NCBI GenBank assembly: GCA_963772995.1
Contig: CAVYZQ010000013.1
Span: forward strand, 78,866 to 142,865
DNA length: 64,000 bases
Direction: 5' to 3'
Source: an uncultured Chloroflexia bacterium
Lineage (GTDB): Bacteria > Chloroflexota > Limnocylindria > Limnocylindrales > CSP1-4
The translations under genes and the position numbers were made by a program. This document shows positions 1 to 64,000 of the stretch, one piece after another. Numbering within the stretch: the stretch's first letter is position 1; each line of letters starts with the position of its first letter. The notes under the pieces were generated by a model. It searched no databases, had not been told where the DNA came from, and saw only the letters and a program-made list of their open reading frames with translations.

Positions 1-3000
1 CCTGATCGTCTTTGGTCCAGGGGTGGCATACGGGTGGCTGCCGCTGCAGACTCCGGCCGCGACGATCCCGGCGGACGATGTGCCGTCGCCCCACGCGATC
101 GAGCATGTGTGCGAATCGTTCGACCCTGCGTCGGTGAGTCTTGCCGACACGGTGAGGGTGGCGGAGGTTCTGGCGCCGTCGGCCGGGCTGGTGATGTCGA
201 CCGTCGGCGGGGCGTTGGCGATGACGAGGTCGACCGACTCCGAGACCGGCGGGTTGACCCCGTCGTCGGCGGTCAGGGTCAGGCCGGACGGTGCCGTCGT
301 CGGTGCAGCTGATGGTCGTGTCGAGGGCGTGGACGTCACCGAACGCGCAGGCCATCCCGGCGTCGGTCCCGGCGCCCGGGGTGTACGCCCAGGTCTGGGT
401 CAGCGTGTCGGTCGCGGGCTCGTTGACGATCGTGCCGTGGAGCGCGATGGCGCTGCCCTCGCCCCCGGCCGGCGACGGGTAGGTGCCGGGGTCGGGATCG
501 GGCGGCGGGTTGGGCGTGCCGCTGACGTCGATGGTGACGGTGTCGATGGCGCTGCCGCCGTCGTCGTCGGTGACGGTCACGGTGATCGTCCGGAGACCGG
601 CCGCGAGGTAGGTGTGGTCGGCGCTGCAGGCGCCGCCCGCGATGACGCCGCTCGAGGCCGGTGCCCCGTCGCCCCAGTCGACGGTGCAGGCGAGGCTGTC
701 GTTGGCACCCGGGTCGCCGACCGCCGCCGACAGGCCGAGGCTCGTCCCGGCCGCGACGCTCGCGCCGTCGGCCGGGCTGGTGATGTCGACCGTCGGCGGG
801 GCGTTGGCGATGACGAGGTCGACCGACTCCGGGACCGGCGGGTTGACCCCGTCGTCGGCGGTCAGGGTCAGGCCGGACGGTGCCGTCGTCGGTGCAGCTG
901 ATGGTCGTGTCGAGGGCGTGGACGTCACCGAACGCGCAGGCCATCCCGGCGTCGGTCCCGACGCCCGGGGTGTACGCCCAGGTCTGGGTCAGCGTGTCGG
1001 TCGCGGGCTCGTTGACGATCGTGCCGTGGAGCGCGATGGCGCTGCCCTCGCCCCCGGCCGGCGACGGGTAGGTGCCGGGGTCGGGATCGGGCGGCGGGTT
1101 GGGCGTGCCGCTGACGTCGATGGTGACGGTGTCGATGGCGCTGCCGCCGTCGTCGTCGGTGACGGTCACGGTGATCGTCCGGAGACCGGCCGCGAGGTAG
1201 GTGTGGTCGGCGCGTGCAGGCGCCGCCCGCGATGACGCCGCTCGAGGCCGGTGCCCCGTCGCCCCAGTCGACGGTGCAGGCGAGGCTGTCGTTGGCACCC
1301 GGGTCGCCGACCGCCGCCGACAGGCCGAGGCTCGTCCCGGCCGCGACGCTCGCGCCGTCGGCCGGGCTGGTGATGTCGACCGTCGGCGGGGCGTTGGCGA
1401 TGACGAGGTCGACCGAGTCCGAGACCGGCGGGTTGACCCCGTCGTCGGCGGTCAGGGTCAGCCGTGACGGTGCCGTCGTCGGTGCAGGCTGATGGTCGTG
1501 TCGAGGGCGTGGACGTCACCGAACGCGCAGGTCATCCCGGCGTCGGTCCCGACGCCCGGGGTGTACGCCCAGGTCTGGGTGAGCGATGTCGGTCGCGGGC
1601 TCGTTCGACGACGTGCCGTGGAGCGCGATGGGCGCTGCCCTCGCCCCCGGCCGGCGACAGGTAGGTGCCGGGGTCGGGATCGGGCGGCGGGTTGAGCGGC
1701 CGCCGACGGGAACGTCGACCCTCGGCGATGTTCGAGTCGAGGTGGCCGTCCGTTGACCCGGAACGTGAAGCTGTCGCTGACGGACATCGCGGTGTAGTCG
1801 ACGGTCGCGATGCAGGTGACGCCATCGCCCACGGACGGTGCACGATGCCGTTCCGAGCGGGCCGAGACTGCCGACGCCGGGCAGGTCGACGATCGCGAAT
1901 GTCAGGTTCGGACCGTCGACGTCGGTCGCGGTCAGCGTGATGGTCCGCGTCGTCCCGGCAGGGACCTCCGGCGCCACGACCTGTGCGACCGCGACCGGCG
2001 GATCGTTGACCGGCGTGACCACGATCGCGACGTTGGCCGAAGCCTCCTGCGTCCCGTCGCTGATCGTGTACGTGAAGCCGTCGGTCCCGTAGAAATCGTG
2101 GTCAGGCTGATAGAGGACCGTGTCGTCGGTGGGGTCGCCGGGCGTCCCGGCGTCATCGATCGATGCCGTGCCGTGGTCGGGATCGGACACCCGGACGATG
2201 GACAGCGTTGCGACGCCATCGGGATCGCGTGTCGTTGTCGAGGACGTCGATCCGGGTCGGATCCGCGTCCTCCGCGAGGGTCGCCTGGTCGTCGATCGCC
2301 GTGGGCGTGCCGACATGCTGCTGGAGCACGCTCGAGGTCGAGCCCGTGAACGATGCGTCCCCGTTGTAGCGGGCCGTGATGTCGTGGACGCCGGCCGTCA
2401 ATGTCGAGGTCGCAAGGGTCGCGCTTCCGCCATTGAGCGTCGCGCTGCCGAGCTCGGTCGTCCCGTCGAGGAACGTCACGGTGCCGCCCGGAATGCCAGC
2501 CGAGGATTCGACGGGTGCGACCGTGGCTGTGAACGTCACCGCCGCACCGACAGCCGACGGAGTCGACGTCGGAGGTCACAGCCGTCGTCGTCGCGGCGCT
2601 GGTCACGACCTGGGTGAGCATCGGTGAGGTGCCGGTCGAGCCGGCAAGGCCGTCGCTTCCGACGAAGGAGGCGACCATCGGATGGCTGCCCGCGGCGAGA
2701 GCATCGGTCGTGAGGCGTGCGGTCCCGAAGGTGAGCGGGACGGTGCCGATCGAGGTGCCGTCGTCGAGGAAGGTCACCTGGCCGGTCGGCAGCCCGAGCC
2801 CGGGGGCTGACACCGTGGCCGTGAAGGTCACGGGCTGCCCGTGCGATGACGGGTTGGGCGTCGACCGCAGCCCGACGACCAGCAGGACTTCGTCGAGGCC
2901 GATGTGCACGGTCGCCGTGTCGTCGCCGCCGTGGCCGTCGACGATCTTGTAGTCGAACGAGTCATTCGCGGCCGGACCTGGTGACCGCGTGTAGATGCAA

Positions 3001-6000
3001 CCCTGGGCGTCGCATTCGACGGTGCCGTGGGCCGTCGCGACCGGCCCGTGCACGACGACGCTGATCGGGTCGCTTTCGGGATCGGTGTCGTTCGAGCGGA
3101 CATTGATGAACGACGGTGCGAGGCTGCCGCCCACGTTGTAGAAATCATCGAGAGCGTCAGGGTCGCGATTCGCGACCACGTCGACCGTGACAGTCGTGGT
3201 CGCGCTCGCGCCGCGACTGTCGGTGATCGTGTAGTGGAAGACGTCCTGGCCCGACGAAGCCGTCCGCGGCGTGTACTGGCAGATGCCGGTGAGCACGTTG
3301 CAGTCGACCGCTCCGGTGGTCCCGGAGAGGTCGGCGACGAGCGCGACGATCGGGTCGCCGTCCGGGTCGGAATCATTCCCCAGGACGTCGATCGGATGCG
3401 GCACGGCACCGTGTGCGACCGCATGGTCCGGCGTGGCGTTCGGCGGCCGGTTGTCGAGCGTGACGGTGACCGTCGCCTCGTCCGACGCACCGAATCCGTC
3501 GGTCACCCGGTAGGTGAACGTGTCGACCAGCGGGAACGTGGTGTTGCCTGGCGGAGGCGTGTAGCGACAGACCCCTGAGCCAGGCTGGCTCGAACATGAC
3601 ACGTAGCCGTGCTTGCCCGTCTGCTCCTGGGGCGCGGGCGTCCAGGACACGATCCGGAGCGGATCATGCTCGGTGTCCTCGTCGTTTGCGATGACGTTGA
3701 TGTCCGTGGACACCGCCCGATAGATGGTTACTGCGTCATCCTTGGCATCGACCGGTGTATTAAGGGGGACCACCGTGATGGTCACCGTCGCCGTCGACGT
3801 CTCCCCTCCCAGGCCATCCGAGATCGTGTAGGTGAACGTGTCGTCGCCCAGGTAACCGGCCTGGGAGACATACGTGCAGGACGGTGCCTGCCGGAAGTCA
3901 CTCGACGGGCACGCCACGGTGCCGTGCTGCGCGGCTGTGCTGGCAACGATGGTCAACGGGTCGTGGTCGTCATCGGTGTCGTTTCCGAGGACATCGAAGA
4001 GCACGAGCTTGCCGGTCCGGGTCGTCACGGTGTCGTCGGAGGCCGTCGGGTCGCTGTTCGCCACGACCTGGACATGGACGGTCCCCACCGCCGTGTGGCC
4101 GTGCCCGTCCGAGATCACGTAGTCGATGTCGTCCGTGAACGGATAGACGCCGCCAGGCGCCGCCGGCGGCGTGTAGACGCAGCCGGACAGGCTGCAGCCG
4201 AGCCGGTCGCTCGATACGCTCACGAGGGTCAGCGGGTCTCGGTCCGGATCGTCATCGTTGGCGATCGGGTCGACAGTCGCCATTACCCGGCCGTGGGCGT
4301 GAACCTCGTCGGGGTTGGCGACTGGCGGACGATTGGTCTCGATGGTGATCTCAACCGACGCCTCGTCGGAGCCGGTCTTGCCGTCGGTCATGAGGTATGT
4401 GAACGTGTCGACGACCGGGAACGGACCCGCGTAGCCAGCACTCAGGGTGTAGGAGCAGGCGAAAACGGTACAAGTGACCGTGCCGAAGGTGCCGGCGGTG
4501 TGGCTGACGATTGCGGAGCTCGTCCTGGTCGGGATCGCTGTCGTTGCCCAGGACCAAGAGGTTCGCGGTCCGCGTGTCAACGGTGTCAGCTTTGTCGTCG
4601 AGCGCCGTGGGCGGTCCGTTCTCCGTGATCGCGATGGTGACCGTGGCGGTCGCGTGGCCGCCTCGACCGTCACTGATCGTGTAGGTGAAGCTGTCCGTGC
4701 CGGAGGCTCCGTCAGTCGGGGTGTATCGGCAGGCGTCCTCGCACACCACCGTGCCTTGGCTGGCCTGTGTCCAATCGTCGAGATAGACCGGGTCGTGGTC
4801 GGGGTCGCTGTCGTTCTGGATCGGGCTGATCACGACGCTGTTCCTGGTCGAAACGTGCGCCGGGTCGTCGACCGCCACGGGCGGGCGGTTCTGGAGCATC
4901 GCGACATGGACGGTCGCGACATCGGAGCCACCATTCCCGTCACTGACCCGGTACGTGAAGCTGTCCTCGCCGAAGAAGCCCTGGGGCGCGCTGTAGGAGC
5001 AGGTCGTCAGACCACAGGTGACGACGCCCTCGTGGGCCGACGTCTCGAGGGCCACCGACAGCCGGTCAAAATCGGGGTCCGTGTCATTGGCGGTCACGTC
5101 GATCTGTGTCGGGTGGCCGAATTGCGCCGTGCCCCGATCGTCTTCTGCGTGCGGCGGAAGGTTCTTCAGGAGGGTGATCTGGACGTCCGCGGTGTCGAAG
5201 AGGCCCCGGCCGTCGCCGATCGGTGTAGCTGAACGAGGTGTGCAGGGGATACGGCCCGTCGAATCCGGCCGGCGGGACGTACCGGCAATCGGCGGCGCCG
5301 CACTCGACCGAGCCGATCGAGGGGTCGGTGTGGCCGGTCAGGGTCGACCGGGTCCTCGTCGGGATCCCGGTCATTGACGAGCATTGCGAGTGACTCCGTT
5401 GGAATTCCATGCAGGACGACTTCGTCATCGCCAGCCGATGGGGGCCGTCCGGGGTCACCGTCACGCTGACGGTCGCCGTGGCGCGGCCGTTGTCGGTGTC
5501 GAGAGGCGCCCCGTGGCTGTCGTAGATCGTGTAGGTGAATGCGTCCGGTCCGGTGTAATCGGGCTCGGCCGCATAGGCGCAGCGCCACGGGAAGGCCCGG
5601 CTCGGGCGGATAGCACTCGACGTGCCCGTGAGCGGGCTGGGTCCAGCTCTCGATCAGCAACGGATCGAGGTCGGCATCGGAGTCGTTGGGCAACGGGGCT
5701 ACGAGTCCGGTGGCGCTGTACCCGGGCAACACGCCAGGCGCCGTCATCGCGTCGTCGCGTGCGGACGGATTCAGGTTCGCCCTGACGGTCACGATGACCG
5801 TGGCCGTGGCGGTCCCACCGTGCCCATCGTCAATGCGGTACGTGAAGCTGTCGTCGAACGGGAAGACGCCCGGACCTCTGGGCTGATCGCCGGCGGCAGA
5901 TAGAGGCAGGCGCCGCCGAAACATTGCGCACGGCCATATGCCGGATCCGTCAGGAGGCTCACGCCGAGGCCGTCGCCCTCGGGATCCCGGTCGTTGGCGG

Positions 6001-9000
6001 TCACGTCGATGGCCGTGTCGCCGGTGCCGTGGGCTTCGCCGATGTCGTCGAGCGCCACCGGGGGGCGGTTGACTGCCACCGTGACCGTGACGCTCGCCCT
6101 CGCGCTCCCTCCATGACCATCGTCGATCTGGTAGTCGAAGCTGTCGCCGCCGGTGAACCCGGCGTCAGGGGTGTAGGAGCACGTCGTCCCCACAGGAGAC
6201 CTGGCCGTGGGCCGCGAACGGGGAGACCGGGACCGCCGTCAGCTTGTCGCCATCCGGGTCGCGGTCGTTGAACAACACGTCGATCGACTGCGATGCGGTC
6301 CCGTGCGCGACGGCGGTGTCATTTTCGGCTGTCGGCGCGCCGTTCTCGAACACCCGGATGAAGACCGTGGCCCGCGCGGTGCCCCCGTGACCGTCACCGA
6401 CGGTGTAGGTGAACTCGTCGGTGTAGGTCGGTTCGCCGACGGCGTGTAGGTGCAGTCGCCCGGGCCGCAGTGGACCCGACCGCCACGGTCGTCGAACGAG
6501 ATGATCGGTCAGCGGATCGTCGTCGATGTCGGTGTCGTTGCGCAGGACATGGATCGTGACCGCGCCGGTCCCGTGGGTCGCGCCCCCGATCGTCGACGGC
6601 ATACGGCCGGTGGTTCGGCTCGGCGTTGACGACGATCGTGAAGGTCTGGGAATCGGACGCGGACCCGTCGGACACGGAGACCTCGATGTCCGGGTACGAG
6701 CCCGCGTCGCCGTCTGTCGGCGTGATCGTCAGGTAGCCGGTGCCGTCGCCGTTGTCGTGCGGTACAGCGAACGCCGGCAGCCGCGCCGACCCGAAGGTGA
6801 GCGTGTCTGGGTCGGCGTCGGTCGCGCTCAAGGGCACGACGCGGGACTCTCCGACCTGCATGAACAGGTCGGCGATCGGCGCCAGGACCGGAGGATGGTT
6901 CACGTCATCGTTGGTGATGGTGCCGCTCCCCTGGCCGTCGCCGAGCGTGGCGTTGACCGGCGCGGTCAGATCGACCGTGAACTCCTCGTCTTGCTCGATC
7001 TTCGTGTCCCCGTTGACAGAGACAGTGACGGTCTGGCTGAGCGGACCGCCGGGAGTGAACGACAGGTCGCCGCTGGCGGCGAGGTAGTCGTGGTCGGCAA
7101 GGGTCGCCGAACCGTCGTGAGTCGCCCAGTGGACCGTGACCGGGTCGGCGGCGGCATGGTCGAGGCTGACCGTGAAGGTGAACGGCGTGGTCCCGCCATC
7201 GCCCTCGGGATGGGCCTGATCGTCGATCGAGACGGTCGGCGGTGGCGGCGGAACGTCCTTGATCGTGATCGTTCACGGTGTCGCTGCCCGGGCCGCCGTC
7301 GTCATCGGTCGCGGTGACCTCGATGGTGTAGTCGAAGGCGGCCGCGTAGGCGTGGCTGCCGTTGCAGATGCCGGCGTCGACGGTGCCTGTCGTGGTGGTC
7401 CCGTCGCCCCAGGCGATGGCGCAGCTCTCGCTGTCGTTCGTCCCGGGATCGGTGATCGTGGCCGAAACGTCGACTGTGGTCCCCGACGAGGAACTCGCGC
7501 CGTCCGCCGGCGCCGCGATGTCGACGTGCGGGTCGCGGTTGGCCAGGACGAGCGTCAGCGGGTCACTGACTGGCGGGTTGGTCCCGTCGGCGCGGTGAGC
7601 GTCAGCGTCCAGGTCCCGTCATCCGTACAGGTGACTGTTGTGATCTGCAGCGGTCGCATCGGCGAAGGAACAGACCGCGGAGCGCATCGATGTCCGCGAC
7701 CTGGGCGAAGCTGTCCAGAGCGTGGTGATCGGTTCCGTGTCGGTCGCGCTCCCCGACAACGGCACCGCTGCGCCCTCGCCGACTCCGGCGGGCGCTGTCC
7801 CGGCGTGAACCTCCGGCGGCGGGTTCGTCGTGTTCGTGACCGTGATGCCGACCGAGTCGCTGCCGGTGCCGCCGTCGTCGTCCGTCGCTGTGACGCTGAT
7901 AGTCCTCGGGCCCGGTGCTGCGTACGAATGACTGCCGGCGCACGTTCCGAACGTGACCGTACCCGGTACGGCGGCGCTATCACCCCAGTCGATCGTGCAG
8001 GTGTGGCTGTCGTTGGAACCGGGGTCGTCGATCGTCGCCGAGACGGCGACACTCACGCCGAGGTCGAACGACTGATCTGTCGAGGGCGTCGTCACGGCCA
8101 CTGTGGGGTCGACGTTCGCGACGGTGAGGCTGGTCGTGTCGGTCACGGTCGTGTTGACGCCGTCCGACACGAAGATCGTCAGGAGGTACGTGCCATCATC
8201 GGTGCAGGTGACCTCGGGATCCGCCGAGCCCGACGGGAAGAACGAGCAGGACGCTCCCGGGTCTGTGCCCGCGCCGCCGGTTGCGCTCCAGCCGATCGAC
8301 GGAGCGGGATTCTCCGCGTCGGACGCGGCGCCGTCCAGCTGGATCGGGCTGCCCTCGGCGCCAGACGCGGTGGGGCCCGCGTCGGCCATCGGCAGATGGT
8401 CGATCTCGTCGTCGTTGATCCTGACGGTCGTCGTCGCGGGTGTCCCGAGAGTCGCCCCACCCGCTGGATCGTCCAGTGTGATGGTGAAGTCCTCGGGGCC
8501 CTCCAGGACGGCGTCGGGCAGGATCGCGACGGTGATCGTTCGCGACGTCTCGTCGCCGTCGGGCCAGTCCAACGTGCCGTTTGCGGCCGTGAAGTCCAGG
8601 CCGTCGGTCGCCGAGCCGCTCGCCATCGAGTAGTGGACCGAGACCGCCCCGGTCAGACCGCCGACGCGGTCAACTTCGATCGCGACTGAGCCGTCGGACT
8701 CGCCGACCGCGTGGAAGCTGGACGTGAAGCGCAACTCGCCGGGTCCCGGCACGTCGTCGTCGTAGATCGTCCCGAAGGCGGAGCCAAAGAAGCCGAACTG
8801 GTAGTCGAAGCCGATGGTGGCGCCGACAGCGTTCGACAGCTGGAGGTACATGGCCTCCAATTCGCCCTCGTCGCGGCTGTCGCCGTGGGTCGTGACGACG
8901 ACGTCCTTGACCTGCTGGCCGGGGGTGAACGTCAGCGTCGTCAACGGGATGGCGTCGTAGTCGCCGTCGGCGACCGTGGCAGCGTTGTCGAACGACTGGA

Positions 9001-11092
9001 CGTCGACGCTGACCGTCGAGGTGGCCGGCCGATCGAGCACCACCGCGAAGTGGAGCGCTCCGGTGTCGCCGTCGCCGCCCTCGACGACCGAGGCGCGACC
9101 GACCCGGACCTCGGGCAGGGGGACCTCGGTGATGTCGTCGTCGTAGATCGTCCGAAGGCGAAGCCGAAGAAGCCGAACTGGTAGTCGAAGCCGATGGTGG
9201 CGCCGACAGCGTTCGACAGCTGGAGGTACATGGCCTCCAATTCGCCCTCGTCGCGGCTGTCGCCGTGGGTCGTGACGACGACGTCCTTGACCTGCTGGCC
9301 GGGGGTGAACGTCAGCGTCGTCAACGGGATGGCGTCGTAGTCGCCGTCGGCGACCGTGGCAGTGTTGTCGAACGACTGGACGTCGACGCTGACCGTCGAG
9401 GTGGCCGGCCGATCGAGCACCACCGCGAAGTGGAGCGCTCCGGTGTCGCCGTCGCCGCCCTCGACGACCGAGGCGCGACCGACCCGGACCTCGGGCAGGG
9501 GGACCTCGGTGATGTCGTCGTCGTAGATCGTCCCGAAGGCGAAGCCGAAGAAGCCGAACTGGTAGTCGAAGCCGATGGTGGCGCCGACAGCGTTCGACAG
9601 CTGGAGGTACATGGCCTCCAATTCGCCCTCGTCGCGGCTGTCGCCGTGGGTCGTGACGACGACGTCCTTGACCTGCTGGCCGGGGGTGAACGTGAGCGTC
9701 GTCAGCGGGAGGGCGTCGTAGTCGCCGTCGGCGACCGTGGCAGTGTTGTCGAACGACTGGACGTCGACGCTGACCGTCGAGGTGGCCGGCCGATCGAGCA
9801 CCACCGCGAAGTGGAGCGCTCCGGTGTCGCCGTCGCCGCCCTCGACGACCGAGGCGCGACCGACCCGGACCTCGGGCAGGGGGACCGAAACCGCGCCGTC
9901 ATCGTCCTGGATCCGGCCCTCGATGGCGGTTTCCGTGGCGCCGTTGCTGAAGTCGGCGCCCGCGGGTTGGTAAGGACGAGGTACAACGACTCGTAGTCGA
10001 ACTCATCGAGGGTGTCGCCCTCGACGGTCACGTCGACGACCTTGACGGTCGTGCCGGGGGCGAAGGTCACGGTCGTCAGCGGGCAGGGCGACATAGTCGT
10101 CGGGCGCGACCGCCGACCCGTCCTGGGTCTCGACGTCGACCGTGACCGGCGTCGTCAGGACCCGGTCGAGCGACAGCACGAAGTGCATCGTCGCCTGGCC
10201 GGCATCGCCCTCGACGACGGTCGCCAGCGGCGCCGACACGATGGGTATGGCGGGCGGGGTCTTGTCATCGTCCTGGATCCGGCCCTCGATGGCGGTTTCC
10301 GTGGCGCCGTTGCTGAAGTCGGCGCCCGACGGGTTGGTAAGGACGAGGTAGCAACGACTCGTAGTCGAACTCATCGAGGGTGTCGCCCTCGACGGTCACG
10401 TCGACGACCTTGACGGTCGTGCCGGGGGCGAAGGTCACGGTCGTCGGGGGCAGGGCGACATAGTCGTCGGGCGCGACCGCCGACCCGTCCTGGGTCTCGA
10501 CGTCGACCGTGACCGGCGTGGTCAGGACCCGGTCGAGCGACAGCACGAAGTGCATCGTCGCCTGGCCGGCATCGCCCTCGACGACGGTCGCCAGCGGCGC
10601 CGACACGATGGGTATGGCGGGCAGGGTCTTGTCATCGTCCTGGATCCGGCCCTCGATGGCGGTTTCCGTGGCGCCGTTGCTGAAGTCGGCGCCCGACGGG
10701 TTGGTAAGGACGAGGTACAACGACTCGTAGTCGAACTCATCGAGGGTGTCGCCCTCGACGGTCACGTCGACGACCTTGACGGTCGTGCCGGGGGCGAAGG
10801 TCACGGTCGTCAGGGGCAGGGCGACATAGTCGTCGGGCGCGACCGCCGACCCGTCCTGGGTCTCGACGTCGACCGTGACCGGCGTCGTCAGGACCCGGTC
10901 GAGCGACAGCACGAAGTGCATCGTCGCCTGGCCGGCATCGCCCTCGACGACGGTCGCCAGCGGCGCCGACACGATGGGTGTGGCGGGGCCGGCCGCAGCG
11001 ACTGAACGAGTCGACGCCGGCATCAACCCAGCGACCATGATGAACACGATGGCGAGGAACCACGACCGGCGGCGACGCGCGACGACCACCAA
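1..11092 (-). CDS. Giant secreted/surface multi-domain protein (Calx-beta, PKD, Ig-like and cadherin-like/Big_9 repeats); frameshifted, runs off the left edge
   Basis: SD GGAGGGAG before TTG/GTG at about 11092/11089; signal-peptide-like N-terminus (VVVARRRRSWFLAIVFIMVAGLMPASTRSVAAA); Calx-beta motifs (VVEGD...TQDGSA...DY...TVTFAPG); PKD motifs (CTIDWGD...HSY); many 'NDxDPDxD...DxFTYTISDG' repeats across consecutive ORF fragments. Confidence 0.85.
174..1690 (-). repeat. About 2.5 near-identical ~588-bp intragenic repeats (PKD-like module)
   Basis: GCGCCGTCGGCCGGGCTGGTGATGTCGACC recurs at about 174, 763 and 1352. Confidence 0.9.
8753..9885 (-). repeat. Three near-identical ~381-bp intragenic Calx-beta repeats (type B)
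   Basis: GTCGTCGTCGTAGATCGTCC recurs at about 8753, 9134 and 9514. Confidence 0.9.
9898..10985 (-). repeat. Three near-identical ~366-bp intragenic Calx-beta repeats (type A)
   Basis: GTCATCGTCCTGGATCCGGCCCTCGATGG recurs at about 9898, 10264 and 10631. Confidence 0.9.
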
Positions 11093-11553
11093 GCTCCCTC
11101 CCTGACGGTTGCTTTGACGGGCACGATCGAACGACTGGGCAGATCGGTCCGGGCAGGACCTGAGTCGAGCGGAGACCTCAACGGCGCCCGTCACGCCAAT
11201 ATCGTTGTCGGCGACCCTAGCAGGCGGGTGTCCGGAAATGGTGCGGTTTGCCACCAAAGTGGTGCGGGGCGTCAACATGTCGGTTCCGTCGATGTGAGCT
11301 GTCAGCTGGCGGATGGCTCCGGGCGTCATCCTCGGACGAGGGGCGGCACCGGGATTGGTTCCAGACCGTCATGATCCCGAGTCGTCCGCGGCGCAGACGA
11401 TAGTCGGGCGCGGCGTCGGCTGGTGAACTGCGAACGGGCCGCGAACCCAGTTCCGAGCGGTCGGCCTTCTCCCAGGATTCGCCCGTGCAGCTGTTCCTTG
11501 TCGCCTACCAGAGGCCGGTTCCGTCCGGGATCTCGGCCGGCCCGGATGTAGCC

Positions 11554-12396
11554 TCAGGCCGCCGGTGCCGCTGGGTAGCAGCCGAGCAGGCGGGCCATCG
11601 TCGTGACGGCGCTGAGCGTCTCGAACGCCCTGGCCGTGCCCGGGTCCGTCGTGTCGGCGTCAAGGTCGATCCAGAAAACGTACTCCCAGGCGCGTTCCCG
11701 GCTCGGGCGCGATTCGAGCTTGTGCATGTTCAGCCCATGGTCGGCGAAAACGCGAAGTACCGCGAGCAGCGTGCCGGGCTCGTTGCGGACGGCCACGACG
11801 AGGGTGGTGCGGCGGGACGAGCCGGCCACCGCGAGCTCGAGCGGCGGTGCGTCAGGGCGGGCGACCACCACGAAACGCGTCCGGTTGCCGGGGAGGTCGC
11901 CGATATCGTCGGCCAGGATCTCGAGACGGAACAGCCCCGCGGCCCGGGGCGAGAGTACGGCCGCAGCCCCGCGCTCGCGCCCGTCGGCGATGGCCTTGCC
12001 AGCCCCCGCCGTGTTGTACGTGGTGAGGAGCTGCCACGGCCGGCGCCGGAGGAACCGCTCGGCCTGACCGAGCGCCTGGATGTGGGAGTAGACGCGCTCG
12101 ATGTCGTCGAGCCGCTCGCCCGGCAGGGCCGCCAGACAGAGGCTGACAGGGACTACCACCTCGCCGCGGATCTCCAGGTCGTGCTCGAGGAGCAGGTCGT
12201 AGTTCTCACGGACCGTCCCGTTGATGACGTTCTCGATCGGGATGACGCCGGCGGCCGCCTCGCCGTCGGTGACCGCGGCGAAGACCGCCCGAAAGCTGCC
12301 ATGCGGCGCGCGCGGCACGTCCCCGAACGCCGCGAGGACCGCGTCCTCGGCAAAGGCACCAGGCTCCCCGGCGTAGGCGATCGGGTGGGTCTCCAT
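11554..12396 (-). CDS. pheA: Prephenate dehydratase
   Basis: IAYAGEPGAFAE, PIENVING, VYSHIQALGQ, NRTRF, ACT domain with KLESRPS...WEYVFWID. Confidence 0.9.
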   Translation of the reverse strand: METHPIAYAGEPGAFAEDAVLAAFGDVPRAPHGSFRAVFAAVTDGEAAAGVIPIENVINGTVRENYDLLLEHDLEIRGEVVVPVSLCLAALPGERLDDIERVYSHIQALGQAERFLRRRPWQLLTTYNTAGAGKAIADGRERGAAAVLSPRAAGLFRLEILADDIGDLPGNRTRFVVVARPDAPPLELAVAGSSRRTTLVVAVRNEPGTLLAVLRVFADHGLNMHKLESRPSRERAWEYVFWIDLDADTTDPGTARAFETLSAVTTMARLLGCYPAAPAA

Positions 12397-12534
12397 GGCG
12401 CTGGCGAGTCTAACGCCCCGCCGACCCGTCGCCGAATGCGGGCCGGTCGCCGGCCGCCTCCCGCCGCAGCGGGCGAACCCTGCCGCAGCCCCAGCCAACA
12501 GCCGCAACGGGCGAAACCCTACCGCGGCCGCAGC

Positions 12535-13078
12535 CTACCGCTCGAACCAGGCGACGGTATCCGGGAGCCCCTCGTCCTCGTCGATCGCGGCGCGTTGGTC
12601 GCGCGCGGTGCCGGCCGACACCGTCGCGCGCTTCCGGTTCCCGGCGGCATCGGTGGCGCCCGACCAGTGCTCTTCGGCGAGCAGCTCGTTCAGGGCCAGG
12701 ATGTAGGCCTCGATCGAGGCCGCGATGATGTTCGAGTCCCTCGCCTCGCCGGCGTACTCGCCCGTACCGCGCTCGCCCTCACCGGCAGGCGGCGCGATCC
12801 GCACGGTGACCGCTCCGATCGTGTCTGTCCCCTCCCCCAGCGCGTGGATGTCGTACGCGAGGAGGCGTGGATGACCCGGACAGGACGCCCGCCAGCGCCT
12901 TGTCGACGGCCCGATACAGGGCGTCGATCGCGCCGTTGCCGTCCGCCGACGCCCGCCATTCGTGGTCGTCGGAGGCGATGACGACCGCGCCGCGACTTCG
13001 GATGTTCGAGCCGGACGTGACCGTCCATCGAGCGAGGGTGAGCGTCGGTCGCTCGGTCGTGGCGGTCAAGTCGGTCAT
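12535..13078 (-). CDS. Stand-alone LeuA/CimA allosteric (regulatory) domain protein; one frameshift near 12870
   Basis: GNGAIDALYRAVDKAL...YDIHALGEGTDTIGAVTV...NIIAASIEAYILALN parallels the C-terminal domain of the leuA in this window; SD GGAGG upstream. Confidence 0.75.
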
Positions 13079-13083
13079 GTCGG

Positions 13084-14789
13084 TCACCTCCGTGGGGTCG
13101 CGGTCGTGCCGTGTGCGGGCGGCAGGGAGCCCGCGGCGTCGGGCCTCCGGTCCGTGGTGAAGTGGCGCTCGTCGCGCCGCCGCAGCTCCGAGCCGCCCTT
13201 CCAGATGGCGTATTCGAGGGAATCGGCGAGCGCGGCAGCGGACGCCGCGATGATGTTGGTGTCGCTGCCCATCGTCGACCAGGTGCGGGCGCCGTCCATC
13301 GAATCGATGACCACCCGGGTGCGCGCGGCTGTCGCGGCGTTGCCGTCGAGGATCCGCACCTTGTAGTCGACGAGATGGACGTCGTCGAGGTCCGGATAGA
13401 ACGCCCGGAGCGCCTTGCGGAGGGCCGCGTCGAGCGCGTTGACGGGACCGTTCCCGTCGGCCGCGGTGTGGAGGATCTCGCCGTCGACTTCGACCTTGAC
13501 CGTCGCCTCGGCCAGCAGCTCCCGCCCGGACCGCTGTTCGATGAGACAGGTGTAGTCGACGATCCGGAACGGCGCGGCGTAATCCCGCGCGTGACGGCGG
13601 ATCAGGAGCTCGAAGCTCGCCTCGGCACCCTCGAACGCCAGCCCGTCGGCCTCGAGCTGCTTGATGAGCACCGATAGCTCGCGCGGGTCCACCACGCCGT
13701 CGAGCTCGAGGCCGAGCTGCTCGGCCCGGATCGCGGTGTTGGCTCGGCCGCCCAGCTCGGAGACGCACGAGGCGCCCGGCGTTGCCGACCGATGCCGGAT
13801 CCACGTGCTGGTAGCTGCGTTCGACGCGCGCGACCGCCGCCCCGTGGACGCCGCCCTTGTGTGCGAATGCCGACCGCCCGACATACGGCTGGTAGTCGTT
13901 CGGGGTGAGGTTGGCGATCTCCGCGACCGAGCGCGACAGCTCGGTCAGATCGGCGAGGTCGCCGCCGCCGGGCGGGCACCAGGGCGTGCGACGTCTTGAG
14001 CGCCAGGTTCGCCAGGATGCTGACCATGTTCGCGTTGCCGGTGCGCTCGCCGTAGCCGTTGATCGTCGCCTGGACATGGCGGACCCCGGCCGCCACCGCC
14101 GCCATCGAGTTGGCGACCGCAAGGTCTGCATCGTTGTGGGTGTGGATGCCCCACGTGACGGCCGGGGCGTCGGGATCCGCGTCGAGAGTCGCCATCACAT
14201 CCCTGACGACCGCCACGAGCTCGTCGGTCAGGGTGCCTCCGTTGGTGTCGCACAGGACCAGCGTCCGCGACCCGGCGCCGCGCGCTGCCCGCAGCGTCGC
14301 GAGGGCGTAATCGCGGTCGGCCTTGTAGCCGTCGAAGAAGTGCTCGGCGTCGTAGACCACCTCCCGCCCGCGATCGAACACGAAGCCGACCGAGTCGGCG
14401 ACCATGTCGAGGTTCTCCGCGGGCGTCGCGCCGAGGACCTCGGTGACGTGGAGCAGCCAGCTCTTGCCGAAGATCGTCACGACCGGCGTCTCGGCAGCCA
14501 CCAGCTCGCGCAGGTTCGGATCGGCCTCGGGACGGTTCGCGCGATGGCGGGTCATCCCGAAGGCGGCGAGCCTGGCGTGCTCCCAGCGCATCGTCCGGGC
14601 CGCCGCGAAGAACTCGATGTCCTTGGGGTTCGAGCCCGGCCAGCCGCCCTCGACGAACGGCATCCCGTACTCGTCGAGCATCCGTGCGATGCGCAGCTTG
14701 TCGGCGAGTGACAGGGTGATGTTCTCGCCCTGCGTGCCGTCGCGCAGGGTCGTGTCGTACAGGACGACCGGGCTGTCCGTGGCACTCAC
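13084..14789 (-). CDS. cimA: Citramalate synthase (frameshifted)
   Basis: YDTTLRDGTQGE, EGGWPGSNPKD, DAEHFFDG, LCDTNGG, AFAHKGGVH, SELGGR, DYKVRIL. Confidence 0.9.
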
Positions 14790-15994
14790 GCGGTCACCTC
14801 CGCCCCAGCCGCGGCACGCAGCGCGTCCACCACGGCCGTCGCGAACCCGGTCGTCCCGACTACCACGTTGCCATCGGTCTGATCGAGCGGATCGGCGAGA
14901 TCCGCCGTTCGCCAGCCGGCCGCCAACGCCGCGGTCACGGCCGCCTCGATCGCGTCGGCCGCGGCGTCGTGCCCGAGCGAGGTCCGCAGCAGCATCGCGG
15001 CCGACAGGATCGTGCCGATCGGGTCGGCCACGTCACGGCCGGCGATGTCCGGCGCGGAGCCGTGGATGGGCTCGTACAGCCCGAATACGCCGTGAGCGGT
15101 CCTGCGACTCCCGAGCGACGCCGACGGCAGAACGCCGAGACTCCCGGCGAGCACCGCCGCCTCGTCCGAAAGGATGTCGCCGAACAGGTTCTCGGTCACG
15201 ATGACGTCGAAGTCCGCCGGTCGCCGGATGAGCAGCATCGCGCACGAATCGACGAGCTGGTGGTTGAGGGTCACGTCGGGATACTCGGCCGCGATCTCGT
15301 CGGTCACCCGCCGCCACAGCCGCGAGGTCGCCAGCACGTTCGCCTTGTCGACCTGGGTGACGACGCCCCGCCGGGTCCGCGCGAGCTCGAAGGCGAGCCG
15401 GACGACCCGGGCGATCTCGCGCTCGTGATACGGGAGCGTGTCGAGCGCGGACCGGTCGCCCGGCGCGCCCGCGCCCGAGCCCGAGCCCGACGCAGCGGCC
15501 TCCCGCCGCTCGCCGAAGTAGGCGCCGCCCGTCAACTCCCGGACGATGACGAGGTCGACCCCGGCCAGAAGCTCCGGCCGGAGCGGCGACGAGGAGGTGA
15601 GAGCAGGCTGGACGCGAACCGGTCGGAGATTGGCGAACAGCCCGAGCCCGGCCCGCAGCCCGAGGAGGGCCTGCTCCGGGCGGACCGCCGCGTTCGGGTC
15701 CGACCACTTCGGGCCGCCCACGGCACCCAGCAGGATCGCGTCGGCGGCCCCGCAGGCGGCCAGGTCCTCGTCCCGCAGCGGCACTCCGTACGTGTCGATG
15801 GCGATCCCGCCGACGAGGTGCTCGGACCACTCGACGTCGAACCGGAACACGTCGCCGGCGGCATCCACCACCCGGCGCGCCTCGGCGACGACCTCGGGGC
15901 CGACGCCGTCGCCGGGGATCGTCGCGATGCGGTAAGCCGTCGTGCCATCCTCCCCGGGAGACCGCGAGAACCCCTCCGAGGCCCGAGGATTCAA
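14786..15994 (-). CDS. leuB: 3-isopropylmalate dehydrogenase
   Basis: IPGDGVGPEV, GAVGGPKW, VDKANVL, ENLFGDILSD, EPIHGSAPDIAG; TTG start overlapping the leuA stop is inferred. Confidence 0.92.
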   Translation of the reverse strand: MNPRASEGFSRSPGEDGTTAYRIATIPGDGVGPEVVAEARRVVDAAGDVFRFDVEWSEHLVGGIAIDTYGVPLRDEDLAACGAADAILLGAVGGPKWSDPNAAVRPEQALLGLRAGLGLFANLRPVRVQPALTSSSPLRPELLAGVDLVIVRELTGGAYFGERREAAASGSGSGAGAPGDRSALDTLPYHEREIARVVRLAFELARTRRGVVTQVDKANVLATSRLWRRVTDEIAAEYPDVTLNHQLVDSCAMLLIRRPADFDVIVTENLFGDILSDEAAVLAGSLGVLPSASLGSRRTAHGVFGLYEPIHGSAPDIAGRDVADPIGTILSAAMLLRTSLGHDAAADAIEAAVTAALAAGWRTADLADPLDQTDGNVVVGTTGFATAVVDALRAAAGAEVTA

Positions 15995-17631
15995 GGCAGG
16001 GTCTCTCCCTGGCGCGGCGCAACGAAGGCCACGGCGACGCCATTGATCTCGGCACCGTGGAGCTTGTTGACCGCCACGAGGTACGCCTCGAGCGAGGCCT
16101 CGATGATGTTCGTGGACAACCCGTGGCCGGTCACCACGAGCGCTCCCGGACCCTCGTCCGACGACCGGCGGCACCGGACCAGGACCTGGCCCTGGGCATC
16201 CTCGCCGGCGCTCACGGCCTTGATCTCGTACTCGGTGAGAGTGGGGTGCCAGCCGAGGACGGGCTGCAGGGCATCGTCGACGGCTTTGAACAGCGCGTTC
16301 ACCGGGCCGTTCCCGGTGGCCTCCGTGGAGCGCTCCTCGTCACCGATCGTGAGCGTCACCGTTCCGGTCGCGTTCCCGCCGAATGACGACGTCACGCTCC
16401 ACCCGGCCAGCGTGACCGAGGCCGGCACCTCGGAGGATCGCCGCTCCATGAGCGCGTGGAGGTCCGCGTCGGTGACCTCCTTCTTGGCATCGGCGAGCGC
16501 GACCGCCTCGCGATAGAGCTCGTCGAGCGCCTCGCCCTCGACCTCGTAGCCGAGCTCCTTCATCTTGCCCTGCAGGCCGCGGCGGCCGGACAGCTTGCCG
16601 ATCGTCAGCTGGCTCCCGGTGAGCCCGACCGACTGCGGGGTCATGATCTCGTAGGTCAGGGGGTTCTTGATGACGCCGTCCTGGTGGATCCCCAATTCAT
16701 GGGCGAAGGCATTGCCACCGACGACGGCCTTGTTCGGCTGGATGGCGAAGCCCGTGAGGTAGCTGACGAGGCGGCTGGCCGCCGTGATCTGCTCGGTCGC
16801 CACGCCCGATGCGAGGTCGGGGAATTGGGTCGGCCGCGTCCGAAGGGCCATGACGACCTCCTCGAGCGACGCGTTGCCCGCGCGCTCGCCGAGGCCGTTG
16901 ATGGTGACCTCGACCTGGCGGGCACCGGCCTGGACCGCGGCAAGGGTGTTGGCCGTGGCGAGACCGAGGTCGTTGTGGCAGTGGACGCTGATCGTCGCCT
17001 CGTTCCCGACGCGCTCGACGACGCGCGCGACCAGCGCCCCGAACTCGGCGGGGATGGCATAGCCGACGGTGTCGGGGATGTTGACGGTCGACGCGCCCGC
17101 CTCGACCACCGCCTCGTAGACCTGGAGCAGATAGTCGAGGTCGGTCCGTGACGCGTCCTCGGCCGAGAACTCGATCTCGGCGTCGCGCCCGAGCTGCTCG
17201 CGGCCATGGCGGACCCAGCGGACGGCCTCGGCGAGGGCGGTCTCGCGGTCGATCCGCAGCTTGTGCTTGAGGTGGATGTCGCTCGTGGCGATGAACACGT
17301 GGAGATGCGGGCGCTCGGCGACCTTGATGGCCTCGATCGCGCGCTGCGGGTCGCCATCCTTGCAGCGGGCGAGCGCGGCAACGGCGATCCCGCCGCGGGT
17401 CTCCTGGGCGATCCTCCGAACGGCCTCGAAGTCGCCCGGCGACGCCGCCGGGAAGCCTGCCTCGATGACGTCGACCCGAAGCCGGGCGAGCTGCCGCGCC
17501 ACGTCCAGCTTCTCGGCTGCCGTCAGGCCCGCCCCGGGTGCCTGCTCGCCGTCGCGCAGGGTGGTGTCGAAGATGCGCACGCTGCCCGCGGGAACGAACG
17601 GCCCCGAGGGCCGGGGTACAGCGGCGCTCAT
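15991..17631 (-). CDS. leuA: 2-isopropylmalate synthase
   Basis: [45 protein letters not shown]; C-terminal regulatory domain. Confidence 0.95.
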
Positions 17632-18681
17632 CGGGCGGCCCCCGGGGTCGTGGCGGCCGCCTGGGCCTGGCCGGCCTGGACCTCGACTGGGTCGAGGAAC
17701 GGCATCTGCGCCCGCAATCCGGCGCCGACCCGCTCGATGAGGTGGTCGCGGTCTGCCTCGCGCAGCCGCCGGAACTCGGCCCCACCCGAATCGCTCTCGG
17801 CGATCCAGCGAGCGGCGAATGTGCCGTCCTGGATCTCCTTGAGGACCTGCTGCATGGTCGCTCGCACGTGGTCGTCGATGATCCGCGGGCCGGAGACGTA
17901 GTCGCCGTACTCGGCGGTGTCGCTGACCGAGAAGCGCATGAAATTGAGCCCGCCGCGGTACATCAGGTCGACGATGAGCTTCAGCTCGTGCATCGTCTCG
18001 AAGTAGGCCAGCTCAGGCTGGTATCCGGCCTCGACGAGGGTCTCGAAGGCCATCTTGACGAGGGCCGCGGTGCCACCGCACAGGACCGACTGCTCGCCGA
18101 ACAGGTCGGTCTCGGTCTCTTCCGCGAACGTCGTCTCGAGGATGCCCGCCCTGGTCGAGCCGATCGCCCGGCCGTAGGCGAGGACGCGATCGCGTGCGGT
18201 CCCCGACTGGTCGCGATGGACGGCGAACAGGGCGGGCACGCCGCCACCGGCCCGGTAGACGGAACGCAGAAGATGACCCGGGCCCCTTGGGCGCGATCAT
18301 CCCAACGTCGATGATGCCCGGCGGATCGATCCGCCCGAACCGGATGTTGAAGCCATGGGCGAACATCAGGAGATGGCCGGGGTGAAGATGCGGGGCGATC
18401 TCCTCGTCGTAGACCGCCTTCTGGGCCGTGTCCGGGACGAGGAGCATGATGACGTCGGCGGCCTGCACAGCCTCGGCGACGTCGGTGACGCGCAGGCCCG
18501 CATCGCTCGCCAGCGCCCGGCTCTTTGACCCCGGAGCAAGACCGACGACGACGTCCACCCCGGATTCGTGCAGGTTCAGGGCGTGGGCGTGTCCCTGGCT
18601 CCCGTAGCCGATGATGGCGACCGTCTGCCCCGCGAGGGCCGCCGGGTCCGCGTCGTTGTCGTAGTAGATCCTCGCGGTCAT
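17628..18681 (-). CDS. ilvC: Ketol-acid reductoisomerase (frameshift near 18280)
   Basis: [53 protein letters not shown]. Confidence 0.95.
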
Positions 18682-19301
18682 CGCTTGATTGCCTCCTCGA
18701 TGGATCCGGAACCCCTTGCCATGACGACGGCGCCGGTGCGGACCAGCTCCTTGATGCCGTAGGTGCGGACGAGCGCGACGAACGCGTCGACCTCGCTCTC
18801 GGTGCCCGTGACCTCGACGATGACCGAGCCGTCGGCGATGTCGACGACGCGTCCTCGCGACAGCTCCACGAGCTTGAGGACCTCGGACCGCGTCGAATCG
18901 GTCGCCCTGATCTTGACCAGGGCGAGCTCCTGCTGGACGGTCGGTTCGCCCGTGACGTCCTGGACCTTCAGGACGTCGATCAGTCGATAGAGCTGCTTGG
19001 TCGCCTGTTCGATCGCGACGTCGTCACCGTGCAGGGTGATCGTCATCCGGCTGACGTCCTCGCGATCGGTATGGCTGACGGCGAGCGAATCGATGTTGAA
19101 GTTGCGGGCCCGCATGAGGCTCGACACCCGGTTCAACACGCCCGGCTTGTTGAGGACGACTGCGACGAGGACGTGGCGGCGGGTCTCGCCCCCGCCGGGG
19201 AGCGCTCGCGGGGGAGGTGCGCTGTGTGCGGGGGCCGAAGCGGGGGCGGGGCCCGCTGTCGCCGCGGGCAGCCGCCCGTTGGTGCTGGGGTCGGTGCTCA
19301 T
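18678..19301 (-). CDS. ilvN: Acetolactate synthase small subunit
   Basis: [42 protein letters not shown]. Confidence 0.92.
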
Positions 19302-21173
19302 TCGTCGGGCCCGCCCCACTTCTCGATGAGGTCGGACAGGCCCTTGCCGGCCGGCATCATCGGGAAGATGTTCTGTTCCTCGGCGATCTCGAACCAGATG
19401 AGCGCCGGACCATCGACGCCCTGGGCGAAGCGGATGGCATCGTCGACGGCGTCGGGGGTGGAGGCCTTCACCGCCGGGACGCCGAATGCCTCCGCGAGCT
19501 TGAGGTAATCAGGCCCGAGGAGATGCGCAGAGTGGTAGTTGCCGGCGTAGATGATCTCCTGCCACTGCCGGATCATCCCGAGCTTCTTGTTGTCGAAGAG
19601 CGCGATCTTGACCGGGATCCGGTCCTGGACCAGGGTCATGAGCTCCTGGAACGTCATCTGGAAGCCACCGTCGCCGGCGATCGCCCACGTCTCGCGGTCC
19701 GGCCGGCCGAGTGCCGCGCCCATCGCCGCGGGGACCGAGTAGCCCATCGTGCCGAGGCCGCCCGAGCTGACGTGGCTGTTCGGGCTGGGTGAACCCTGTG
19801 TATCGGGCGAGCCACATCTGGTTCTGGCCGACGTCAGCCACGTAGTTGGCCGAGTGGTTGGTCAGCTCGCCGATCCGCGCGACCACGTAATCGGCCGACA
19901 GGAGGCCGTCGCGCCAGGCGCCTGAGCCGTGCCAGGAGGACGCGACCGAATCCGACTTCCACTCGGCGAGCTGCTCGAAGTACTCGGCCCGGCTCGCGGG
20001 GTCCACCTCGTCGACGAGCTTCGTCAGACCCTGGATGACCCGTTTCGCGTCACCGACGATGGGCACCTCGACCGCCACGTTCTTGCCGATCTCGGCGGGA
20101 TCGATGTCGGCGTGGACGATCCGCGCGTAGGGCGCATACGTGCGGACGTTGCCGGTCACCCGGTCGTCGAAGCGCATCCCGATCGCGATCAGCAGGTCGG
20201 CGCTCTGGATGGCCCGGTTGACGTGCTTCCAGCCGTGCATGCCCATGTAGCCGTAGGCCAGCGGATGGTTCTCATCGATGGCGCCGATGCCGAGGAGCGT
20301 CCATGCCACCGGGATCTGGGTCTTCTCGGCGAAGGCGACGAGGTCGTCCCATGCGCCCGCGTGAAGGACGCCGTGCCCCGCGAGGATCACCGGCCGCTTC
20401 GCTCCGGCGATCTCAGCGGCAGCGAGCTTCAGCTGGCGCGGATGCCCCTCGAGGTTCGGGCGGAAACCGGGCAGGCCGGCGATGACCTCTTCCTCGGAGG
20501 GATGCTCGGCACGCGTCTCCTGCTGGAGGGCATCCTTGGTGATGTCGATGTGGACGGGGCCCGGTCGGCCGGTCCTCGCGATGTGGAAGGCCTCGGCGAC
20601 GACCCGGGGCAGGTCGTTCGCGTCCCGCACCAGGTAGTTGTGCTTGGTCATCGGCAAGGTGATGCCGTTGATGTCGATCTCCTGGAACGCGTCCTTGCCG
20701 ATGAGCGCCGAGGGCACGTTCCCGGTGATCGCGACCATCGGCACCGAATCGAGGAGGGCTGTCCCGATCCCGGTCACGAGGTTCGTGGCACCCGGGCCGG
20801 ATGTGCCCATGCACACGCCCACCCGGCCGGTGACCCGCGCGTATCCGTCCGCAGCGTGCGCCCCGCCCTGCTCGTGGCGGACCAGGATGTGACGGAGCTC
20901 CGGGTAGTCGCCCAGGATGTCGTAGAGCGGCAGGATCACCCCGCCCGGGTAGCTGAAGAAGACGTCCACACCCTGCAGCAGCAACGCCTCGCACAGGACG
21001 TCGGCCCCGATCCTCGTCCGCTTGAGCTCGCGACCCTCGTGGAGCATCTCCTTGCGCGCGCGCTCGATCGCCGCGGCGCCGGCCGTGCCGTCATTGGGGA
21101 CGTGGCTGCGCCTTTCCGGCGGATGGACGGCCGGGCTCGATGGGCCTGCCGGGTCTTCCTTGGCGATCGTCAT
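19298..21173 (-). CDS. ilvB: Acetolactate synthase large subunit (frameshift near 19785)
   Basis: YPGG, RHEQGGAHAADGYAR, TSGPGATN, DAFQE, RFDDRVTG, DVGQNQMW, GDGGFQM. Confidence 0.95.
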
Positions 21174-21200
21174 CTGGTGGGCCTCCCTCGCGATGCTTCG

Positions 21201-21235
21201 CAAAACGAAAGACCCCCGCCGCTCCGGCGAGGGTC
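21201..21235 (-). terminator. Intrinsic terminator of the ilv-leu attenuator
   Basis: Minus strand reads GACCCTCGCCG-GAG-CGGCGGGGGTC followed by TTTCGTTTTG. Confidence 0.85.
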
Positions 21236-21258
21236 CTGAAGGTCGATCGGTGGTGGCG

Positions 21259-21393
21259 CTAGTCGCGCTTGCCGCTCCGTGTCCCTCGGTCCCGCCGGGA
21301 GCCGGTAATAAGGCCGAGAAGGCCGTCAAGCCCCGGAAGCGAGCGAAGAAGGTCGAGGAGCGATACGTCCGACGGGGTGGGATCGAGGGGCAC
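21259..21393 (-). CDS. Leu-rich leader peptide, 44 aa (attenuation)
   Basis: GTG-start MPLDPTPSDVSLLDLLRSLPGLDGLLGLITGSRRDRGTRSGKRD; 10 Leu (6 CTT), Val GTA, Ile ATT; directly precedes the terminator and ilvB. Confidence 0.75.
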   Translation of the reverse strand: MPLDPTPSDVSLLDLLRSLPGLDGLLGLITGSRRDRGTRSGKRD

Positions 21394-21617
21394 ATGGACG
21401 CGGCGACCGTCCGCCGTCACGGCGACGGCGACCTTTCGGCGGTTGCCTGCATCGAAGAAACCCAATCCGATCTCCCGTGGCGCTCCGCCGCGGGCTTTAC
21501 CCCGCGGAGACCGGCAGTCTAGCAGGCTTCCAGATATCGTCAACCGGGTCACCTGGTACCCGCCGGGAGGACCGAACGGGTGCATTCGGGCGTCGATCGG
21601 CGGGCGAAGATGGGCCG

Positions 21618-22257
21618 GTGTTCATCCTCTACGCCGTGCTCGCCGGCTGGTCGTCGGCCTGCTGACCGGCGGCTCACCGGCGCGCCTCGCCGAGCTCCAG
21701 TTCCGGTGGGCGGCACTGATCGCCGTCGGGATGGCCGCCCAGGTGCTGCTGTTCTCGACCTCCGGGCGAAGCCGCCTGGCGGCTCCCGTCGCCTAATCTG
21801 TCGAACGTCGGCCGTCCTGGCGACCGTGTGCGGCCTGCCATCCCCGGCCGGCGGCTCGCCGGAGTCGCGATCGTGGCCAACGGCGGGTACATGCCGGTCA
21901 GCCCGGGCGCCCTTGCCGCCCTCGAAAGGCTGCCCGGCACGGCTATCGAAGAGCAGGCTCGTGGACGGCGTGGTCCTCGGGCCCCTGACGGACGTCCTGG
22001 CGATGCCCGCCTGGCTCCCGCTGGCCAACGTGTTCAGCGTTGGCGACCTGCTCATCGGCATCGGCTGCGCCGCGGCCTTCGCCGCGTCGATGCATGGCCG
22101 GGGTCCCACCGTCTCCAGACGGCCGGTGCGCCGAGGCACTGACCCCACGGTTCGCCTGGAGCGGCACCTCCGGCGCATGGTCCCGGGACCCATGGCTCCC
22201 AGTGTGGAGTCACGAGCGAAATCCGCTCAGCGGTGGCCAAGGACGAGGGTCGTCTGA
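21618..22257 (+). CDS. DUF5317-like membrane protein (frameshifted; 3' end uncertain)
   Basis: MFILYAVLAG...GGSPARLAELQFRW..., NGGYMPV, LGPLTDVLAMPAWLPLANVFSVGDLLI. Confidence 0.7.
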
Positions 22258-22298
22258 GGCGGGACGCGGTTGAGGATCCCGGTCGAGCGAGTCCGGCC

Positions 22299-22388
22299 GT
22301 GAAGGCGAAACTGGCTCGCTTCAGCATCGCGCTCTCGCTCCTGGCGACCATCGCGCTGACTCTCGGCGCAGGAGTCAAGTGGAACTAG
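22299..22388 (+). CDS. 29-aa hydrophobic small peptide MKAKLARFSIALSLLATIALTLGAGVKWN
   Basis: Read directly from sequence (GTG...TAG); basic N-terminus, hydrophobic core, GAGxKW tail; below the ORF-track cutoff. Confidence 0.65.
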   Translation: MKAKLARFSIALSLLATIALTLGAGVKWN

Positions 22389-22693
22389 GACTCAAGGGCT
22401 CACTCGTGGCCCGGATCGGCGATTCCCGACACGACGCCCAGCGACCCGGCCCGTCCGCCGGCATCCGCTGGGACTGAGATCCCGCGGGTCAGCTATCGAC
22501 CCGCTTCGCGTCTCACAGGAGAGCGGCTCGTATGGGCCGCTCTTCGTCGTTCCTGCGGCAGCGACGGCCGACCGAGCGCGTCGACGTCGCTCGAAGCCGC
22601 TCGAGGCCCATCCCGGGCAGGCTGCGCAGGCTCTGGTACGCTCTGCCACCCATTCTCGAACTCCTTCGAACCCCGAGGACCGCGAGCCGCCGC

Positions 22694-24133
<1,440 letters not shown>

Positions 24134-24136
24134 CCG

Positions 24137-24760
24137 ATGGCCGAGCCGTACACGGTCTTCACCAGCAAGGTGATCCCGCTGCCGGCCGAGAATGTCGACA
24201 CCGACCAGATCGTCCCGGCGCGCTATCTCAAGGTCACCGACAAGGCGGGTCTCGCCGAGGCGCTCTTCTGCGACTGGCGCTACGAGGCCGACGGTTCGCT
24301 CAAGGAGCCGCGCTTCGTCCTCGACCGGCCCGGGATGAGCGGGCGGAGGATCTTGCTCGTCGGCGACAACTTCGGCTGCGGATCGTCGCGTGAGCACGCG
24401 CCGTGGGCCCTGACTGCCTGGGGGATCCGGGCGATCCTGTCGACCTCGTTTGCCGACATCTTCCGCAACAACAGCCTCAAGAACGGGGTGCTGCCGGTCG
24501 TCGTCGATCCGGACATGCACGAGCACCTGTTCTCCATGGTGACCGAGCATCCCGAGGTCGAACTGACCGTCGACCTCGACGCTCAGGTCGTCCACCTGCC
24601 CGGCGACGAGGACCTTCCGTTCGACATCGATCCGTTCGCCAAGCGGATGATCCTCGCGGGCACGGACGAGCTGGGCTACCTCCTCTCGAAGGAGCCCGAG
24701 CTGCGTGCGTGGGAGGATGCCCACCCGGCGAGGATCGATTCACTTGCCGGAGCGCGCTGA
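24137..24760 (+). CDS. leuD: 3-isopropylmalate dehydratase small subunit
   Basis: NVDTDQIVPARYLK, NFGCGSSREHAPWAL, FADIFRNN. Confidence 0.96.
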   Translation: MAEPYTVFTSKVIPLPAENVDTDQIVPARYLKVTDKAGLAEALFCDWRYEADGSLKEPRFVLDRPGMSGRRILLVGDNFGCGSSREHAPWALTAWGIRAILSTSFADIFRNNSLKNGVLPVVVDPDMHEHLFSMVTEHPEVELTVDLDAQVVHLPGDEDLPFDIDPFAKRMILAGTDELGYLLSKEPELRAWEDAHPARIDSLAGAR

Positions 24761-25093
24761 CCGAACTCGCGACGGCGGCACGGATCGCCGGTCAGCCCGC
24801 CCGGGGCGATATTTCGCCCGGTGGTCCTCCCGACCGACGACGATATCGCCGAGCCGGCGACGAGTGGCCTCCGAGCGCGATTTCGGTCCCTTCGTTGCAC
24901 CCCAGTGGACCGAATCGACCGTCGAGAGCGGCGGCGACCCGACCCGAGCCGCTCTGGCGGTCGATAGGACCACCCGGCGAAACAGGCGACAGGGTAGCAA
25001 GTCAGCTCGGCCCCTGGCTCCTCCGTCTCGGCGCCGCCAGCACGTCCGACGCCGTCGCGGGCACGCCGCGGCCGCCTGTGGGACGATCGGCCG

Positions 25094-26278
25094 GTGAACC
25101 TCCTGGACGTGGTCGTCGTGCTGCTCCTGCTGGCCGGTCTCATCCTCGGCTGGCGCTCGGGCGCTATCCCGCAGATCGCAGGGCTCCTGGGCGCGATCGC
25201 TGGAGGCGCGCTCGTCATCGTCGCGCTGCCGTACTTTGCGGATCCCCTGTCGAGCGTGGACCCGGGCATCCGTCCCCTTGTCGTCCTGTTGGCCCTCGTC
25301 GGGGCGGTCGCGATCGGCGAATCGGTGGGTGGAAGCCTCGGCCGCGTGGCGGCCCATGGCCTCGGGACCGGGATCCTGAGCGCCGCCGACCGGACCGCTG
25401 GCGCCGCCCTGGGAGCGGCCCAGGCCATCCTCATCGTGTGGCTCGCCGGCGGTCTCCTCGCCGAGGGCCCGCTGCCCCGCCTGGCCCAGACGGCGAGCAC
25501 GTCCACCGCGATCCGGACGATCGCGACCGTCCTCCCGCCGCCGACAGACTTCGCCCTCGGTCTGGGCCAATTCCTCGATTCGACCGGGCTGCCGGACGTG
25601 TTCGTCGGCTTCGAGCCGCTGCCCGCGCCACCGGTGAAGCTTCCGGACGACCCGACGACGCGGGCGATCGCGGCCGCGGCCCAGGCGAGCACCGTGAAGG
25701 TCTCGGCGGCGAGCTGCGGCCTGCAGGCCGTCGGGACCGGCTTCGCGGTGGCCTCGGGCTACGTCGTCACGAACGCCCACGTCGTCGCGGGGGCCCCGAC
25801 CGACGCGATCAGGGTCACCGCGGCCGGCGGTCGCGTCCTCGATGCCGTGCCGGTCTTCATCGATCCCGCGCTCGACGTCGCGCTCCTCCACGTGGACCAG
25901 TTGACGGCCATCGCGCTCCAGTGGGCTCCCAAGGACCCGGAGCGGGGCGCGGTCGGAGCGACCCTGGGCTACCCGGGCGGCCACGCCCTGACGATCCTTC
26001 CCGCAGCGGTCACCAGCCGCTATCCGGCGACCGGACGTGACATCTACGGAACGAACCACGTCCGGCGGGAGATCCTCGAGCTCCGCGCCCAGATCGAACC
26101 GGGTGACAGCGGCGGGCCGCTGGTGCTCTCGGACGGCACGGTCGGCGGGGTGGTGTTCGCAGAGGCGAAGTCAGATCCGGACGTGGGCTACGCACTCGCG
26201 GCCTCGGACGTCGCCAACGCTCTCCGGCTCGCCATCGGGCGGACACGGGCGACCAGCACCGGCGACTGCATCCGCTGA
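25094..26278 (+). CDS. MarP-family membrane serine protease (CvpA-like TM region plus trypsin-like domain)
   Basis: N-terminal TM helices; VTNAHVVAG, LDVALL, PGDSGGPL. Confidence 0.88.
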   Translation: MNLLDVVVVLLLLAGLILGWRSGAIPQIAGLLGAIAGGALVIVALPYFADPLSSVDPGIRPLVVLLALVGAVAIGESVGGSLGRVAAHGLGTGILSAADRTAGAALGAAQAILIVWLAGGLLAEGPLPRLAQTASTSTAIRTIATVLPPPTDFALGLGQFLDSTGLPDVFVGFEPLPAPPVKLPDDPTTRAIAAAAQASTVKVSAASCGLQAVGTGFAVASGYVVTNAHVVAGAPTDAIRVTAAGGRVLDAVPVFIDPALDVALLHVDQLTAIALQWAPKDPERGAVGATLGYPGGHALTILPAAVTSRYPATGRDIYGTNHVRREILELRAQIEPGDSGGPLVLSDGTVGGVVFAEAKSDPDVGYALAASDVANALRLAIGRTRATSTGDCIR

Positions 26279-26370
26279 TCGCCCGGGCCGGCCCCCCGGA
26301 GATGTACGCTGGCCACCGATACCCGACCCTGACGACCCGCGACGCCGTCGCGACCCTGGAGACCGATCGC

Positions 26371-28102
26371 ATGCCTGACGCCGACCGCGCCTCGGACCCC
26401 GCTAAGCGCCACTCCGCGACCATCACCGACGGCCCCGACCGGGCGGGCGCACGGGCCATGCTCAAGGCGGTCGGGTTCACCGACGCGGACCTCGCCAAGC
26501 CGATCGTCGGGGTCGGCACGACGTGGATCGAGACGATGCCGTGCAACCTCAACCAGCGGCGGTTGGCGGAGCACGTGAAGGCCGGGATCCGCGCCGCAGG
26601 CGGCACCCCGATGGAGTTCAACACGGTCGCCATCAGCGACGGCGTCACGATGGGCACCGAGGGCATGAAGACCTCGCTCGTCAGCCGCGAGGTCGTCGCC
26701 GACTCGATGGAACTCGTGACCCTCGGGCAGATGTTCGACGGCCTCGTGGCGGTCGTCGCCTGCGACAAGACGGTCCCGGGGGCCGCGATGGCCCTCGGAC
26801 GGCTCGACGTCCCCGGCATCGTGCTCTACAGCGGGACGATCAACCCGGGCGTCTACAAGGGCCAGCGCAACGCGACGGTGGTAACGGTCTACGAGGCGAT
26901 CGGGGCGTATCGCGCCGGCAAGATCAGCCTCGAGGAGCTGTACGAGGTCGAGAACGTGGCCTGTCCCGGTCCGGGCGCGTGCGGCGGCCAGTACACGGCC
27001 AACACGATGAGTACGGTCATGGAGTTCATCGGCCTGTCACCCGGCCGGGCTCAACGGGATCCCGTCCGAGGAACCGTCCAAGGAGGCCGCGGCCTATCGC
27101 ACCGGCGAGCTGGTCATGGACCTCGTCCGCCGCGACATCCGGCCGTCGTCGATCGTCACGCGAGACGCGCTCGAGAACGGTATCGCTTCGGTGGCGGCGA
27201 CCGGCGGATCGACGAACGGCGTCCTCCACCTGCTGGCCATCGCCCACGAGTTCGGGATCCCGCTCGACATCGACGAGTTCGGAGCGATCGCGGACCGCAC
27301 GCCCCTCATCGGCGACATGCGCCCGGGCGGGCGCTACACCGCGACCGACATGTTCGAGGCTGGCGGGGTCGCGCTGGTGATGCGCGAGCTGCTCAAGCGC
27401 CCGGGGCTGCTCCACGGGGACGCCCGGACCGTCGACGGACGGACGATCGCCGAGATCGCCGCCGCGGTCGAGGAGACGCCCGGCCAGCAGGTGGTCCGGC
27501 CGATCGACACGCCGCTCAAGGAGACCGGCGGCCTGGCCATCCTGCACGGCACCCTCGCGCCGGAGGGCTGCGTGGTCAAGCTCGCCGGCCACGAGCGCCG
27601 CGAGCACCGCGGGCCGGCCCGCGTGTTCGACTCCGAGTCGGCCTGCTACGACGCGGTGCGCGACCAGCGGATCAAGCCCGGAGACGTGGTGGTCATCCGC
27701 TACGAGGGACCGGTCGGCGGCCCAGGCATGCAGGAGATGCTCCAGGTCACCGCGGCGCTCGTCGGCGAGGGGCTCGGCGATTCGGTCGCGCTCCTGACCG
27801 ACGGCCGCTTCTCCGGCGGCACCCACGGTCTGATGATCGGTCACGTCGCGCCGGAGGCCGCGCTCGGCGGACCGATCGCCGCGGTCCAGGAGGGCGACAC
27901 GATCGTCATCGACGTCGACCGCAAGGCCCTCGACCTCGACGTTCCGCCCGACGAGATCGCTCGCCGCCTCGCGGCGTGGACCCCGCCGCTGGCCCGCTAT
28001 CGCGGCGGCGTCATGGCCAAGTACGCGGCCCAGGTCGGGTCGGCGTCGCGGGGTGCGGTGACGACCGGTCCGCGCATGGCGGCCGGACTGCTGACGCGAT
28101 GA
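26371..28102 (+). CDS. ilvD: Dihydroxy-acid dehydratase (frameshift near 27045)
   Basis: [56 protein letters not shown]. Confidence 0.95.
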
Positions 28103-29007
28103 GCCACGTGACGCGCTACCGGATCGGGATCAAGACCTCGCAGCAGGACACGGACTGGGCCACGCTCGACGCCGATTGGACGCGCATCGGGGAGCACGAC
28201 GTCTTCGAGTCCGTCTGGCTGAACGACCATCTCAACAACACCCGCGAACCGGTCGGCGGTCCCAGCTTCGAGGCGGTCACGACGCTCGCCGCGCTGGCTC
28301 ACCGCGTTCCCGGCAAGACGCTCGGGATCGGCGTGCTGTCGACGACGTTCCGTCACCCGTCGGTCCTCGCGAAGCAGCTGACCGTGCTCGACCACGCGAC
28401 CGGCGGGCGCCTCATCGCCGGCCTCGGAGCCGGCTGGCACGAGCCCGAGCACACGCCCTTCGGCATCCCCTTCCCGCCGATCAAGGAGCGGTTCGACCAG
28501 TTCGAGTCGTCGCTCGCCGTCATCCGGGCCTTCTTCTCGGACGAGGCGCGCGCGATGCCGGGCGTCACCCGCCCCGACCCGTACTTCCCGCTCACCAACG
28601 CGACCAACGAACCGGGCACGCTCAGCCCGCATGGCCCGACGATCTGGCTCGGGGGACAGAAGCGGCGCGGGATCGACCTCGCCGCACGCTACGCCCAGGG
28701 CTGGCTCATCCCGTTCGTGCTGCCCGACGGCCGCACCGACCGTGTTCCCTATTTCGCCGAGCGACGCTCCATGCTGCTCGAGCGGATGGCCGAGATCGGG
28801 CGCGACCCAGATGGCTTCGAGTTCGCGACCCAGATCCCGACCGGGACGACGCCCGAGGCCTGGAACGAGACGCTCGGCCTCGCCCACGGCTTCGTGGAAG
28901 TCGGCGCGAACCACGTGATCCTGTCGATGCCACCGAACCTCGGACCCGACGGCGTGGATGCCATCGCGACGGCGATCGCCCGTCCGCTGCGCGACGCCCT
29001 CGGCTGA
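28099..29007 (+). CDS. LLM-class flavin-dependent oxidoreductase
   Basis: [38 protein letters not shown]; ATG overlaps the ilvD stop. Confidence 0.85.
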
Positions 29008-29044
29008 CCGTGCGAGGTCGCCGCTGCGGCGGCATCATTGACGG

Positions 29045-29311
29045 GTGACCACCCCCGACCGCGCCCAAACAACGCTGCCGCCCGATCCCGAGGCCTACGA
29101 CTCGCCGCGCAACGCGCGAGCCCGCGCGAAGGGTCTCGAGGCGCCGTATATCGCCGGCGGCACCGATCCGGACCCGGAGCCGGGCCTCGTCGAGGAACGC
29201 CACTATCTGCGGCTGCTGGTGTGGATGGTGGCCGCGCTCATCCTGGGTGGCTTCGTCCTCGGCATCATTGTGGCCCTCGCGACCGGGGACCTGTCCGGGA
29301 ACTTCGTGTGA
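29045..29311 (+). CDS. Small hypothetical membrane protein
   Basis: 88 aa with one C-terminal TM helix; stop overlaps the next start (GTGA). Confidence 0.7.
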   Translation: MTTPDRAQTTLPPDPEAYDSPRNARARAKGLEAPYIAGGTDPDPEPGLVEERHYLRLLVWMVAALILGGFVLGIIVALATGDLSGNFV

Positions 29312-30746
29312 CGAGCGGCATCGCCGCCCCGTCGCGCGCGCATCGACGCGGCGACTTGGGACGCGGCGCACGCGGGACTCGTCGATACGCTGCGCGAGCT
29401 CATCCGGATCCCGTCGGTCGATCCCGTCGACCCATCGGCTCCCGACATGGAGCTCGTCGCCGCCCAGGCGATCGCGGCGATGCTTCGCGAGGCCGGCCTC
29501 GAGCCGGAGATCGTGGAGCCGGTGCCGGGCCGCGGCTCGGTCCACGCGCGCCTGCGTGGCGACGGCACCGGTGGCGAGCCACTGCTGCTGCTGTCGCACC
29601 TCGACGTCGTGCCCGCACCGCCCGATCGCTGGACCCATCCGCCCTTCGCGGCCGACATCGACGACGGCTATATCTTCGGACGCGGCGCGGTCGATATGAA
29701 GCAGATGGTCGCGATGGAGCTCGCTGTCGTCCGCCTGCTCGCCGGCGAAGCGCACGCGGCCGGGCTCGATCCGGCCCGCGACCCGATCCCCGGCCTTCGT
29801 CGCGACGTCCTCTTCACGTGCACCGCGGACGAGGAGGCCGGCGGCATCGACGGTGCCAGATGGGTGGCCGAGCACCGGCCGGCATGGGTCCGCGCCGCCG
29901 GGGCGCTCAACGAATGCGGGGGCGTCGCGACGACCGTCGCCGGACGGCGCCTCTACCCGATCCAGGTCGCGGAAAAGGGGTATGCGTCGTACCGACTCCA
30001 CGTCCGCGGGACCTGGGGCCACGGGTCGATGCCACGGAGCGACAACGCGGCCGTCCTGGCCGCCGAGATCGTTCGACGCCTGGCCGTCCCGGGCCCGACG
30101 CGCCTCACGCCGGTCATGCGTCGATTCCTCGAACTCGCCGCTGCGGCGCTGCCGCCGGAAGCCTCGCGCCTGATCGATCGGCTCGATCGACGGCGACGCA
30201 CCCTCCGCCGAAGCCGCGATCGAGGCCGCCTGCGACCCGACGTACGCCCGGGCGCTCCGCGCACTCGTCCGCGACACCCTGAGCCCGAACGTCATCACGA
30301 CGGGCATCAAGTACAACGTCATCCCGGGTGACGCCATCATCGAGGTCGACTGCCGCGTCCTGCCCGGCACCACCGAGGCGGACATCCGGGCGGAGGTCAT
30401 CGAGCGGATGGGCCCCGATCTTGCCGCTGCCACCCGCATCGAGCTGATCGTCTGGGGCGCACCCGTCGAGGCGCCCGCCGAAGGGGAGCTGTACGACCTG
30501 CTGGCCAGCACGATCCGCGACCACGACCCCGAGGGCATCCCGCTGCCCGTCATGGTCCCGTTCGCCACCGATGCCAAGCACATCGAATCGCTGGGTGTGC
30601 CGGCGTACGGCTTCTGCCCGCTGCTGCTCGACCCCGAGGAACGGTTCCTCGAGCGCTTCCATGGGGTCGACGAACGCGTCTCCATCGATGCGCTCGCCTG
30701 GGGACTGCCGGTCCTCTACGACGTCGTTCGGCGGTTCTGCGGCTGA
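29308..30746 (+). CDS. M20/M25/M40 family metallo-hydrolase (frameshifted)
   Basis: LLLSHLDVVP, GRGAVDMK, ADEEAGG, GHGSMP, ATDAK, FHGVDER. Confidence 0.88.
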
Positions 30747-30777
30747 GGCCGACCTGCGTCGGCACGACACCGCGGGG

Positions 30778-30999
30778 TCAGCGTCCGCCGAGCGGTTCCC
30801 TGTCCTCGCGCTCCTCGCTGATCCGGACCTCCTCATCGCAGGTCGTGCAGACGTAGGTCCGTCCCTGCGCCCAGTCGCGCTCGGGGTCGTGGTCGGCGGG
30901 GTCGTGATGGCTCGGGCGGGGAGCGAGCTCTCCCCACGTGCCGTCGCTGTGCCGATGCTGAACGCGAACGAGGAAATCCGCCTGTCCGATGAGGTCCAC
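30778..30999 (-). CDS. Small His/Cys-containing hypothetical protein
   Basis: 73 aa with HRHSDG...YVCTTCDEEV; SD GGAGGG upstream. Confidence 0.7.
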   Translation of the reverse strand: MDLIGQADFLVRVQHRHSDGTWGELAPRPSHHDPADHDPERDWAQGRTYVCTTCDEEVRISEEREDREPLGGR

Positions 31000-31080
31000 C
31001 GATCACCCTCCTGTGTTCCCCGATGGTGGGGCCTGAGACGCCGGCCGCACAAGTCACGGCTCATCGGCCGCATTCGCCGG

Positions 31081-31666
31081 TCAGCCCACCTCGCGCGGCG
31101 TCCGGATGAGCCGGCCCCGGCGACTGATCGCGTGGGTTGCGAGTGCCGCCACGCCCATCGCGACGATCGCGCGTTCGGCGCTCGGAAGGGGCCGGACCGC
31201 GGCCAGGAACTGTTCGGCGCGGCCACGGTCCACGACCCGGAGGACGGCGTGGCCCCGCTGGGTCAGGCGCAATGTCTTCTGGCGGCGGTCTTCGGGCTCC
31301 TGGTTGCGCTCGACCAGGCGGCGACGGACCAGCCCGTCGACCAGGCGGCTCGTGGCCGATGGCGACCGTCCGATCGATTCGGCCAGCTCGCCGACCGTGA
31401 GCGTGCTGCCGTCCGCGAGGACGTACAGCGCCGCGAGTTGGGTAAAGCCGAGCCGCAACTCCCCGAGCTGACCGGCAAAACCGATGACCAGCTCGCGCCA
31501 CAGGGCCCGGCCCATCGCCACGCGCTCGCTGATCTGGCGGACGTTCGGCAGCCGGTTGCCGGCGGCGAGCACCGGCGCCGACAGGTCGGCCTCGAAGCGA
31601 CGGGCGATGGCCCGCGCAGGGGCCGGCCGGGTCGATGGGCGAGGCGCGGATCGTGTCGTCGGTCAC
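31081..31666 (-). CDS. MarR family transcriptional regulator (5' frameshift; start uncertain)
   Basis: LTVGELAESIGRSPSATSRLVDGLVRRRLVER...EDRRQKTLRLTQRG. Confidence 0.85.
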
Positions 31667-31756
31667 GTTTCCAAGCCTACCGGCAGAGCCGGGATACATG
31701 CAACCGTGCAACTGACTCGTGCGTGGGGGTCCGCCCGGCGCCGTACTCTGCCGAAC

Positions 31757-32721
31757 ATGACGCAGCTTGCCTTCGTGTTTCCCGGACAGGGGTCGCAATC
31801 GGTTGGGATGGGCCGATCGCTGGCCGAGACTTCGCCCGCCGCCGCCGCCGTCTTCGCCGCCGCGGATCGGCGCGCTCGGTGAGCCCATCAGCGCCGTCGC
31901 CTGGGATGGTCCCGCCGAGCGCCTCGATCTCACCGAGCAGGCCCAGCCCGCGATCCTTGCGACCTCGATCGCGATCCTCGCCGCGCTTCGCGAGCGGTGG
32001 GCCGCCGAGGGCCTGATCGCGCCGGAGCCCGCCTTCGCGGCCGGCCATTCGATGGGCCAGTACTCAGCCCTCGTGGCCGCCGGCGCCCTCGACCTCGACG
32101 ACGGGCTGCGGCTCGTGCGCGAGCGCGGCCGGCTGATGCAGGCATCCGGGCAGGGGCGCGACGGCGCGATGGCCGCCCTGATCGGGCTCGACGATTCGCG
32201 CTTGCCGGAGCTCGTCGAGAGCGCCGGGGCACACGGGGTCTTCGTCGTCGCCAACCGCAACGCGCCGGGCCAGGTCGTCGTCTCCGGTGAGCGTGCCGCC
32301 ATCGAGGCCGGCGCGGCGCTCGCGAAGGAGATGGGCGCCAAGCGTGCCATCGTCCTGCCCGTCTCGGTCGCGGCTCACTCCCCGCTCATGGCCGAAGCGG
32401 CCGACGGGATGCGACTCGCCCTTGCCGGCGTGACCTTTCACGATCCGGCGACGCCGTTGCTCGCCAACGCCGACGCCCGTCTCATCGCGTCCGCCGACGC
32501 CTGTCGGAACGAGCTCATCGAGCACCTGACCGCCGGCGTGGACTGGATCCGGATCGTCGAGCGGATGGTCGGCGGCCGGCGTGACCACCTTCGTCGAGAT
32601 CGGTCCCGGCAAGGTCCTGACCGGACTCATCCGCCGGATCGCACCTGAGGCCGAGGTCATCGCCACTGACGATCCCGCCAGCCTCGATCGACTCATGGCC
32701 CTCGCATCAGTCCCCGCCTGA
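31757..32721 (+). CDS. fabD: Malonyl-CoA:ACP transacylase (frameshifted; probably leaderless)
   Basis: FVFPGQGSQ, AQPAI, GHSMGQY, AHSPLM, EIGPGKVLTGL; TACTCT lies 7 nt before the ATG. Confidence 0.92.
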
Positions 32722-32775
32722 CCACCCACAGAGATCGGCGCCACACGGCGCCCACAGAACTGGAGCAGTACGACT

Positions 32776-34052
32776 TTGCGCAAGCCTGACTACGACCGCC
32801 GCGTGGTGGTCACCGGACTCGGCGTCATCAGCTCGATCGGCAACGACGTCGACGACCGTCTGGTCCAACCTCGTCAACGGGGTGTCCGGGATGGGCCCGA
32901 TCACCCGCTTCGACCCGACACCGTACGAGGCCAAGCTGGCCGGCGAGGTCCACGATTTCAACCCTTCGGATTGGATGGACCCGAAAGCCGCCCGCCGAAG
33001 CGAATCGAGCATGCATTTCGGCGTCGCCGCGGCGAAGCAGGCTCTGGCCGATTCGGGGTTCGAGCTGACCGACGCGAATCGGACCGAGGTCGGGGTCGTC
33101 TTCGGCTCGGGCGCGGGCGGCCAGACCCTGATGCTCGACAACTGGGCGTCTCTCAAGGAGCGCGGTCCACGAACGGTCGCCCCGACGTTCATCGCCAATG
33201 CGCTGACCGACAGCTGCTCCGGGATGATCGCGATCGAGACGGGCGCCATCGGCCACAACATCTGCATGGTGTCCGCCTGCGCCACGGGGACCCACAACGT
33301 CGGGCGAAGCGGCCGAGGCGATCCGCCGGGGGGACTGCATCGCGGTCATCTCCGGCTCCACCGAGGCTCCGCTCTTAGAAGTGGGACATGCAGGCTTCTC
33401 GAACATGCGCGGGATGGGGATGCCGCGCCCCGGTGAGGCGCCCGAGACGGTCTCGCGACCGTTCGACCTGACGCGGGATGGCTTCGTCCTCGGCGAAGGC
33501 TCGGGCGCACTGTTCCTCGAGGACCTCGAGCTCGCCAAGGCGCGCGGAGCGAAGATCTACGCGGAAGTCGTGGGCTACGGATCGGCTGCGGACGGCTGGG
33601 ACATGATCCAGCCGGTCGAGGCGGGGGCCGGCTCGGCGCGCGCCATGAAGATGGCCCTCGAGCGGCGTGGCGTCCCGGCCGACGAAGTCGACCTGATCAA
33701 CCCGCACGGAACCTCGACCCCGCTTGGCGACAAGCGCGAGGCGGAAGCCCTGTGGACCGTCTTCGGCAGTCGGGCCGCGGCCAGGGAACGCTCGCTCGCT
33801 GTCAGCGCGACCAAGTCGATGACCGGCCACATGATGGGCGCCGCGGGGGCATTCGAAGCATTCGCGACCGTGATGTCGGTGGCCGAGCAGTGCGCGCCGG
33901 CCACCATCAACTACCGAGATTTCGACCCCGACTGCGACGTCTGGGTCGTCAGCGAGACACAGGCGCTGCCGATCCGCTACGCCCTGTCGAACAACATCGG
34001 CCTGGGCGGCCACAACGGCGCGATCATCTTCAAGCGCTACGACGGCGACTGA
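32776..34052 (+). CDS. fabF: Beta-ketoacyl-ACP synthase II, copy 1 (frameshifted)
   Basis: [40 protein letters not shown]. Confidence 0.85.
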
Positions 34053-34073
34053 TCGCAACCCGGCCGGAGCGAC

Positions 34074-34417
34074 ACCTACTGACGATCGCCGTTGGGCGAT
34101 TCCAGGGCCTCGCGTTGGGCGGCCGGCCGCCGTCTGTGCTCAGCCGGCCAACGCCTGGGCTGAGCCACCGACCTGCTGACGATCGCCATTGGGCGATCCC
34201 GGCGACGGCCTCAGTTCGGCGGGCCGGCCGCGTCTCGTGCTCAGGTCCTCGAGTCGTGCCGGCCGGAGGCACACTCGCTGACGATCGCCGTTGGGCGAAT
34301 ATGACCTCTGACGGATCGGCCTCAGTATCGGCGGGCGGCCGCGCCGTGCTCAATGTCCTGGCGATGGCGGCCGGATGATCCATGACCTGCTGACGATCGC
34401 CGTTGGGCGATTCCAGG
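34074..34417 (+). repeat. Four degenerate ~100-bp tandem units with core CTGACGATCGCCGTTGGGCGA
   Basis: Cores near 34078, 34175, 34277 and 34389; each holds a TCGCC..GGCGA hairpin. Confidence 0.85.
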
Positions 34418-34445
34418 ATGGCGTGCCGATCTGGTCGGCTTGTCT

Positions 34446-34813
34446 TCAACGATCTCGCCAGTCGGGGGAAGGCCGAAGCCCCCGCGTACCGATGATGCGG
34501 GGTTGCTCCATCCAATCGACGTGCGCGGGCCGAACCCGCGTAAGAGGTCGGTATCGGGCGGGTGGCTCGCAGGGCGCCCACGATGATCTCGTAACCCATC
34601 GACCCGGCCACGCGAGCCAGCGTCTCAAGCCGCAACTCCTTCCGCGAGTCCGTTCTCGATCATCGACCAGGTGGATTGGCTTGACACCTGCGATCTGGCT
34701 CAGGTGCGGTCTGTGTCTCGAGCTGACGCAACCTCGCTCCGCGCTAGGTCAAAACCGAGGTGGACGATCACCCGCTCGACGAAGGCCGGCTGATCACGCA
34801 GGAAGTAGGGCAT
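34446..34813 (-). CDS. XRE-family helix-turn-helix protein (several frameshifts)
   Basis: Reconstructed across frames: MPYFLRDQPAFVERVIVHLGFDLAR...LSQIAGV.QSTWSMIENGLAEG.RLETLARVAGSMGYEI. Confidence 0.6.
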
Positions 34814-34965
34814 GCCTCAATTACACCGCTCGGAGCTTTCACCAGCACGTATCTGTCCATGCCCGGCTGAGTTTCGCGCTGGAGCACGAGGAGCTTTTGA
34901 GCACTCGATGAGCCAAACCATGTGAAGGGCGGTCGCGACTTCGAGGCACCGGGACGATGGTTCCA

Positions 34966-35395
34966 CCGGCGATATCGCCCAACGGCGATCGTCGGCGGTG
35001 CCTCCCGGGTGGACTGGGCGCGTCACGCCGGAAGGGAGGCTCGCCTGCACGGGGGCCGGCGCTATCGCCCAAGGGCGATGGTCGGGAGGGCGCCTCGCCT
35101 GGGACGCACGCCACGGCGGGATCGAGCCTCGCCTGCAAGCTTTCTCAGAATCACGGGGGCTGCGCATATCGCCCAAGCGGCGATGGTCGGAGGGCGCCTC
35201 GCCGTGGAGGCAGCCTGCAAGCCCTCTCCGGATCACGGGAGCCGGCGATATCGCCCAACGGCGATCGTCGGAAGGTGCGCTCGCGGTGGCTGCGGGCGTG
35301 TGACGGCAGAAGTGAGCGTGGCCGGCAAGCCCTTCTCCGGATCATGGCGCCACGGCGATATCGCCCAACGGGCGATCGTCGGAGGGTGCCTCGCC
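34966..35395 (-). repeat. Five degenerate ~80-110-bp tandem units with core ATATCGCCCAACGGCGATCGTCGG (reverse complement of the left array core)
   Basis: Cores near 34966, 35056, 35163, 35242 and 35353. Confidence 0.85.
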
Positions 35396-35501
35396 GTGGA
35401 CTCGTGCGCCGCGCGACGGCAGAACCGAGCCCGGCCGCTGAGCGCGGCCGGTGTGAAGCTCGCCCTGCTACCATCGCCGCCGAGCCCAACCGGAGGGATG
35501 T

Positions 35502-36766
35502 GTGCCTGAACTGGACCCCAGCCGCCGTGCGGTCGTGACCGGCATGGGCGCCGTCATGCCGATCGGCAACGACTTCCCGACGTACTGGTCGAACCTGGTC
35601 GCAGGGGTCACGGGCACGCGGACCATCTCGAGCTTCGATCCCAGCGGGGTTCGAGGTGCGGATCGCGGCCGAGGTGCTCGACTTCGACCCGACGATCGCG
35701 ATGGACGCAAAGATGGCGCGGCGGATGAGCCGCTTCATCCATTTCGCGATGGCGGCCGGCAAGGAGGCCGTCGCCGACTCCGGCATCGATTCGCGGCGAT
35801 GACCGAGGAGAGCGGGATCGATGCGGCGTGGTCGTCAATACCGGCGGCGGCGGCATCGAGCAGATCATCGATGGAACCCACGTCCACGACCAGAAGGGGC
35901 CGCGGTTCGTGTCGGCCTTCGCGATCCCGGCGCTGTCGGGCTCGATGGGCGCCGCGATGCTGTCGATGGAGTACCACCTGACCGGGCCGGTGATGACCCA
36001 GGTCGCCGCCTGCGCGACGTCGGTGATCGCGTTCCAGGATGCGCTCCGGCTGATCAGGACGGGCGAGTGCGACGTCGTGCTGGCCGGCGGTTCGGAGGCG
36101 CCGATCTGGCCGATGGGCGTGGCCGCACTGGGGAACATGGGCGCGCTTTCGAAGCGCAACGACTCGCCGGAAACAGCCTCGCGGCCGTTCGATGCGACCC
36201 GCGACGGGTTCGTGCTCGGCGAGGGCGGCGGGGTCGTGGTCGTCGAGTCGCTCGCGCATGCGCGCGAGCGCGGAGCGACACCGATCGCCGAGATCATCGG
36301 CGCGGCGCTGACGGCCGACGCGTTTCACATCAGCGCCCCCGAACCGACCGGTCGCGGCCAGGCCCGGGCGATGTCGCTGGCGCTGCGCAACGCCGGGATC
36401 GCGCCCGAGGATGTCGACTACATCGTCGCCCACGGGACATCCACATCCCTCAACGACGTACCGAGACGCGCGCGATCAAGTCGGCCTACGGCGACTACGC
36501 CTACAAGGTCCCGATCAGCTCGCCGAAGTCGATGATCGGCCACCTCGTGGGTGCGGCCGGGATCGCGTCGGTGCTGGCCGGCCTCGGTGCCATCCGCGAC
36601 GGCGTCATCCCGCCGACGGCCAATCTCCACACGCCGGACCCCGAGTGCGACCTCGATTACACGCCGCTCGTCGCGCGGCAAGGCGCCGGTCCGGACCGTG
36701 GCCGTCAACGGGTTCGGGTTCGGCGGGCAGAACGCAGTCGCTATCTTCCGGGCCGTCGAGGGCTAG
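35502..36766 (+). CDS. fabF: Beta-ketoacyl-ACP synthase II, copy 2 (frameshifted)
   Basis: [51 protein letters not shown]. Confidence 0.85.
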
Positions 36767-36817
36767 GTTCGGGGCTCGCGAACGAGGCGCGCGAGGCGGA
36801 ACTGAGTGGCGGGTGCG

Positions 36818-37746
36818 TCAGCCGCCGGTCGCGGTGCGCAACTCGGCCAGGACCGCCGGGTCGAGCCAGCCGACGGCAGCCAACCGTACCTCGAGGTTCG
36901 CCACCGCCATCCAGCCGACGAGTGCGGCGTCCCAGCCCGGCATCCCAGCCGGCCGGCGGCGTCCGCTCCGTGCCGATCCGTGATGTCCCCGCGACCGCTG
37001 CGCGCATCCGGGCGGCGAAGGCATCCTCGCGATCGGGCGACCAGCCGGCGGCCGCGAGCCGCGTGCGCAGCTCGGCTGCGAGAACTTCGTCGATCGGGAG
37101 CGAGGTCGGCCGGATCGGGCCGCTCCATGAGCAGCCGCGCGATGCCGCGGATCCGGATGAGCTCAGGGACCGGGTCGGGATGGTCGTCGACGCGAAGGTC
37201 GAGCCAGCGGTCACTCCCGCCGCCGTACCCGCCGGCCTCGCGAACGACGAGGAGGGCCGCGGACTGGCGTCCACGTCGGTCTCCTCCTGCCCGATCCCCG
37301 GCCAGCAGCGCGGCCAGGAGCCGGTCCGGCAGCGGACCGCTCGTCGCCTCGAATGCGGCCAGCATCGCGTCCACCACGGCGCCGTCAGCGAGGATGTTGC
37401 CCTGGATCGCGACGCCGTCCGACGTCCGGCCACCGGCCCACGGCAGGCAGTTCGTCCCGTATACGTGACGGCGCGCCCCGCAGCGTCGACGAGCCCGAAC
37501 TGGCGCTCGTCGCTCGCCTCGTCGGACGAGGTGAGGCGCTCGGCGATCTCCGCCGGATCCATGCCCTCGGCCATCAGCGCGAGACCACGCGGCCCGTACG
37601 AGACGTTCGCCCAGGCCTGCGTCGCGACCGCCCCGATGCCCGCCCTTGCCCACGGGCACGACGGAGCCCACCGCGAGGAACTTGGAGGCCACGGCGACGC
37701 CGAGGTCGCCCGTGTCCGGGTCGCGCGCGACGATCGAGAAGGTCAC
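36818..37746 (-). CDS. DUF1028 domain protein (Ntn-hydrolase-like; frameshifted)
   Basis: [61 protein letters not shown]. Confidence 0.85.
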
Positions 37747-37753
37747 GACGTTT

Positions 37754-38698
37754 TCACGTCTGGCGGACCCGCGGATCGATCAGCGCGATGGCGACATCGA
37801 CCAGGATGTTCATGACCACGATGCAGACCGTGGCGAAAAGGACGGTCCCCATCAGAAGCGGCAGGTCCTCCGAGTGAACCGCATCGAGCGCGAGTTTCCC
37901 GATGCCCGGCCACGAGAACACCGCCTCCACGACCACGACCCCGCCCAGCAGCAGGCCGAGATCGAGGCCGATCTGCGTGAGGAGCGGTGGCAGGGCGTTC
38001 GGGAATGCGTGGCGCCAGGCGACTCGACCCTCGGCCGCGCCCTTCGCCCGCGCCGTGCGCGTGTAGTCCTGGTGCAGCTCGTCGAGCAGCACCGTCCGGG
38101 TGATCCGGGCGTAGTAGGCGGCGAGCCCGACCGCCAGGGTCACGGCCGGAAGGAGCAGGTAGCGCAGGTCCCATGGCTTGTACTGGCCGATGGGAAAGAT
38201 CGATAGGCCCCACTGGAGCGCCGGCTGGAAGGCGAAGACGAAGATCAGCATGTAGCCGACCCAGAACGCGGGAGCGGCCACGAGAACGGACGTGCCGATC
38301 AGCCCGAGCCGGTCGGTCTTGCCGCCCGGGTTCCGCGCTGATCGCACCCCGAGCGGGATGCCGATCACGGCCGCCGCGAGGACGCCCGCGATCGCCAGTT
38401 CGAAGGTCGCCGGGACACGCTCGAGAACCATGTCAAGGACGGGGCGGTGCTGCTTGTACGACTCGCCGAAGTCGCCCTGGAGCGCCCGGGCGAGATACCC
38501 GACCATCTGCTCGGGCAGCGGCCGATCCATCCCGAGAGCCTCGCGGATCGCATGGACGGCCGCCGCCGAGGCGTTCCTCCCGGCGATCGCCCTGGCGGGG
38601 TCGCCAGGGGCCACGAACGCGAGGAGGAACGTGAAGATGCCGACGGCGAGGAGGACCAACATCCCCCAGGCGACCCGTCGGACGATGTATGCGACCAC
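37754..38698 (-). CDS. Peptide/nickel ABC transporter permease (DppB-like)
   Basis: [33 protein letters not shown]. Confidence 0.9.
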
Positions 38699-38770
38699 GT
38701 CACGATGATGGTGACCCGAACGCCGCCCGACAAGGGCGGGCGCCCGGGCCGGCGCTGGAGCGCGCGCTCG

Positions 38771-40529
38771 TCACTGGCTGACGGTGACGTTCCGTGCGTC
38801 GATGAAGTAGACCGGATGGAGAGGATTGACGCCACCGACGCGAGTCGATGACATGACGACGGTCTCGTTGAGCACGACCGGGATCCATGGGGCGTCCGCC
38901 ATGATCTTCTTCTGGATGTCCTGGTACATCGACAGGCGAGTCGCATCATCCTGCTCGGCGAGCGCCTTCGCGGACTCCGCGTCGACCTCCTTGTTGCAGT
39001 ACCACGCGGAGTTCGAGCCACCCTTCACCGCGGTGGCGCACGACAGGATCGGGTCGATGAAGTCGGATGGGTCCGGGAAGTCCTGGAACCAGCCGACGTA
39101 CACCAGTGGCGCCTGGTGCGGGGTCTGGATCGTGCCGAGCAGGACGCTGAACTCCTGCTGGACGATGTCGACGGTGATTCCGATCTGGGCGAGGTCCTGC
39201 TGGACCGCTTCGGCCTGCGCTTTGACGGTGTCGTCGGTGTACGTGTAGAGCGTGGTCTTGAATCCGGCCTCGTAACCGGCTTCCTTCATCAGCGCCTTGG
39301 CCTTGTCGACATCATGCGGATATGGATCGCAGGACTTGTCGTAGCCGGGCATGGGCGGCGGCAGGATGCACGTCGCCGGGCCGCCGCGACCGTTCTGGAT
39401 CCGAACCAGGTTGGCCTTGTCCACCGCGTAGTTCATGGCCTGGCGAACCTTGACGTTGGCGAGTGCCTTGTCGGGTCCACTGGTGTCGATGGATACGTAG
39501 AAGGTTGCCACATCGGTCCGGCGCAGGACCCTGTCCTTGAAGTTCGGGTCGTTGACCGCCGCGGTGAAGGACCCGCCCGGGATCGGATCGCTCATCAGGT
39601 CGAGCTGGTTGGCCTCGGTCTGCTGGAGCTGCGTGTTGGCATCGAGCCCGATGCGGATCTCGACGCCGGCGTTGGCGGGTGCGCTGCCCCAGTAGTCCGC
39701 GTTCTGCTCGAACCGGGCGATCGAGCCCTGCTTGTACTCGACCAGGTGGTACGGCCCGGTCCCGATCGGTGCCTTGGCGAACTCCGTCGCATCCAGGGGC
39801 GATTCGGCCGGGATGACCGAGCCGAACATCATGGCCAGGATGTAGGGCAGGCGCTTGTCAGGCTTCGTGAGGGTGATCTCGACCGTCGCGGGATCGGTCG
39901 CCTTGATCCCCGAGGCGGTCTTGGCGGTGCCGCCGAGGACCGCAGCCGAACCATCGATGATGGAGAAGAACGCCGGACCCACCGGTGACGGGTTCGGCTT
40001 CAGGCCCTGGTCGAGGATCCGATTGAGCGACGCGACGACGTCGTTCGCGTTCATCTCCCGGAGCACGGACCCGTCGCCCTTGTAGAACTTCACGCCGGAC
40101 CGGAGGTGGAACGTGTAGGTCCGCCCGTCCGCGGAGACCGTGGGCATCTCCTTGCGCCAGCCCCGGCACGAGCTTGGTGGTGGTGGCGTCGTATTCGACG
40201 AGCTGGTCATAGAGCAGACGGGCGGCCATCCACGACACCGTGTCATAGGCCAGTGCCGGATCGAACCACTGGATGTCGCCCTGCGATCCGATGGACAGGA
40301 TCCCTCCCCCGGATGCGCTGCTCGGACTGGCCGCCACGCTGGCTTCGGCGGAGGCGGACGCCGCGGCCTGCGTGGCCGGCGGGCTCGTCGGCGTGGCAGC
40401 GGATGCGGATGCTGCTGCCGAGCTCGGTGGCGCAGCCGAGGGGCTGGCACTCGTGCATGACCCGACGACGATCGCGAGGCACGTGATGGCGACCACCCAC
40501 CACGGCCCACGGCGGACTGTGCCGTCCAT
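38771..40529 (-). CDS. Family 5 ABC substrate-binding lipoprotein (frameshift near 40155)
   Basis: Lipobox-like VVGSC, Ser/Ala/Pro linker, FDPALAYD, PIGTGPY, VRQAMNYAVD, WFQDFPDP. Confidence 0.9.
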
Positions 40530-40733
40530 CGCTGGACCCTCCTGCCGAACGGCGCCGTTGATGATGGATACGGCCACCGACGCCGATTCGCGCGAACCTA
40601 TCACGGCGTCATCCGGAGTGACCGCTTGCGCGCGGACGATCGCCGGGCGCCACCTGTTTTTGTGGTGCGCTCTGTCAACACCGGACGCATCTCGTGACGA
40701 AGCCGCGAAGATCTCCGCACCCCGCGGCGAACC

Positions 40734-41699
40734 TCAATTTCTCCAGGCGCGCGGGTCGAGGGCGTCGCGGAGCGCGTCGCCCAGGATGTTGAACGCCAGG
40801 ACCGTGAGCGTGATGGCCAGTCCGGGGAGCACGACGAGCCGTGGATCCGTCGCGAACCAGCTGATGTGGTCGGCGAGCATCGTCCCCCACGTGGGAGTCG
40901 GCGGCGGAACACCGGCGCCCAGGTACGACAAGGTCGCCTCGAACAGCACGGTGGCAGCGATCCCCAGCGAGGCGTAGACCACCAGGATCGGCAGGATGTG
41001 TGGCATCACGTGGTCGAGGAAGATCCTCAGGCCGCGACTGCCGAGCGCCCGTGACGCCTCCACGAAGTCGCTGTTCCGCAGGACGAGCGTCCGGCTGTAC
41101 ACGATCCGTGCCGTGGCAGTCCACAGCGTCGTGCCGATGATGATCGTGACGAGGCCGATGCTCGGACCCAGCACGTACGCCATCGTGATCGTCAGGAGCA
41201 GGACCGGGAACGAGAGCCACAGGTCCGTGGACCGCATGAGCAGGCTCTCGACCGGGACCCCGACCGACCGCCCGCCCGGCAGGCCGAGGCGCGCAGAACG
41301 CGACAGCGCCGCCGTTGCCCCGACGAGGAGCCCGAGCACGGTGGCGATCACGTTGGCCCCGATCCCGATGGCGAGCGATGTGCGCGCCCCGTAGACCAGT
41401 CGAGTCCAGTAGTCGCGGCCGAGGCGGTCCAGCCCCAGCGGATGTTGCGGGCTGGGCCCTGCCGGGTCGCCGGTCAGCGGCATCGCGTCCCGGAACTGCT
41501 GGATCGGGTCGTACGGGGTGAGGAGCGGCGCAAGGATGGCAGCGAGCACGATCGCCGCGGCGAGGACGCCACCGACCCAGAACATCGGGTTCCGGCTGAG
41601 GGTCTCCAGGGCTCGCCGGGCGCCACCGACGGGCCGTCGGCCGGCGTCGAGCACCGCCGTCCTCTCGGTCGCGGTGCCGGGCTCGACAAGCTGCGCCAT
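40734..41699 (-). CDS. Peptide ABC transporter permease (DppC-like)
   Basis: HPLGLDRLGRD...YGARTSL, FVEASRALG, EATLSYLG, PTWG, FNILGDALRDALDP. Confidence 0.9.
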   Translation of the reverse strand: MAQLVEPGTATERTAVLDAGRRPVGGARRALETLSRNPMFWVGGVLAAAIVLAAILAPLLTPYDPIQQFRDAMPLTGDPAGPSPQHPLGLDRLGRDYWTRLVYGARTSLAIGIGANVIATVLGLLVGATAALSRSARLGLPGGRSVGVPVESLLMRSTDLWLSFPVLLLTITMAYVLGPSIGLVTIIIGTTLWTATARIVYSRTLVLRNSDFVEASRALGSRGLRIFLDHVMPHILPILVVYASLGIAATVLFEATLSYLGAGVPPPTPTWGTMLADHISWFATDPRLVVLPGLAITLTVLAFNILGDALRDALDPRAWRN

Positions 41700-41754
41700 T
41701 GCACCGCAGCGTATCGGGCGGCGCAAGATGCTTATCGCACACGGCGGCAGGCGA

Positions 41755-41823
41755 CCTGTCCGAAACCCGACACCTCGCCAGTCCGGCACGAGCCACAGGT
41801 GACAAACAGCCGACATGTACGAT
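41755..41823 (+). promoter_or_regulatory. Putative activator site(s) plus -10 box (TACGAT) for the repeat-peptide gene
   Basis: CCTGTCCGAAACCCGACACCTCGCCAGTCCGGCACGAGC matches 43975-44013 at 29/39 positions; -10 box 63 bp downstream. Confidence 0.65.
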
Positions 41824-41852
41824 CGCGGTCCATATCAGCAGAAGGAGATCCG

Positions 41853-42227
41853 ATGGGCGAGCACAAGCCCGGCGAATACAACATGCCGGAAGAGTCGGAC
41901 ACCGAAGGGCAGCTGAAGCGGCGCGACGTCACCGACGAGGGTGGGTCGGGCGGCGGCGAGGATCTCAAGCGGCGCGACATCGTCGACGAGGAGTCGGACA
42001 CCGAAGGCCAGCTGAAGCGGCGCGACATGACCGGCGACGCCCCCTCGAGCGGCGAGGATCTGCGTCGGCGTGACGCGACCGACGACGAGGAATCGGACAC
42101 CGAGGGCCAGCTCAAGCGGCGCGACGTCACCGACGAGGGTGGGTCGAGCGGCGGCGAGGATCTCAGGCGACGCGACATCGTCGACGACGAATCGGACACC
42201 GAGGGCCAGCTGAAGCGGCGCGACTGA
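41853..42227 (+). CDS. 124-aa acidic tandem-repeat protein; putative multi-copy peptide precursor
   Basis: SD GAAGGAG; 4x ESDTEGQLKRRD alternating with 3x GEDL(K/R)RRD; synonymous variation between repeats. Confidence 0.85.
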   Translation: MGEHKPGEYNMPEESDTEGQLKRRDVTDEGGSGGGEDLKRRDIVDEESDTEGQLKRRDMTGDAPSSGEDLRRRDATDDEESDTEGQLKRRDVTDEGGSSGGEDLRRRDIVDDESDTEGQLKRRD

Positions 42228-42238
42228 CGTACACGCCC

Positions 42239-42274
42239 GCGGTGACGCCTCGTCCTCCTCTGGGGCGTCACCGC
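42239..42274 (+). terminator. GC-rich stem-loop after the precursor gene (no U tract; pause or stability element)
   Basis: GCGGTGACGCCTC...GGGGCGTCACCGC, a 13-bp stem. Confidence 0.55.
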
Positions 42275-42303
42275 CACCTCCGCGGTCGGCGGCCGAAGGC
42301 GTC

Positions 42304-43966
42304 GTGCTGACCGCGTATCGTCGCGTCTTCGGAAACCCGTGGCTCGCCCGCTTGATGGCGGGCGAGTTCATCTCGTCCATCGGCGACTGGCTGTACATGG
42401 TCGGCATGCTGATCGTGGTCTACGACCAGTCCGACGATCCGCTGGCGCTCGGGCTGGTCGGGGCGGCACGCATCGCGCCGTACGTCCTCTTCTCGGTGCC
42501 GGCGGGGATCGTCGCGGACCGGTTCGACCGGCGAACTATCCTCCTCACCACCGACATCATCCGCGGCGGCCTGCAGGTCGTCCTTGCGATCCTCGTGCTG
42601 AACGCCGCGCCGACCATCTGGATCGTCGCCGTGGCGATGGTCGCCACGAGCGTGGCGGTCTTCTTCGGACCAGCGATCGGGGCTTATCTCCCCTCGCTCG
42701 TGGACGACGAGGCCGATCTCGGACCGGCGAATAGCGTGTGGGCCACGCTCGACAACCTTGCCTACTTCATCGGGCCGGCCGTCGCCGGTCTACTGATCGC
42801 CGCCGGGGGCCTGGTCGCCTCGTTCATCCTGAATGCGGCCTCCTTCGCCGTCGTCGCGGTGATCCTGGCGACGCTCCCCGCCAAGCGCACGGCAGCCGGC
42901 CCGACCGAGCTCGACTCCCGGGGCGCTGGCGAACGGTCGGGCGCACAGGCGAACGGCCCGCGCTCTGCCGCGGGCGGCTGGGCGACGATCGTCGGCCGGA
43001 TGCCGGCCGTGATGCTCCTCGACGCCGCGACGAGCTTCGTCGGTGGCGGCCTCGGGGTGCTGACGGTCATCGTGGCCGTCAATTCGCTGGGTGTCGGAGA
43101 GGCCGGGACCGGCTACCTCAACGCCGCGATCGGGGTGGGCGGGATCGCGGCCGGGATCGTCGCGGGCTGGGTCGTGCTGCGACGGCTCGACGTCGGGATC
43201 GTCGTGGGCAGCCTCATCTGCGGCGCCGGCCTGATCGCACTGGGCCTCGCGGCGGATCTCCTCCTCGCCTCGGTGGCGATCGCCATCGCGGCCGGCGCAC
43301 AGCTCGTGCTCGACGTGATCAACGCGACGCTGCTCCAGCGAACGGTTCCCGACGGGGAGCGCGGACGAGCGATGGGCGTCCTCCAGATCTCGAGCGCCCT
43401 GACCGCGATCGTCGGCGCATTCGCGGCCCCGCTCCTCGCAGATGCCTACGGCGTCCCGGCGGCGCTGGCGACGATCGCGGTCATCGGGACGGTCGTCGGG
43501 GTGGCCTCGGGGGCATGGCTGCGCTCTGCGGCCCGGCATCCTGCCCACCGCATCCGAGCCGCGCGCCCTGGAGATCCTTCGGGGCAGCGTCTTCGGCGGC
43601 CTGCTTCCGGCCAGGCTCGAGGCGGTCGCGAGGGACCTCGTCCCGGTCGATGTCGCCCAGGGCGAGACGATCATCGAGGAGGGCGACGCCGCGGATCGCT
43701 TCTACTTCGTCGATCGCGGGACGTTCAGGGTCTCGCAACGAGCCGCCGATGGCGGAGTGACCGTCCTGCGGTCGTTGGGTCCGGGTGAGACATTCGGCGA
43801 GATCGGGCTGCTGACGTCGGTGCCGCGAACGGCGACCGTGACGGCCGAGTCGGAGGGACGTCTCTTCGCGCTCGACCGCGCCGGGTTCCTGGGACTCGTC
43901 GATGCCGGGCCGGGCCTGACCACCCAATTGCTCGAGCGATACCGGGCTCTGCCCGTGCGCGCCTAG
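42304..43966 (+). CDS. MFS transporter fused to a C-terminal cyclic-nucleotide-binding domain (frameshift near 43530)
   Basis: GIVADRFDRR motif A and about 12 hydrophobic segments, then IIEEGDAADRFYFVDRG...GETFGEIGLLTSVPRTATV. Confidence 0.85.
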
Positions 43967-43974
43967 ACACAGCG

Positions 43975-44043
43975 CCTGTCCGATACCGGACGCCCGGCGC
44001 GTCCGCCATGGGCTGTAGATTTCCGAGGAAAAGGGCCTAATCT
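43975..44043 (+). promoter_or_regulatory. Second copy of the putative activator site(s) plus -10 box (TAATCT)
   Basis: CCTGTCCGATACCGGACGCCCGGCGCGTCCGCCATGGGC; -10 box 63 bp downstream, as at 41755. Confidence 0.65.
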
Positions 44044-44088
44044 GCCGCATGGTCCCCAGCGCGAGGGATCGATGTGAGGAGAGGTCAC

Positions 44089-44283
44089 ATGAACGCACAG
44101 GACGTGCCCGACGAGCTGCTCGGTCCCGAGACCGAGATCGACGAGACCGCAGGCGACGCCGGCAGGGCGCCGGCGCACCGGAACGTCTCGCCTGCCCCGA
44201 CGGCTGACGACGACACGCAAGGACAGGGCGGCAAGGTCTTCGCCGTCGATCGATCCGACGCAGAGGACGCCGGGCGCCCGTAG
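44089..44283 (+). CDS. 64-aa acidic peptide with a DDDTQGQ motif
   Basis: SD GAGGAGAGG before the ATG; motif resembles ESDTEGQ of the 41853 protein. Confidence 0.7.
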   Translation: MNAQDVPDELLGPETEIDETAGDAGRAPAHRNVSPAPTADDDTQGQGGKVFAVDRSDAEDAGRP

Positions 44284-44401
44284 CCTGTCAGGCCAGCGAG
44301 CGTCACCGGCTGCGCGGCTGCCTCGACCAGCCAGTCACCGGGCCATACACTCCAGCCACGCATCCGGAATCACCGGATCGGCTGGTGAGGTCTCGAACTG
44401 C

Positions 44402-45127
44402 ATGCCCGACCGCGAGGCAGCCGCCCCGGCGTCCGCCCAGGACCGCGCGGTCATCGAGGCCATCTCGCGGTCGCGTCTGTTCCGCGGCGTCGCGATCGAG
44501 GACCTCGCCGTCATCGCCCCGATGCTCCGCGAGCGCCGGTACCGGTCGGGCGAGACGATCTTCCACGAGGGGGACCCGGGCGACGCGATGCACGTCATCG
44601 CCTCGGGTGGGGCGAAGATCTCCATCGCATCCCAGGAAGGCGACGAGGCGATCCTCGCAACCCTCGGCCCGGGAGAGGTATTCGGCGAGCTCGTCCTTCT
44701 CGACGGCGCGCCACGTTCCGCGACGGCGGTGGCGGTCGAGCCGACGGTGACCTATACCCTCCCCCAGACTGCGTTCGGCCCGCTCATCGCCGGGAATGAC
44801 GCGTTCCGGACGGCAGTCCTTCGCAACCTCGCGCTCGAGCTGCGTCGCCTCACCGCGCATGCCTCCGAGCTGCACTTCCTCGACCTCCCGGGCAGGCTGG
44901 CCAGCCGGCTGGCCCGGATGGCGGAGGACGTGGCACCCGGCCAGCCCCTGGAGGTGCACCTCGGCCGCGGCTACACCCAATCGGAGCTGGCGGCGATGAT
45001 CGGGGGCACACGCCAGAGCGTGAATCGGGTGATGTCGGAGCTCGTCTCGGAGGGACTCGTTAGGCTCGAGCCACACGACCTCGTCGTCGTCGACGTCCGT
45101 CGGATGGCCGAACGCGCTCGATGGTGA
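44402..45127 (+). CDS. Crp/Fnr family transcriptional regulator
   Basis: IFHEGDPGD, FGELVLLDGAPRSATA, HTH TQSELAAMIGGTRQSVNR. Confidence 0.93.
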   Translation: MPDREAAAPASAQDRAVIEAISRSRLFRGVAIEDLAVIAPMLRERRYRSGETIFHEGDPGDAMHVIASGGAKISIASQEGDEAILATLGPGEVFGELVLLDGAPRSATAVAVEPTVTYTLPQTAFGPLIAGNDAFRTAVLRNLALELRRLTAHASELHFLDLPGRLASRLARMAEDVAPGQPLEVHLGRGYTQSELAAMIGGTRQSVNRVMSELVSEGLVRLEPHDLVVVDVRRMAERARW

Positions 45128-45936
45128 AGGACGGCCGGCCGCGCGATCTTTCCGCGGACGCGGGCGCACTCCTGCGCCAGGTCGCCCTCCGGAGCGAGAC
45201 CGCGGTGCGCCTCGAGACCGAGGTCGAGATCACCCTCCTGCGCTCGATCGTCGATGCGACCGTCGGCATCTTCGCCGCCGAAGCCGCGTCGATCGCTCTG
45301 CTCGACGAAGCGACAGGCCAGTTGCGGTTCGTGGTGGCGGCGGGCGCCCAGGGCCAGCCGGTGGTCGGCCTCACGATCGGGGCGACGCAGGGTGTCGCGG
45401 GCTACGTGTTCTCGACGGGCGAGAGCATCGCGATGACCGATCCGGTGCAGGACCCGCGTTTCGGCCGCGAGGTGGCGGAGCAGACCGGTTACGTCCCGCG
45501 GTCCATCCTCGCCGTGCCGCTCGAAGACGGGTCGCGGACGATCGGGGTGCTCGAGGTCTTCGACAAGCGCGCCGGCCCGTTCACGATGCAGGACATCGAG
45601 ATCGCCTCGGTCTTCGCCAGGCAGGCCGCGACCGCGATCAAGGTGGCCGCGCGGACACGCCAGGTGCGCTCGATCCTGACCGACGCGCTGCGCGCCGAGG
45701 CCACCACCGAGGGCGACGCGGACGCCGATGCGGCGGTCGCCGAGGTCGTCTCGGTCGCGACCGTGCGGCAGTCCGGCGACGACCGCTTCTGGGCCTTCGT
45801 CGATGCGATCGCGGCGATGCGCCAGGTTTCGGCAGCCGACCGTGATCTCGCGATCGACCTGCTCTCGGTCATCGGCCGCCACCGCGCTCCTGCCACACGC
45901 GAAGCGGCGAGGGGGCTGGGCCGAGCCCGCCGGTGA
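45121..45936 (+). CDS. GAF-domain protein with no recognisable output domain
   Basis: ASIALLDE..LRFVVAAG, GVAGYVF, DPRF..EVAEQTGYVPRSILAVPL, GPFT..D. Confidence 0.85.
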   Translation: MVKDGRPRDLSADAGALLRQVALRSETAVRLETEVEITLLRSIVDATVGIFAAEAASIALLDEATGQLRFVVAAGAQGQPVVGLTIGATQGVAGYVFSTGESIAMTDPVQDPRFGREVAEQTGYVPRSILAVPLEDGSRTIGVLEVFDKRAGPFTMQDIEIASVFARQAATAIKVAARTRQVRSILTDALRAEATTEGDADADAAVAEVVSVATVRQSGDDRFWAFVDAIAAMRQVSAADRDLAIDLLSVIGRHRAPATREAARGLGRARR

Positions 45937-46795
45937 GCGAGGAATCGCTCCCGGCGTGGAGTGAGCCGTTCACCGCCGACCGCCGAGGGGATCTCAGCCG
46001 CCGCGGACCGTTCGCCGACACGGACATGCCCCTCGACTGGCGAGAGGCGGACGGCCGAGGGGTCACGGTGGCGATCATCAATTCGGGCGTCGACGGAGAC
46101 CACCCCGCGGTCGGCGGCCGGCTGGTTCGGAGCCTGCGGGTGGAGCTCTCGCCCGACGACGGCGAGGTCATCGACGACCCGGACGGCGGCGACGTCCTGG
46201 GTCACGGCACGGCCTGCGCGGGGATCATCCATTCGCTGGCACCCGCCGCCGAGATCGTCTCGATCCGCGTCCTCGGTCCCGACAACACGGGCAAGGGACG
46301 AGCCTTCGCCCATGCCCTCGACTGGGTCGTGGAACAGCGGATCCCCGTCGCCAACCTCAGCCTCTCGTCGCGCAGCGAGGCCCTCTACGGGACGTTCCAC
46401 GACCTCGTCGACCAGGCCTATTTCGCCAACTGCCTGCTGGTCTGCTCGGCGAGCAATACGCCGGGGCAGGAGAGCTATCCGTCGCTGTTCTCCTCGGTCG
46501 TGTCGGTCGCCGCGCACGACATCCCGGATCCGACGACGTACTTCTACAACCCGCGATCCGCCCGGTCGAGTTCGGCGCGTGGGGAGTGGCCGTGCCGGTC
46601 GCGTGGAGCCAGCGAGGTTCGATCGTGGCGACCGGCAACAGCTTCGCGGCGCCCCACATCTCGGGCCTTCTTGCGCGCCTCCGCTCGACCTACCCCGATG
46701 CGACCCCGTTCGAAGCGAAGACGATGCTGGCGTTCGGGGCATCCACGCCGATGCGCGATGGGCGACCGGGTCGGCCGGACATCAGCCGGCGGTGA
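45933..46795 (+). CDS. S8 (subtilisin-like) serine peptidase with no signal peptide (frameshift near 46560)
   Basis: VAII(N)SGVD, GHGTACAG, NLSL, TGNSFAAPHISG. Confidence 0.85.
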
Positions 46796-47291
46796 GCGTC
46801 CGGCCCTCGTATGCCTCCATCGCGCGATGTGCTCGGCTGACAGCGGGACCGGCCGCGCGGCCGCGTAGTCGTACCGGACGAGGACCGAATCGCTGACGGC
46901 GACGAGCCGGGGCTCCCCACCGGGCGCCGAAGCCGTCAGGCGATGCTCGAGGTGGAACGACGTCCGCCCGACCTTGGTCGCGCGCGTCTCGACGGTCACG
47001 GTCTCGCCGTAGAAGGCTGGGGCCCGGTAGGTGATGCGGGCTTCGGCAAGGATGAGGCTTTCGAGGCCGCGTGCTGCGATGGTCGATCGGCACGCCGGTC
47101 ACATCGGTCCAGTACTTGATGCGGGCGATCTCGCAGTAGGTCAGGTAGGTGGCGTTGTTGACGTGGCCCATGGCGTCGGTGTCCGCGAACCGGACCTCGA
47201 TGGTCACGCGGTGGTTGAACGGCCCCGTGAGGTCGCGCGGATCGACCGGCGTCGGCGTCGGCGTCGGGGTCGGGTCGGCGGGAGGCTGCAT
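46782..47291 (-). CDS. Acyl-CoA thioesterase (hot-dog fold; frameshifted)
   Basis: VRFADTDAMGHVNNATYLTYCEIAR, KVGRTSF. Confidence 0.85.
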   Translation of the reverse strand: MQPPADPTPTPTPTPVDPRDLTGPFNHRVTIEVRFADTDAMGHVNNATYLTYCEIARIKYWTDVTGVPIDHRSTRPRKPHPCRSPHHLPGPSLLRRDRDRRDARDQGRADVVPPRASPDGFGARWGAPARRRQRFGPRPVRLRGRAAGPAVSRAHRAMEAYEGRTLTAG

Positions 47292-47356
47292 CGCGACGAA
47301 TGGTACCCACGGGTCGGGGGCGGCGGAGGCGTGCGGCGCCGCGTGCGATCGCGAGG

Positions 47357-49767
47357 TCAGCGAGGAGCCAGCCCGCTCGCGGGCGCATCGAGCGCTGCAT
47401 TCGGCCGCCGCCGCGGCGCGTCGGGGCTGGCGTCGAACCCACGAAGGCGAAGCGAGTTCGCGACCACCGACACGGACGACAGCGCCATCGCAGCCGCGGC
47501 GAGCCCGGATTGAGCGTGATCCCGAACATCGGATAGAGCACGCCCATCGCGACCGGGATCAGCACGATGTTGTAGGCGAACGCCCAGAACAGGTTCTGGC
47601 GGATGACCGACATCGTGGCACGCGAGAGCCCGATCGCGGCGGCGACGGCCCGCGGGTCGCCCCCGACGAGGGTCACGTCAGATGCCTCCACGGCGACGTC
47701 GGCGCCGGTTCCGATGGCGACCCCGAGGTCGGCCGCGGCCAGGGCGGGGGCGTCGTTGATGCCGTCGCCGACCATGGCGACCACGTGTCCCGTCGAACGC
47801 AGCTTCTCGATCAGGGCGGCCTTGTCGGCCGGACGCGCTTCGGCGCGGACTCGCTCCGACGGGATCCCGACCCGGGACGCGACGGCCTCCGCGGTCGCGG
47901 GGCCATCGCCGGTAAGGAGCCAGACCTCGATACCCGCGTCGATCGAGGGCACGGACCGCGGCGGCGGATTCCGTCCTCACCGGGTCGCCGATGGCGACGA
48001 GGCCTGCGGCCGCGCCATCGATGGCGACGTAGGAGGTCGTTCGGCCGGCGGCCGCGGACTCCGCTGCCGCGTCCGAGAGCGGCGCTCAGGTCGACACCGA
48101 GGTCCGCCATCAGCCGTGCGTCGCCGATGGCGACAGTTCGCTCTCGCCCGGTCTCGTCCGCGACGCGCCCGGTCACGCCGGCCCCCGCGATCGCGGCGAA
48201 GTCGGATACGTCTCCCGAACCCGAGCTCGTCCTCGCGCGCCCTGGCGAGGATCGCGGCACCGAGCGGGTGCTCGCTTCCCTTCTCGAGGGCGCCGGCCGC
48301 GTCGAGGACCTCGCCGACGGACCATCCCGGTGCCGCGATCACGCTTTCGACCACGGGGCGTCCAAGCGTGAGCGTGCCCGTCTTGTCCATGACGACGGCG
48401 CTGACGCGGTGAGCGGTCTCGAGCGCCTCGCCGCCACGGATGAGGATGCCGGCCTCCGCGCCACGCCCCGTGCCGACCATGATCGCGGTCGGCGTCGCGA
48501 GACCCATCGCGCACGGGCAGGCGATGACGAGGACGCTGACGAATGCGGTCAGCGCGTACGTGAACTGCGGCTCCGGACCGCCGGCGAACCACAGCACAAA
48601 CGTCGCCGACGCGACGATCAGGACGATCGGGACGAAGACCTCGCGCGATCCGGTCGGCAAGGCGCTGGATGGGCGCCTTCGAGCCTTGCGCACGACTGAC
48701 GAGCTCGACGATGCGAGCGAGCGCCGTGTCGCGCCCGACACGCGTGGCGCGCATGACGAACGTCCCGGTCGTGTTGAGCGTCGCCCCGATGACCTCGTCA
48801 CCCAGCGCCACGACGACCGGATAGGCTCGCCGGTCAGCATCGAGGCGTCGATGGCCGAGCCCCCGTCCACGACGATCGCCGTCGACCGGGACCCGCTCGC
48901 CCGGGCGGACGCGCAGCAGCGTCCCGACCGTCACGGCCTCGAGCGCCACCTGGGCGTCGGCGCCCGTCGGGGCCTGCGCCCGCGACGTTGGCCGTCGTCG
49001 GGCTCAGGGCCATGAGCCTGCGGATCGCGCCCGGTCGTCCGGACCTTGGCGCGAGCCTCCAGCCAGCGACCCAGGAGGACGAGGCCGATGATGATCGTCG
49101 ACGAGTCGAAATAGGTCTCGGGCTTCATCCCGGCCGCGACGAACACGGCGGGCCAGAGCGCGACGAGGACGCTGTATCCCCACGCCGCGGACGTGCCGAC
49201 GGCCACCAGCGTGTCCATGTTGGTCGTGCCATGGCGTGCGGCGCGCCACGCCGCGCGATAGAAGCGACGGCCGGCCCAGACCTGGACGATCGTGGCCGGG
49301 ATGAGGATGATCCGGTTGAGCTCCACGAGACCGATAGCGGTCTGTGGCGAGAACATCGCGATCATGATCAGGAGGGCGGTGACGATCGAGACAGAGGCTT
49401 CGATCAGGAGCGTCCGGGACTCGTGCGCGCGGGCGGCGTCGTCGGCCGTGAACGCGTCGGCGAGCGCGGGCTGGTCGGTGCCTTCCGCCTCAGTCGCCGT
49501 CGCCTCGGTCGGGCCCTTTGGCCTCCGGCGGACGTCGTAGCCGGCCGATTCGATGGCTCCCACGAGCGCGCTGCGGTCGACGACCTCGGGCCGGTAGCGG
49601 ATCGTCGCCATCTCGGTCGCGAGATTGACGGTCGCACCCTCGACGCCCGGTGTCCTGACCAGGAATCGTTCGATGCGGTTCACGCACGACGCACAGGTCA
49701 TGCCCTCGATGGGCAGGGAGATCTCGGCGGGCGCTGAGGTGGTGTGGGGGTCGGGCTCATACTCCAT
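47357..49767 (-). CDS. copA: Cu(I)-type heavy-metal P1B ATPase (frameshifted; start 49767 or 49760)
   Basis: GMTCASC, MLTGEP, IACPCAMGLATP, DKTGTLT, SEHPL, MVGDGINDAPALA, YN and MALSS motifs. Confidence 0.88.
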
Positions 49768-49779
49768 GGGAGTATACCA
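49759..49779 (-). promoter_or_regulatory. CsoR-like operator overlapping an extended -10 box of copA
   Basis: Palindrome ATACTCC-ATG-GGAGTAT; minus-strand TGGTATACT. Confidence 0.65.
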
Positions 49780-49817
49780 TCAAGGGTGCGACCGCCCGGA
49801 GGCATCAGACTGTGGGA

Positions 49818-50493
49818 ATGGCGCTCAGGATCGCGACTGCCACCCTCGCCGGCCCGTGGGGACCCGTCCATGTGGCGGCGGGCGAGCGCGGAGTCGTGGC
49901 CGTCGAGTGGCTCGAGGGTGCGGTGAGCGCCGACGATCGCTGGCGCCGCCGGTTCGGCTCGGACGCCGTGGCGCCACACGGAGGCGACGATGGCCGTCAG
50001 GAGCCGGCGGACCAGAGCTTGCGACACCTTCAGGCGGCGAGTCCGGGCGCTCGAGGCCATCCTCGCGGGCCGACCGCCCGACGCCCTCCCCTCATTCGAC
50101 CTGGCCGACCGCCCGGCCTGGGACCGCACCGTCCTCCGAGAGGTCGCCCGAATACCGTGGGGTGAGACCGCGAGCTACGGCGAGATCGCTCGTCGGGTCG
50201 GTGCGCCGCGCGCCGCTCGGGCGGTCGGTGGCGCCGTCGGCCGAAATCCGTTGAGCCTCCTCATCCCATGCCACCGCGTCATCGCCGCGGACGGGACGAT
50301 CGGCGGATACGGTGGCGATGCATGGGGCAGCCGGGACGATCGGCTGGCGATCAAGCGGGCCCTGCTCGCGCGCGAGGGCGTGCGCCTCCGGGACGAGGAT
50401 CCGGGAACCGTGGGCCGGGTCGGCCGGGTTGGCTTCGAGTCCGAGGGTCCGGCTACGCCCGTGGGATCGGCCGCATCGGGTAGACCCCGATGA
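49818..50493 (+). CDS. ogt: Methylated-DNA-protein-cysteine methyltransferase (frameshifted)
   Basis: IPWGETASYGEIA..RAARAVG..NPL..IPCHRVI. Confidence 0.88.
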
Positions 50494-51175
50494 CGATCGG
50501 TGTCCGCGGATCGAGCGACAGCTCGTAGCCGATCTCGCCGGTGCGCAAGCAGGTCGCCGAGAAGATCGCCCTCCCGCGTCGGCAGGCCGACGAAGATGCA
50601 GCCCGGGTCGATGCGGACCGGTGTGACGTCGTCGTCGTCGCCGAAGATCCCGAACCGGCGCCGCAGCTCGTGCATCGGGACATACGGGCGGCTCTTGATG
50701 AACCGGCGCAACTGCGGGGCCGTGCATTGGGCACCGCCGGTCGCCAGGCGGTTGCTGAGGCGGGCCCATCTGAGGCGCTATGGCGGCGCCCTGGGTGTCC
50801 CGCCCTTCCTGCGCCCCCTCGGCGGGCCGCGTCGAGGGCACGGCTCGGGCGGCTCCATCCCAGCCGTGTTGAGGTCCCCCATTCACGGGTCGGGCGGTGC
50901 CGGCGACCATCTGGCCGGGCGAGGTCGGCTGCGGCAGAGGGCCAGGGACCGGCGCGCCGTTGACGGCCGCGATCGACGGCCTGGCGGGCCTCGGGCCGCA
51001 TCGCGCCGTTCATCGGGCTGGTCGGTGCCGCGACGAGCGGCACGCCACCGCCGGCGGCGGGCTTCGCATCCAGGTCGGGCGCGGTCGCGGGGCTGGGGCT
51101 CAATCCGGTCGCCGGGCGCGCGCCGTCATACGGGCGCGAATGCTGGCGCGGTCGTCCGTGATGTCTGCGGCTCAT
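50453..51175 (-). CDS. Hypothetical protein (low-complexity N-terminus, globular C-terminus; frameshifted)
   Basis: LRRFIKSRPYVPMHELRRRFGI...VGLP.REG...GEIGYELSLDPRTPIVIGVYPMRP. Confidence 0.6.
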   Translation of the reverse strand: MSRRHHGRPRQHSRPYDGARPATGLSPSPATAPDLDAKPAAGGGVPLVAAPTSPMNGAMRPEARQAVDRGRQRRAGPWPSAAADLARPDGRRHRPTREWGTSTRLGWSRPSRALDAARRGGAGRAGHPGRRHSASDGPASATAWRPAVPNARPRSCAGSSRAARMSRCTSCGAGSGSSATTTTSHRSASTRAASSSACRRGRAIFSATCLRTGEIGYELSLDPRTPIVIGVYPMRPIPRA

Positions 51176-51382
51176 ACGGCGAAGCCAGAGACGGCGTTCC
51201 GGGCCGAGGCTGCGACGTCGGGCTGACGCCGGGTCGAGGTGGTCATGTGTTCTCGGACGTTGATCGGGGCGTATCGGGCACGTCCCGTCGACGGATGATA
51301 CTCCAGGCTCGCCGACCGTGGCCTGAAGCGACCCGGCGGCGACCGAACCGCTATCGTTTGCGGTCCCCGCACACTGGAGGAG

Positions 51383-52156
51383 TTGCGCGTGCGCCTCGCC
51401 GACAAGGTCTGCCTCATCACCGGCGCCGGCTCGGGGATCGGACGCGCCTCGGCGGTGCTGTTCGCCGCCGAAGGGGCGCTGGTCGCGGCGGCCGATATCG
51501 ACGTGACGAGCGCTGCCGAGACGGTCCAGACGATCGAATCGGCCGGGGGCACGGCGCGGTCCTACGCCGTCGATGTCGCCGATCCGGCGTCGACGGAGCG
51601 CCTCGCCGCGGACGTGCTCGCCGACTTCGGGCGCATCGACGTCCTCTTCAACAACGCCGGGATCGCCGGAGTCGGGGTACTGCACGAGACCTCGGTGGAA
51701 CTCTGGGACCGGGTCATGGCCGTCAACGTGCGGGGCGTCTTCCTCGTGGCGAAGGCCGTGCTGCCGGCGATGATCGCCGCCGGTCGTGGCTCGATCGTGA
51801 ACATGTCGTCGACGATCGCCGAGATCGGCCTTGCCAACCGGGCGCCGTATGCGGCCTCGAAGGGCGCGGTGCTGTCGCTGACCCGCCAGATGCAGGCGGA
51901 CTATGCGGCCCACGGAATCAGGGTCAATGCCCTGCTTCCGGGGACCATCCACACGCCGTTCGTGGACCGCTACCTCGCGGAGAGCTACGACGATCCGGCG
52001 GCCGGTCTCGAGGCCATCAAGAAGCGCCAGCTGACCGGCGACCTGGGCCGGCCCGAGGACGTCGCCCTCGCGGCGCTGTACCTGGCATCGGACGAGTCGC
52101 GGTTCGTGCTGGGAAGTGGCCTGTTCGTGGACGGCGGGGTGCGCGGCTCGAAGTAG
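51383..52156 (+). CDS. SDR family oxidoreductase
   Basis: TGAGSGIG, NNAG, YAASK, IRVNALLPG. Confidence 0.93.
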   Translation: MRVRLADKVCLITGAGSGIGRASAVLFAAEGALVAAADIDVTSAAETVQTIESAGGTARSYAVDVADPASTERLAADVLADFGRIDVLFNNAGIAGVGVLHETSVELWDRVMAVNVRGVFLVAKAVLPAMIAAGRGSIVNMSSTIAEIGLANRAPYAASKGAVLSLTRQMQADYAAHGIRVNALLPGTIHTPFVDRYLAESYDDPAAGLEAIKKRQLTGDLGRPEDVALAALYLASDESRFVLGSGLFVDGGVRGSK

Positions 52157-52168
52157 AGGGGCCGCGCC

Positions 52169-53359
52169 TCAGCCGTCGACGACGTACAGCTCGCGCGGCG
52201 CCTCGTTGAGCGCGATGGGGCCGTCCGGGCCGCAGACGACGATGTCCTCGATGCGCGCCCCGTACTCGCCGACGAGGTAGATCCCGGGCTCGACCGAGAA
52301 GGCCATTCCCGCCCGAAGCGGCTCGCGGTTGCCCGCGATGATGTACGGGTCCTCGTGGCCCTCGAGGCCGATTCCGTGGCCGGTCCGGTGGAAGAACGCG
52401 TCGCCATATCCTTCTGCCTCGATGGGCCGCCGCGCGGCGGCATCGACGTCCTCGGGCGCGACGCCCGGGCGGACCGCACCGGTGGCCGCAGCCTGCGCGC
52501 CATACAACACGCCGAACAGGTGACGGAACTGCTCGTCAGGCCCCTGCGCGGGATCACCGCCGGTGGCCCACAGCGTGCGCGTGATGTCGGAGCCGTAGCC
52601 ATCGATGGTTCCGCCGATGTCGAGGACGATCGGCTCGCCGGCACGGATGACCCGGTGCGACGCTCCGTGATGCGGCGAGGCCGAGTTCGGGCCCGACCCG
52701 ACGATCGTGAAGGTCGCCTCGTCATGGCCTTCGGCCACGAGCCGTTCCCGGACTTCGCGGGCCACGTCCTCCTCGGTCCGACCGACGAGGCGGCCGGCGG
52801 CGATCGCCGCGACGACGCGGTCGGCCGCGTGGGCCGCCCGGCGGAGGAGCTCGATCTCGTCGGAGTCCTTCACGATGCGGAGCTCCCGCAGGGTCGCCGA
52901 GGCCAGCTCGAGTCGCGCCGGGGACAGCCGGTCCTGCAGGGGCAGCAGATGGCGCGCGGAGAGATCGTCGTTCACGGCTATGCGCAGGCGGACATCGCTC
53001 GTGGCCGCGGCGACGTCACCTGAAGCGGCGATCGCGTCACGCACCATTCCGGCCACGACCGCATACGCGTCGCCGCCTTCCTCCCAGGTGACGACGGGGA
53101 GATCGCCCTCGGCCGCCGCCGGGCACGAACGGGCCGGCGTCGCCTCGAGACGCGGCACGACGAGCGCCAGTTCGCCATGCGCCGGGATGACGAGCATCGT
53201 CAGTCGCTCCAGCGGCATCGCGGGATACCCGGTCAGGTAGCGAAGATCCGGGCCTACTCCGACCAGGATCGCCCCGAGACCCGCCTCGACCGCAAGCGTC
53301 TGGGCCGCGGCGAGTCGCTCGCGGTAGCGCGCGGTCGGGATCGTTGATCCGCCGCTCAT
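52169..53359 (-). CDS. Xaa-Pro peptidase (M24 family)
   Basis: LRYLTGY, SGPNSASPHH, DIGG..DGYGSDITRT, HRTGHGIGLEGHE, EPGIY, RIED. Confidence 0.92.
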   Translation of the reverse strand: MSGGSTIPTARYRERLAAAQTLAVEAGLGAILVGVGPDLRYLTGYPAMPLERLTMLVIPAHGELALVVPRLEATPARSCPAAAEGDLPVVTWEEGGDAYAVVAGMVRDAIAASGDVAAATSDVRLRIAVNDDLSARHLLPLQDRLSPARLELASATLRELRIVKDSDEIELLRRAAHAADRVVAAIAAGRLVGRTEEDVAREVRERLVAEGHDEATFTIVGSGPNSASPHHGASHRVIRAGEPIVLDIGGTIDGYGSDITRTLWATGGDPAQGPDEQFRHLFGVLYGAQAAATGAVRPGVAPEDVDAAARRPIEAEGYGDAFFHRTGHGIGLEGHEDPYIIAGNREPLRAGMAFSVEPGIYLVGEYGARIEDIVVCGPDGPIALNEAPRELYVVDG

Positions 53360-53795
53360 GAGGGCACCTCCGCGATATCGCCGGCCGCGTCGGCGGCTCC
53401 GTCCCCGGCTGGTCCCCGGCTCGTCCCCCGCGTGACGCGCTACGCCATCGACGACGCCCAGCCACCGACCGATGACGCGCGGCCCATCCTCGAACAGGCG
53501 TCGATACGGCTCGACCCGATCCGCCCCGGCGTCGAGGGCTCGGCGTCGAAGCGCGGCATCGTCATGCTGGCCGACGGCAAGGACCCGGAGTCCCGCGGAG
53601 CGCGCGAGCGCGATCGCGGCGACTCCGTCGTAGGCGCGAGCCGTCAGATCGACCACGACGCCGTCGAGATCAGGGAGCGCGGCCTCGAGGGCAGGAACGC
53701 CCCGAACCGGCTCGCGCCTCGGCGCCGGCGCCCACGACGAGATCGCGGAGGCGCGTCGACCAGATGAGGTCGTCCGCAAGGACCGCCACCCGCAC
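53356..53795 (-). CDS. Hypothetical receiver-like protein (frameshifted)
   Basis: VAVLADDLIWSTRL...VVVDLTARAYDG...RRALDAGADRV. Confidence 0.55.
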
Positions 53796-53797
53796 GG

Positions 53798-54307
53798 TCA
53801 GTCGAGGGACTCGGCCAGGTGGCGGAAGACGTCCCGCGCCGTGACGACGCCCGCGGCGCGGCCGTCGCGCATCAGCGGGATGTGGCGAAACCCACCGACG
53901 GCCATCTTGTGGATGGCGAGGGCGATCGGGTCGTCATGGCGGAGGACCACGGGGTCCGGGGTCATGAAGTCGCGCACCTGGAAGGCGTCCAGCCGCTTGC
54001 CGGCGGCCTTCACGACGGCGTCGCGGTCCGTGAAGATCCCGATCAGCCGGTCGTCATGGACGACGAGGACGCAATCGACCCCATCGCGCTGCATCCGCTC
54101 GATCGCCTCGTCGACGGGCGTCGAGGGATCGACCGAAAGTGGGGCGTCCGCTCCGAGCTCGTCGAGGTGCTCGCCCAGAAGCCGCCCGTGAAACGACAGC
54201 GTGGGCTGCGGACGACCGGTCGACGACAGGTCCGCGCCGCAGTTGTCGCAGACTTCGGCACCCGTCAGGTTCTCGAACCCGCAGACCGGACAGTCCATCA
54301 GCGCCAC
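53798..54307 (-). CDS. Zinc-ribbon plus CBS-pair protein
   Basis: CPVC...CDNC; IGIFTDRD, MTPDP, FRHIPL. Confidence 0.87.
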   Translation of the reverse strand: MALMDCPVCGFENLTGAEVCDNCGADLSSTGRPQPTLSFHGRLLGEHLDELGADAPLSVDPSTPVDEAIERMQRDGVDCVLVVHDDRLIGIFTDRDAVVKAAGKRLDAFQVRDFMTPDPVVLRHDDPIALAIHKMAVGGFRHIPLMRDGRAAGVVTARDVFRHLAESLD

Positions 54308-54338
54308 TTCCTTTCGCGCAGTCGCGCGGCGTCGTGCC

Positions 54339-55424
54339 CTATTCGGCCGTCCAGGTCTCTCCGCCGTTGAGCACGGCTTCGAGGTCGCCTGGACCGCTTC
54401 GGGCGACGGCGGCCTGGATCTGCTCCGTGATGAGGGTGTCGTGGGTCGGCCGCGCGACCGCGCGCAGGACGCCGACGGGGACCGGGAATGCCGGCCAGAA
54501 CATCCTCGAGAGCATGAGCGCGAGGTAGGGCTCCTCGGCCTGCTCGTCGTGGACCAGCAGGTCCGCCTCGGTCACGCCGTTCTCGCCGATCGTGACGACC
54601 TCGGGATGCAGGCCGACCAGGCGGATGCCCTTGTCGCGGTCCTTGCCGAAGATCATCGGCTTCCCGTGCTCGAGGATCAGCATCCGATCCTCGCGGACTT
54701 CGCGCTCCGTGAACTCGCGCCACGCGCCGTCATTGAAGATGTTGCAGTTCTGGAGGACCTCGACGAAGGTGGAGCCTTTGTGCCGGCCGGCCCGCTCGAG
54801 CGTCCCCTGCAGGTGCTCCGTGTGGGTGTCGACGGAGCGCGCCACGAACGACGCTTCGGCGGCGAGCGCGATGGTCAGCGGCATGATCGGCGTGTCGACC
54901 GAGCCCAGTGGCGTCGACTTGGTCCGCTTCCCGAACTCCGAGGTCGGCGAGGCCTGGCCCTTGGTCAAACCGTAGATGCGGTTGTTGAACATGACGAGCG
55001 TGATGTCCACGTTCCGGCGCATCGAATGGATGAGGTGGTTGCCGCCGATCGACAGCGCGTCGCCGTCACCGGTGATGACCCAGACCATGAGGTCCGGACG
55101 CGCCGCCTTGAGGCCCGTCGCAAGTGTCGGCGCGCGCCCGTGGATCGAATGGAAGCCGTACGTGTTCATGTAGTACGGCAGCCGCCCGGAGCAGCCGATC
55201 CCCGAGATGAAGACGATGTCCTCCTTCGCGTAGCCGAAGTCGGGCATCACCTTCTGTGTCTGGGCGAGGATGGAGTAGTCGCCGCAGCCGGGGCACCAGC
55301 GGACCTCCTGGTCCGACACGAAGTCCTTCCGGGTGAGGGCGATAGTCGCCGCGTTCTCGGTGCTGAGCGGGGGCTGGGCGGGTGCGGTGGCCACGCCGTG
55401 GTGGCCGTTCGTGTCGTCGGTCAT
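54339..55424 (-). CDS. korB: 2-oxoacid:ferredoxin oxidoreductase beta subunit
   Basis: WCPGCGD, SGIGCSGR, HSIHGRA, GDGD..SIGGNH, YGLTKGQASPT. Confidence 0.9.
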   Translation of the reverse strand: MTDDTNGHHGVATAPAQPPLSTENAATIALTRKDFVSDQEVRWCPGCGDYSILAQTQKVMPDFGYAKEDIVFISGIGCSGRLPYYMNTYGFHSIHGRAPTLATGLKAARPDLMVWVITGDGDALSIGGNHLIHSMRRNVDITLVMFNNRIYGLTKGQASPTSEFGKRTKSTPLGSVDTPIMPLTIALAAEASFVARSVDTHTEHLQGTLERAGRHKGSTFVEVLQNCNIFNDGAWREFTEREVREDRMLILEHGKPMIFGKDRDKGIRLVGLHPEVVTIGENGVTEADLLVHDEQAEEPYLALMLSRMFWPAFPVPVGVLRAVARPTHDTLITEQIQAAVARSGPGDLEAVLNGGETWTAE

Positions 55425-55425
55425 G

Positions 55426-57281
55426 TCAGGACTCCGCGAGGACGCGGCGAGCGTCCTCGATGATCTCGGCGATGCGGAAGGGCTTGCCCCGGACGCGGTC
55501 GTAGCCGAGCGCGTCGATGAGGTATTTCGCCCGGATGAGCAGTCGGAGCTGGCCGAGGTTGACCTCGGGGATGAGCACCCGACGATAGGCTCGGAGCACG
55601 GTCTCCGTGTTCCTCGGGAACGGGTTGAGATGACGCAGGTGGGCGTGGGCGACGGACACGCCCTCGGCGTTGAGGCTTTCGACCGCCGAGCGGATGGCGC
55701 CGTAGGTGGACCCCCAGCCCAGGATGAGCAGGTCGCCCCGATCGGGCCCGAAGACCTCGAGCGGTGGGATGTCGTCGGCGATGCCCTCGACCTTGGCCGC
55801 ACGCAGCATCTGCATGCGGTGGTGGTTGTCGGGGTCGTAGCTCACGTTGCCGGTCACGTCGGCCTTCTCGAGGCCACCGATGCGGTGCTCGAGGCCAGGC
55901 GTGCCGGGCACCGCCCACGGCCGCGCGAGCGTCGTGCTGTCCCGCTCGTAGGGCCGGAATGTCGCCCGGTCCGTCGCATTCGGGACGCGGATGTCCGGAA
56001 GGCTCGCGACCGACGGGATGCGCCAGGGCTCCGAGCCCGTGGCGAGGAAGGCGTCGGACATGTAGGCGACCGGGGTCATGTACTTCAGCGCCAGCCGGCA
56101 GGCCTCGATGGCGAGGTCGAAGCACTCGGCCGGAGTCGCCGGCGCCACCACGGGCAGCGGCGAGTCGCCGTTGCGCCCGAACATGATCTGAAGGAGGTCC
56201 GACTGCTCGTTCTTGGTCGGCATCCCGGTCGAGGGGCCGGCACGCTGGACGTCGACGACGACGAGCGGCAGCTCTGTCATGACCGCGAGGCCCATCGCCT
56301 CCGACTTGAGCGCGATGCCAGGACCGGACGACGCCGTGAGCGCGAGCGCGCCGCCGTAACTCGCACCGATAGCCGCGCCGATCGCCGCGATCTCGTCCTC
56401 TGCCTGGAACGTCTTCACCCCGAAGGTCTTGTAGCCCGACAGCTGATGGAGGATGTCCGAGGCCGGGGTGATCGGATAGCTGCCGTAGAAGAGCTCCCGA
56501 TCGGCCAGGCGCGAGGCGGCGAGGAAGCCGAGGGCAGCAGCCTCGTTGCCGGTGATGTTGCGGTAGGTGCCGGGCGCGAGCTTCGCCGGGCGCACCCGGT
56601 AGTGGGTGTGGAAGGCTTCGGTGGTCTCGCCGAAGGCGTAGCCCGCCTTGAGCGCGCGCTTGTTCGCTTCGGCGATGACCGGCCGCGCGGAGAACTTCGA
56701 GTCGATCCAGTGGATCGTCGGCTCCATGCTCCGCTCGTACAGCCAGAACATCATGCCGAGCGCGAAGAAGTTCTTCGTCAGGTCCTTCTGCTTGCTCGTC
56801 ATCTCGAGCCCGTCGAGCGAGCGCTCGTTGAGCGTCGAGATGGGGACCTCGAAGACGGTGTAGGCAGCGAGCGAGCCGTCGGTCAGGGGATTGCTCGCAT
56901 AGGCCGCCTTGTTGAGGTTGCTCTGGGTGAAGGCGTCGCGGTTGACGATGAGCGCGCCGCCGGCCGGCAGGTCTCCGACGTTCGTCTTGAGCGCGGCCGG
57001 ATTCATGGCCACGAGGACGTCCGGCTGGTCGCCCGGCGTGTGGATGTCGGACGAGGAGAAGCTGATCTGGAACCCGGACACGCCCGGCAGCGAGCCGGCC
57101 GGCGCGCGGATCTCGGCCGGGAAATCGGGCAGCGTGCTGATGTCGTTGCCGAACACGGCAGCCGTGCGGGTGAACTGGGTGCCGGTCAGCTGCATGCCGT
57201 CGCCCGAGTCGCCGGCGAAGCGGATGGTGACCCGCTCGAGTTCCTGGATCGCCGGGCTCGGGTTCCCTTGGTGGCTGTCAC
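55426..57281 (-). CDS. korA: 2-oxoacid:acceptor oxidoreductase alpha subunit (5' frameshift)
   Basis: RFAGDSGDGMQL, YPITPAS, QAEDEIAA, SSGPG, QRAGPSTGMPT. Confidence 0.9.
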
Positions 57282-57779
57282 GCGCCTTCGGGCTCCTTCA
57301 TGCGTTGATGCGGCCGAGGCGGGAGGTTGAGAAGCTCCTCGGGAAACGACTCGGCCAGGTATTTGATGATGTCCGACCTGACGGACGACCCCGACGAGGT
57401 GCCCCGAATCGTCGACGACGGGCACGTTCCGATAGCGCCCGGTCTGCATGAGGACGATGGCGTCACGGATGGTCTGATCGAGGTCGAGCGTCTTCGGCTC
57501 GGTGGTCATCAGGGTCTCGACGGGCTGGGTCAGGTCGACGTTCTCGCCGACCAGCCGGCCGAAGATGTCACGCTCCGTCAGGACGCCCGTGAGAAGGCCC
57601 GTTGAGTCGCAGACGAACACGGAATCGCCGGTGCCGATGCGCTGGATGGCGCGAATGCACTCGGCGAGCGACGTGCCGGGCGGCACGGTCACGGGCTGGC
57701 GGCGGCTGAGCGCGCGCAACCGCTCCTCGGCGAGTGACGGGACCCGGCGCACGACGGCGGCTTCGGTGAGGTCGGTCAT
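57278..57779 (-). CDS. CBS-pair protein (frameshifted)
   Basis: GVLTERDI, MTTEP, YRNVPVVD, DIIKYLAESFPEELLNLPP. Confidence 0.85.
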
Positions 57780-57877
57780 CGTGACAAGTGTAGTCCGTCG
57801 GCCCGCGAGCGGCCGACGTGGGGCTCAGGCTCGGCCATCCCTCGCGCGACCCCTGCAGGGCGGCCGGTGGTCGCGGG

Positions 57878-58676
57878 TCAGGCGCGGCCAACCTCACGAA
57901 GGACGGCTCGGGCGCCATCGGCGACGAACGCGCCGTCCGAGCCGAGCCCGATGAACCGGAAACCGAGGTCACGGTGCCGCGACGCCGCGGTGGCGTCCCG
58001 GAGAAGGATGCCCGCGGTCTTGCCGGCTCCCTCGGCGGCCGCGACGACGGAGGTGATCGCCTCGAGGTAGCCCGGGTCGGTGAAGCGGCCCGGCATCCCC
58101 AGGGCGTGCGACAGGTCGGTCGGGCCGACGAACAGGACGTCCACGCCATCGATGGCGGCGATCTCCGCGGCGGTCTCGACCGCGCTCCGCGATTCGATCT
58201 GGATGATGCCGAGCACCCGGGCGTTGATCGAGCGGACGTCGCCATGCGCTCGCTCGCCGAGCCCCGCCCCGCGCGTGCCGAGCGCGAGCCCGCGGGCGCC
58301 ATCGGGCGCGTAGCGCATGTACGAGACCGCCTCGCGCGCCTGCTCGGGAGTGTCGACGCGCGGGACCATGATGCCGTGCGCCCCGAGGTCGAGGGCACGA
58401 CCGATGCGCAGCCGCTCCCCGGACGGGGGCGGACGAGGGCGGCGGTCGGCGTGGCTCCGAACGCGTAGAGGTTCGCCAGGAGGTCCGCCTCCGTGCCGGC
58501 GCCGTGCTCGAGGTCGATGATCACCCAGTCGAATCCGGCCCGCGCGACGGTCTCGGTCGCCACCGGTGATGCGAGGTTGAGGAACGTGCCGTAGAGGGTC
58601 TCGCGCGCCGGCGAGGCGGGAGTGGAGGTCGACGAAGACCGGGAGGGGGAGCGGGCCGCTGCGGTTGGTCGGTCAT
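57878..58676 (-). CDS. HpcH/HpaI aldolase family protein (frameshifted)
   Basis: FDWVIIDLEHG, MVPRV, IQIES, VLFVGPTDLS. Confidence 0.87.
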
Positions 58677-59018
58677 GCCGACCATGATGCCGGGCCAAGC
58701 GCGCCGGCGCTGGTGGTCGGCGCAGCCCACGCCGCCTGCCACCGGTCGCGTGTCGGCGGTCGGCGTCGTTCCCTGCAGAACGCGTTTGGCACGAGCTCCT
58801 CGTGGATCTCGACTCAGGCTGCACATCGACGTCGTCTGGGCGCCGATCCACGAGGGCCTGGTCGGGAATCCGTTCGGTGGCGAACGACGCGAGGCCGCCG
58901 GGGGCGTCCGCTCGGCGAAGGCGCCGATTCCGCACGTGCTTTGGCAGTGAACCTTTTCGGCGGTGCGACCATCTGTTGTGGGTGAAGCGCCCGCTCGGGC
59001 GCCGAGGGAGCACCGCCC

Positions 59019-59570
59019 ATGCGGACGAGGCTGGTCGAACGGGCGCGAGAGGGCGACGACGTCGCCTTCACCGAACTCGTCGACCTCGACGGCGACCTGT
59101 GCTACGCGATCGCGTATCGGATCCTTCGCGACGCGGATCGAGCGCAGGACGCCGTCCAGCAGGCATTCCTCCTCGCCTGGCGCGAACTCCCGCGGCTGCG
59201 TGACCCGGAGCGCTTCGGCCCGTGGCTGCATCGCCTCGCTCGTCAATGCCTGTTACGAGGAGTTGCGTCGACATCGGCGCTGGAGCACCCGAATCCGAGT
59301 CCTGCCGGTCGACGGACCGAGCGGGCCCGATCCGATGCTCTCGGTCGACGACCGGGATGCCCTTGATCGCGCCTTCGAGCGGCTGACCCCGAGCATCGCG
59401 CGGTCTTCGTCCTGCATCACCACGCCGGGCACTCCCTGGCGGAGATCGCCGACATCGTCGGCGTCCCGATCGGCACGGTGAAGTCCCGGCTTCACCACGC
59501 CACCCGAACCCTGCGCGCGGCGATCGTCGCCGACAGCCAGGTCGATCCCACGGAGGCACGACTGGCATGA
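59019..59570 (+). CDS. ECF RNA polymerase sigma factor 1 (frameshifted)
   Basis: AQDAVQQAFLLAWRELPRLRDPERFGPWL; LAEIADIVGVPIGTVKSRLH. Confidence 0.87.
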
Positions 59571-60472
59571 ACGTCCGGCGCGATCCCGACGCGATCCTCG
59601 CCTCGTGGCTGGAGGAGGGGCCGAGCCGGCTCCCCGACGCCGACGCGGCGCGCGATCGCCGTGACCACCCGAACCACCCGTCAGAACCGGCGCCCGATGC
59701 GGGTGCCCTGGAGGACACCTTCGATGAACCCACTCGGGAGGATGGCCGCCGTGGCCATCACGGTCGTCGTCGTGATCGGCGGCGCCTTCTACGCCCTCGC
59801 TCCCGGGATCGGTCCCGGTGGGCAGCCGACCGCCATACCGTCCGCGACACCGACGGCCATCCCCTCGCCGACTGCCAGCCCGACGCCCTCGCGCAACACC
59901 GGCGCCCAGCGCCCAACCGCTGGCGGCTGGCGGCGACGTCTTCCCGGGGACCTACCGCACGGCCTTTGACCCAGCCATGACCCTGACGATCGACAAGGAG
60001 GTCGCGCACAATTGCGCACCGGGCTTCCAGTGCCGCGGAACGATCGACGTCAACCTGCCCGGCTGGCTCAACATCGAGTTCGGTCAGCCGAGGATCGAGA
60101 TCCTGGTCATTCGAGTCGACAAGGTGGTCGACTCTGCAGAACCCGTCGAAGCTCGTCGATCCCCCGGCCGACCTCGTCGCCTGGATGGCCAACGTGCCAG
60201 GGATCACCGTTGTCAACCCACCGAAGGCCATCAAGGTGGGCGGACTCGATGCGACCCAGATCGACGTCCAGAGTGGAAACAAGGATCTGACGTTCGGTCC
60301 GATCCCCGGCGTGAACGACCCCGGGTTCGGGATGGGCGCGAATACCACCCAGCGGTACATCGTGGTCCACGTGGGCGGCCGACAGGTGGTCATCTCCCCA
60401 GCCGGGCAGGATCCATTCCTTCAATCGGTGGCCGAGATGCAACCACTGGTCGATTCGATCGTCTGGGATTGA
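59567..60472 (+). CDS. Putative membrane anti-sigma factor 1 (frameshifted)
   Basis: ATGA overlap with the sigma gene; WLEEGP..LPD N-terminus, TM helix, Pro/Thr linker, extracellular domain. Confidence 0.65.
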
Positions 60473-60572
60473 TCGGGCAGGACCTTCGGGCAGCGGCCGT
60501 CCCTCGAGGGCGGCCGTCTGCCGCGTTGCGGCGCTGGTGGGTGTTCAGGCTCCGGGTCGGCCGTTTCGATCG

Positions 60573-60611
60573 CTGATATCAGTTCGGCTATATCAGGACT
60601 CGTGATATCAT
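60573..60611 (+). promoter_or_regulatory. Three (G/T)ATATCA boxes; likely autoregulatory operator of the TA pair
   Basis: CTGATATCAG, CTATATCAG and TGATATCA at 14-15 bp spacing just upstream of the antitoxin. Confidence 0.55.
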
Positions 60612-60621
60612 CTACCCTGCC

Positions 60622-60897
60622 ATGACGGAGCACGTCGCGTTCCAGGTGCAATTGACTCGGAGCCAGCATCGGCGGCTGAAGGAGTTGGCTGCGGCGCGAG
60701 GCGCGTCGATGGGCTCGCTGGTCCGCGAAAGCGTGACCGAGTACCTCAGGGACCTGCCGGTCGAGGACGATCCCGCGTTCGGCATCATCGGCCTGATCGA
60801 CGACGCCGGGGAGAGGCCGCATGGATCCGTCGCGGTGCACCACGACGAGTACCTCGCGGACGCGCTCGAGGACGAGTTCACGCCTCCAAAGAAGTGA
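60622..60897 (+). CDS. vapB: Ribbon-helix-helix (CopG-like) antitoxin
   Basis: FQVQLT..QHRRLKELAAARGASMGSLVRESV; GSVAVHHDEYLA tail; overlaps the PIN gene. Confidence 0.75.
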   Translation: MTEHVAFQVQLTRSQHRRLKELAAARGASMGSLVRESVTEYLRDLPVEDDPAFGIIGLIDDAGERPHGSVAVHHDEYLADALEDEFTPPKK

Positions 60898-61307
60898 AAC
60901 CGCTATTCGCTGACACGAGCGCCCTCTATCCGGCGGCGGACCGCCGCGAGGAGGAACACCAGCGCTGCCGTGAGGCCTATGAGGCTGCCCTGCGGGCCGG
61001 CGAGACGATGGTCACGACCGAATTCGTCGTCGCGGAGCTGCACGCCCTCGCGCTCAGGCGGTCGCATCGGGATGCCGCCGTGGAGATCGTCCGCCGCCTG
61101 ACGATGACAGGCCGGATCGAGGTCAAATCCGTCGGTCCGGCACGGCTCGCCAGCGCGATCGACCTCCTCTCAACACGACGCAGGCGCTCGTACTCGCTCG
61201 TCGACGCGGTCTCCTTCGGGGTCATGCGCGAGCGCGGCATCGAGCGCGCCCTGACGCTCGATTCGGACTTCGAGGCCGAGGGGTTCGAGGTCCTCCCGGC
61301 GACCTGA
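60894..61307 (+). CDS. vapC: PIN-domain toxin
   Basis: FADTSALY, TTEFVVAE, YSLVDAVSF, ALTLDSDF. Confidence 0.88.
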   Translation: MKPLFADTSALYPAADRREEEHQRCREAYEAALRAGETMVTTEFVVAELHALALRRSHRDAAVEIVRRLTMTGRIEVKSVGPARLASAIDLLSTRRRRSYSLVDAVSFGVMRERGIERALTLDSDFEAEGFEVLPAT

Positions 61308-61495
61308 CCTTGCGGGGCGCGGAACGCTCGAACAGTCCGGGAACGCCTCCGGCCGCGCTCGCCGACGTCACGCGCTAGAGCATCCGCACTCGCTGCCCGC
61401 GGCCGGGACGAGCCCGCGATTGAACGCCGCCCGACGCCCGCCCCTCAGTATTGGTGGAAGGCGCCCCGATGTGCGCCACCGGAGGGGTCCGAAGG

Positions 61496-62047
61496 GTGGA
61501 TCGGGATCTCGTGGAGCAGGCACAGCGAGGCGATCGAGATGCCTTCGCGGTCCTTGCGCACACGCGAAGCGACCGGCTTTACGCGGTCGCCCGACGCATC
61601 CTCCGCGACGTCCACCGATCCGAGGACGCCGTGCAACAGACGCTGGTGATCGCCTGGCGTGAGTTGCCACGGCTCCGCGATCCGGATCGATTCGACGCGT
61701 GGACCATGCGACTCCTCGTTCGCACCTGCTACGCGGAAGCGCGCCAGGCGCAGGCCTGGACCCGCCAGATCCGCGTCCTCACCATCGAGCCATCGGTGCC
61801 CGACGGCTCGATCTCGATCGAGGACCGTGATCAGCTCGAGCGCGGGTTCCGTCGCCTGACGCCGGAGCAGCGCGCCATCCTCGTGCTTCGCCACTACCTC
61901 GGGCTGGAACCGACCGAGATCGCCGAGACCCTGGCGATCCCCGTCGGGACCGCCCGATCGCGCCTGCATTACGCCCACCGCGCGATGCGTGCCGCGCTCG
62001 AGGCCGACGAGCGGCCCCGGGCCACGGCCGGAGGGTCACTCGGATGA
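61496..62047 (+). CDS. ECF RNA polymerase sigma factor 2
   Basis: EDAVQQTLVIAWRELPRLRDPDRFDAW; EIAETLAIPVGTARSRLHYA. Confidence 0.9.
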   Translation: MDRDLVEQAQRGDRDAFAVLAHTRSDRLYAVARRILRDVHRSEDAVQQTLVIAWRELPRLRDPDRFDAWTMRLLVRTCYAEARQAQAWTRQIRVLTIEPSVPDGSISIEDRDQLERGFRRLTPEQRAILVLRHYLGLEPTEIAETLAIPVGTARSRLHYAHRAMRAALEADERPRATAGGSLG

Positions 62048-62905
62048 TCAAGGACCAGGACGTCGAACGCCTCCTCGACCTCTGGCTCGGGGAAGGCCCT
62101 GAAGAGGATCCCGGACGCGGTCGTCGAGCAGGCCCTCGCGACCATCGAATCGACCAACCAGGTACGAGCGCCGTTCGGTCGCTCGTGGAGAGGGATCACC
62201 ATGCCGAAGTTCGCCACGGGGGCGATCGGGACGGCCGCCGCCCTGCTCGTCGCCGTCCTCGGGGTCGGTCTGCTCGGCCGGGTCAACCAGACCTCGCCGG
62301 GCATCCCGGCCGCATCGTCATCTCCCAGTGCGTCGGCGCCGGCCGCTGCGCCGCCGTCGTCGCCTGCGGCCAGCGCATCGCCTGCGAAGTCGAGCCCATC
62401 GGCATCGAGCCGGGCGGCTGCGCCTGTCGATACCACCGACTGGGTCGCATACACATCGGAGCAGTATGGCTTCACGGTCGCCCACCCGAAGGACTGGGTC
62501 GAGCGGCCGGCGACCCGGGACTGGACGATGGCAGAGGACCGAGTCAACTACCTGACCTCTGCGGCGGAAGGGTTCGAGGCGCCCGATTACCAAAACTACG
62601 CCTCGGCATTCTCCGCCAACATCCCGGCAGGCAGCTCAAAGGACGCGTGGCTGGCCACCTACGAGGACCAATTCAACGAGTGCGAATCCATCACGACGGA
62701 AACCGGCGCCGTCGACGGTCACGCCGCCACGATCAGGCGCGGATGCGGCGAGTCGCAGGCGTTCGTGTTCATCGGTGATCGCGTCTATGTGTTCTCCATC
62801 TGGTCGAACAACGACAGGCGCATCTCCGACCCAGCGCTGGCGAGCGTGAAGGAAGGGCTCCTCGACGCCTTCATCTTGACCGTCCACTTCGGGTCCGCGG
62901 GATAG
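62044..62905 (+). CDS. Putative membrane anti-sigma factor 2 (frameshift near 62105)
   Basis: ATGA overlap; WLGEGP...PD N-terminus, TM helix, Ser/Pro linker, 'WVAYTSEQYGFTVAHPKDW' extracellular domain. Confidence 0.65.
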
Positions 62906-63133
62906 ACGGCGTCCTAGTCGGCGGCCGCCATCGCGTGATCGTGGACGACCGTACCTCGTCGACGTAGGAGCAGACATCTCACGTTCCTGGTCGAGCCCGG
63001 ACCAGATCCCGCCACCGAAGCGCGTCCTGAGGCTCGAACCGGATTCCGTTCGAGGTCCCATCCCGGTAGTTCCGCGCGCTGCTATCGGCCCGCGATGTCA
63101 TCGACTCATTCGATCGCTCCGAAGGAGATCACC

Positions 63134-64000
63134 ATGTCCCGTCATGCCCGCCGCACCGTTGCGGTCGATCGTCCTTACGCTCGCCTTCGTGGGTGTCGCC
63201 GACGGGTCCGGTCGCCGCCAGGTTCCCGGGCGCGGAACGGCCAAATCGCGTTCCAGCGAATGGACGCCGACGGCCATTGGCAGATCTGGGTGGCGAACCC
63301 GGACCTCACTGACCAGCTTCAGATCACGAGTGGCCCATCGAGCAACGGATTCCCGACTTGGTCGCCGGATGCGTCCCGCATCGCATTCCAGAGCGATCGC
63401 GCGGACCCCGACCCCAACGACGACGTCGCTATCTACGGCATCTTCACCATGCGACGCGATGGGAGCGACGTTCGGCGAGATCACCGAGTCCGTCGGCGAC
63501 AGTGAAACGCCGGGATTGGTCGCCCGATGGGCGGTGGCTGCTCTTTGCGGCAGAGGTGGAGCTCGACAACCGCGAAAGCATGGGCATCTACCTGGTCCGC
63601 AGCGACGGTTCGAGTGTCCCCCGACAGCTCACGCGATTGACGGCGTCGTCGCCCGGACAGGAGTTGGCCCGTTTCTCGCCCGACGGGAAGTACGTCGAGT
63701 ACACCGACTACCGCGTGACACCCCCGAAGACATCCCGGCGACCCGGAGGTCGAGGAGACAGCGTTGATCGTCATGCGTGCCGACGGGTCGCACGCCCGCC
63801 GCATCACCCCCTGGGCTCTTCGCGCCGGCGACGCCGACTGGTCGCCGGATGGCCGCCGGCTCGTCTTCGCGCCGCGCCGTCTAGGCCAAGGACGAGGCGT
63901 CCAAAGTGTCGCGGTCGTGGATTCCGACGGCAAGCACCTGCACGAGCTCACTCGAGGCGATGGTGTCACGGGCGAGGGCGACGACCTTCCGCTATCAGGA
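63134..64000 (+). CDS. Secreted TolB-like/PD40 beta-propeller protein (frameshifted, truncated by the window)
   Basis: SD AAGGAG; NGQIAF, PTWSPDASRIAFQSDR, FSPDGKY, WSPDGRRLVF. Confidence 0.8.

What the first reader, a model, noticed from the sequence alone, without database searches (positions are those of the whole stretch)
41755..46795. Candidate novel peptide-signalling locus: repeat precursor, MFS-cNMP, second peptide, Crp, GAF and S8 protease
Seen: six co-oriented genes, two of them small acidic ORFs sharing a DT(E/Q)GQ motif and an upstream DNA motif; two cNMP-binding domains; Crp, GAF and S8 genes overlap at their start/stop codons. Known: S8-family kexin/furin proteases release peptide copies from repetitive precursors at basic sites (e.g. 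yeast alpha-factor), and Crp and GAF domains bind cyclic nucleotides. Inference: a cNMP-controlled circuit that makes, cleaves and transports short acidic peptides. I do not recognise it as a described system, and no cyclase gene is visible in this window.
Basis: partly seen in the sequence, partly recalled or inferred. Interest (0 to 1): 0.9.

Follow-up and report, generated by a model that had tools for sequence, protein, structure and literature searches.

The report
cNMP-controlled repeat-peptide locus in Chloroflexota
A gene cluster conserved across an uncultured group of soil bacteria pairs unannotated, repeat-rich acidic mini-proteins with a protease, an exporter and three cyclic-nucleotide sensors, which points to a new second-messenger-controlled peptide system whose function is still untested.

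Summary
Window 41757-46795 carries two small acidic ORFs, an MFS-cNMP gene, Crp, GAF and a compact S8 protease. The MFS-cNMP gene and the S8 gene each change frame once in this assembly; close relatives have them in one frame.

S8 orthologues in 15 of 24 same-genus genomes, and in 80 further species-level genomes of Ca. Limnocylindrales/Chloroflexota, keep the neighbourhood:
- GAF directly upstream of S8 in 77 of 78 loci
- Crp in 71 of 75
- an acidic D[TV]xG[QH] small ORF in 52 of 54 full-flank loci, against 7 of 523 genome bins
- MFS plus cNMP domain in 38 of 54

New here: 88 of 90 small ORFs have a 16-bp palindrome, TGTC-N8-GACA (one mismatch allowed), about 109 nt upstream. The locus Crp always has R-Q in its recognition helix. 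The GAF profile is closest to cNMP-binding GAFs.

Not supported: a kexin-like protease or conserved dibasic sites.

Most likely reading (about 0.45): cNMP-Crp switches on the repeat proteins, GAF-S8 cuts them, and the MFS exports the products. Cleavage and export are inferred only. No annotation or paper was found.

The parts
41757..41772 (.). Operator-like 16-bp palindrome (TGTC-N8-GACA), centre 88 nt before the pep1 start codon. It lies in the divergent intergenic region shared with an Opp/Dpp-type ABC permease gene.
   Evidence: The aligned site is conserved in 7 type-A relatives.
41853..42227 (+). pep1: 124-aa acidic tandem-repeat small protein. It has four ESDTEGQLKRRD units alternating with three G-E-D-L-(K/R)-R-R-D units (33-aa period, 99 nt).
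   Evidence: No Pfam or NCBIfam family.
42239..42274 (+). Hairpin with a 14-bp stem directly after the pep1 stop codon. It may be an attenuator between pep1 and the MFS gene.
   Evidence: The fold energy of the 76-nt stretch is not better than shuffles (z -1.23), so this is weak.
42304..43966 (+). MFS (EntS-like MFS_3) exporter with a C-terminal cNMP-binding domain. The frame changes once at about 43508-43530 in this assembly.
   Evidence: Single 548-aa ORF in L016. More than 100 single-protein homologues carry PF05977+PF00027+PF07690. One short-read contig lacks a base at 43529.
43977..43992 (.). Second operator-like palindrome (one mismatch), centre 104 nt before the pep2 start codon.
   Evidence: An operator at the same position is present in type-A relatives L030, L032, L035 and L043.
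44089..44283 (+). pep2: 64-aa acidic small protein with a single DDDTQGQ motif and a strong Shine-Dalgarno sequence.
   Evidence: No equivalent ORF was found in the 9 other type-A loci examined. Identical short-read contigs cover 44035-44185.
44344..44352 (+). Conserved CATACACTC element about 50 nt before the Crp start codon. Possibly a -10-like promoter element for Crp-GAF-S8.
   Evidence: Read. Present in the window and, with one changed or missing base in two of them, in the 9 type-A loci printed there. The promoter role is inference.
44402..45127 (+). Crp-family regulator with a cNMP-binding domain and HTH. The recognition helix carries R-Q where the nearest solved CRPs have R-E.
45121..45936 (+). 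GAF protein (271 aa) made of a cNMP-type GAF domain plus a helical C-terminal region of about 90 aa. Its ends overlap Crp and S8.
45933..46795 (+). Compact S8 subtilase with no P domain; I read no signal peptide. The frame changes once at about 46556-46565 in this assembly, and the serine motif GNSFAAP lies in the second frame.
   Evidence: Intact 271-279-aa orthologues have D50, H91, N175 and S236 invariant.

Best explanation
The locus is one member, of a derived 'type A' arrangement, of a gene cluster conserved across Ca. Limnocylindrales and present in part in other Chloroflexota. It looks like a cyclic-nucleotide-controlled small-protein system.

Proposed chain:
1. A cNMP made by one of the genome's many class III cyclases activates the locus Crp.
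2. Crp binds a 16-bp palindrome, TGTC-N8-GACA, about 90-130 nt upstream of each small-protein gene and switches on transcription. In the window, pep1 leads the MFS-cNMP gene and pep2 leads Crp-GAF-S8, which would give positive feedback.
3. The small proteins are acidic tandem repeats built around (D/E)(D/E)(D/E)-D-[V/T]-E-G-[H/Q].
4. The cytoplasmic S8 protease is translationally coupled to a cNMP-type GAF protein that probably gates it. It cuts the repeat proteins into short acidic peptides.
5. The EntS-like MFS, itself carrying a cNMP domain, exports them.

Shown: gene content, conservation, the motif, the operator and its fixed position, the domain identities, and the intact catalytic residues in relatives.

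Inferred: that Crp binds the palindrome, that S8 cuts the small proteins, where it cuts, that the MFS carries the products, and what the peptides do outside the cell.
For: Conservation:
- S8 orthologues (E <= 4e-59) occur in 15 of 24 same-genus genomes. All 15 loci have GAF, an MFS and a motif-bearing small ORF; 14 of 15 have Crp.
GAF lies directly upstream of S8 in 77 of 78. Crp lies within 2.6 kb on the same strand in 71 of 75. At least one motif ORF lies within 4.2 kb in 52 of 54 full-flank loci. MFS plus a non-Crp cNMP domain occurs in 38 of 54.
- Control: the same motif criterion is met in 7 of 523 bins of 8.4 kb in the own genome.
- The cluster survives rearrangement. It occurs co-oriented, convergent, and with the small ORF between Crp and GAF.

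Operator:
- 52 of 90 small ORFs have an exact TGTC-N8-GACA within 200 nt upstream, and 88 of 90 have it with up to 1 mismatch.
- The genome background per 200 nt is 0.001 (exact) and 0.038 (up to 1 mismatch).
- 49 of the 52 exact sites lie 96-133 nt from the start codon.
- There are 67 exact sites in 0.96 Mb of loci, against 22 in the 4.2-Mb genome.

Regulator: the locus Crp has R-Q in its recognition helix in 74 of 74 loci, where the nearest solved CRPs show R-E in the aligned position.

Sensors:
- The GAF profile scores 123-84 bits against the twelve best-scoring PDB sequences. Eleven are GAFs of an adenylate cyclase and of cyclic-nucleotide phosphodiesterases; the top one is the GAF of an HD-GYP phosphodiesterase. 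Heme-type DevS GAFs score 43 bits.
- The best Foldseek matches include a cAMP-bound GAF (TM 0.71, rmsd 2.5).
- Both CAP-type domains pass Pfam.

Protease:
- D, H, N and S are invariant in 9 orthologues.
- No signal peptide was read in S8 or in the small proteins.
- In the S8 alignment, conserved Lys/Arg sit in the two segments N-[KR]-G-[KG]-G and S-L-S-S-[KR]-S. These align with the ISP segments printed, which from recalled subtilisin structure line the substrate cleft. That would fit an acidic substrate.

Small proteins:
- 707 and 635 database relatives, all unnamed or 'hypothetical'; the few named records are Limnocylindrales.
- The motif logo from 289 unique units is strongly conserved while the spacers vary.
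- Variation in the pep1 core is synonymous only.
- Tailless proteins end 2-7 residues after the motif, at or within two residues of a basic residue. This suggests unit boundaries at basic residues.

Phyletic pattern: tail-type small proteins were found in 3 of 401 sampled Chloroflexota genomes. All 3 are among the 45 with an S8 orthologue, and 2 lie within 2.5 kb of it.
Against: - No experiment or expression data exist. No RNA run holds the stretch.
- In the window itself, S8 and MFS-cNMP are frame-broken, so in this genome the system may be inactive if the breaks are real.
- MFS transporters of the EntS type usually carry small molecules, not 16-residue peptides (recalled).
- 12 of 54 full-flank loci have no MFS nearby.
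- Outside Limnocylindria the GAF-S8 pair persists (18 of 18), but a motif ORF was found near it in only 7 of 18.
- Many relatives' small proteins carry a conserved helical basic tail (class U) or a conserved C-terminal ...(R/K)-G-(E/D) end (class D). That is more typical of a protein with its own function than of a mere precursor.
- No tailoring enzyme is conserved in the neighbourhood.
- pep2 has no counterpart in the 9 other type-A loci examined.
Confidence: 0.45

Rival explanations
1. The small proteins act intracellularly. They are disordered acidic regulators or stress proteins, expressed under cNMP-Crp control. GAF-S8 is their cNMP-dependent turnover protease (an on/off switch), not a maturation enzyme. 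The MFS-cNMP moves an unrelated small molecule.
For: - There is no signal peptide and no tailoring enzyme.
- A conserved helical basic C-terminal tail occurs in class U and a conserved C-terminus in class D.
- Single-motif 63-79-aa versions exist.
- A 221-aa membrane protein with the same motif and operator belongs to the set in a subclade.
- MFS is missing from 12 of 54 full loci.
Against: - Repeat number varies from 1 to 12 or more, with units homogenised within a gene and spacers that differ between species. This is the pattern of multi-copy peptide precursors.
- An exporter gene directly follows or precedes a small ORF in 38 of 54 loci.
Confidence: 0.25
2. The locus in this particular genome is decaying. 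The frame breaks in S8 and MFS-cNMP are real mutations, so the window shows a pseudogenised copy of the system.
For: Two of the six genes change frame. pep2 is peculiar to this genome among type-A loci.
Against: - Frame breaks are dense in this stretch: MFS-cNMP, S8, the thioesterase, and the ATPase in three ORFs within 8 kb.
- The S8 break sits at a C run, and a run of five G lies within the MFS break interval.
- The genome is scored 63% complete although it has 4.2 Mb in only 39 contigs. This fits assembly indels.
- One short-read contig of a relative about 91% identical lacks one base at 43529, which joins the MFS and cNMP frames.
- Both halves keep coding-type GC3.
Confidence: 0.15
3. A metal-handling system. 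The Asp/Glu/His-rich repeats bind metal ions as a cytoplasmic buffer or an exported ribosomal metallophore, working with the neighbouring P1B-type ATPase and the siderophore-exporter-like MFS.
For: - The motif ends in His in 80% of 289 units.
- Spacers are often His-rich, for example GHGH, GGH and HTHHG.
- A CopA-like ATPase with an HMA domain lies in 28 of 54 full loci and next to the window locus.
- The MFS is of the EntS family.
Against: - The window clade has Gln in place of His and no His in its repeat units.
- No ATPase hit appears in the 18 distant loci.
- The regulators are cNMP sensors, not metal sensors.
- ATPase adjacency may simply be inherited gene order.
Confidence: 0.1
4. Pup/UBact-like protein tags. 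The class D small proteins, which end in (R/K)-G-(E/D), are ligated to target proteins through their C-terminal Glu. S8 exposes this end in the versions that carry an extension.
For: The C-terminus ...S-(R/K)-G-E is conserved in many class D proteins, and an internal ...G-G-E in genus relatives. The resemblance to Pup and UBact ends is recalled, not tested.
Against: - No Pup-ligase family (PF03136) match in the own genome, which is 63% complete.
- No ligase gene was seen in the one reference locus scanned with Pfam (L069); the ORF clustering was too noisy to add to this.
- The window's two proteins lack this ending.
Confidence: 0.03

Closest known systems
Cyanobactin-type multi-core precursors with PatA/PatG subtilases
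   Same: A small precursor with several tandem units, each with a conserved flanking recognition motif and a variable part. An S8 protease is encoded in the same cluster.
   Different: - The S8 scores 29.4 bits against TIGR03895, whose cut-off is 421.
- No heterocyclase, macrocyclase or DUF domains are present.
- The locus has cNMP sensors and an MFS instead of the pat genes.
- Here it is the motif that is conserved and acidic, and the taxon is Chloroflexota.
Kex2/furin processing of repeat pro-peptides (yeast alpha-factor, fungal dikaritins)
   Same: In the window's pep1 the repeats are separated by KRR/RRR, as in Kex2 substrates.
   Different: - Kexins are S8B enzymes with a P domain, acting in the secretory pathway (recalled).
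- This S8 has no P domain and no signal peptide.
- Dibasic sites are not conserved in orthologous arrays.
Intracellular subtilisin proteases (ISP) and QhpE-type small cytoplasmic subtilases
   Same: Compact cytoplasmic subtilases. ISPs are the best PDB sequence matches at 75 bits. QhpE is a leader-peptide-cutting subtilase (its role is recalled) and is among the best NCBIfam hits.
   Different: - Below the family cut-offs: QhpE 105 against 165, mycosin 109 against 279.
- It has its own conserved N-terminal P-A-W-S-E-P-F segment.
- It is always paired with a GAF protein.
cAMP-CRP regulons of Actinobacteria (solved CRP-family regulators 3r6s, 3d0s, 3i54)
   Same: The same two-domain regulator, 128-131 bits to these structures. 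The operator is a 16-bp palindrome with the 5-6-5 geometry of the recalled TGTGA-N6-TCACA site.
   Different: The half-site is TGTC(N) rather than TGTGA, and the recognition helix has R-Q rather than R-E. The regulator is dedicated to a small local set of genes rather than acting globally (inference).
Bacillus Phr/CSF-type signalling peptides
   Same: Short peptides released from small precursors by subtilisin-family proteases. In the window an Opp/Dpp-type ABC importer lies next door.
   Different: Phr precursors are Sec-exported and cut outside the cell by general proteases (recalled). Here everything is cytoplasmic and dedicated. The ABC neighbour is not conserved in relatives.
Cyclic-nucleotide-binding proteins attached to bacteriocin export cassettes (TIGR03896)
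   Same: A known association of a cNMP-binding domain with peptide export.
   Different: Scores of 38.7 and 26.6 bits against a cut-off of 161. That family accompanies ABC-type exporters (recalled), not an MFS fusion.

Membership tests
Peptidase S8 (subtilase) | Pfam PF00082 match over the cut-off, and an Asp-His-Ser triad in that order with the oxyanion Asn | tested here: met
   The window's two parts score 69.1 and 26.8 bits against a cut-off of 21.8. D50, H91, N175 and S236 are invariant in 9 intact orthologues. In the window the Ser lies in a second frame.
Kexin/furin (S8B) | P domain after the catalytic domain | tested here: not met
   Pfam reports only PF00082. Orthologues end about 35 residues after the catalytic Ser.
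Kexin/furin (S8B) | Conserved dibasic cleavage sites between the repeat units of the substrate | tested here: not met
   KRR/RRR occurs only in the window's pep1. Orthologous arrays have KFQR, FKAR, FNAR, FVHQ.
PatA/PatG cyanobactin protease (TIGR03895) | Score over the curated cut-off | tested here: not met
   29.4 bits against 421.05.
QhpE (NF049966) and mycosin (TIGR03921) | Score over the curated cut-off | tested here: not met
   105.1 against 165, and 109.2 against 278.75.
CRP/FNR transcription factors | cNMP-binding domain plus a C-terminal Crp-type HTH | tested here: met
   PF00027 90.3 bits and PF13545 48.8 bits. 131 bits to solved CRP-family regulators.
CRP/FNR transcription factors | Binds a palindromic operator near its target promoters | tested here: inconclusive
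   The palindrome is conserved before 88 of 90 small ORFs. That this Crp binds it is inferred from adjacency and from the R-Q helix.
cNMP-binding GAF domains | Sequence and fold closest to GAFs with bound cAMP/cGMP; ligand binding itself | tested here: inconclusive
   The profile scores 84-107 bits to cyclase and phosphodiesterase GAFs, against 43 to heme GAFs. Foldseek finds a cAMP-bound GAF with TM 0.71. Binding cannot be tested with these tools.
MFS_3 / EntS-like exporters | PF05977 match; EntS equivalog score | tested here: inconclusive
   PF05977 scores 77.1 against 27, so the Pfam feature is met. The EntS equivalog NF007792 scores 67.2 against 324, so that feature is not met. It belongs to the family, not to the enterobactin exporter itself.
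RiPP biosynthetic cluster | A precursor peptide plus at least one post-translational tailoring enzyme | tested here: not met
   Conserved neighbours are only Crp, GAF, S8, MFS-cNMP and, in part, a P-type ATPase. No tailoring enzyme was seen. The ORF clustering was noisy.
Pup/UBact tagging | Pup-ligase family enzyme (PF03136) in the genome | tested here: not met
   0 matches in the own genome, which is 63% complete. The control rang in Corynebacterium.

The most novel reading that the evidence does not exclude
A bacterial counterpart of prohormone processing. A cytoplasmic protease gated by a second messenger (GAF-S8) dices tandem-repeat precursors into many copies of a short acidic peptide, and a cNMP-gated MFS releases them. 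Transcription, cutting and export would all be keyed to the same cyclic nucleotide. This would be a cell-to-cell or environmental signal (or chelator) system, used across an abundant uncultured soil lineage and built on a previously unrecognised small-protein family and operator.
Probability: 0.3. Interest if true: 0.9.

Novelty: new variant of a known kind. Interest (0 to 1): 0.72.

Why it matters
Ca. Limnocylindria are uncultured, and relatives of this locus turn up in many soil metagenome records. This analysis gives a concrete, conserved and testable module for them.

- It defines an unannotated family of repeat mini-proteins, with about 700 and 635 database relatives that are all unnamed or 'hypothetical'.
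- It defines a conserved operator.
- It identifies a dedicated Crp paralogue with an altered recognition helix.
- It shows a protease always paired with a cNMP-type GAF.

If the proposed chain is right, it would be the first case of a cyclic-nucleotide signal controlling the synthesis, processing and export of ribosomal peptides in bacteria. It would also supply parts that can be tested in E. coli without culturing the organism. Even if cleavage is wrong, the Crp-operator-small-protein regulon stands as a new piece of cAMP biology in Chloroflexota.

Tried and rejected
- **Complex prediction.** S8 (alignment A5) was run with the 42-aa type-A small protein (alignment A4). The result was no verdict (score 0.01, mark 0.32) and the controls were not run. 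This counts neither for nor against binding.
- **Expression.** No RNA holder is listed for 41700-46900.
- **Read laying.** The runs gave only short DNA contigs. They cover parts of pep2 and Crp identically. One relative's contig spans the MFS break. No contig was reported across the S8 break.
- **Sigma-70 and terminator scans.** 0 promoter-like sites and 1 terminator-like site inside the MFS gene, as in shuffles.
- **Rfam.** No family in 41000-47500.
- **Protein atlas.** With a class U protein, one weak hit (0.78) to an unnamed Chloroflexota cluster.
- **Pfam and NCBIfam on the small proteins.** Nothing, apart from a below-cut-off hit of a repeat to Cornifin.
- **Pup idea.** No ligase.
- **A third motif site in the own genome (C11).** It is the antisense of another gene and has no operator.
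- **ORF clustering of the flanks.** It was confounded by overlapping high-GC ORFs. I used it only for two leads. One is a cyclase-STAND-TPR gene next to the locus in 8 of 51 loci, with Pfam checked for one of them. The other is the ATPase.
- **First operator scan.** It used the wrong spacing (N10) and was repeated with N8.
- **Search for the perfect palindrome TGTCC-N6-GGACA.** No locus matched, because the relatives' right half-site differs by one base.
- **Motif search near the distant GAF-S8 pairs.** Nothing was found in 11 of 18. My filter may miss divergent forms.
- **Literature.** Four full-text searches (terms included Limnocylindria with subtilisin or cAMP, DVEGH, and multi-core precursor with subtilisin-like) listed nothing on this system. 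I saw search listings and the starts of abstracts only and read no paper. Supplements are closed and were not consulted.
- **The search of earlier findings.** It was closed and I did not try it again.

Full report
**What is in the window.**

The + strand between 41757 and 46795 carries the following, in order:
- a 16-bp palindrome
- pep1 (41853-42227, 124 aa)
- an MFS gene with a C-terminal cNMP-binding domain (42304-43966)
- a second palindrome
- pep2 (44089-44283, 64 aa)
- a Crp-family regulator (44402-45127)
- a GAF protein (45121-45936)
- an S8 subtilase (45933-46795)

Pfam confirms MFS_1/MFS_3, two cNMP_binding domains, HTH_Crp_2, GAF and Peptidase_S8. The two small proteins match no Pfam or NCBIfam family.

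pep1 is a tandem array of 99-nt period. It has four ESDTEGQLKRRD units alternating with three G-E-D-L-(K/R)-R-R-D units. pep2 has one DDDTQGQ.

Several things argue that both are real genes:
- Both have Shine-Dalgarno sequences.
- Both have the GC3-high, GC2-low pattern of the neighbouring genes.
- The four copies of the 33-nt pep1 core differ only at three synonymous third positions.
- The motif is rare. [DE].D[TV][EQA]G[QH] occurs 16 times in the six-frame translation of the 4.2-Mb genome, and 5 of these are in the two ORFs.

Crp and GAF overlap by 7 nt, and GAF and S8 by 4 nt.

**A caveat on gene integrity.**

The MFS and its cNMP domain lie in different frames, with the break at about 43508-43530. 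The S8 catalytic Ser motif lies in a different frame from the Asp and His parts, with the break at about 46556-46565, at a C run. In close relatives both genes are single ORFs of 548 and 275 aa.

I think these are assembly indels (about 0.7), for these reasons:
- The neighbouring P-type ATPase is in three ORFs and the thioesterase in two.
- The genome is scored 63% complete although it has 4.2 Mb in 39 contigs.
- One short-read contig of a relative about 91% identical lacks a base at 43529, which joins the two frames.

I could not settle this for the S8 break, because no laid contig was reported across it.

**Conservation.**

The S8 has orthologue-level matches (E <= 4e-59) in 15 of 24 same-genus genomes and in 0 of 16 genomes of a small-genome sister family. 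I fetched all 15 loci. All 15 have GAF next to S8, an MFS, and a small ORF with the acidic D[TV]xG[QH] motif. 14 of 15 have Crp. Two of the small ORFs were found only by reading the frames, and one of those is frame-shifted.

The best 80 are 58-100% identical. Their record titles name nearly all of them as Chloroflexota, uncultured Chloroflexia or Ca. Limnocylindrales/Limnocylindria MAGs; 5 of the 80 carry another label. In these 80 loci, one search counted:
- GAF directly upstream of S8 in 77 of the 78 with enough flank
- Crp within 2.6 kb on the same strand in 71 of 75
- at least one motif ORF within 4.2 kb in 52 of 54 full-flank loci, and in 73 of all 80
- at least two motif ORFs in 26 of 54
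- MFS plus a non-Crp cNMP domain in 38 of 54

As a control, the same motif criterion is met in 7 of 523 bins of 8.4 kb in the own genome.

Three arrangements occur:
- The common one is small ORF-Crp-GAF-S8, facing a convergent MFS-cNMP followed by another small ORF.
- The window's 'type A' has everything co-oriented.
- A third has the small ORF between Crp and GAF and no MFS nearby.

Adjacency that survives such rearrangement argues for a functional unit.

In a sample of 401 Chloroflexota genomes, 45 have an S8 orthologue (E <= 1e-40). That count includes one genome flagged unpublished, G184. The orthologues are spread patchily over several families. In 18 distant loci I fetched, GAF is next to S8 in 18 of 18. 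A motif ORF was found in 7 of 18 and no P-type ATPase in any.

**The small proteins.**

Across the loci they fall into classes:
- Type A (the window's clade): 2 to more than 10 units such as DEDDTEGQKFQRTATP, with no tail.
- Class U (upstream of Crp): 1 to 12 units of spacer plus (D/E)DDVEGH, followed by a conserved helical, basic tail of about 45 residues.
- Class D (after MFS-cNMP): 1 to 5 motifs and a conserved end, ...S-(R/K)-G-(E/D). In the window's genus this is an internal ...G-G-E with an extension.

A subclade adds a 66-90-aa D-T-(S/T/M)-G-H protein upstream of the MFS, found in 8 of 38 loci, all 8 with the operator. It also adds a 221-aa single-pass membrane protein whose N-terminal part carries the motif twice.

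The logo from 289 unique units is (D/E)(E/D)(D/E)-D-[V 66%/T 34%]-E 96%-G-[H 80%/Q 20%]. Small and then hydrophobic residues follow, and basic residues lie on both sides. Spacers differ between species but are nearly identical within a gene.

Tailless proteins end 2 to 7 residues after the motif, at or within two residues of a basic residue. This suggests that units are bounded by basic residues.

Database searches with two alignments found 707 and 635 relatives. All are unnamed or 'hypothetical', none has a Pfam domain, and the few named ones are from Ca. Limnocylindrales.

**The operator.**

Aligning the upstream regions of type-A loci showed a conserved palindrome. In the window it is at 41757-41772 and, with one mismatch, at 43977-43992. 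These are the only two matches in 64 kb to the tighter pattern with up to one mismatch. Their centres lie 88 and 104 nt from the two start codons.

Across the 80 loci, TGTC-N8-GACA occurs exactly 67 times in 0.96 Mb, against 22 times in the 4.2-Mb genome. Of 90 predicted small ORFs with 200 nt of upstream sequence, 52 have an exact site and 88 have a site with up to one mismatch. The background per 200 nt is 0.001 and 0.038. Of the 52 exact sites, 49 lie 96-133 nt from the start codon. One of the two ORFs without a site is the second gene of a tandem pair.

The 5-6-5 geometry is that of the classical CRP site (recalled: TGTGA-N6-TCACA), with a different fourth base.

The locus Crp is closest to solved CRP-family regulators (128-131 bits). 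From memory, those entries are the actinobacterial cAMP receptors. In the aligned recognition helix they have R-E where the window protein has R-Q. R-Q is kept in 74 of 74 locus Crps.

That the Glu of this helix contacts the base that differs here is recalled from work on E. coli CAP and is an inference for this protein. I rate 'this Crp controls the small ORFs through this site' at about 0.8.

In the window, pep1 leads the MFS gene and pep2 leads Crp-GAF-S8, so the circuit could feed back on itself. A conserved CATACACTC about 50 nt before the Crp start codon may be a second promoter.

**The sensors and the protease.**

A profile of 22 locus GAF proteins scores best against the GAF of an HD-GYP phosphodiesterase (123 bits). 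Next come the cAMP-binding GAFs of a cyanobacterial adenylate cyclase (107), a cAMP-bound Lcd1 GAF (101), and PDE5, PDE2A and PDE10A (84-90). Heme-binding DevS GAFs score 43. An AlphaFold model (mean pLDDT 81) gives the same ranking by Foldseek. It also shows a helical C-terminal region of about 90 residues with low confidence.

The genome has 28 cyclase-domain matches, 26 over the cut-off and none on this contig. A cyclase-STAND-TPR gene sits beside the locus in 8 of 51 relatives by clustering, with Pfam checked for one.

The S8 is a 271-279-aa protein with D50, H91, N175 and S236 invariant and a conserved N-terminal P-A-W-S-E-P-F segment. It falls below every curated subfamily cut-off: mycosin 109 of 279, QhpE 105 of 165, PatA/G 29 of 421. 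It is nearest to intracellular subtilisins in the PDB (75 bits). It has no P domain, so it is not a kexin.

Conserved Lys/Arg sit in the two segments that align with the cleft-forming segments of subtilisins (read; the role of those segments is recalled). That would suit an acidic substrate.

**Mechanism.**

My best reading (0.45 for the whole chain) has five steps:
1. cNMP activates Crp.
2. Crp turns on the small ORFs.
3. The GAF protein couples the same signal to the S8.
4. The S8 cuts the repeat proteins into short acidic peptides.
5. The EntS-like MFS, gated by its own cNMP domain, exports them.

Steps 1 and 2 rest on strong comparative evidence. Steps 3 to 5 rest on conserved adjacency, shared cytoplasmic location and repeat architecture only.

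The main rival (0.25) is that the small proteins act inside the cell and the S8 merely turns them over. The conserved tails and ends, the single-motif forms and the membrane-anchored member favour it.

A metal-binding role (0.1) fits the His-rich spacers and the frequent CopA-like neighbour (28 of 54). It does not fit the window's own His-free Gln-type units or the distant loci.

A Pup-like tag role (0.03) lacks a ligase.

Separately, the copy in this genome may be broken (0.15).

**Comparison and novelty.**

The system works like a precursor-protease-exporter-regulator peptide locus. Its repeat architecture recalls cyanobactin precursors and Kex2 substrates. It fails the membership tests for those families and for RiPP clusters in the strict sense, since no tailoring enzyme was found.

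The following are, as far as my searches go, undescribed:
- the small-protein family
- the operator
- the R-Q Crp paralogue
- the obligate GAF-S8 pair
- the triple use of cNMP sensors

The four literature searches were seen as listings only, and the database names are all 'hypothetical'. I file the locus as a new variant of a known kind, with interest 0.72. If the full chain is true it would deserve about 0.9.

Noticed in passing
window 42304-49767: Frame breaks are dense in this stretch. MFS-cNMP has one, S8 one and the thioesterase one, and the P1B-type ATPase lies in three ORFs (HMA; E1-E2; hydrolase). The S8 break sits at a C run, and a run of five G lies within the MFS break interval. This looks like assembly indel error, and it would affect any gene call in this genome.
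   Followed up: partly
window 38771-41816 (- strand): An Opp/Dpp-type ABC peptide transporter (SBP_bac_5; permease with OppC_N) is transcribed divergently from pep1, so the first palindrome lies in the shared intergenic region. A peptide importer beside a putative peptide exporter is suggestive. However, the type-A relatives aligned have a different upstream neighbour.
   Followed up: partly
window 46996-49767 (- strand); L069:10933-13293: A CopA-like P1B ATPase with an HMA domain lies next to the locus in the window and in 28 of 54 full-flank relatives. It is absent from the 18 distant Chloroflexota loci. This may be inherited gene order or a link to metals.
   Followed up: partly
L069:13376-14041 (-), also L046, L048, L051, L053, L054, L056, L128: A protein of about 221 aa. 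It has an N-terminal part carrying D-T-S-G-H and D-V-E-G-H, then one predicted transmembrane helix, then Pro/Ala-rich repeats, and the same palindrome lies upstream. No Pfam family. It seems to belong to the same regulon in a subclade.
   Followed up: partly
window 44073-44089: An inverted repeat, TGTGA-N7-TCACA, brackets the Shine-Dalgarno sequence of pep2 and runs into its start codon. The predicted hairpin is weak (-8.2 kcal/mol, no better than shuffles).
   Followed up: partly
G000:C7:143435-144109 (-): The genome has one Crp paralogue (49% identical) with the same R-Q recognition helix, about 1.5 kb from a cyclase-domain gene (C7:145647-146150).
   Followed up: no
L072:606-4445 (-) and 7 other loci: A 1280-aa cyclase-AAA/STAND-TPR protein lies beside the Crp-GAF-S8 genes in part of the window's genus.
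   Followed up: partly
L015/L033, L034, L036, L095, L102, L103 repeat arrays: Several relatives' repeat arrays switch frame inside the array, with the motif continuing in another frame. This is probably also assembly error in repeats, so repeat counts from such genomes are lower bounds.
   Followed up: no
family-level tallies: Within the window's own family, only 5 of 23 sampled genomes have the S8 orthologue, and the 18 without it are 91-97% complete. The module is therefore accessory and patchy rather than core.
   Followed up: no

Follow-up and report, generated by a model that had tools for sequence, protein, structure and literature searches.

The window, a 64,000-nucleotide stretch of contig CAVYZQ010000013.1 from an uncultured member of Candidatus Limnocylindria, carries on its forward strand two genes for small acidic peptides that are interspersed with genes for a transporter, a regulator, a GAF-domain protein and a protease. 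The first peptide gene, pep1 (41853..42227, Shine-Dalgarno sequence GGAG at 41844-41847), encodes a 124-aa acidic repeat peptide of ESDTEGQLKRRD units, and its orthologs carry from 2 to approximately 12 DDDTEGQ repeats; it is followed by a stem-loop (42239..42274) that is a putative terminator or attenuator, with a predicted fold for 42228-42303 of -40.1 kcal/mol that includes a 14-bp stem, and with a sub-threshold Rfam match to CcsR1 at 42237-42273. The downstream gene (42304..43966) encodes an MFS transporter with a C-terminal cNMP-binding domain (Pfam MFS_1, MFS_3, cNMP_binding), the candidate exporter of this locus; in the window assembly its reading frame changes from 1 to 2 at 43520-43524, and in a relative it is one frame of 548 aa. 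The second peptide gene, pep2 (44089..44283), encodes an acidic peptide of 64 aa that contains a single DDDTQGQGGKVF unit. It precedes crp, a gene for a Crp/Fnr-family regulator (44402..45127), the gene of a GAF-domain protein (45121..45936; Pfam GAF) whose start overlaps the crp stop and which adjoins crp in every locus compared, and the gene of a subtilisin-like S8 protease (45933..46795; Pfam Peptidase_S8) that has no signal peptide and whose frame breaks near 46556-46562 in the window assembly. Just 5′ of crp lies a CCATACACTC block, kept in all 5 orthologous loci that were compared, in which TACACT (44346..44351) probably serves as the -10 box of a promoter for crp itself. Pep1 and pep2 encode related peptides; both carry D-T-[EQ]-G-Q. 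These peptides have no model in Pfam, NCBIfam or PADLOC; their 22 metagenome homologs are all annotated as "hypothetical protein", the Atlas returned only "hypothetical" clusters for them (at 0.86), and a full-text literature search for "DVEGH" found no bacterial mention.

Upstream of each peptide gene lies a stretch of the same design. Positions 41755-41793 and 43975-44013 align without gaps at 29 of 39 positions; when pieces of 153 and 122 nt were drawn at random from the same genome (70% G+C) and paired 3000 times, the best 39-nt window averaged 22.1 identities (sd 1.46), and the one pair that reached 29 was a 39/39 match. The pep1 stretch contains the palindrome TGTCCGAAACCCGACA (41757..41772), which would serve as the distal operator, then the proximal element GTCCG (41781..41785) and the predicted -10 box TACGAT (41818..41823), which places the start site near 41830. 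The pep2 stretch has the palindrome TGTCCGATACCGGACG (43977..43992), beginning 10 bp past the stop codon of the exporter gene, the proximal element GTCCG (44001..44005) followed by a T at +37 (44014), and the predicted -10 box TAATCT (44038..44043), with a start site expected near 44050. In both copies the second GTC(CG) begins 24 bp past the first T of the palindrome, and the -10 box begins 61 bp past the palindrome start, or 63 bp from the start of the aligned stretch. All of these letters and coordinates bear out the initial annotation, which had reported the ungapped match, the palindromes, the second GTCCG and the TAnnnT at exactly +63. Its placement of the sites near -65 and -42 was also reproduced from the geometry of the conserved -10 box at +60/61; since the start site itself is deduced from the -10 box, these centers, about -65 for the palindrome and about -42 for the proximal element if taken as a left half-site, are predicted positions. 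A search of both window promoters for a sigma-70 -35/-10 pair found none, which fits the expectation for an activator-dependent promoter.

Taken by itself, the palindrome shows no enrichment in the genome to which the window belongs. The pattern TGTCCGNNNNCNGAC has 16 matches there vs. 10 for a backward control, and a weight matrix from which the window sites were left out has 39 matches of at least 12 bits vs. 25 in the reversed genome; in this ranking the pep1 site ties for first place and the pep2 site comes seventh, and by palindrome alone the pep2 site falls below the best control matches. The full architecture (palindrome, N8, GTC, N31-36, TAnnnT) has two matches in 4.2 Mb, both of them the window sites, and no matches in either of two controls. 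The suggested genome scan with this motif for more peptide genes thus uncovered none in this genome: the full architecture is confined to the two sites, and the 63%-complete genome yielded no regulon members beyond them. Six open reading frames in the genome have the strict peptide motif, pep2 among them, and only pep2 has the palindrome upstream. The single match of a stricter class pattern (C18:67643) was discarded as a candidate; it lies inside long open reading frames and has no peptide gene.

The promoter design recurs throughout related genomes. A promoter profile was compiled from 87 non-redundant promoters upstream of D-D-[VT]-[EQ]-G-[HQ] peptide genes, chosen by the core palindrome and a downstream peptide ORF; the selection pattern fixed T, G, T at palindrome positions 1-3 and A, C at 14-15, allowed C/G at 4 and 13 and A/G at 16, and did not require GTC at +24. 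The TGT at positions 1-3 and AC at 14-15 found in 87/87 promoters are therefore a product of the selection; at the free positions, C occupies position 4 in 85, G position 13 in 86 and A position 16 in 77 of the 87. Farther downstream, GTC is found at +24..26 in 84/87 promoters, T at +37 in 69/87, and a TAnnnT starting at +59..+62 in 66/87, and the sequences flanking these conserved positions are randomized across the promoters, which come from two families. The palindrome has the 5-6-5 form that had been ascribed to Crp/Fnr proteins, and both window sites fit it. Of the inner palindrome pairs, 4-11 can base-pair in 29, 5-10 in 27, 6-9 in 32 and 7-8 in 21 of the 87 promoters, and none exceeds shuffled columns; near-invariant outer TGTC/GACA without complementary covariation inside show selection for a protein site, and not for a hairpin. 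The two window copies are identical at 0-3, 12-14 and 24-26, which are near-invariant in relatives, and at the well conserved +8; save for +15 (A/G) and +11, their 10 mismatches fall on positions that vary in relatives.

The cassette of Crp, GAF protein, S8 protease and MFS-cNMP exporter is present in two families of Candidatus Limnocylindria, and the promoter accompanies it. A palindrome was found upstream of the pep1 ortholog in 9 of the 9 close loci for which that region was available, and second copies occur between the exporter gene and crp in four close loci; in the closest relative (L078), the 16-mer TGTCCGATACCGGACG is identical upstream of a pep2 ortholog of 56% identity. In 11 of 12 loci with more distant cassettes (Crp 48-53% identical), a DDVEGH peptide gene has a site approximately 100 bp before it, and in family f4 and other genera 15 of 20 loci have one directly upstream of such a gene. 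When public loci were found by Crp homology alone, 61 of 80 linked a composite site to a peptide ORF, and these 80 loci contained 104 composite sites, vs. 2 for the reversed pattern. In family tallies that include unpublished genomes, the composite motif was found in 94/137 (f1), 107/153 (f4), 3/92 (f3), 0/16 (f2) and 0/2 (f5), and strong GAF orthologs were found only in f1 and f4; by these counts the motif follows the cassette-bearing families. The orthologous upstream regions hold the motif next to a Crp ortholog in both families, and the proposal that the two peptide genes form one regulon is well supported by their shared motif and by the same promoter standing before such genes, beside a Crp ortholog, in two families.

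The candidate reader of both operators is the regulator encoded by crp, the sole cassette protein with a recognized DNA-binding domain in Pfam. Its matches to cNMP_binding (PF00027, 90.3 bits, cut-off 27.5) and HTH_Crp_2 (PF13545, 48.8 bits, cut-off 27) identify it by sequence as a member of the Crp/Fnr family, with an N-terminal cNMP-binding beta-roll and a C-terminal Crp-type helix-turn-helix; its score of 73.1 bits against the NCBIfam CRP equivalog NF008732, below the cut-off of 266, indicates a family member and not an ortholog of enterobacterial CRP. The best solved relatives are GlxR and Mycobacterium tuberculosis CRP, to which the cassette Crp is nearer than to any other solved chain; CooA is absent among its best 60 solved relatives. 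The segment FGELvlldgapRSATA aligns with the nucleotide-pocket cassette of GlxR and M. tuberculosis CRP, and in the orthologs F, G, E and S of this segment are invariant and R is found in 6/7. In the recognition helix TRQSVNR, RQsvnR aligns with REtvnK of these relatives, so that Gln takes the position of the classical CRP Glu; all 7 class-wide orthologs keep R, Q, V and N unchanged, and the Gln is also kept in the other matched loci. In the window's clade the operator typically takes the form TGTCC, with C as its fifth base, and the Crp carries NRV in place of NRL; covariation between helix and operator was set aside as evidence, as the helix is invariant and the change amounts to one event in one clade.

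The specificity of these operators has published counterparts. CooA, which presumably activates from about -43.5, has a recognition helix that we take to open with Arg-Gln; a literature search for a CooA with Gln178 returned no match. Cmr (Rv1675c) of the M. tuberculosis complex binds TGTCA-N6-(C/T)GACA with 4C/13G as discriminators; in M. tuberculosis CRP the contact to 4G/13C is made by Glu189, and Cmr has another residue in its place (PMC4705688, PMC5758884). The operators described here belong to this 4C/13G class, as published for Cmr and for CooA, and the cassette Crp has no Glu to contact 4G/13C. The likeness to Cmr extends to the 16-bp palindrome and to a site near the regulator's own gene (PMC4705688, PMC5758884); yet Cmr has Pro at the Glu position together with an Arg-rich loop, where the cassette Crp has Gln, and Cmr has hundreds of sites, whereas the full architecture occurs at only a few promoters per genome here. 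The operator form of many relatives, TGTCGGCTGGCCGACA, fits letter by letter the consensus TGTCGGCnnGCCGACA given for CooA at coo promoters (PMC545781). CooA differs in that it senses CO through haem and has no nucleotide pocket, whereas the cassette Crp keeps the FGE...RSA phosphate-binding cassette; moreover, CooA targets CO dehydrogenase, and the operators described here precede peptide genes.

On this evidence, the two stretches are probably copies of one activator-dependent promoter, most likely read by the cassette Crp, although a substantial share of doubt attaches to this reading. The distal 16-bp operator TGTC-N8-GACA would be centered approximately 65 bp upstream of the predicted start site, and the proximal half-site (T)GTC(G/C), 23 bp onward and centered near -42, would stand beside a weak -35, represented in relatives by TT at +37/38. 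A Crp dimer carrying a cyclic nucleotide may occupy the palindrome and aid a second dimer onto the half-site, and both dimers would recruit RNA polymerase, in a class III-like tandem-site manner, to a promoter without a usable -35; the two copies would in this way drive pep1 and pep2, whose peptides share the D-D-[TV]-[EQ]-G-[QH] unit. As the pep2 promoter lies upstream of crp-GAF-S8, read-through from it would provide positive feedback. We infer the binding by this Crp, activation as opposed to repression, the effector and the read-through into crp. Class II/III promoters of Escherichia coli CRP combine a 5-6-5 palindrome, a proximal site near -41.5 that overlaps a missing -35, and an upstream site, and they depend on the activator. 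The window promoters have such a palindrome and, by their predicted positions, would share with them a proximal site over a missing -35, an additional upstream site and the dependence on an activator; they differ in having only a half-site at the proximal position, in a half-site of TGTC instead of the TGTG of E. coli CRP, and in an upstream center of about -65 and a 23-bp spacing that do not correspond to the classical helical positions of E. coli CRP. Textbook class I positions are -61.5 and -71.5; the predicted center at -65 differs from both, an observation that counts against the explanation given here.

The main rival reader is a paralogous Crp in the window's genome (C7:143447-144121), perhaps a "housekeeping" Crp, which could read a real operator and promoter mainly or in addition, the cassette Crp then doing something else or sharing the sites. 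We regard this as rather unlikely, and it is the alternative with the most to recommend it: the paralog is 49% identical to the cassette Crp and has the same recognition helix (TRQSVNK). In a related genus (g5), composite sites occur in 13 of 14 genomes and a GAF ortholog in one of 14; the five genomes of this genus that were checked have one strong Crp homolog far from the sites, with TRQSVNK in the two loci examined, and an Rfam search downstream of the sites found nothing. Composite sites accompanied by a Crp homolog elsewhere in the genome imply that the motif does not need the cassette Crp. Outside the cassette, 8 of the 10 loci inspected have the same operator in front of a gene for a SARP-like regulator, and a relative (G010) has a composite site (C8:468512) approximately 60 bp from the paralog gene itself (C8:467778-468449). 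However, although gene order takes three different forms in the two families, the operator-bearing peptide genes always adjoin the cassette crp, as is usual for targets of a local regulator; no site was found upstream of the paralog in the window's genome, and the only two full architectures both lie within the cassette. The GAF protein was considered as a rival DNA binder: Pfam finds only the GAF domain in it, and AlphaFold is confident in that domain and gives residues 206-271 a pLDDT under 50, the C-terminal 75 residues being of low confidence, and a predicted Crp-GAF complex scored 0.00, which counts neither for nor against binding.

Even if Crp reads the palindrome, the GTC at +24 and the T at +37 might serve another factor or the polymerase in a co-dependent promoter, either through a SARP-type activator bound to repeats that overlap the -35 or through an unusual -35 or UP-like element. 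The proximal element keeps only the left half GTC, and where GACA would stand on the right it reads GCTT, so that it may not be a Crp site. The TGTC at 0 and +23 forms a direct repeat at about two helical turns, the T at +37/+38 lies 17 bp before the -10 box and resembles the start of a -35 hexamer, family f4 has a TTGC block 8 nt before the -10 box, and a gene for a SARP-like regulator shares the operator in relatives. Against this, the proximal left half (T)GTC(G) equals the palindrome half-site, no SARP ortholog was found in the 63%-complete window genome, and the cassette encodes no second DNA-binding protein; the arrangement is improbable. Far less probable still is that the stretches have no regulatory role and represent a relic of recent peptide-gene duplication, or a hairpin acting as a terminator or RNA element. 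The relatedness of pep1 and pep2 does mean that a duplication occurred at some time, and the position of the pep2 site 10 bp past the exporter stop codon would be a possible spot for a terminator; but the same positions are kept in 87 promoters of two families amid randomized flanks, the differences between the window copies sit where relatives vary, the palindrome lacks base-pair covariation, and neither a T-tract after the window palindromes nor an Rfam family for them was found. The comparative data already contradict a relic or hairpin.

Candidatus Limnocylindria are abundant Chloroflexota of soil and freshwater; to our knowledge there is no cultured member, and next to nothing is known of gene regulation in the class, for which a literature search joining Limnocylindria with Crp found no publication. 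These data offer an operator and promoter model for Candidatus Limnocylindria backed by 87 independent examples, a candidate regulator of predictable specificity in which Gln for Glu goes with TGTC read instead of TGTG, and a small regulon of repeat peptides, joined in relatives by the SARP-like regulator. With the cassette Crp as reader, they would also add an independent case to the rule worked out for Cmr and CooA, by which operator bases 4 and 13 are set by the residue found at the Glu181 position of CRP.

The arrangement of promoters and peptide genes beside a regulator, a protease and an exporter points to an undescribed signal-controlled peptide system. A specific form of it, tentatively put forward here as possible but doubtful, is an undescribed cyclic nucleotide-gated circuit for peptide production and export that is conserved across Candidatus Limnocylindria: Crp with its nucleotide would turn on the genes of multi-copy D-D-[VT]-E-G-[HQ] precursor peptides, the cytoplasmic S8 protease would cut the precursors to units, and the MFS pump, sensing the same messenger by its own cNMP domain, would export them, with the GAF protein tuning a loop in which read-through into crp acts as positive feedback. 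As for RiPP and quorum-peptide precursor layouts, the cassette has a protease and an exporter that are candidates for processing and export; no modifying enzyme, radical-SAM or other, was found in it, and the peptides fall in no family. The S8 protease without signal peptide, next to small-peptide genes and an exporter, recalls the QhpE-type subtilisins (NF049966, its nearest NCBIfam model), cytoplasmic enzymes that trim a peptide ahead of its export, and a cyclic-nucleotide domain on the export step recalls the bacteriocin-export cNMP proteins (TIGR03896); both matches are far under their cut-offs (83 vs. 165 bits and 31 vs. 161 bits), and those systems differ from the cassette, whose exporter is of the MFS and not the ABC type and which has no modifying enzyme. 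PADLOC defence models, Pycsar included, gave the cassette no specific match, only weak domain-level ones (a generic subtilase at 67 bits, the cNMP domain at 23-37 bits), and no cyclase was found in it. Should processing and export of the peptides take place, the cassette would represent a new cyclic nucleotide-controlled peptide system; if the circuit holds as drawn, this uncultured soil lineage would have a new type of secreted peptide that acts as a signal or binds metal.

The stretches upstream of the two peptide genes (41755-41793 and 43975-44013) are identical at 29 of 39 positions in an ungapped alignment; each contains a 16-bp imperfect palindrome (TGTCCGAAACCCGACA, site 1, starting at 41757; TGTCCGATACCGGACG, site 2, starting at 43977), a second GTCCG that starts 24 bp from the first palindrome base, and a TAnnnT hexamer 61 bp past the palindrome start (TACGAT at 41818; TAATCT at 44038). 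All of these features had been described in the initial annotation, and all are confirmed in the sequence. Across 3000 size-matched random pairs of pieces of this genome, the mean for the best 39-nt window was 22.1 matches (standard deviation 1.46), and 29 matches were reached by only one pair. The full architecture (palindrome, N8, GTC, N31-36, TAnnnT) has two matches in the 4.2-Mb genome, both in the window; reversing the genome, or complementing it without reversal, leaves no match. A sigma-70-type −35/−10 pair was not found in window positions 41600-44500.

Less stringent definitions perform differently: the palindrome alone is not enriched in this genome (16 matches vs. 10 in the backward control), and a weight matrix built from 21 sites, leaving out the window and its nearest relative (locus L078), gives 39 matches of at least 12 bits vs. 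25 in the control, with site 1 tied for first rank and site 2 ranking seventh. The concern that the motif might be common genome-wide in random contexts is thus true of the loose motif, but not of the full architecture. A search of this genome for more peptide genes turned up no other ORF that has both the strict motif and a palindrome in front of it. A perfect palindrome, TGTCATCTGTATGACA, at 58645-58660 of contig C4 of the same genome shares the top matrix score with site 1; it lies inside overlapping long ORFs, without the GTC/−10 architecture.

The promoter serves a conserved, previously undescribed peptide cassette of an uncultured class. Within the window (G+C 70%; source MAG 4.2 Mb, 63% complete), ORF calls yield pep1 (41853-42227; 124 aa with ESDTEGQLKRRD-type repeats) and pep2 (44089-44283; 64 aa with one DDDTQGQGGKVF unit), and Pfam identifies an exporter of the MFS_3 family fused to its own cNMP-binding domain (42304-43966), a regulator of the Crp/Fnr family (44402-45127), a GAF protein (45121-45936) whose start overlaps the crp stop, and, from 45933, a subtilisin-like protease of the S8 family that lacks a signal peptide. 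The peptides had no family match in Pfam, NCBIfam or PADLOC, the cassette matched no known defence system, and literature searches yielded nothing on the peptides, nor on Crp proteins of the class Ca. Limnocylindria. The exporter and protease genes contain one frame break each (within 43509-43524, near 43520, and at 46556-46562, respectively), with both flanks conserved; the breaks probably stem from the assembly and do not mark pseudogenes, since a five-G run adjoins the one near 43520. The nearest NCBIfam model to the protease, at a score far below the cut-off, is that of QhpE, a cytoplasmic subtilisin responsible for trimming a peptide before export. A reasonable, putative scheme is that Crp would activate the precursor peptide genes, and that the precursors would be cut at their repeats and then exported under cyclic-nucleotide control.

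Beyond the window, this cassette (peptide gene, MFS_cNMP, crp, GAF, S8) occurs in 11 further same-genus loci (Crp identity 77-81%), with 2 to about 12 DDDTEGQ repeats per peptide. All nine loci with available DNA upstream of the peptide gene, the window included, carry the palindrome TGTC[CG]G-N4-[CT][CG]GACA, a GTC 24 bp past its start and a −10-like hexamer at +61 to +68. A second operator copy lies between exporter gene and crp in the window and in loci L037, L077 and L078; in the last of these (Crp 98% identical), the pep2 orthologue follows an identical 16-mer within diverged flanks. The second full operator of L037 (6449-6600) has no peptide gene behind it: only an ORF of 7 codons and a hairpin rich in G+C follow. 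This arrangement may reflect a peptide gene in decay, a small RNA, or a promoter that feeds into crp. Twelve same-genus loci with a more distant cassette (Crp identity 48-53%) show crp-GAF-S8, then a convergent MFS_cNMP gene, then a peptide gene, which is present in 12/12 and whose product reads MxKKIxLPKE...DDVEGH...DDVEGHRRH; in 11/12 it is preceded by the site at a distance of about 100 bp. In 20 loci from family f4 and other genera of family f1, where the order MFS_cNMP-crp-[site]-peptide-GAF-S8 is frequent, the site directly precedes a DD[VT]EG[HQ] ORF in 15. The DVEGH motif also occurs, behind the same operator, in two further kinds of protein: peptides of 60-80 aa whose C-terminal end is a basic helix resembling ARERDIERRLK, and proteins of about 205-220 aa with several D[VT][EQ]GH units (L124-L129, L161, L167, L181, L215; L152, L153, L203).

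Eighty public loci, mostly titled as Chloroflexota or Candidatus Limnocylindria MAGs, were retrieved by Crp similarity alone; at least one composite site (palindrome plus downstream GTC) was present in 71, a peptide-motif ORF in 67, and both, linked on one strand, in 61. Composite sites numbered 104 vs. 2 for the reversed pattern; many of the 36 "unlinked" sites reflect peptide genes missed by the search expression, palindromes on the opposite strand, or sites upstream of crp. Across the class, a GAF orthologue was detected in 270 of 401 sampled genomes, with strong matches in families f1 and f4 only, and the composite pattern tracks these cassette-bearing families: in tallies that take in unpublished genomes, it was found in 94/137 genomes of f1 and 107/153 of f4, and in 0/16 of f2, 3/92 of f3 and 0/2 of f5. 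The element is very probably a functional, conserved promoter-operator.

Its architecture was resolved from 110 sites selected solely for a TGT[CG]-N8-[CG]AC[AG] core followed, after 90-400 nt, by a peptide-motif ORF, 87 of them non-redundant at 80% identity. C at position 4 (85/87), G at position 13 (86/87) and A at position 16 (77/87) predominate, as do GTC at +24 to +26 (84/87), which lay outside the selection criteria, T at +37 (69/87), and a TAnnnT starting at +59 to +62 (66/87; in 18/87 none occurred within +52 to +72); the remaining positions are close to background composition. The T at +37/+38 falls 17 bp before the −10 box, at the expected start of a −35 hexamer. Assuming a −10 box at +60/61 and a start about 7 nt beyond it, the palindrome centre (+7.5) would lie near −65 and the 16-bp site from +23 near −42 of the predicted start; the centres originally proposed are thus reproduced from the conserved −10 position. 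The proximal element would be a half-site at best, since its right half, GCTT, does not match GACA. Complementarity of the inner palindrome positions was no more frequent than in shuffled columns, which points to a site for a protein dimer and away from a hairpin. Five f4 loci (L117, L119, L121, L122, L136) carry a TTGC block that precedes the −10 hexamer by 8 nt, too close for a −35 element.

Among the cassette proteins, Pfam recognises a DNA-binding domain in the Crp at 44402 only. Closest to this Crp among proteins of solved structure are Corynebacterium GlxR and M. tuberculosis CRP (E about 1e-36), whose REtvnK helix aligns with its RQsvnR. According to excerpts of PMC4705688 and PMC5758884, Glu189 of M. 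tuberculosis CRP contacts 4G/13C; in Cmr, Pro replaces this Glu, 4C/13G is preferred, and the bound sequence, TGTCA-N6-(C/T)GACA, is "nearly identical" to the CooA motif, for which an excerpt of PMC545781 gives the consensus TGTCGGCnnGCCGACA. Many relatives' operators read TGTCGGCTGGCCGACA, an exact fit to the CooA consensus, and the Cmr preference recurs in the 85 and 86 promoters with 4C and 13G; in the cassette Crp, Gln occupies the position of the Glu. This Gln is invariant in 7/7 class-wide orthologues and also in matched type A and type B loci. The promoter is thus predicted to contain a tandem Crp/Fnr operator with Cmr/CooA-class specificity, and it is likely to be read by a Crp-family protein.

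By sequence, the reader at the window's promoters could be either of two paralogues. A second Crp encoded on contig C7 of the same genome, 49% identical to the cassette Crp, has the same TRQSVN helix and may act at the window promoters. In genus g5, the composite site occurs in 13/14 genomes and a GAF orthologue in 1/14; the five genomes checked each encode a single strong Crp homologue far from the site, with TRQSVNK in the two loci examined. Of 10 loci inspected, 8 also carry the operator ahead of a gene for a SARP-like regulator that is not part of the cassette. Given this paralogue, the g5 sites and the SARP-like gene, the motif would be the recognition sequence of the whole Crp clade. Yet the cassette crp stays linked to operator-bearing peptide genes across three gene orders, and for this reason we consider the Crp at 44402 a moderately likely reader, acting as an activator. 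The initial interpretation, in which this Crp reads both peptide promoters, is supported as to a conserved promoter linked to peptide genes and the crp cassette; the choice of paralogue is one that we infer.

In many relatives (loci L217-L224 and L226), about 210 bp separate the operator TGTCGGCTGGCCGACA and its GTC element from the SARP/BTAD-like gene (~268 aa) downstream, far from the cassette, which suggests a regulatory cascade; an orthologue of this regulator was not found in the window's incomplete genome. In g5 (L225, L227-L230), composite operators without GAF cassette precede a conserved region that shares the string EAPAGRDRRGF, has no clear gene start and has no Rfam match; a small gene missed in annotation, or an RNA, may lie there. 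A CCATACACTC block with TACACT (44340-44355) is retained in 5/5 orthologous loci compared, including L037-L040, where it precedes crp by about 50-100 bp (in the window, by about 50 bp), and is probably crp's own −10 region, distinct from the peptide promoters. The intergenic region that separates pep1 from the exporter gene contains a G+C-rich stem-loop of 14 bp that lacks a T tail (42239-42274; fold of 42228-42303, −40.1 kcal/mol) and overlaps a weak, sub-threshold Rfam match to CcsR1. Divergent from pep1 lies an Opp/Dpp-type peptide ABC importer operon (37754-41699); in L037-L039, L085 and L087, the gene found next to the cassette is instead one resembling methylated-DNA-protein-cysteine methyltransferase.

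Follow-up and report, generated by a model that had tools for sequence, protein, structure and literature searches.

A repeated acidic-motif mini-protein in an uncultured Chloroflexia bacterium belongs to a conserved module with a Crp-type regulator, a GAF protein, a subtilase and an MFS transporter

The window, meaning the whole stretch of 64,000 nucleotides analysed here, derives from an uncultured Chloroflexia bacterium (GCA_963772995.1 CAVYZQ010000013.1:78866-142865) and carries at 41853..42227 of the plus strand a short repeat gene that starts with ATG, has 124 codons and encodes the 124-aa protein P0001. A Shine-Dalgarno sequence AAGGAG (41842..41847, plus strand) is located 5 nt before the ATG, which agrees with the strong ribosome binding site noticed in a preliminary description of the locus. 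The same description had reported seven L(K/R)RRD-type motifs in an A-B-A-B-A-B-A pattern of 16-17-aa units. Indeed, [KR]RRD occurs seven times (ending at residues 25, 42, 58, 74, 91, 108, and 124), and four ESDTEGQLKRRD-ending units alternate with three degenerate units that end in GEDL[KR]RRD; the unit length of 16-17 aa applies after a first unit of 25 aa. Tandem Repeats Finder detected a 99-nt period with 3.3 copies and 78% matches. A second element, DTEGQ, is present four times on the same strand, at residues 16-20 (41898..41912), 49-53 (41997..42011), 82-86 (42096..42110), and 115-119 (42195..42209). Past the stop codon, the GC-rich 14-bp hairpin that had been described is present (42239..42274, plus strand; centroid -28 kcal/mol), but it is devoid of a U-tract and scores no better than shuffled sequences (z = -1.23). 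A promoter and terminator scan around the repeat gene returned no site and no terminator-like element.

The repeat ORF is a real small gene. Pairwise comparison of the core copies yielded 21 synonymous versus 2 non-synonymous codon differences, which supports the protein-level (purifying) selection suspected earlier from the synonymous codon usage. The GC content at codon positions 1, 2, and 3 is 0.74, 0.44, and 0.89 in the repeat gene and 0.75, 0.49, and 0.88 in the neighboring Crp gene. Since this pattern matches that of neighboring genes, two long antisense ORFs are regarded as by-products of the high G+C content. An antisense or spurious-ORF reading of 41853-42227 was rejected on the basis of the codon-position pattern and of conservation. 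Moreover, short contigs from soil metagenomes that cover the repeat gene differ from it at 0-7 positions and contain no indels, and one of these variants carries three synonymous changes together with the conservative replacements L87V, S99G, and R105K.

P0001 is strongly acidic, with Asp or Glu at 40 of its 124 residues and a net charge of about -18. It contains no Cys, as stated before, and no Trp or Phe, and Ser and Thr are scarce. A single-sequence AlphaFold2 model has a mean pLDDT of 59 and a pTM of 0.11, and is free of secondary structure. Inspection of the N-terminus MGEHKPGEYNMPEESD revealed no hydrophobic stretch and hence no visible signal peptide, in line with the earlier remark that a Sec signal is lacking. 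The best reading of these data is that P0001 is a cytoplasmic, intrinsically disordered mini-protein.

Searches of Pfam and NCBIfam assigned P0001 to no family and returned nothing above cut-off for seven members of the family defined below. Two very large protein searches with P0001 recovered P0002 and P0003 as the only close orthologs, the remaining matches being unrelated repeat proteins. P0002 is 88% identical to P0001 and truncated at its end, and P0003 is 69-71% identical and contains one A-B pair fewer. A further protein, P0004, is encoded in a genome of the same genus and begins with the H-[KR]-P-G-E-Y N-terminus found in P0001, followed by ten copies of DEDDTEGQKFQRTATP; the match between the two proteins is reciprocal (E = 8.4e-7 and 9e-8). 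Because the repeats of P0004 carry DTEGQ without KRRD, it is DTEGQ that represents the element in common. With P0004 as query, matches were obtained in 38 of 201 genomes of the host's taxonomic family. These are small ORFs with an ATG and a GGAG-type ribosome site, in which an acidic run leads to D[VT]EGH and is followed by a short basic spacer.

In total, 173 distinct members with 41-316 aa and 2-14 motifs were gathered from Chloroflexota- and Actinomycetota-labelled records. The motif statistics are biased by the motif patterns used to find the loci, and the collection pattern itself demanded D at position -2, E, and G, so that invariance at these positions is no result. Within this pattern, position -1 of the motif is V in 83% and T in 14% of the 173 proteins, and the last residue is H in 97% and Q in 3%. 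The unconstrained position -3 is D in 77%, the rest of the unit varies, and the residues that follow the motif are mostly basic or small. In the family as a whole the last motif residue is H, Q, M, or L, and mixtures occur inside single proteins; His is part of the motif in most members, frequently with an additional His behind it (GHGH, GGH). Units comprise between 13 and about 33 aa, a length that is uniform inside one protein and variable between genomes. Single-motif members extend the copy number to 1-14 overall and imply that tandem multiplicity is not essential to the family. At the C-terminus, some members possess a helix-like tail (..NP.L..LA.ARE.DIQR...HKK), others end in ..S[RK]GE, and others, including P0001, have neither. 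As a side observation, the members ending in ...[RK]GE call to mind a Pup-like tag; the module contains no ligase gene.

P0001 shares the features of this family, i.e. a small ORF within the range of 41-316 aa, four ESDTEGQ copies, a Shine-Dalgarno sequence, the partner genes, and the upstream palindrome described below. Judged by these features, it is a glutamine-type (DTEGQ) member, a rare variant of [DE][DE]D[VT]EG[HQ], in a family that has no curated entry. One Chloroflexota cluster in the ESM Atlas, at 0.78, is a lead only. The literature searched contained no account of the repeat family or of the module.

Four partner genes follow P0001 on the plus strand between 42304 and 46795, in the gene order of locus L058 from the same genus. 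The first (42304..43966) encodes an MFS_1/MFS_3 transporter with a C-terminal cNMP-binding domain, as identified by Pfam and by tblastn against an intact ortholog from the same genus. The second (44402..45127) encodes a Crp/Fnr-type regulator with the Pfam domains cNMP_binding and HTH_Crp_2 and the recognition helix GGTRQSVNR. The third (45121..45936) codes for a GAF protein carrying a helical bundle at its C-terminus; this gene overlaps the Crp stop with its start and the start of the fourth gene with its stop. For the fourth (45933..46795), Pfam, a motif check, and tblastn identified an S8 subtilase without signal peptide or propeptide. The overlap of GAF stop and S8 start recurs in most loci, so that the two genes are translationally coupled. 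In the intact reference operon L088 all genes lie on one strand and encode the MFS-cNMP transporter (561 aa), the Crp-type regulator (240 aa), the repeat protein (115 aa), the GAF protein (258 aa), and the S8 subtilase (277 aa). The model of the L088 GAF protein (pLDDT 92.5) consists of a GAF domain plus a helical bundle and is most similar, in sequence and in fold, to GAF domains that bind cAMP or cGMP. By inspection, the FGE...R[ST]A cassette, a significant element of such domains, was found in the cNMP-binding domains of both the Crp-type regulator and the MFS tail. A complex prediction for S8, GAF, and repeat protein of the L088 set returned no verdict (score 0.00).

The preliminary description had pointed to the S8, GAF, and cNMP neighbors, and their relevance is borne out by synteny conserved in two phyla. 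Using the window's own neighbor genes as queries, we found MFS, Crp, GAF, and S8 all beside the repeat gene in 15 of 16 20-kb loci, in several gene orders; the 16th locus, L059, contains none of the four. Two repeat genes flank the module in six of the 16 loci. A DNA pattern for two DDVEGH motifs matched more than 120 stretches in contigs of one genome per species. The 80 loci listed belong, by record title, to Chloroflexota (Limnocylindria-type MAGs and 'uncultured Chloroflexia') and to Actinomycetota (Geodermatophilus, Nocardioides, Naasia, Frankiaceae, Sporichthyaceae, Gaiellaceae, and Propionibacteriales). S8 and GAF genes both lie at a distance of at most 8 kb in 31 of the 44 Actinomycetota-labelled and 24 of the 36 Chloroflexota-labelled loci, several of the others being cut by an end.

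The converse view was given by the GAF ortholog, which occurs once per genome in 124 of 201 genomes of the taxonomic family (including the unpublished G250). Forty loci were fetched around this gene, 39 of them in genomes missed by the protein search. All 40 hold Crp, GAF, and S8 genes, and an ORF with at least two motifs lies within 6 kb in 27 of them; some of the remaining loci have single-motif forms. In a sample of the phylum, a GAF match was present in 44 of 401 genomes (including the unpublished G397), and full-length matches with at least 60% identity came from two families of the class. Taken from this gene-neighborhood evidence, the module is composed of the repeat protein, the Crp-type regulator, the cNMP-type GAF protein, the S8 subtilase, and the MFS exporter with its fused cNMP-binding domain.

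Clustering of the neighbors in 56 loci revealed further recurrent genes, namely for a 2-oxoacid oxidoreductase, a P-type ATPase, an M24 peptidase, and a ketoacyl synthase. These recur in one taxonomic family only and may reflect inherited gene order. In the window, Opp/SBP genes adjoin the repeat gene divergently upstream, and the earlier text had suggested a tie to the neighboring substrate-binding protein. Opp/SBP_bac_5 genes are found beside the family in 0 of 16 and 0 of 80 loci, and a functional link to the Opp/SBP peptide transporter was therefore rejected. The adjoining Opp-type importer resembles the Phr/Rap (RRNPP) systems, in which small peptides are likewise matured by subtilisin-family proteases. 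These systems differ from the module by its lack of a Sec signal and of a conserved Opp neighbor, and no TPR receptor was noticed near the repeat gene.

Upstream of the repeat gene lies the palindrome TGTCCGAAACCCGACA (41757..41772), an exact TGTC-N8-GACA site centered about 88 nt upstream of the ATG. Such palindromes lie about 90-120 nt upstream of the repeat genes. Among 162 non-redundant regions covering the 200 nt before a repeat gene, 88 contain an exact site, versus 2 of 162 shuffled regions, and 150 contain a site with at most one mismatch, versus 10. At the latter threshold the site occurs in 86 of 90 regions from family f1, 41 of 45 Actinomycetota-labelled regions, and 23 of 27 Chloroflexota-labelled regions. 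Its center is most often found at -100 to -120 relative to the start codon, with a preference for TGTCG/CGACA at the inner bases. The window's genome contains 22 exact sites as against 31.8 expected from base composition, i.e. no genome-wide enrichment. The recognition helix GG[TS]RQ[ST]VNR is found in 90 of 92 regulators of the module, and TGTC-N8-GACA is presumed to be the operator of this Crp-type regulator. The layout of the site is of the CRP/CooA type, with which it shares a 16-bp palindrome, TGT...ACA arms, a set distance upstream, and a Crp-family regulator nearby. It differs in the arms, which are TGTC(G)/(C)GACA in the module as compared to TGTGA-N6-TCACA for CRP and TGTCA-N6-CGACA for CooA; the recognition helix of the module's regulator has Gln where that of E. 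coli CRP has Glu.

The S8 subtilase begins with a nearly invariant N-terminal extension, LPAWSEPF. Among 15 orthologs checked, the catalytic Asp motif was present in all; the search pattern for the His motif gave no match in L097, and L069, a locus cut off within the gene, lacks the Ser motif. The best PDB sequence matches are subtilisins BPN' and Carlsberg. The best curated models, QhpE and mycosin, both remain below cut-off (QhpE: E = 4.4e-31, score 107.9 against a cut-off of 165). The preferences of subtilisin subsites at P1, P2, and P4 suit a motif with G at P2 and V or T at P4. The S8 position aligned with Gly154 of BPN', part of the S1 wall next to the oxyanion Asn, is Ser in all seven Q-type loci of the taxonomic family, including the window. 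Of the 57 remaining rows, at least 95% have Asn, as does every H-type row from this family in the pocket alignment. Among 92 columns with at least 95% conservation in those 57 rows, only this one and an Arg of the N-terminal extension are altered in all members of the Q clade. The seven Q-type sequences form a single clade (quick maximum-likelihood tree, SH-aLRT 86), which makes the covariation a single evolutionary event. Six Q-type metagenome contigs had a readable pocket: Ser is present in L240, L246, and L266, and Asn in L251, L265, and L267, which represent a separate Q-type lineage that keeps Asn and speaks against the pocket link. In the H-type loci L139 and L095, the counterpart of BPN' Ala152 (position 170 by the numbering of L088) is Ser, and position 172 is His. 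The apparent S1-pocket covariation is considered as a lead only. Given the subsite pattern together with the change in the S8 pocket, we infer a putative cut after H/Q, rather than after RR, as the best-supported S8 site. Cutting P0001 after each Q would give the pieces 1-20, 21-53, 54-86, 87-119, and 120-124.

As a real, selected gene whose synteny extends across two phyla, P0001 is read in the first place as a processed multi-copy precursor that is probably cut into peptides. We propose that a second messenger controls a cassette whose subtilase cleaves the repeat protein behind the last residue of the motif and whose pump may export the pieces, and assign a probability of roughly 0.45 to this reading. 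A cyclic nucleotide would activate the Crp-type regulator, which would bind TGTC-N8-GACA and switch on the repeat gene. The GAF protein would gate the subtilase, and the subtilase would read [VT]-E-G-[HQ] as P4-P1 and cut after H/Q. In the window the products would be a 20-aa N-terminal piece, three 33-aa peptides (LKRRD...DTEGQ), and a 5-aa tail, and the nucleotide-gated MFS transporter may export these pieces or further products. The binding of the regulator to the operator, the cleavage and its site, and the export are predicted from the genes and their arrangement. Against the export step, MFS transporters are not known to act on peptides of 14-33 aa. A more speculative extension, which we consider conceivable though doubtful, is a cyclic-nucleotide-gated 'polyprotein dicer' of soil Chloroflexota and Actinomycetota: a single messenger would at once trigger transcription of the precursor through the Crp-type regulator and its operator, release of the cytoplasmic subtilase through the GAF protein, and opening of the MFS-cNMP transporter, and the resulting bursts of lineage-specific peptides with ...DD[VT]EG[HQ] tails would serve as signals or as metal-capturing peptides.

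Two known systems with proteases of this kind bear on the proposed cassette. QhpE is a cytoplasmic subtilisin-like protease that trims the QhpC peptide precursor before export. The module resembles the QhpC/QhpE system in combining a signal-peptide-less subtilisin-like protease with a small ribosomal peptide, and QhpE is also the best curated match of the subtilase; the module differs from it in the lack of a radical-SAM partner and of amine dehydrogenase genes, and in that the substrate would be a repeat protein. The intracellular subtilisins (ISP) of Bacillus similarly have no signal peptide or classical propeptide and possess a short conserved N-terminal extension. In ISP this extension is inhibitory. 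The GAF, repeat protein, Crp, and MFS partners are, by contrast, foreign to ISP biology.

Alternatively, P0001 might remain uncut and act as a multivalent motif scaffold or regulator, whose motifs bind to the S8 cleft as an inhibitor, to the GAF protein, or to a cNMP domain and restrain the protease or the regulator until the messenger arrives. An invariant motif of 6-7 residues within freely varying disordered spacers, with a valency of 1-14, would suit such a role, and the synteny and the shared operator are as strict under this explanation as under cleavage. Moreover, the fold neighbors of the GAF model include PDE6 GAF domains that were solved with the small inhibitory P-gamma subunit. However, the tolerance for H, Q, M, and L at the last motif position and the change in the S1 wall of the Q clade are consistent with a residue that inserts into this pocket, although an inhibitor would be compatible with this as well. 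On balance, we regard a scaffold or regulator function as unlikely.

The high content of Asp and Glu also invites the idea of an acidic cation- or metal-binding protein, in which the Asp/Glu runs and His would buffer or chaperone Ca, Zn, Cu, or Fe, and the neighbors would be functionally unrelated genes under common regulation. His occurs in the motif of most members, the sequence DDDVEG may resemble a DxDxDG-type loop, and in 23 of 56 family loci a heavy-metal-type P-type ATPase adjoins the module. In P0001, however, the His is replaced by Gln, and elsewhere by Met or Leu, in an otherwise identical motif; the ATPase adjacency is confined to one taxonomic family, with the possible explanation by inherited gene order given above, and the association with protease, GAF, and pump genes across two phyla would be left unexplained. 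Metal binding as the main function is therefore considered improbable.

The state of the module in the window itself raises the question of decay. Compared with intact same-genus orthologs by tblastn, the MFS-cNMP gene contains a frame change at about 43520-43524 and the S8 gene one at about 46556-46562, and the window's subtilase has Asn in place of the catalytic Asp (AIINSGVD). Together these changes might indicate that the module is being lost in this genome, the repeat gene being a leftover without its protease. Other genes of the window, the KAS-like gene and the P-type ATPase gene, likewise look split over frames, and the host genome is 63% complete, in only 39 contigs; the frame changes are therefore likely to be assembly indels. 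The purifying selection seen in the repeat gene also argues against decay, which we judge to be as improbable as metal binding. The local module may be inactive in the window, or the assembly may be erroneous.

In the preliminary description, the locus was interpreted as a prohormone-like precursor, from which cleavage behind the dibasic RR of L(K/R)RRD would yield peptides of 16-17 aa that end in RR. This agrees with the presence of seven regularly placed [KR]RRD sites, which both of the closest orthologs retain, and with the S8 gene nearby. The precursor idea retains its gene, the selection, and the synteny with S8, GAF, and cNMP genes; the RR site is not supported. L(K/R)RRD is confined to P0002 and P0003 besides P0001, while same-genus relatives have KFQR or SFKAR, so that no dibasic site exists at the equivalent place in them or in most of the family. 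The absence of the basic clusters in relatives is what the description itself had named as evidence against its proposal. The conserved element is instead the acidic DTEGQ or D[VT]EGH, and the S8 subsite pattern points to H/Q. Eukaryotic multi-copy prohormones (yeast alpha-factor/Kex2, pro-TRH, and fungal dikaritin precursors) are alike in having short conserved copies, spacers, and release by S8-family enzymes. Kexins carry a P-domain and cut dibasic sites of substrates in the secretory pathway, whereas the precursor of the module has no signal peptide and no conserved dibasic site, and its protease is a small cytoplasmic subtilisin-like enzyme of 277 aa (L088) in which Peptidase_S8 was the only domain found, hence without a kexin/furin P-domain. 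Cleavage after RR is accordingly very improbable.

Least credible of all is a multi-core RiPP precursor whose cores are modified before release, since no peptide-modifying enzyme was found among the conserved neighbors in the clustering of 56 loci, the score of the subtilase against the PatA/PatG model TIGR03895 is 20.6, far under the cut-off of 421, and P0001 offers no Cys and few Ser/Thr, even though its repeated units resemble multi-core precursors and the subtilase does give a weak hit to PatA/PatG (E = 1.6e-4). The cyanobactin system (PatE, PatA/PatG) likewise combines a ribosomal precursor of repeated units and recognition sequences with cluster-encoded subtilisin-family proteases; the window's module differs from it by lacking a leader peptide, a heterocyclase, a macrocyclase domain, and Cys, and by having cNMP-type sensors and an MFS transporter. 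A multi-core precursor has been described for microviridin (PMC5934393).

The processed-precursor reading, i.e. a cyclic-nucleotide-controlled subtilase that would cut P0001 after H/Q, offers several parts that are open to experiment, namely a 16-bp operator, a 6-residue motif, a candidate S1-pocket determinant, and natural pairs of H- and Q-type systems. For genome annotation, the family demonstrates that these short low-complexity ORFs without a curated family are real conserved genes; if the model is right, such an ORF is the central component of a peptide-producing cassette. The module spans two abundant soil phyla, with cultured Nocardioides, Geodermatophilus, and Naasia among its carriers. 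If the proposed scheme is true, three different cyclic-nucleotide sensors would be joined to proteolysis and export, and the 'polyprotein dicer' would represent a bacterial cytoplasmic counterpart of prohormone processing.

Comparison with intact orthologues from the same genus placed frame changes in two genes of the module, at 43520-43524 of the window in the gene for the MFS-cNMP transporter and at 46556-46562 in the gene for the S8 subtilase. In the list of open reading frames, a KAS-like gene (window about 36440-36551) and a P-type ATPase gene (about 47960) each appear to be split over two frames as well, and the genome to which the window belongs is 63% complete and distributed over 39 contigs. 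Taken together, these observations suggest indel errors in the assembly as the source of the frame changes. Furthermore, the motif AIINSGVD of the window's S8 subtilase carries Asn at the position of the catalytic Asp (about 46059-46061), which is Asp (AIIDSGV) in all 15 orthologues checked. This substitution could be a genuine inactivating change or else a base error.

The N-terminal extension of the S8 enzymes, LPAWSEPF, is nearly invariant in the alignment (residues 6-12 of the protein from L088, the intact reference operon). Arg at position 31 of the same protein is conserved in the H-type enzymes and lost throughout the Q clade, the seven Q-type sequences that include that of the window. 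In intracellular subtilisins an N-terminal extension lies over the active site, and by analogy the LPAWSEPF extension might be positioned likewise.

In many genomes (L193, L198, L199, L220, L224, L226 and others) two repeat genes flank the module. In these pairs, the copy upstream of the Crp-type regulator gene encodes a conserved tail, ..ARE.DIQR..HKK, and the copy between the S8 and MFS genes encodes a protein with a ..S[RK]GE end, i.e., a conserved C-terminal Gly-Glu. A variant repeat protein with HPNPTG-type units and EDTEGQ or DDTEGM motifs is encoded at two related loci (L216:6810-7403, minus strand; L235:5538-5906, plus strand), and the accompanying S8 enzyme has Ser only at the position equivalent to the S1-wall residue 154 of subtilisin BPN'.

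Divergent from the window's repeat gene lies an Opp/Dpp-type peptide ABC importer with permeases and an SBP_bac_5 protein (37754-41816, minus strand), and the palindrome TGTC-N8-GACA is located within their common intergenic region. No match to this importer was found beside family members elsewhere in sets of 16 and 80 related loci. The P-type ATPase gene (46996-48870, minus strand) adjoins the module; its homologue cluster carries the heavy-metal-binding motif MTCASCV and is represented in 23 of 56 same-family loci (among L051-L066 and L187-L226). Its position next to the module may reflect inherited gene order rather than function.

Another exact match to the palindrome TGTC-N8-GACA, the presumed operator of the module's Crp-type regulator, is present elsewhere in the window's own genome (G000:C28:20462), upstream of a second MFS_3-like gene, a possible further target of this regulator.
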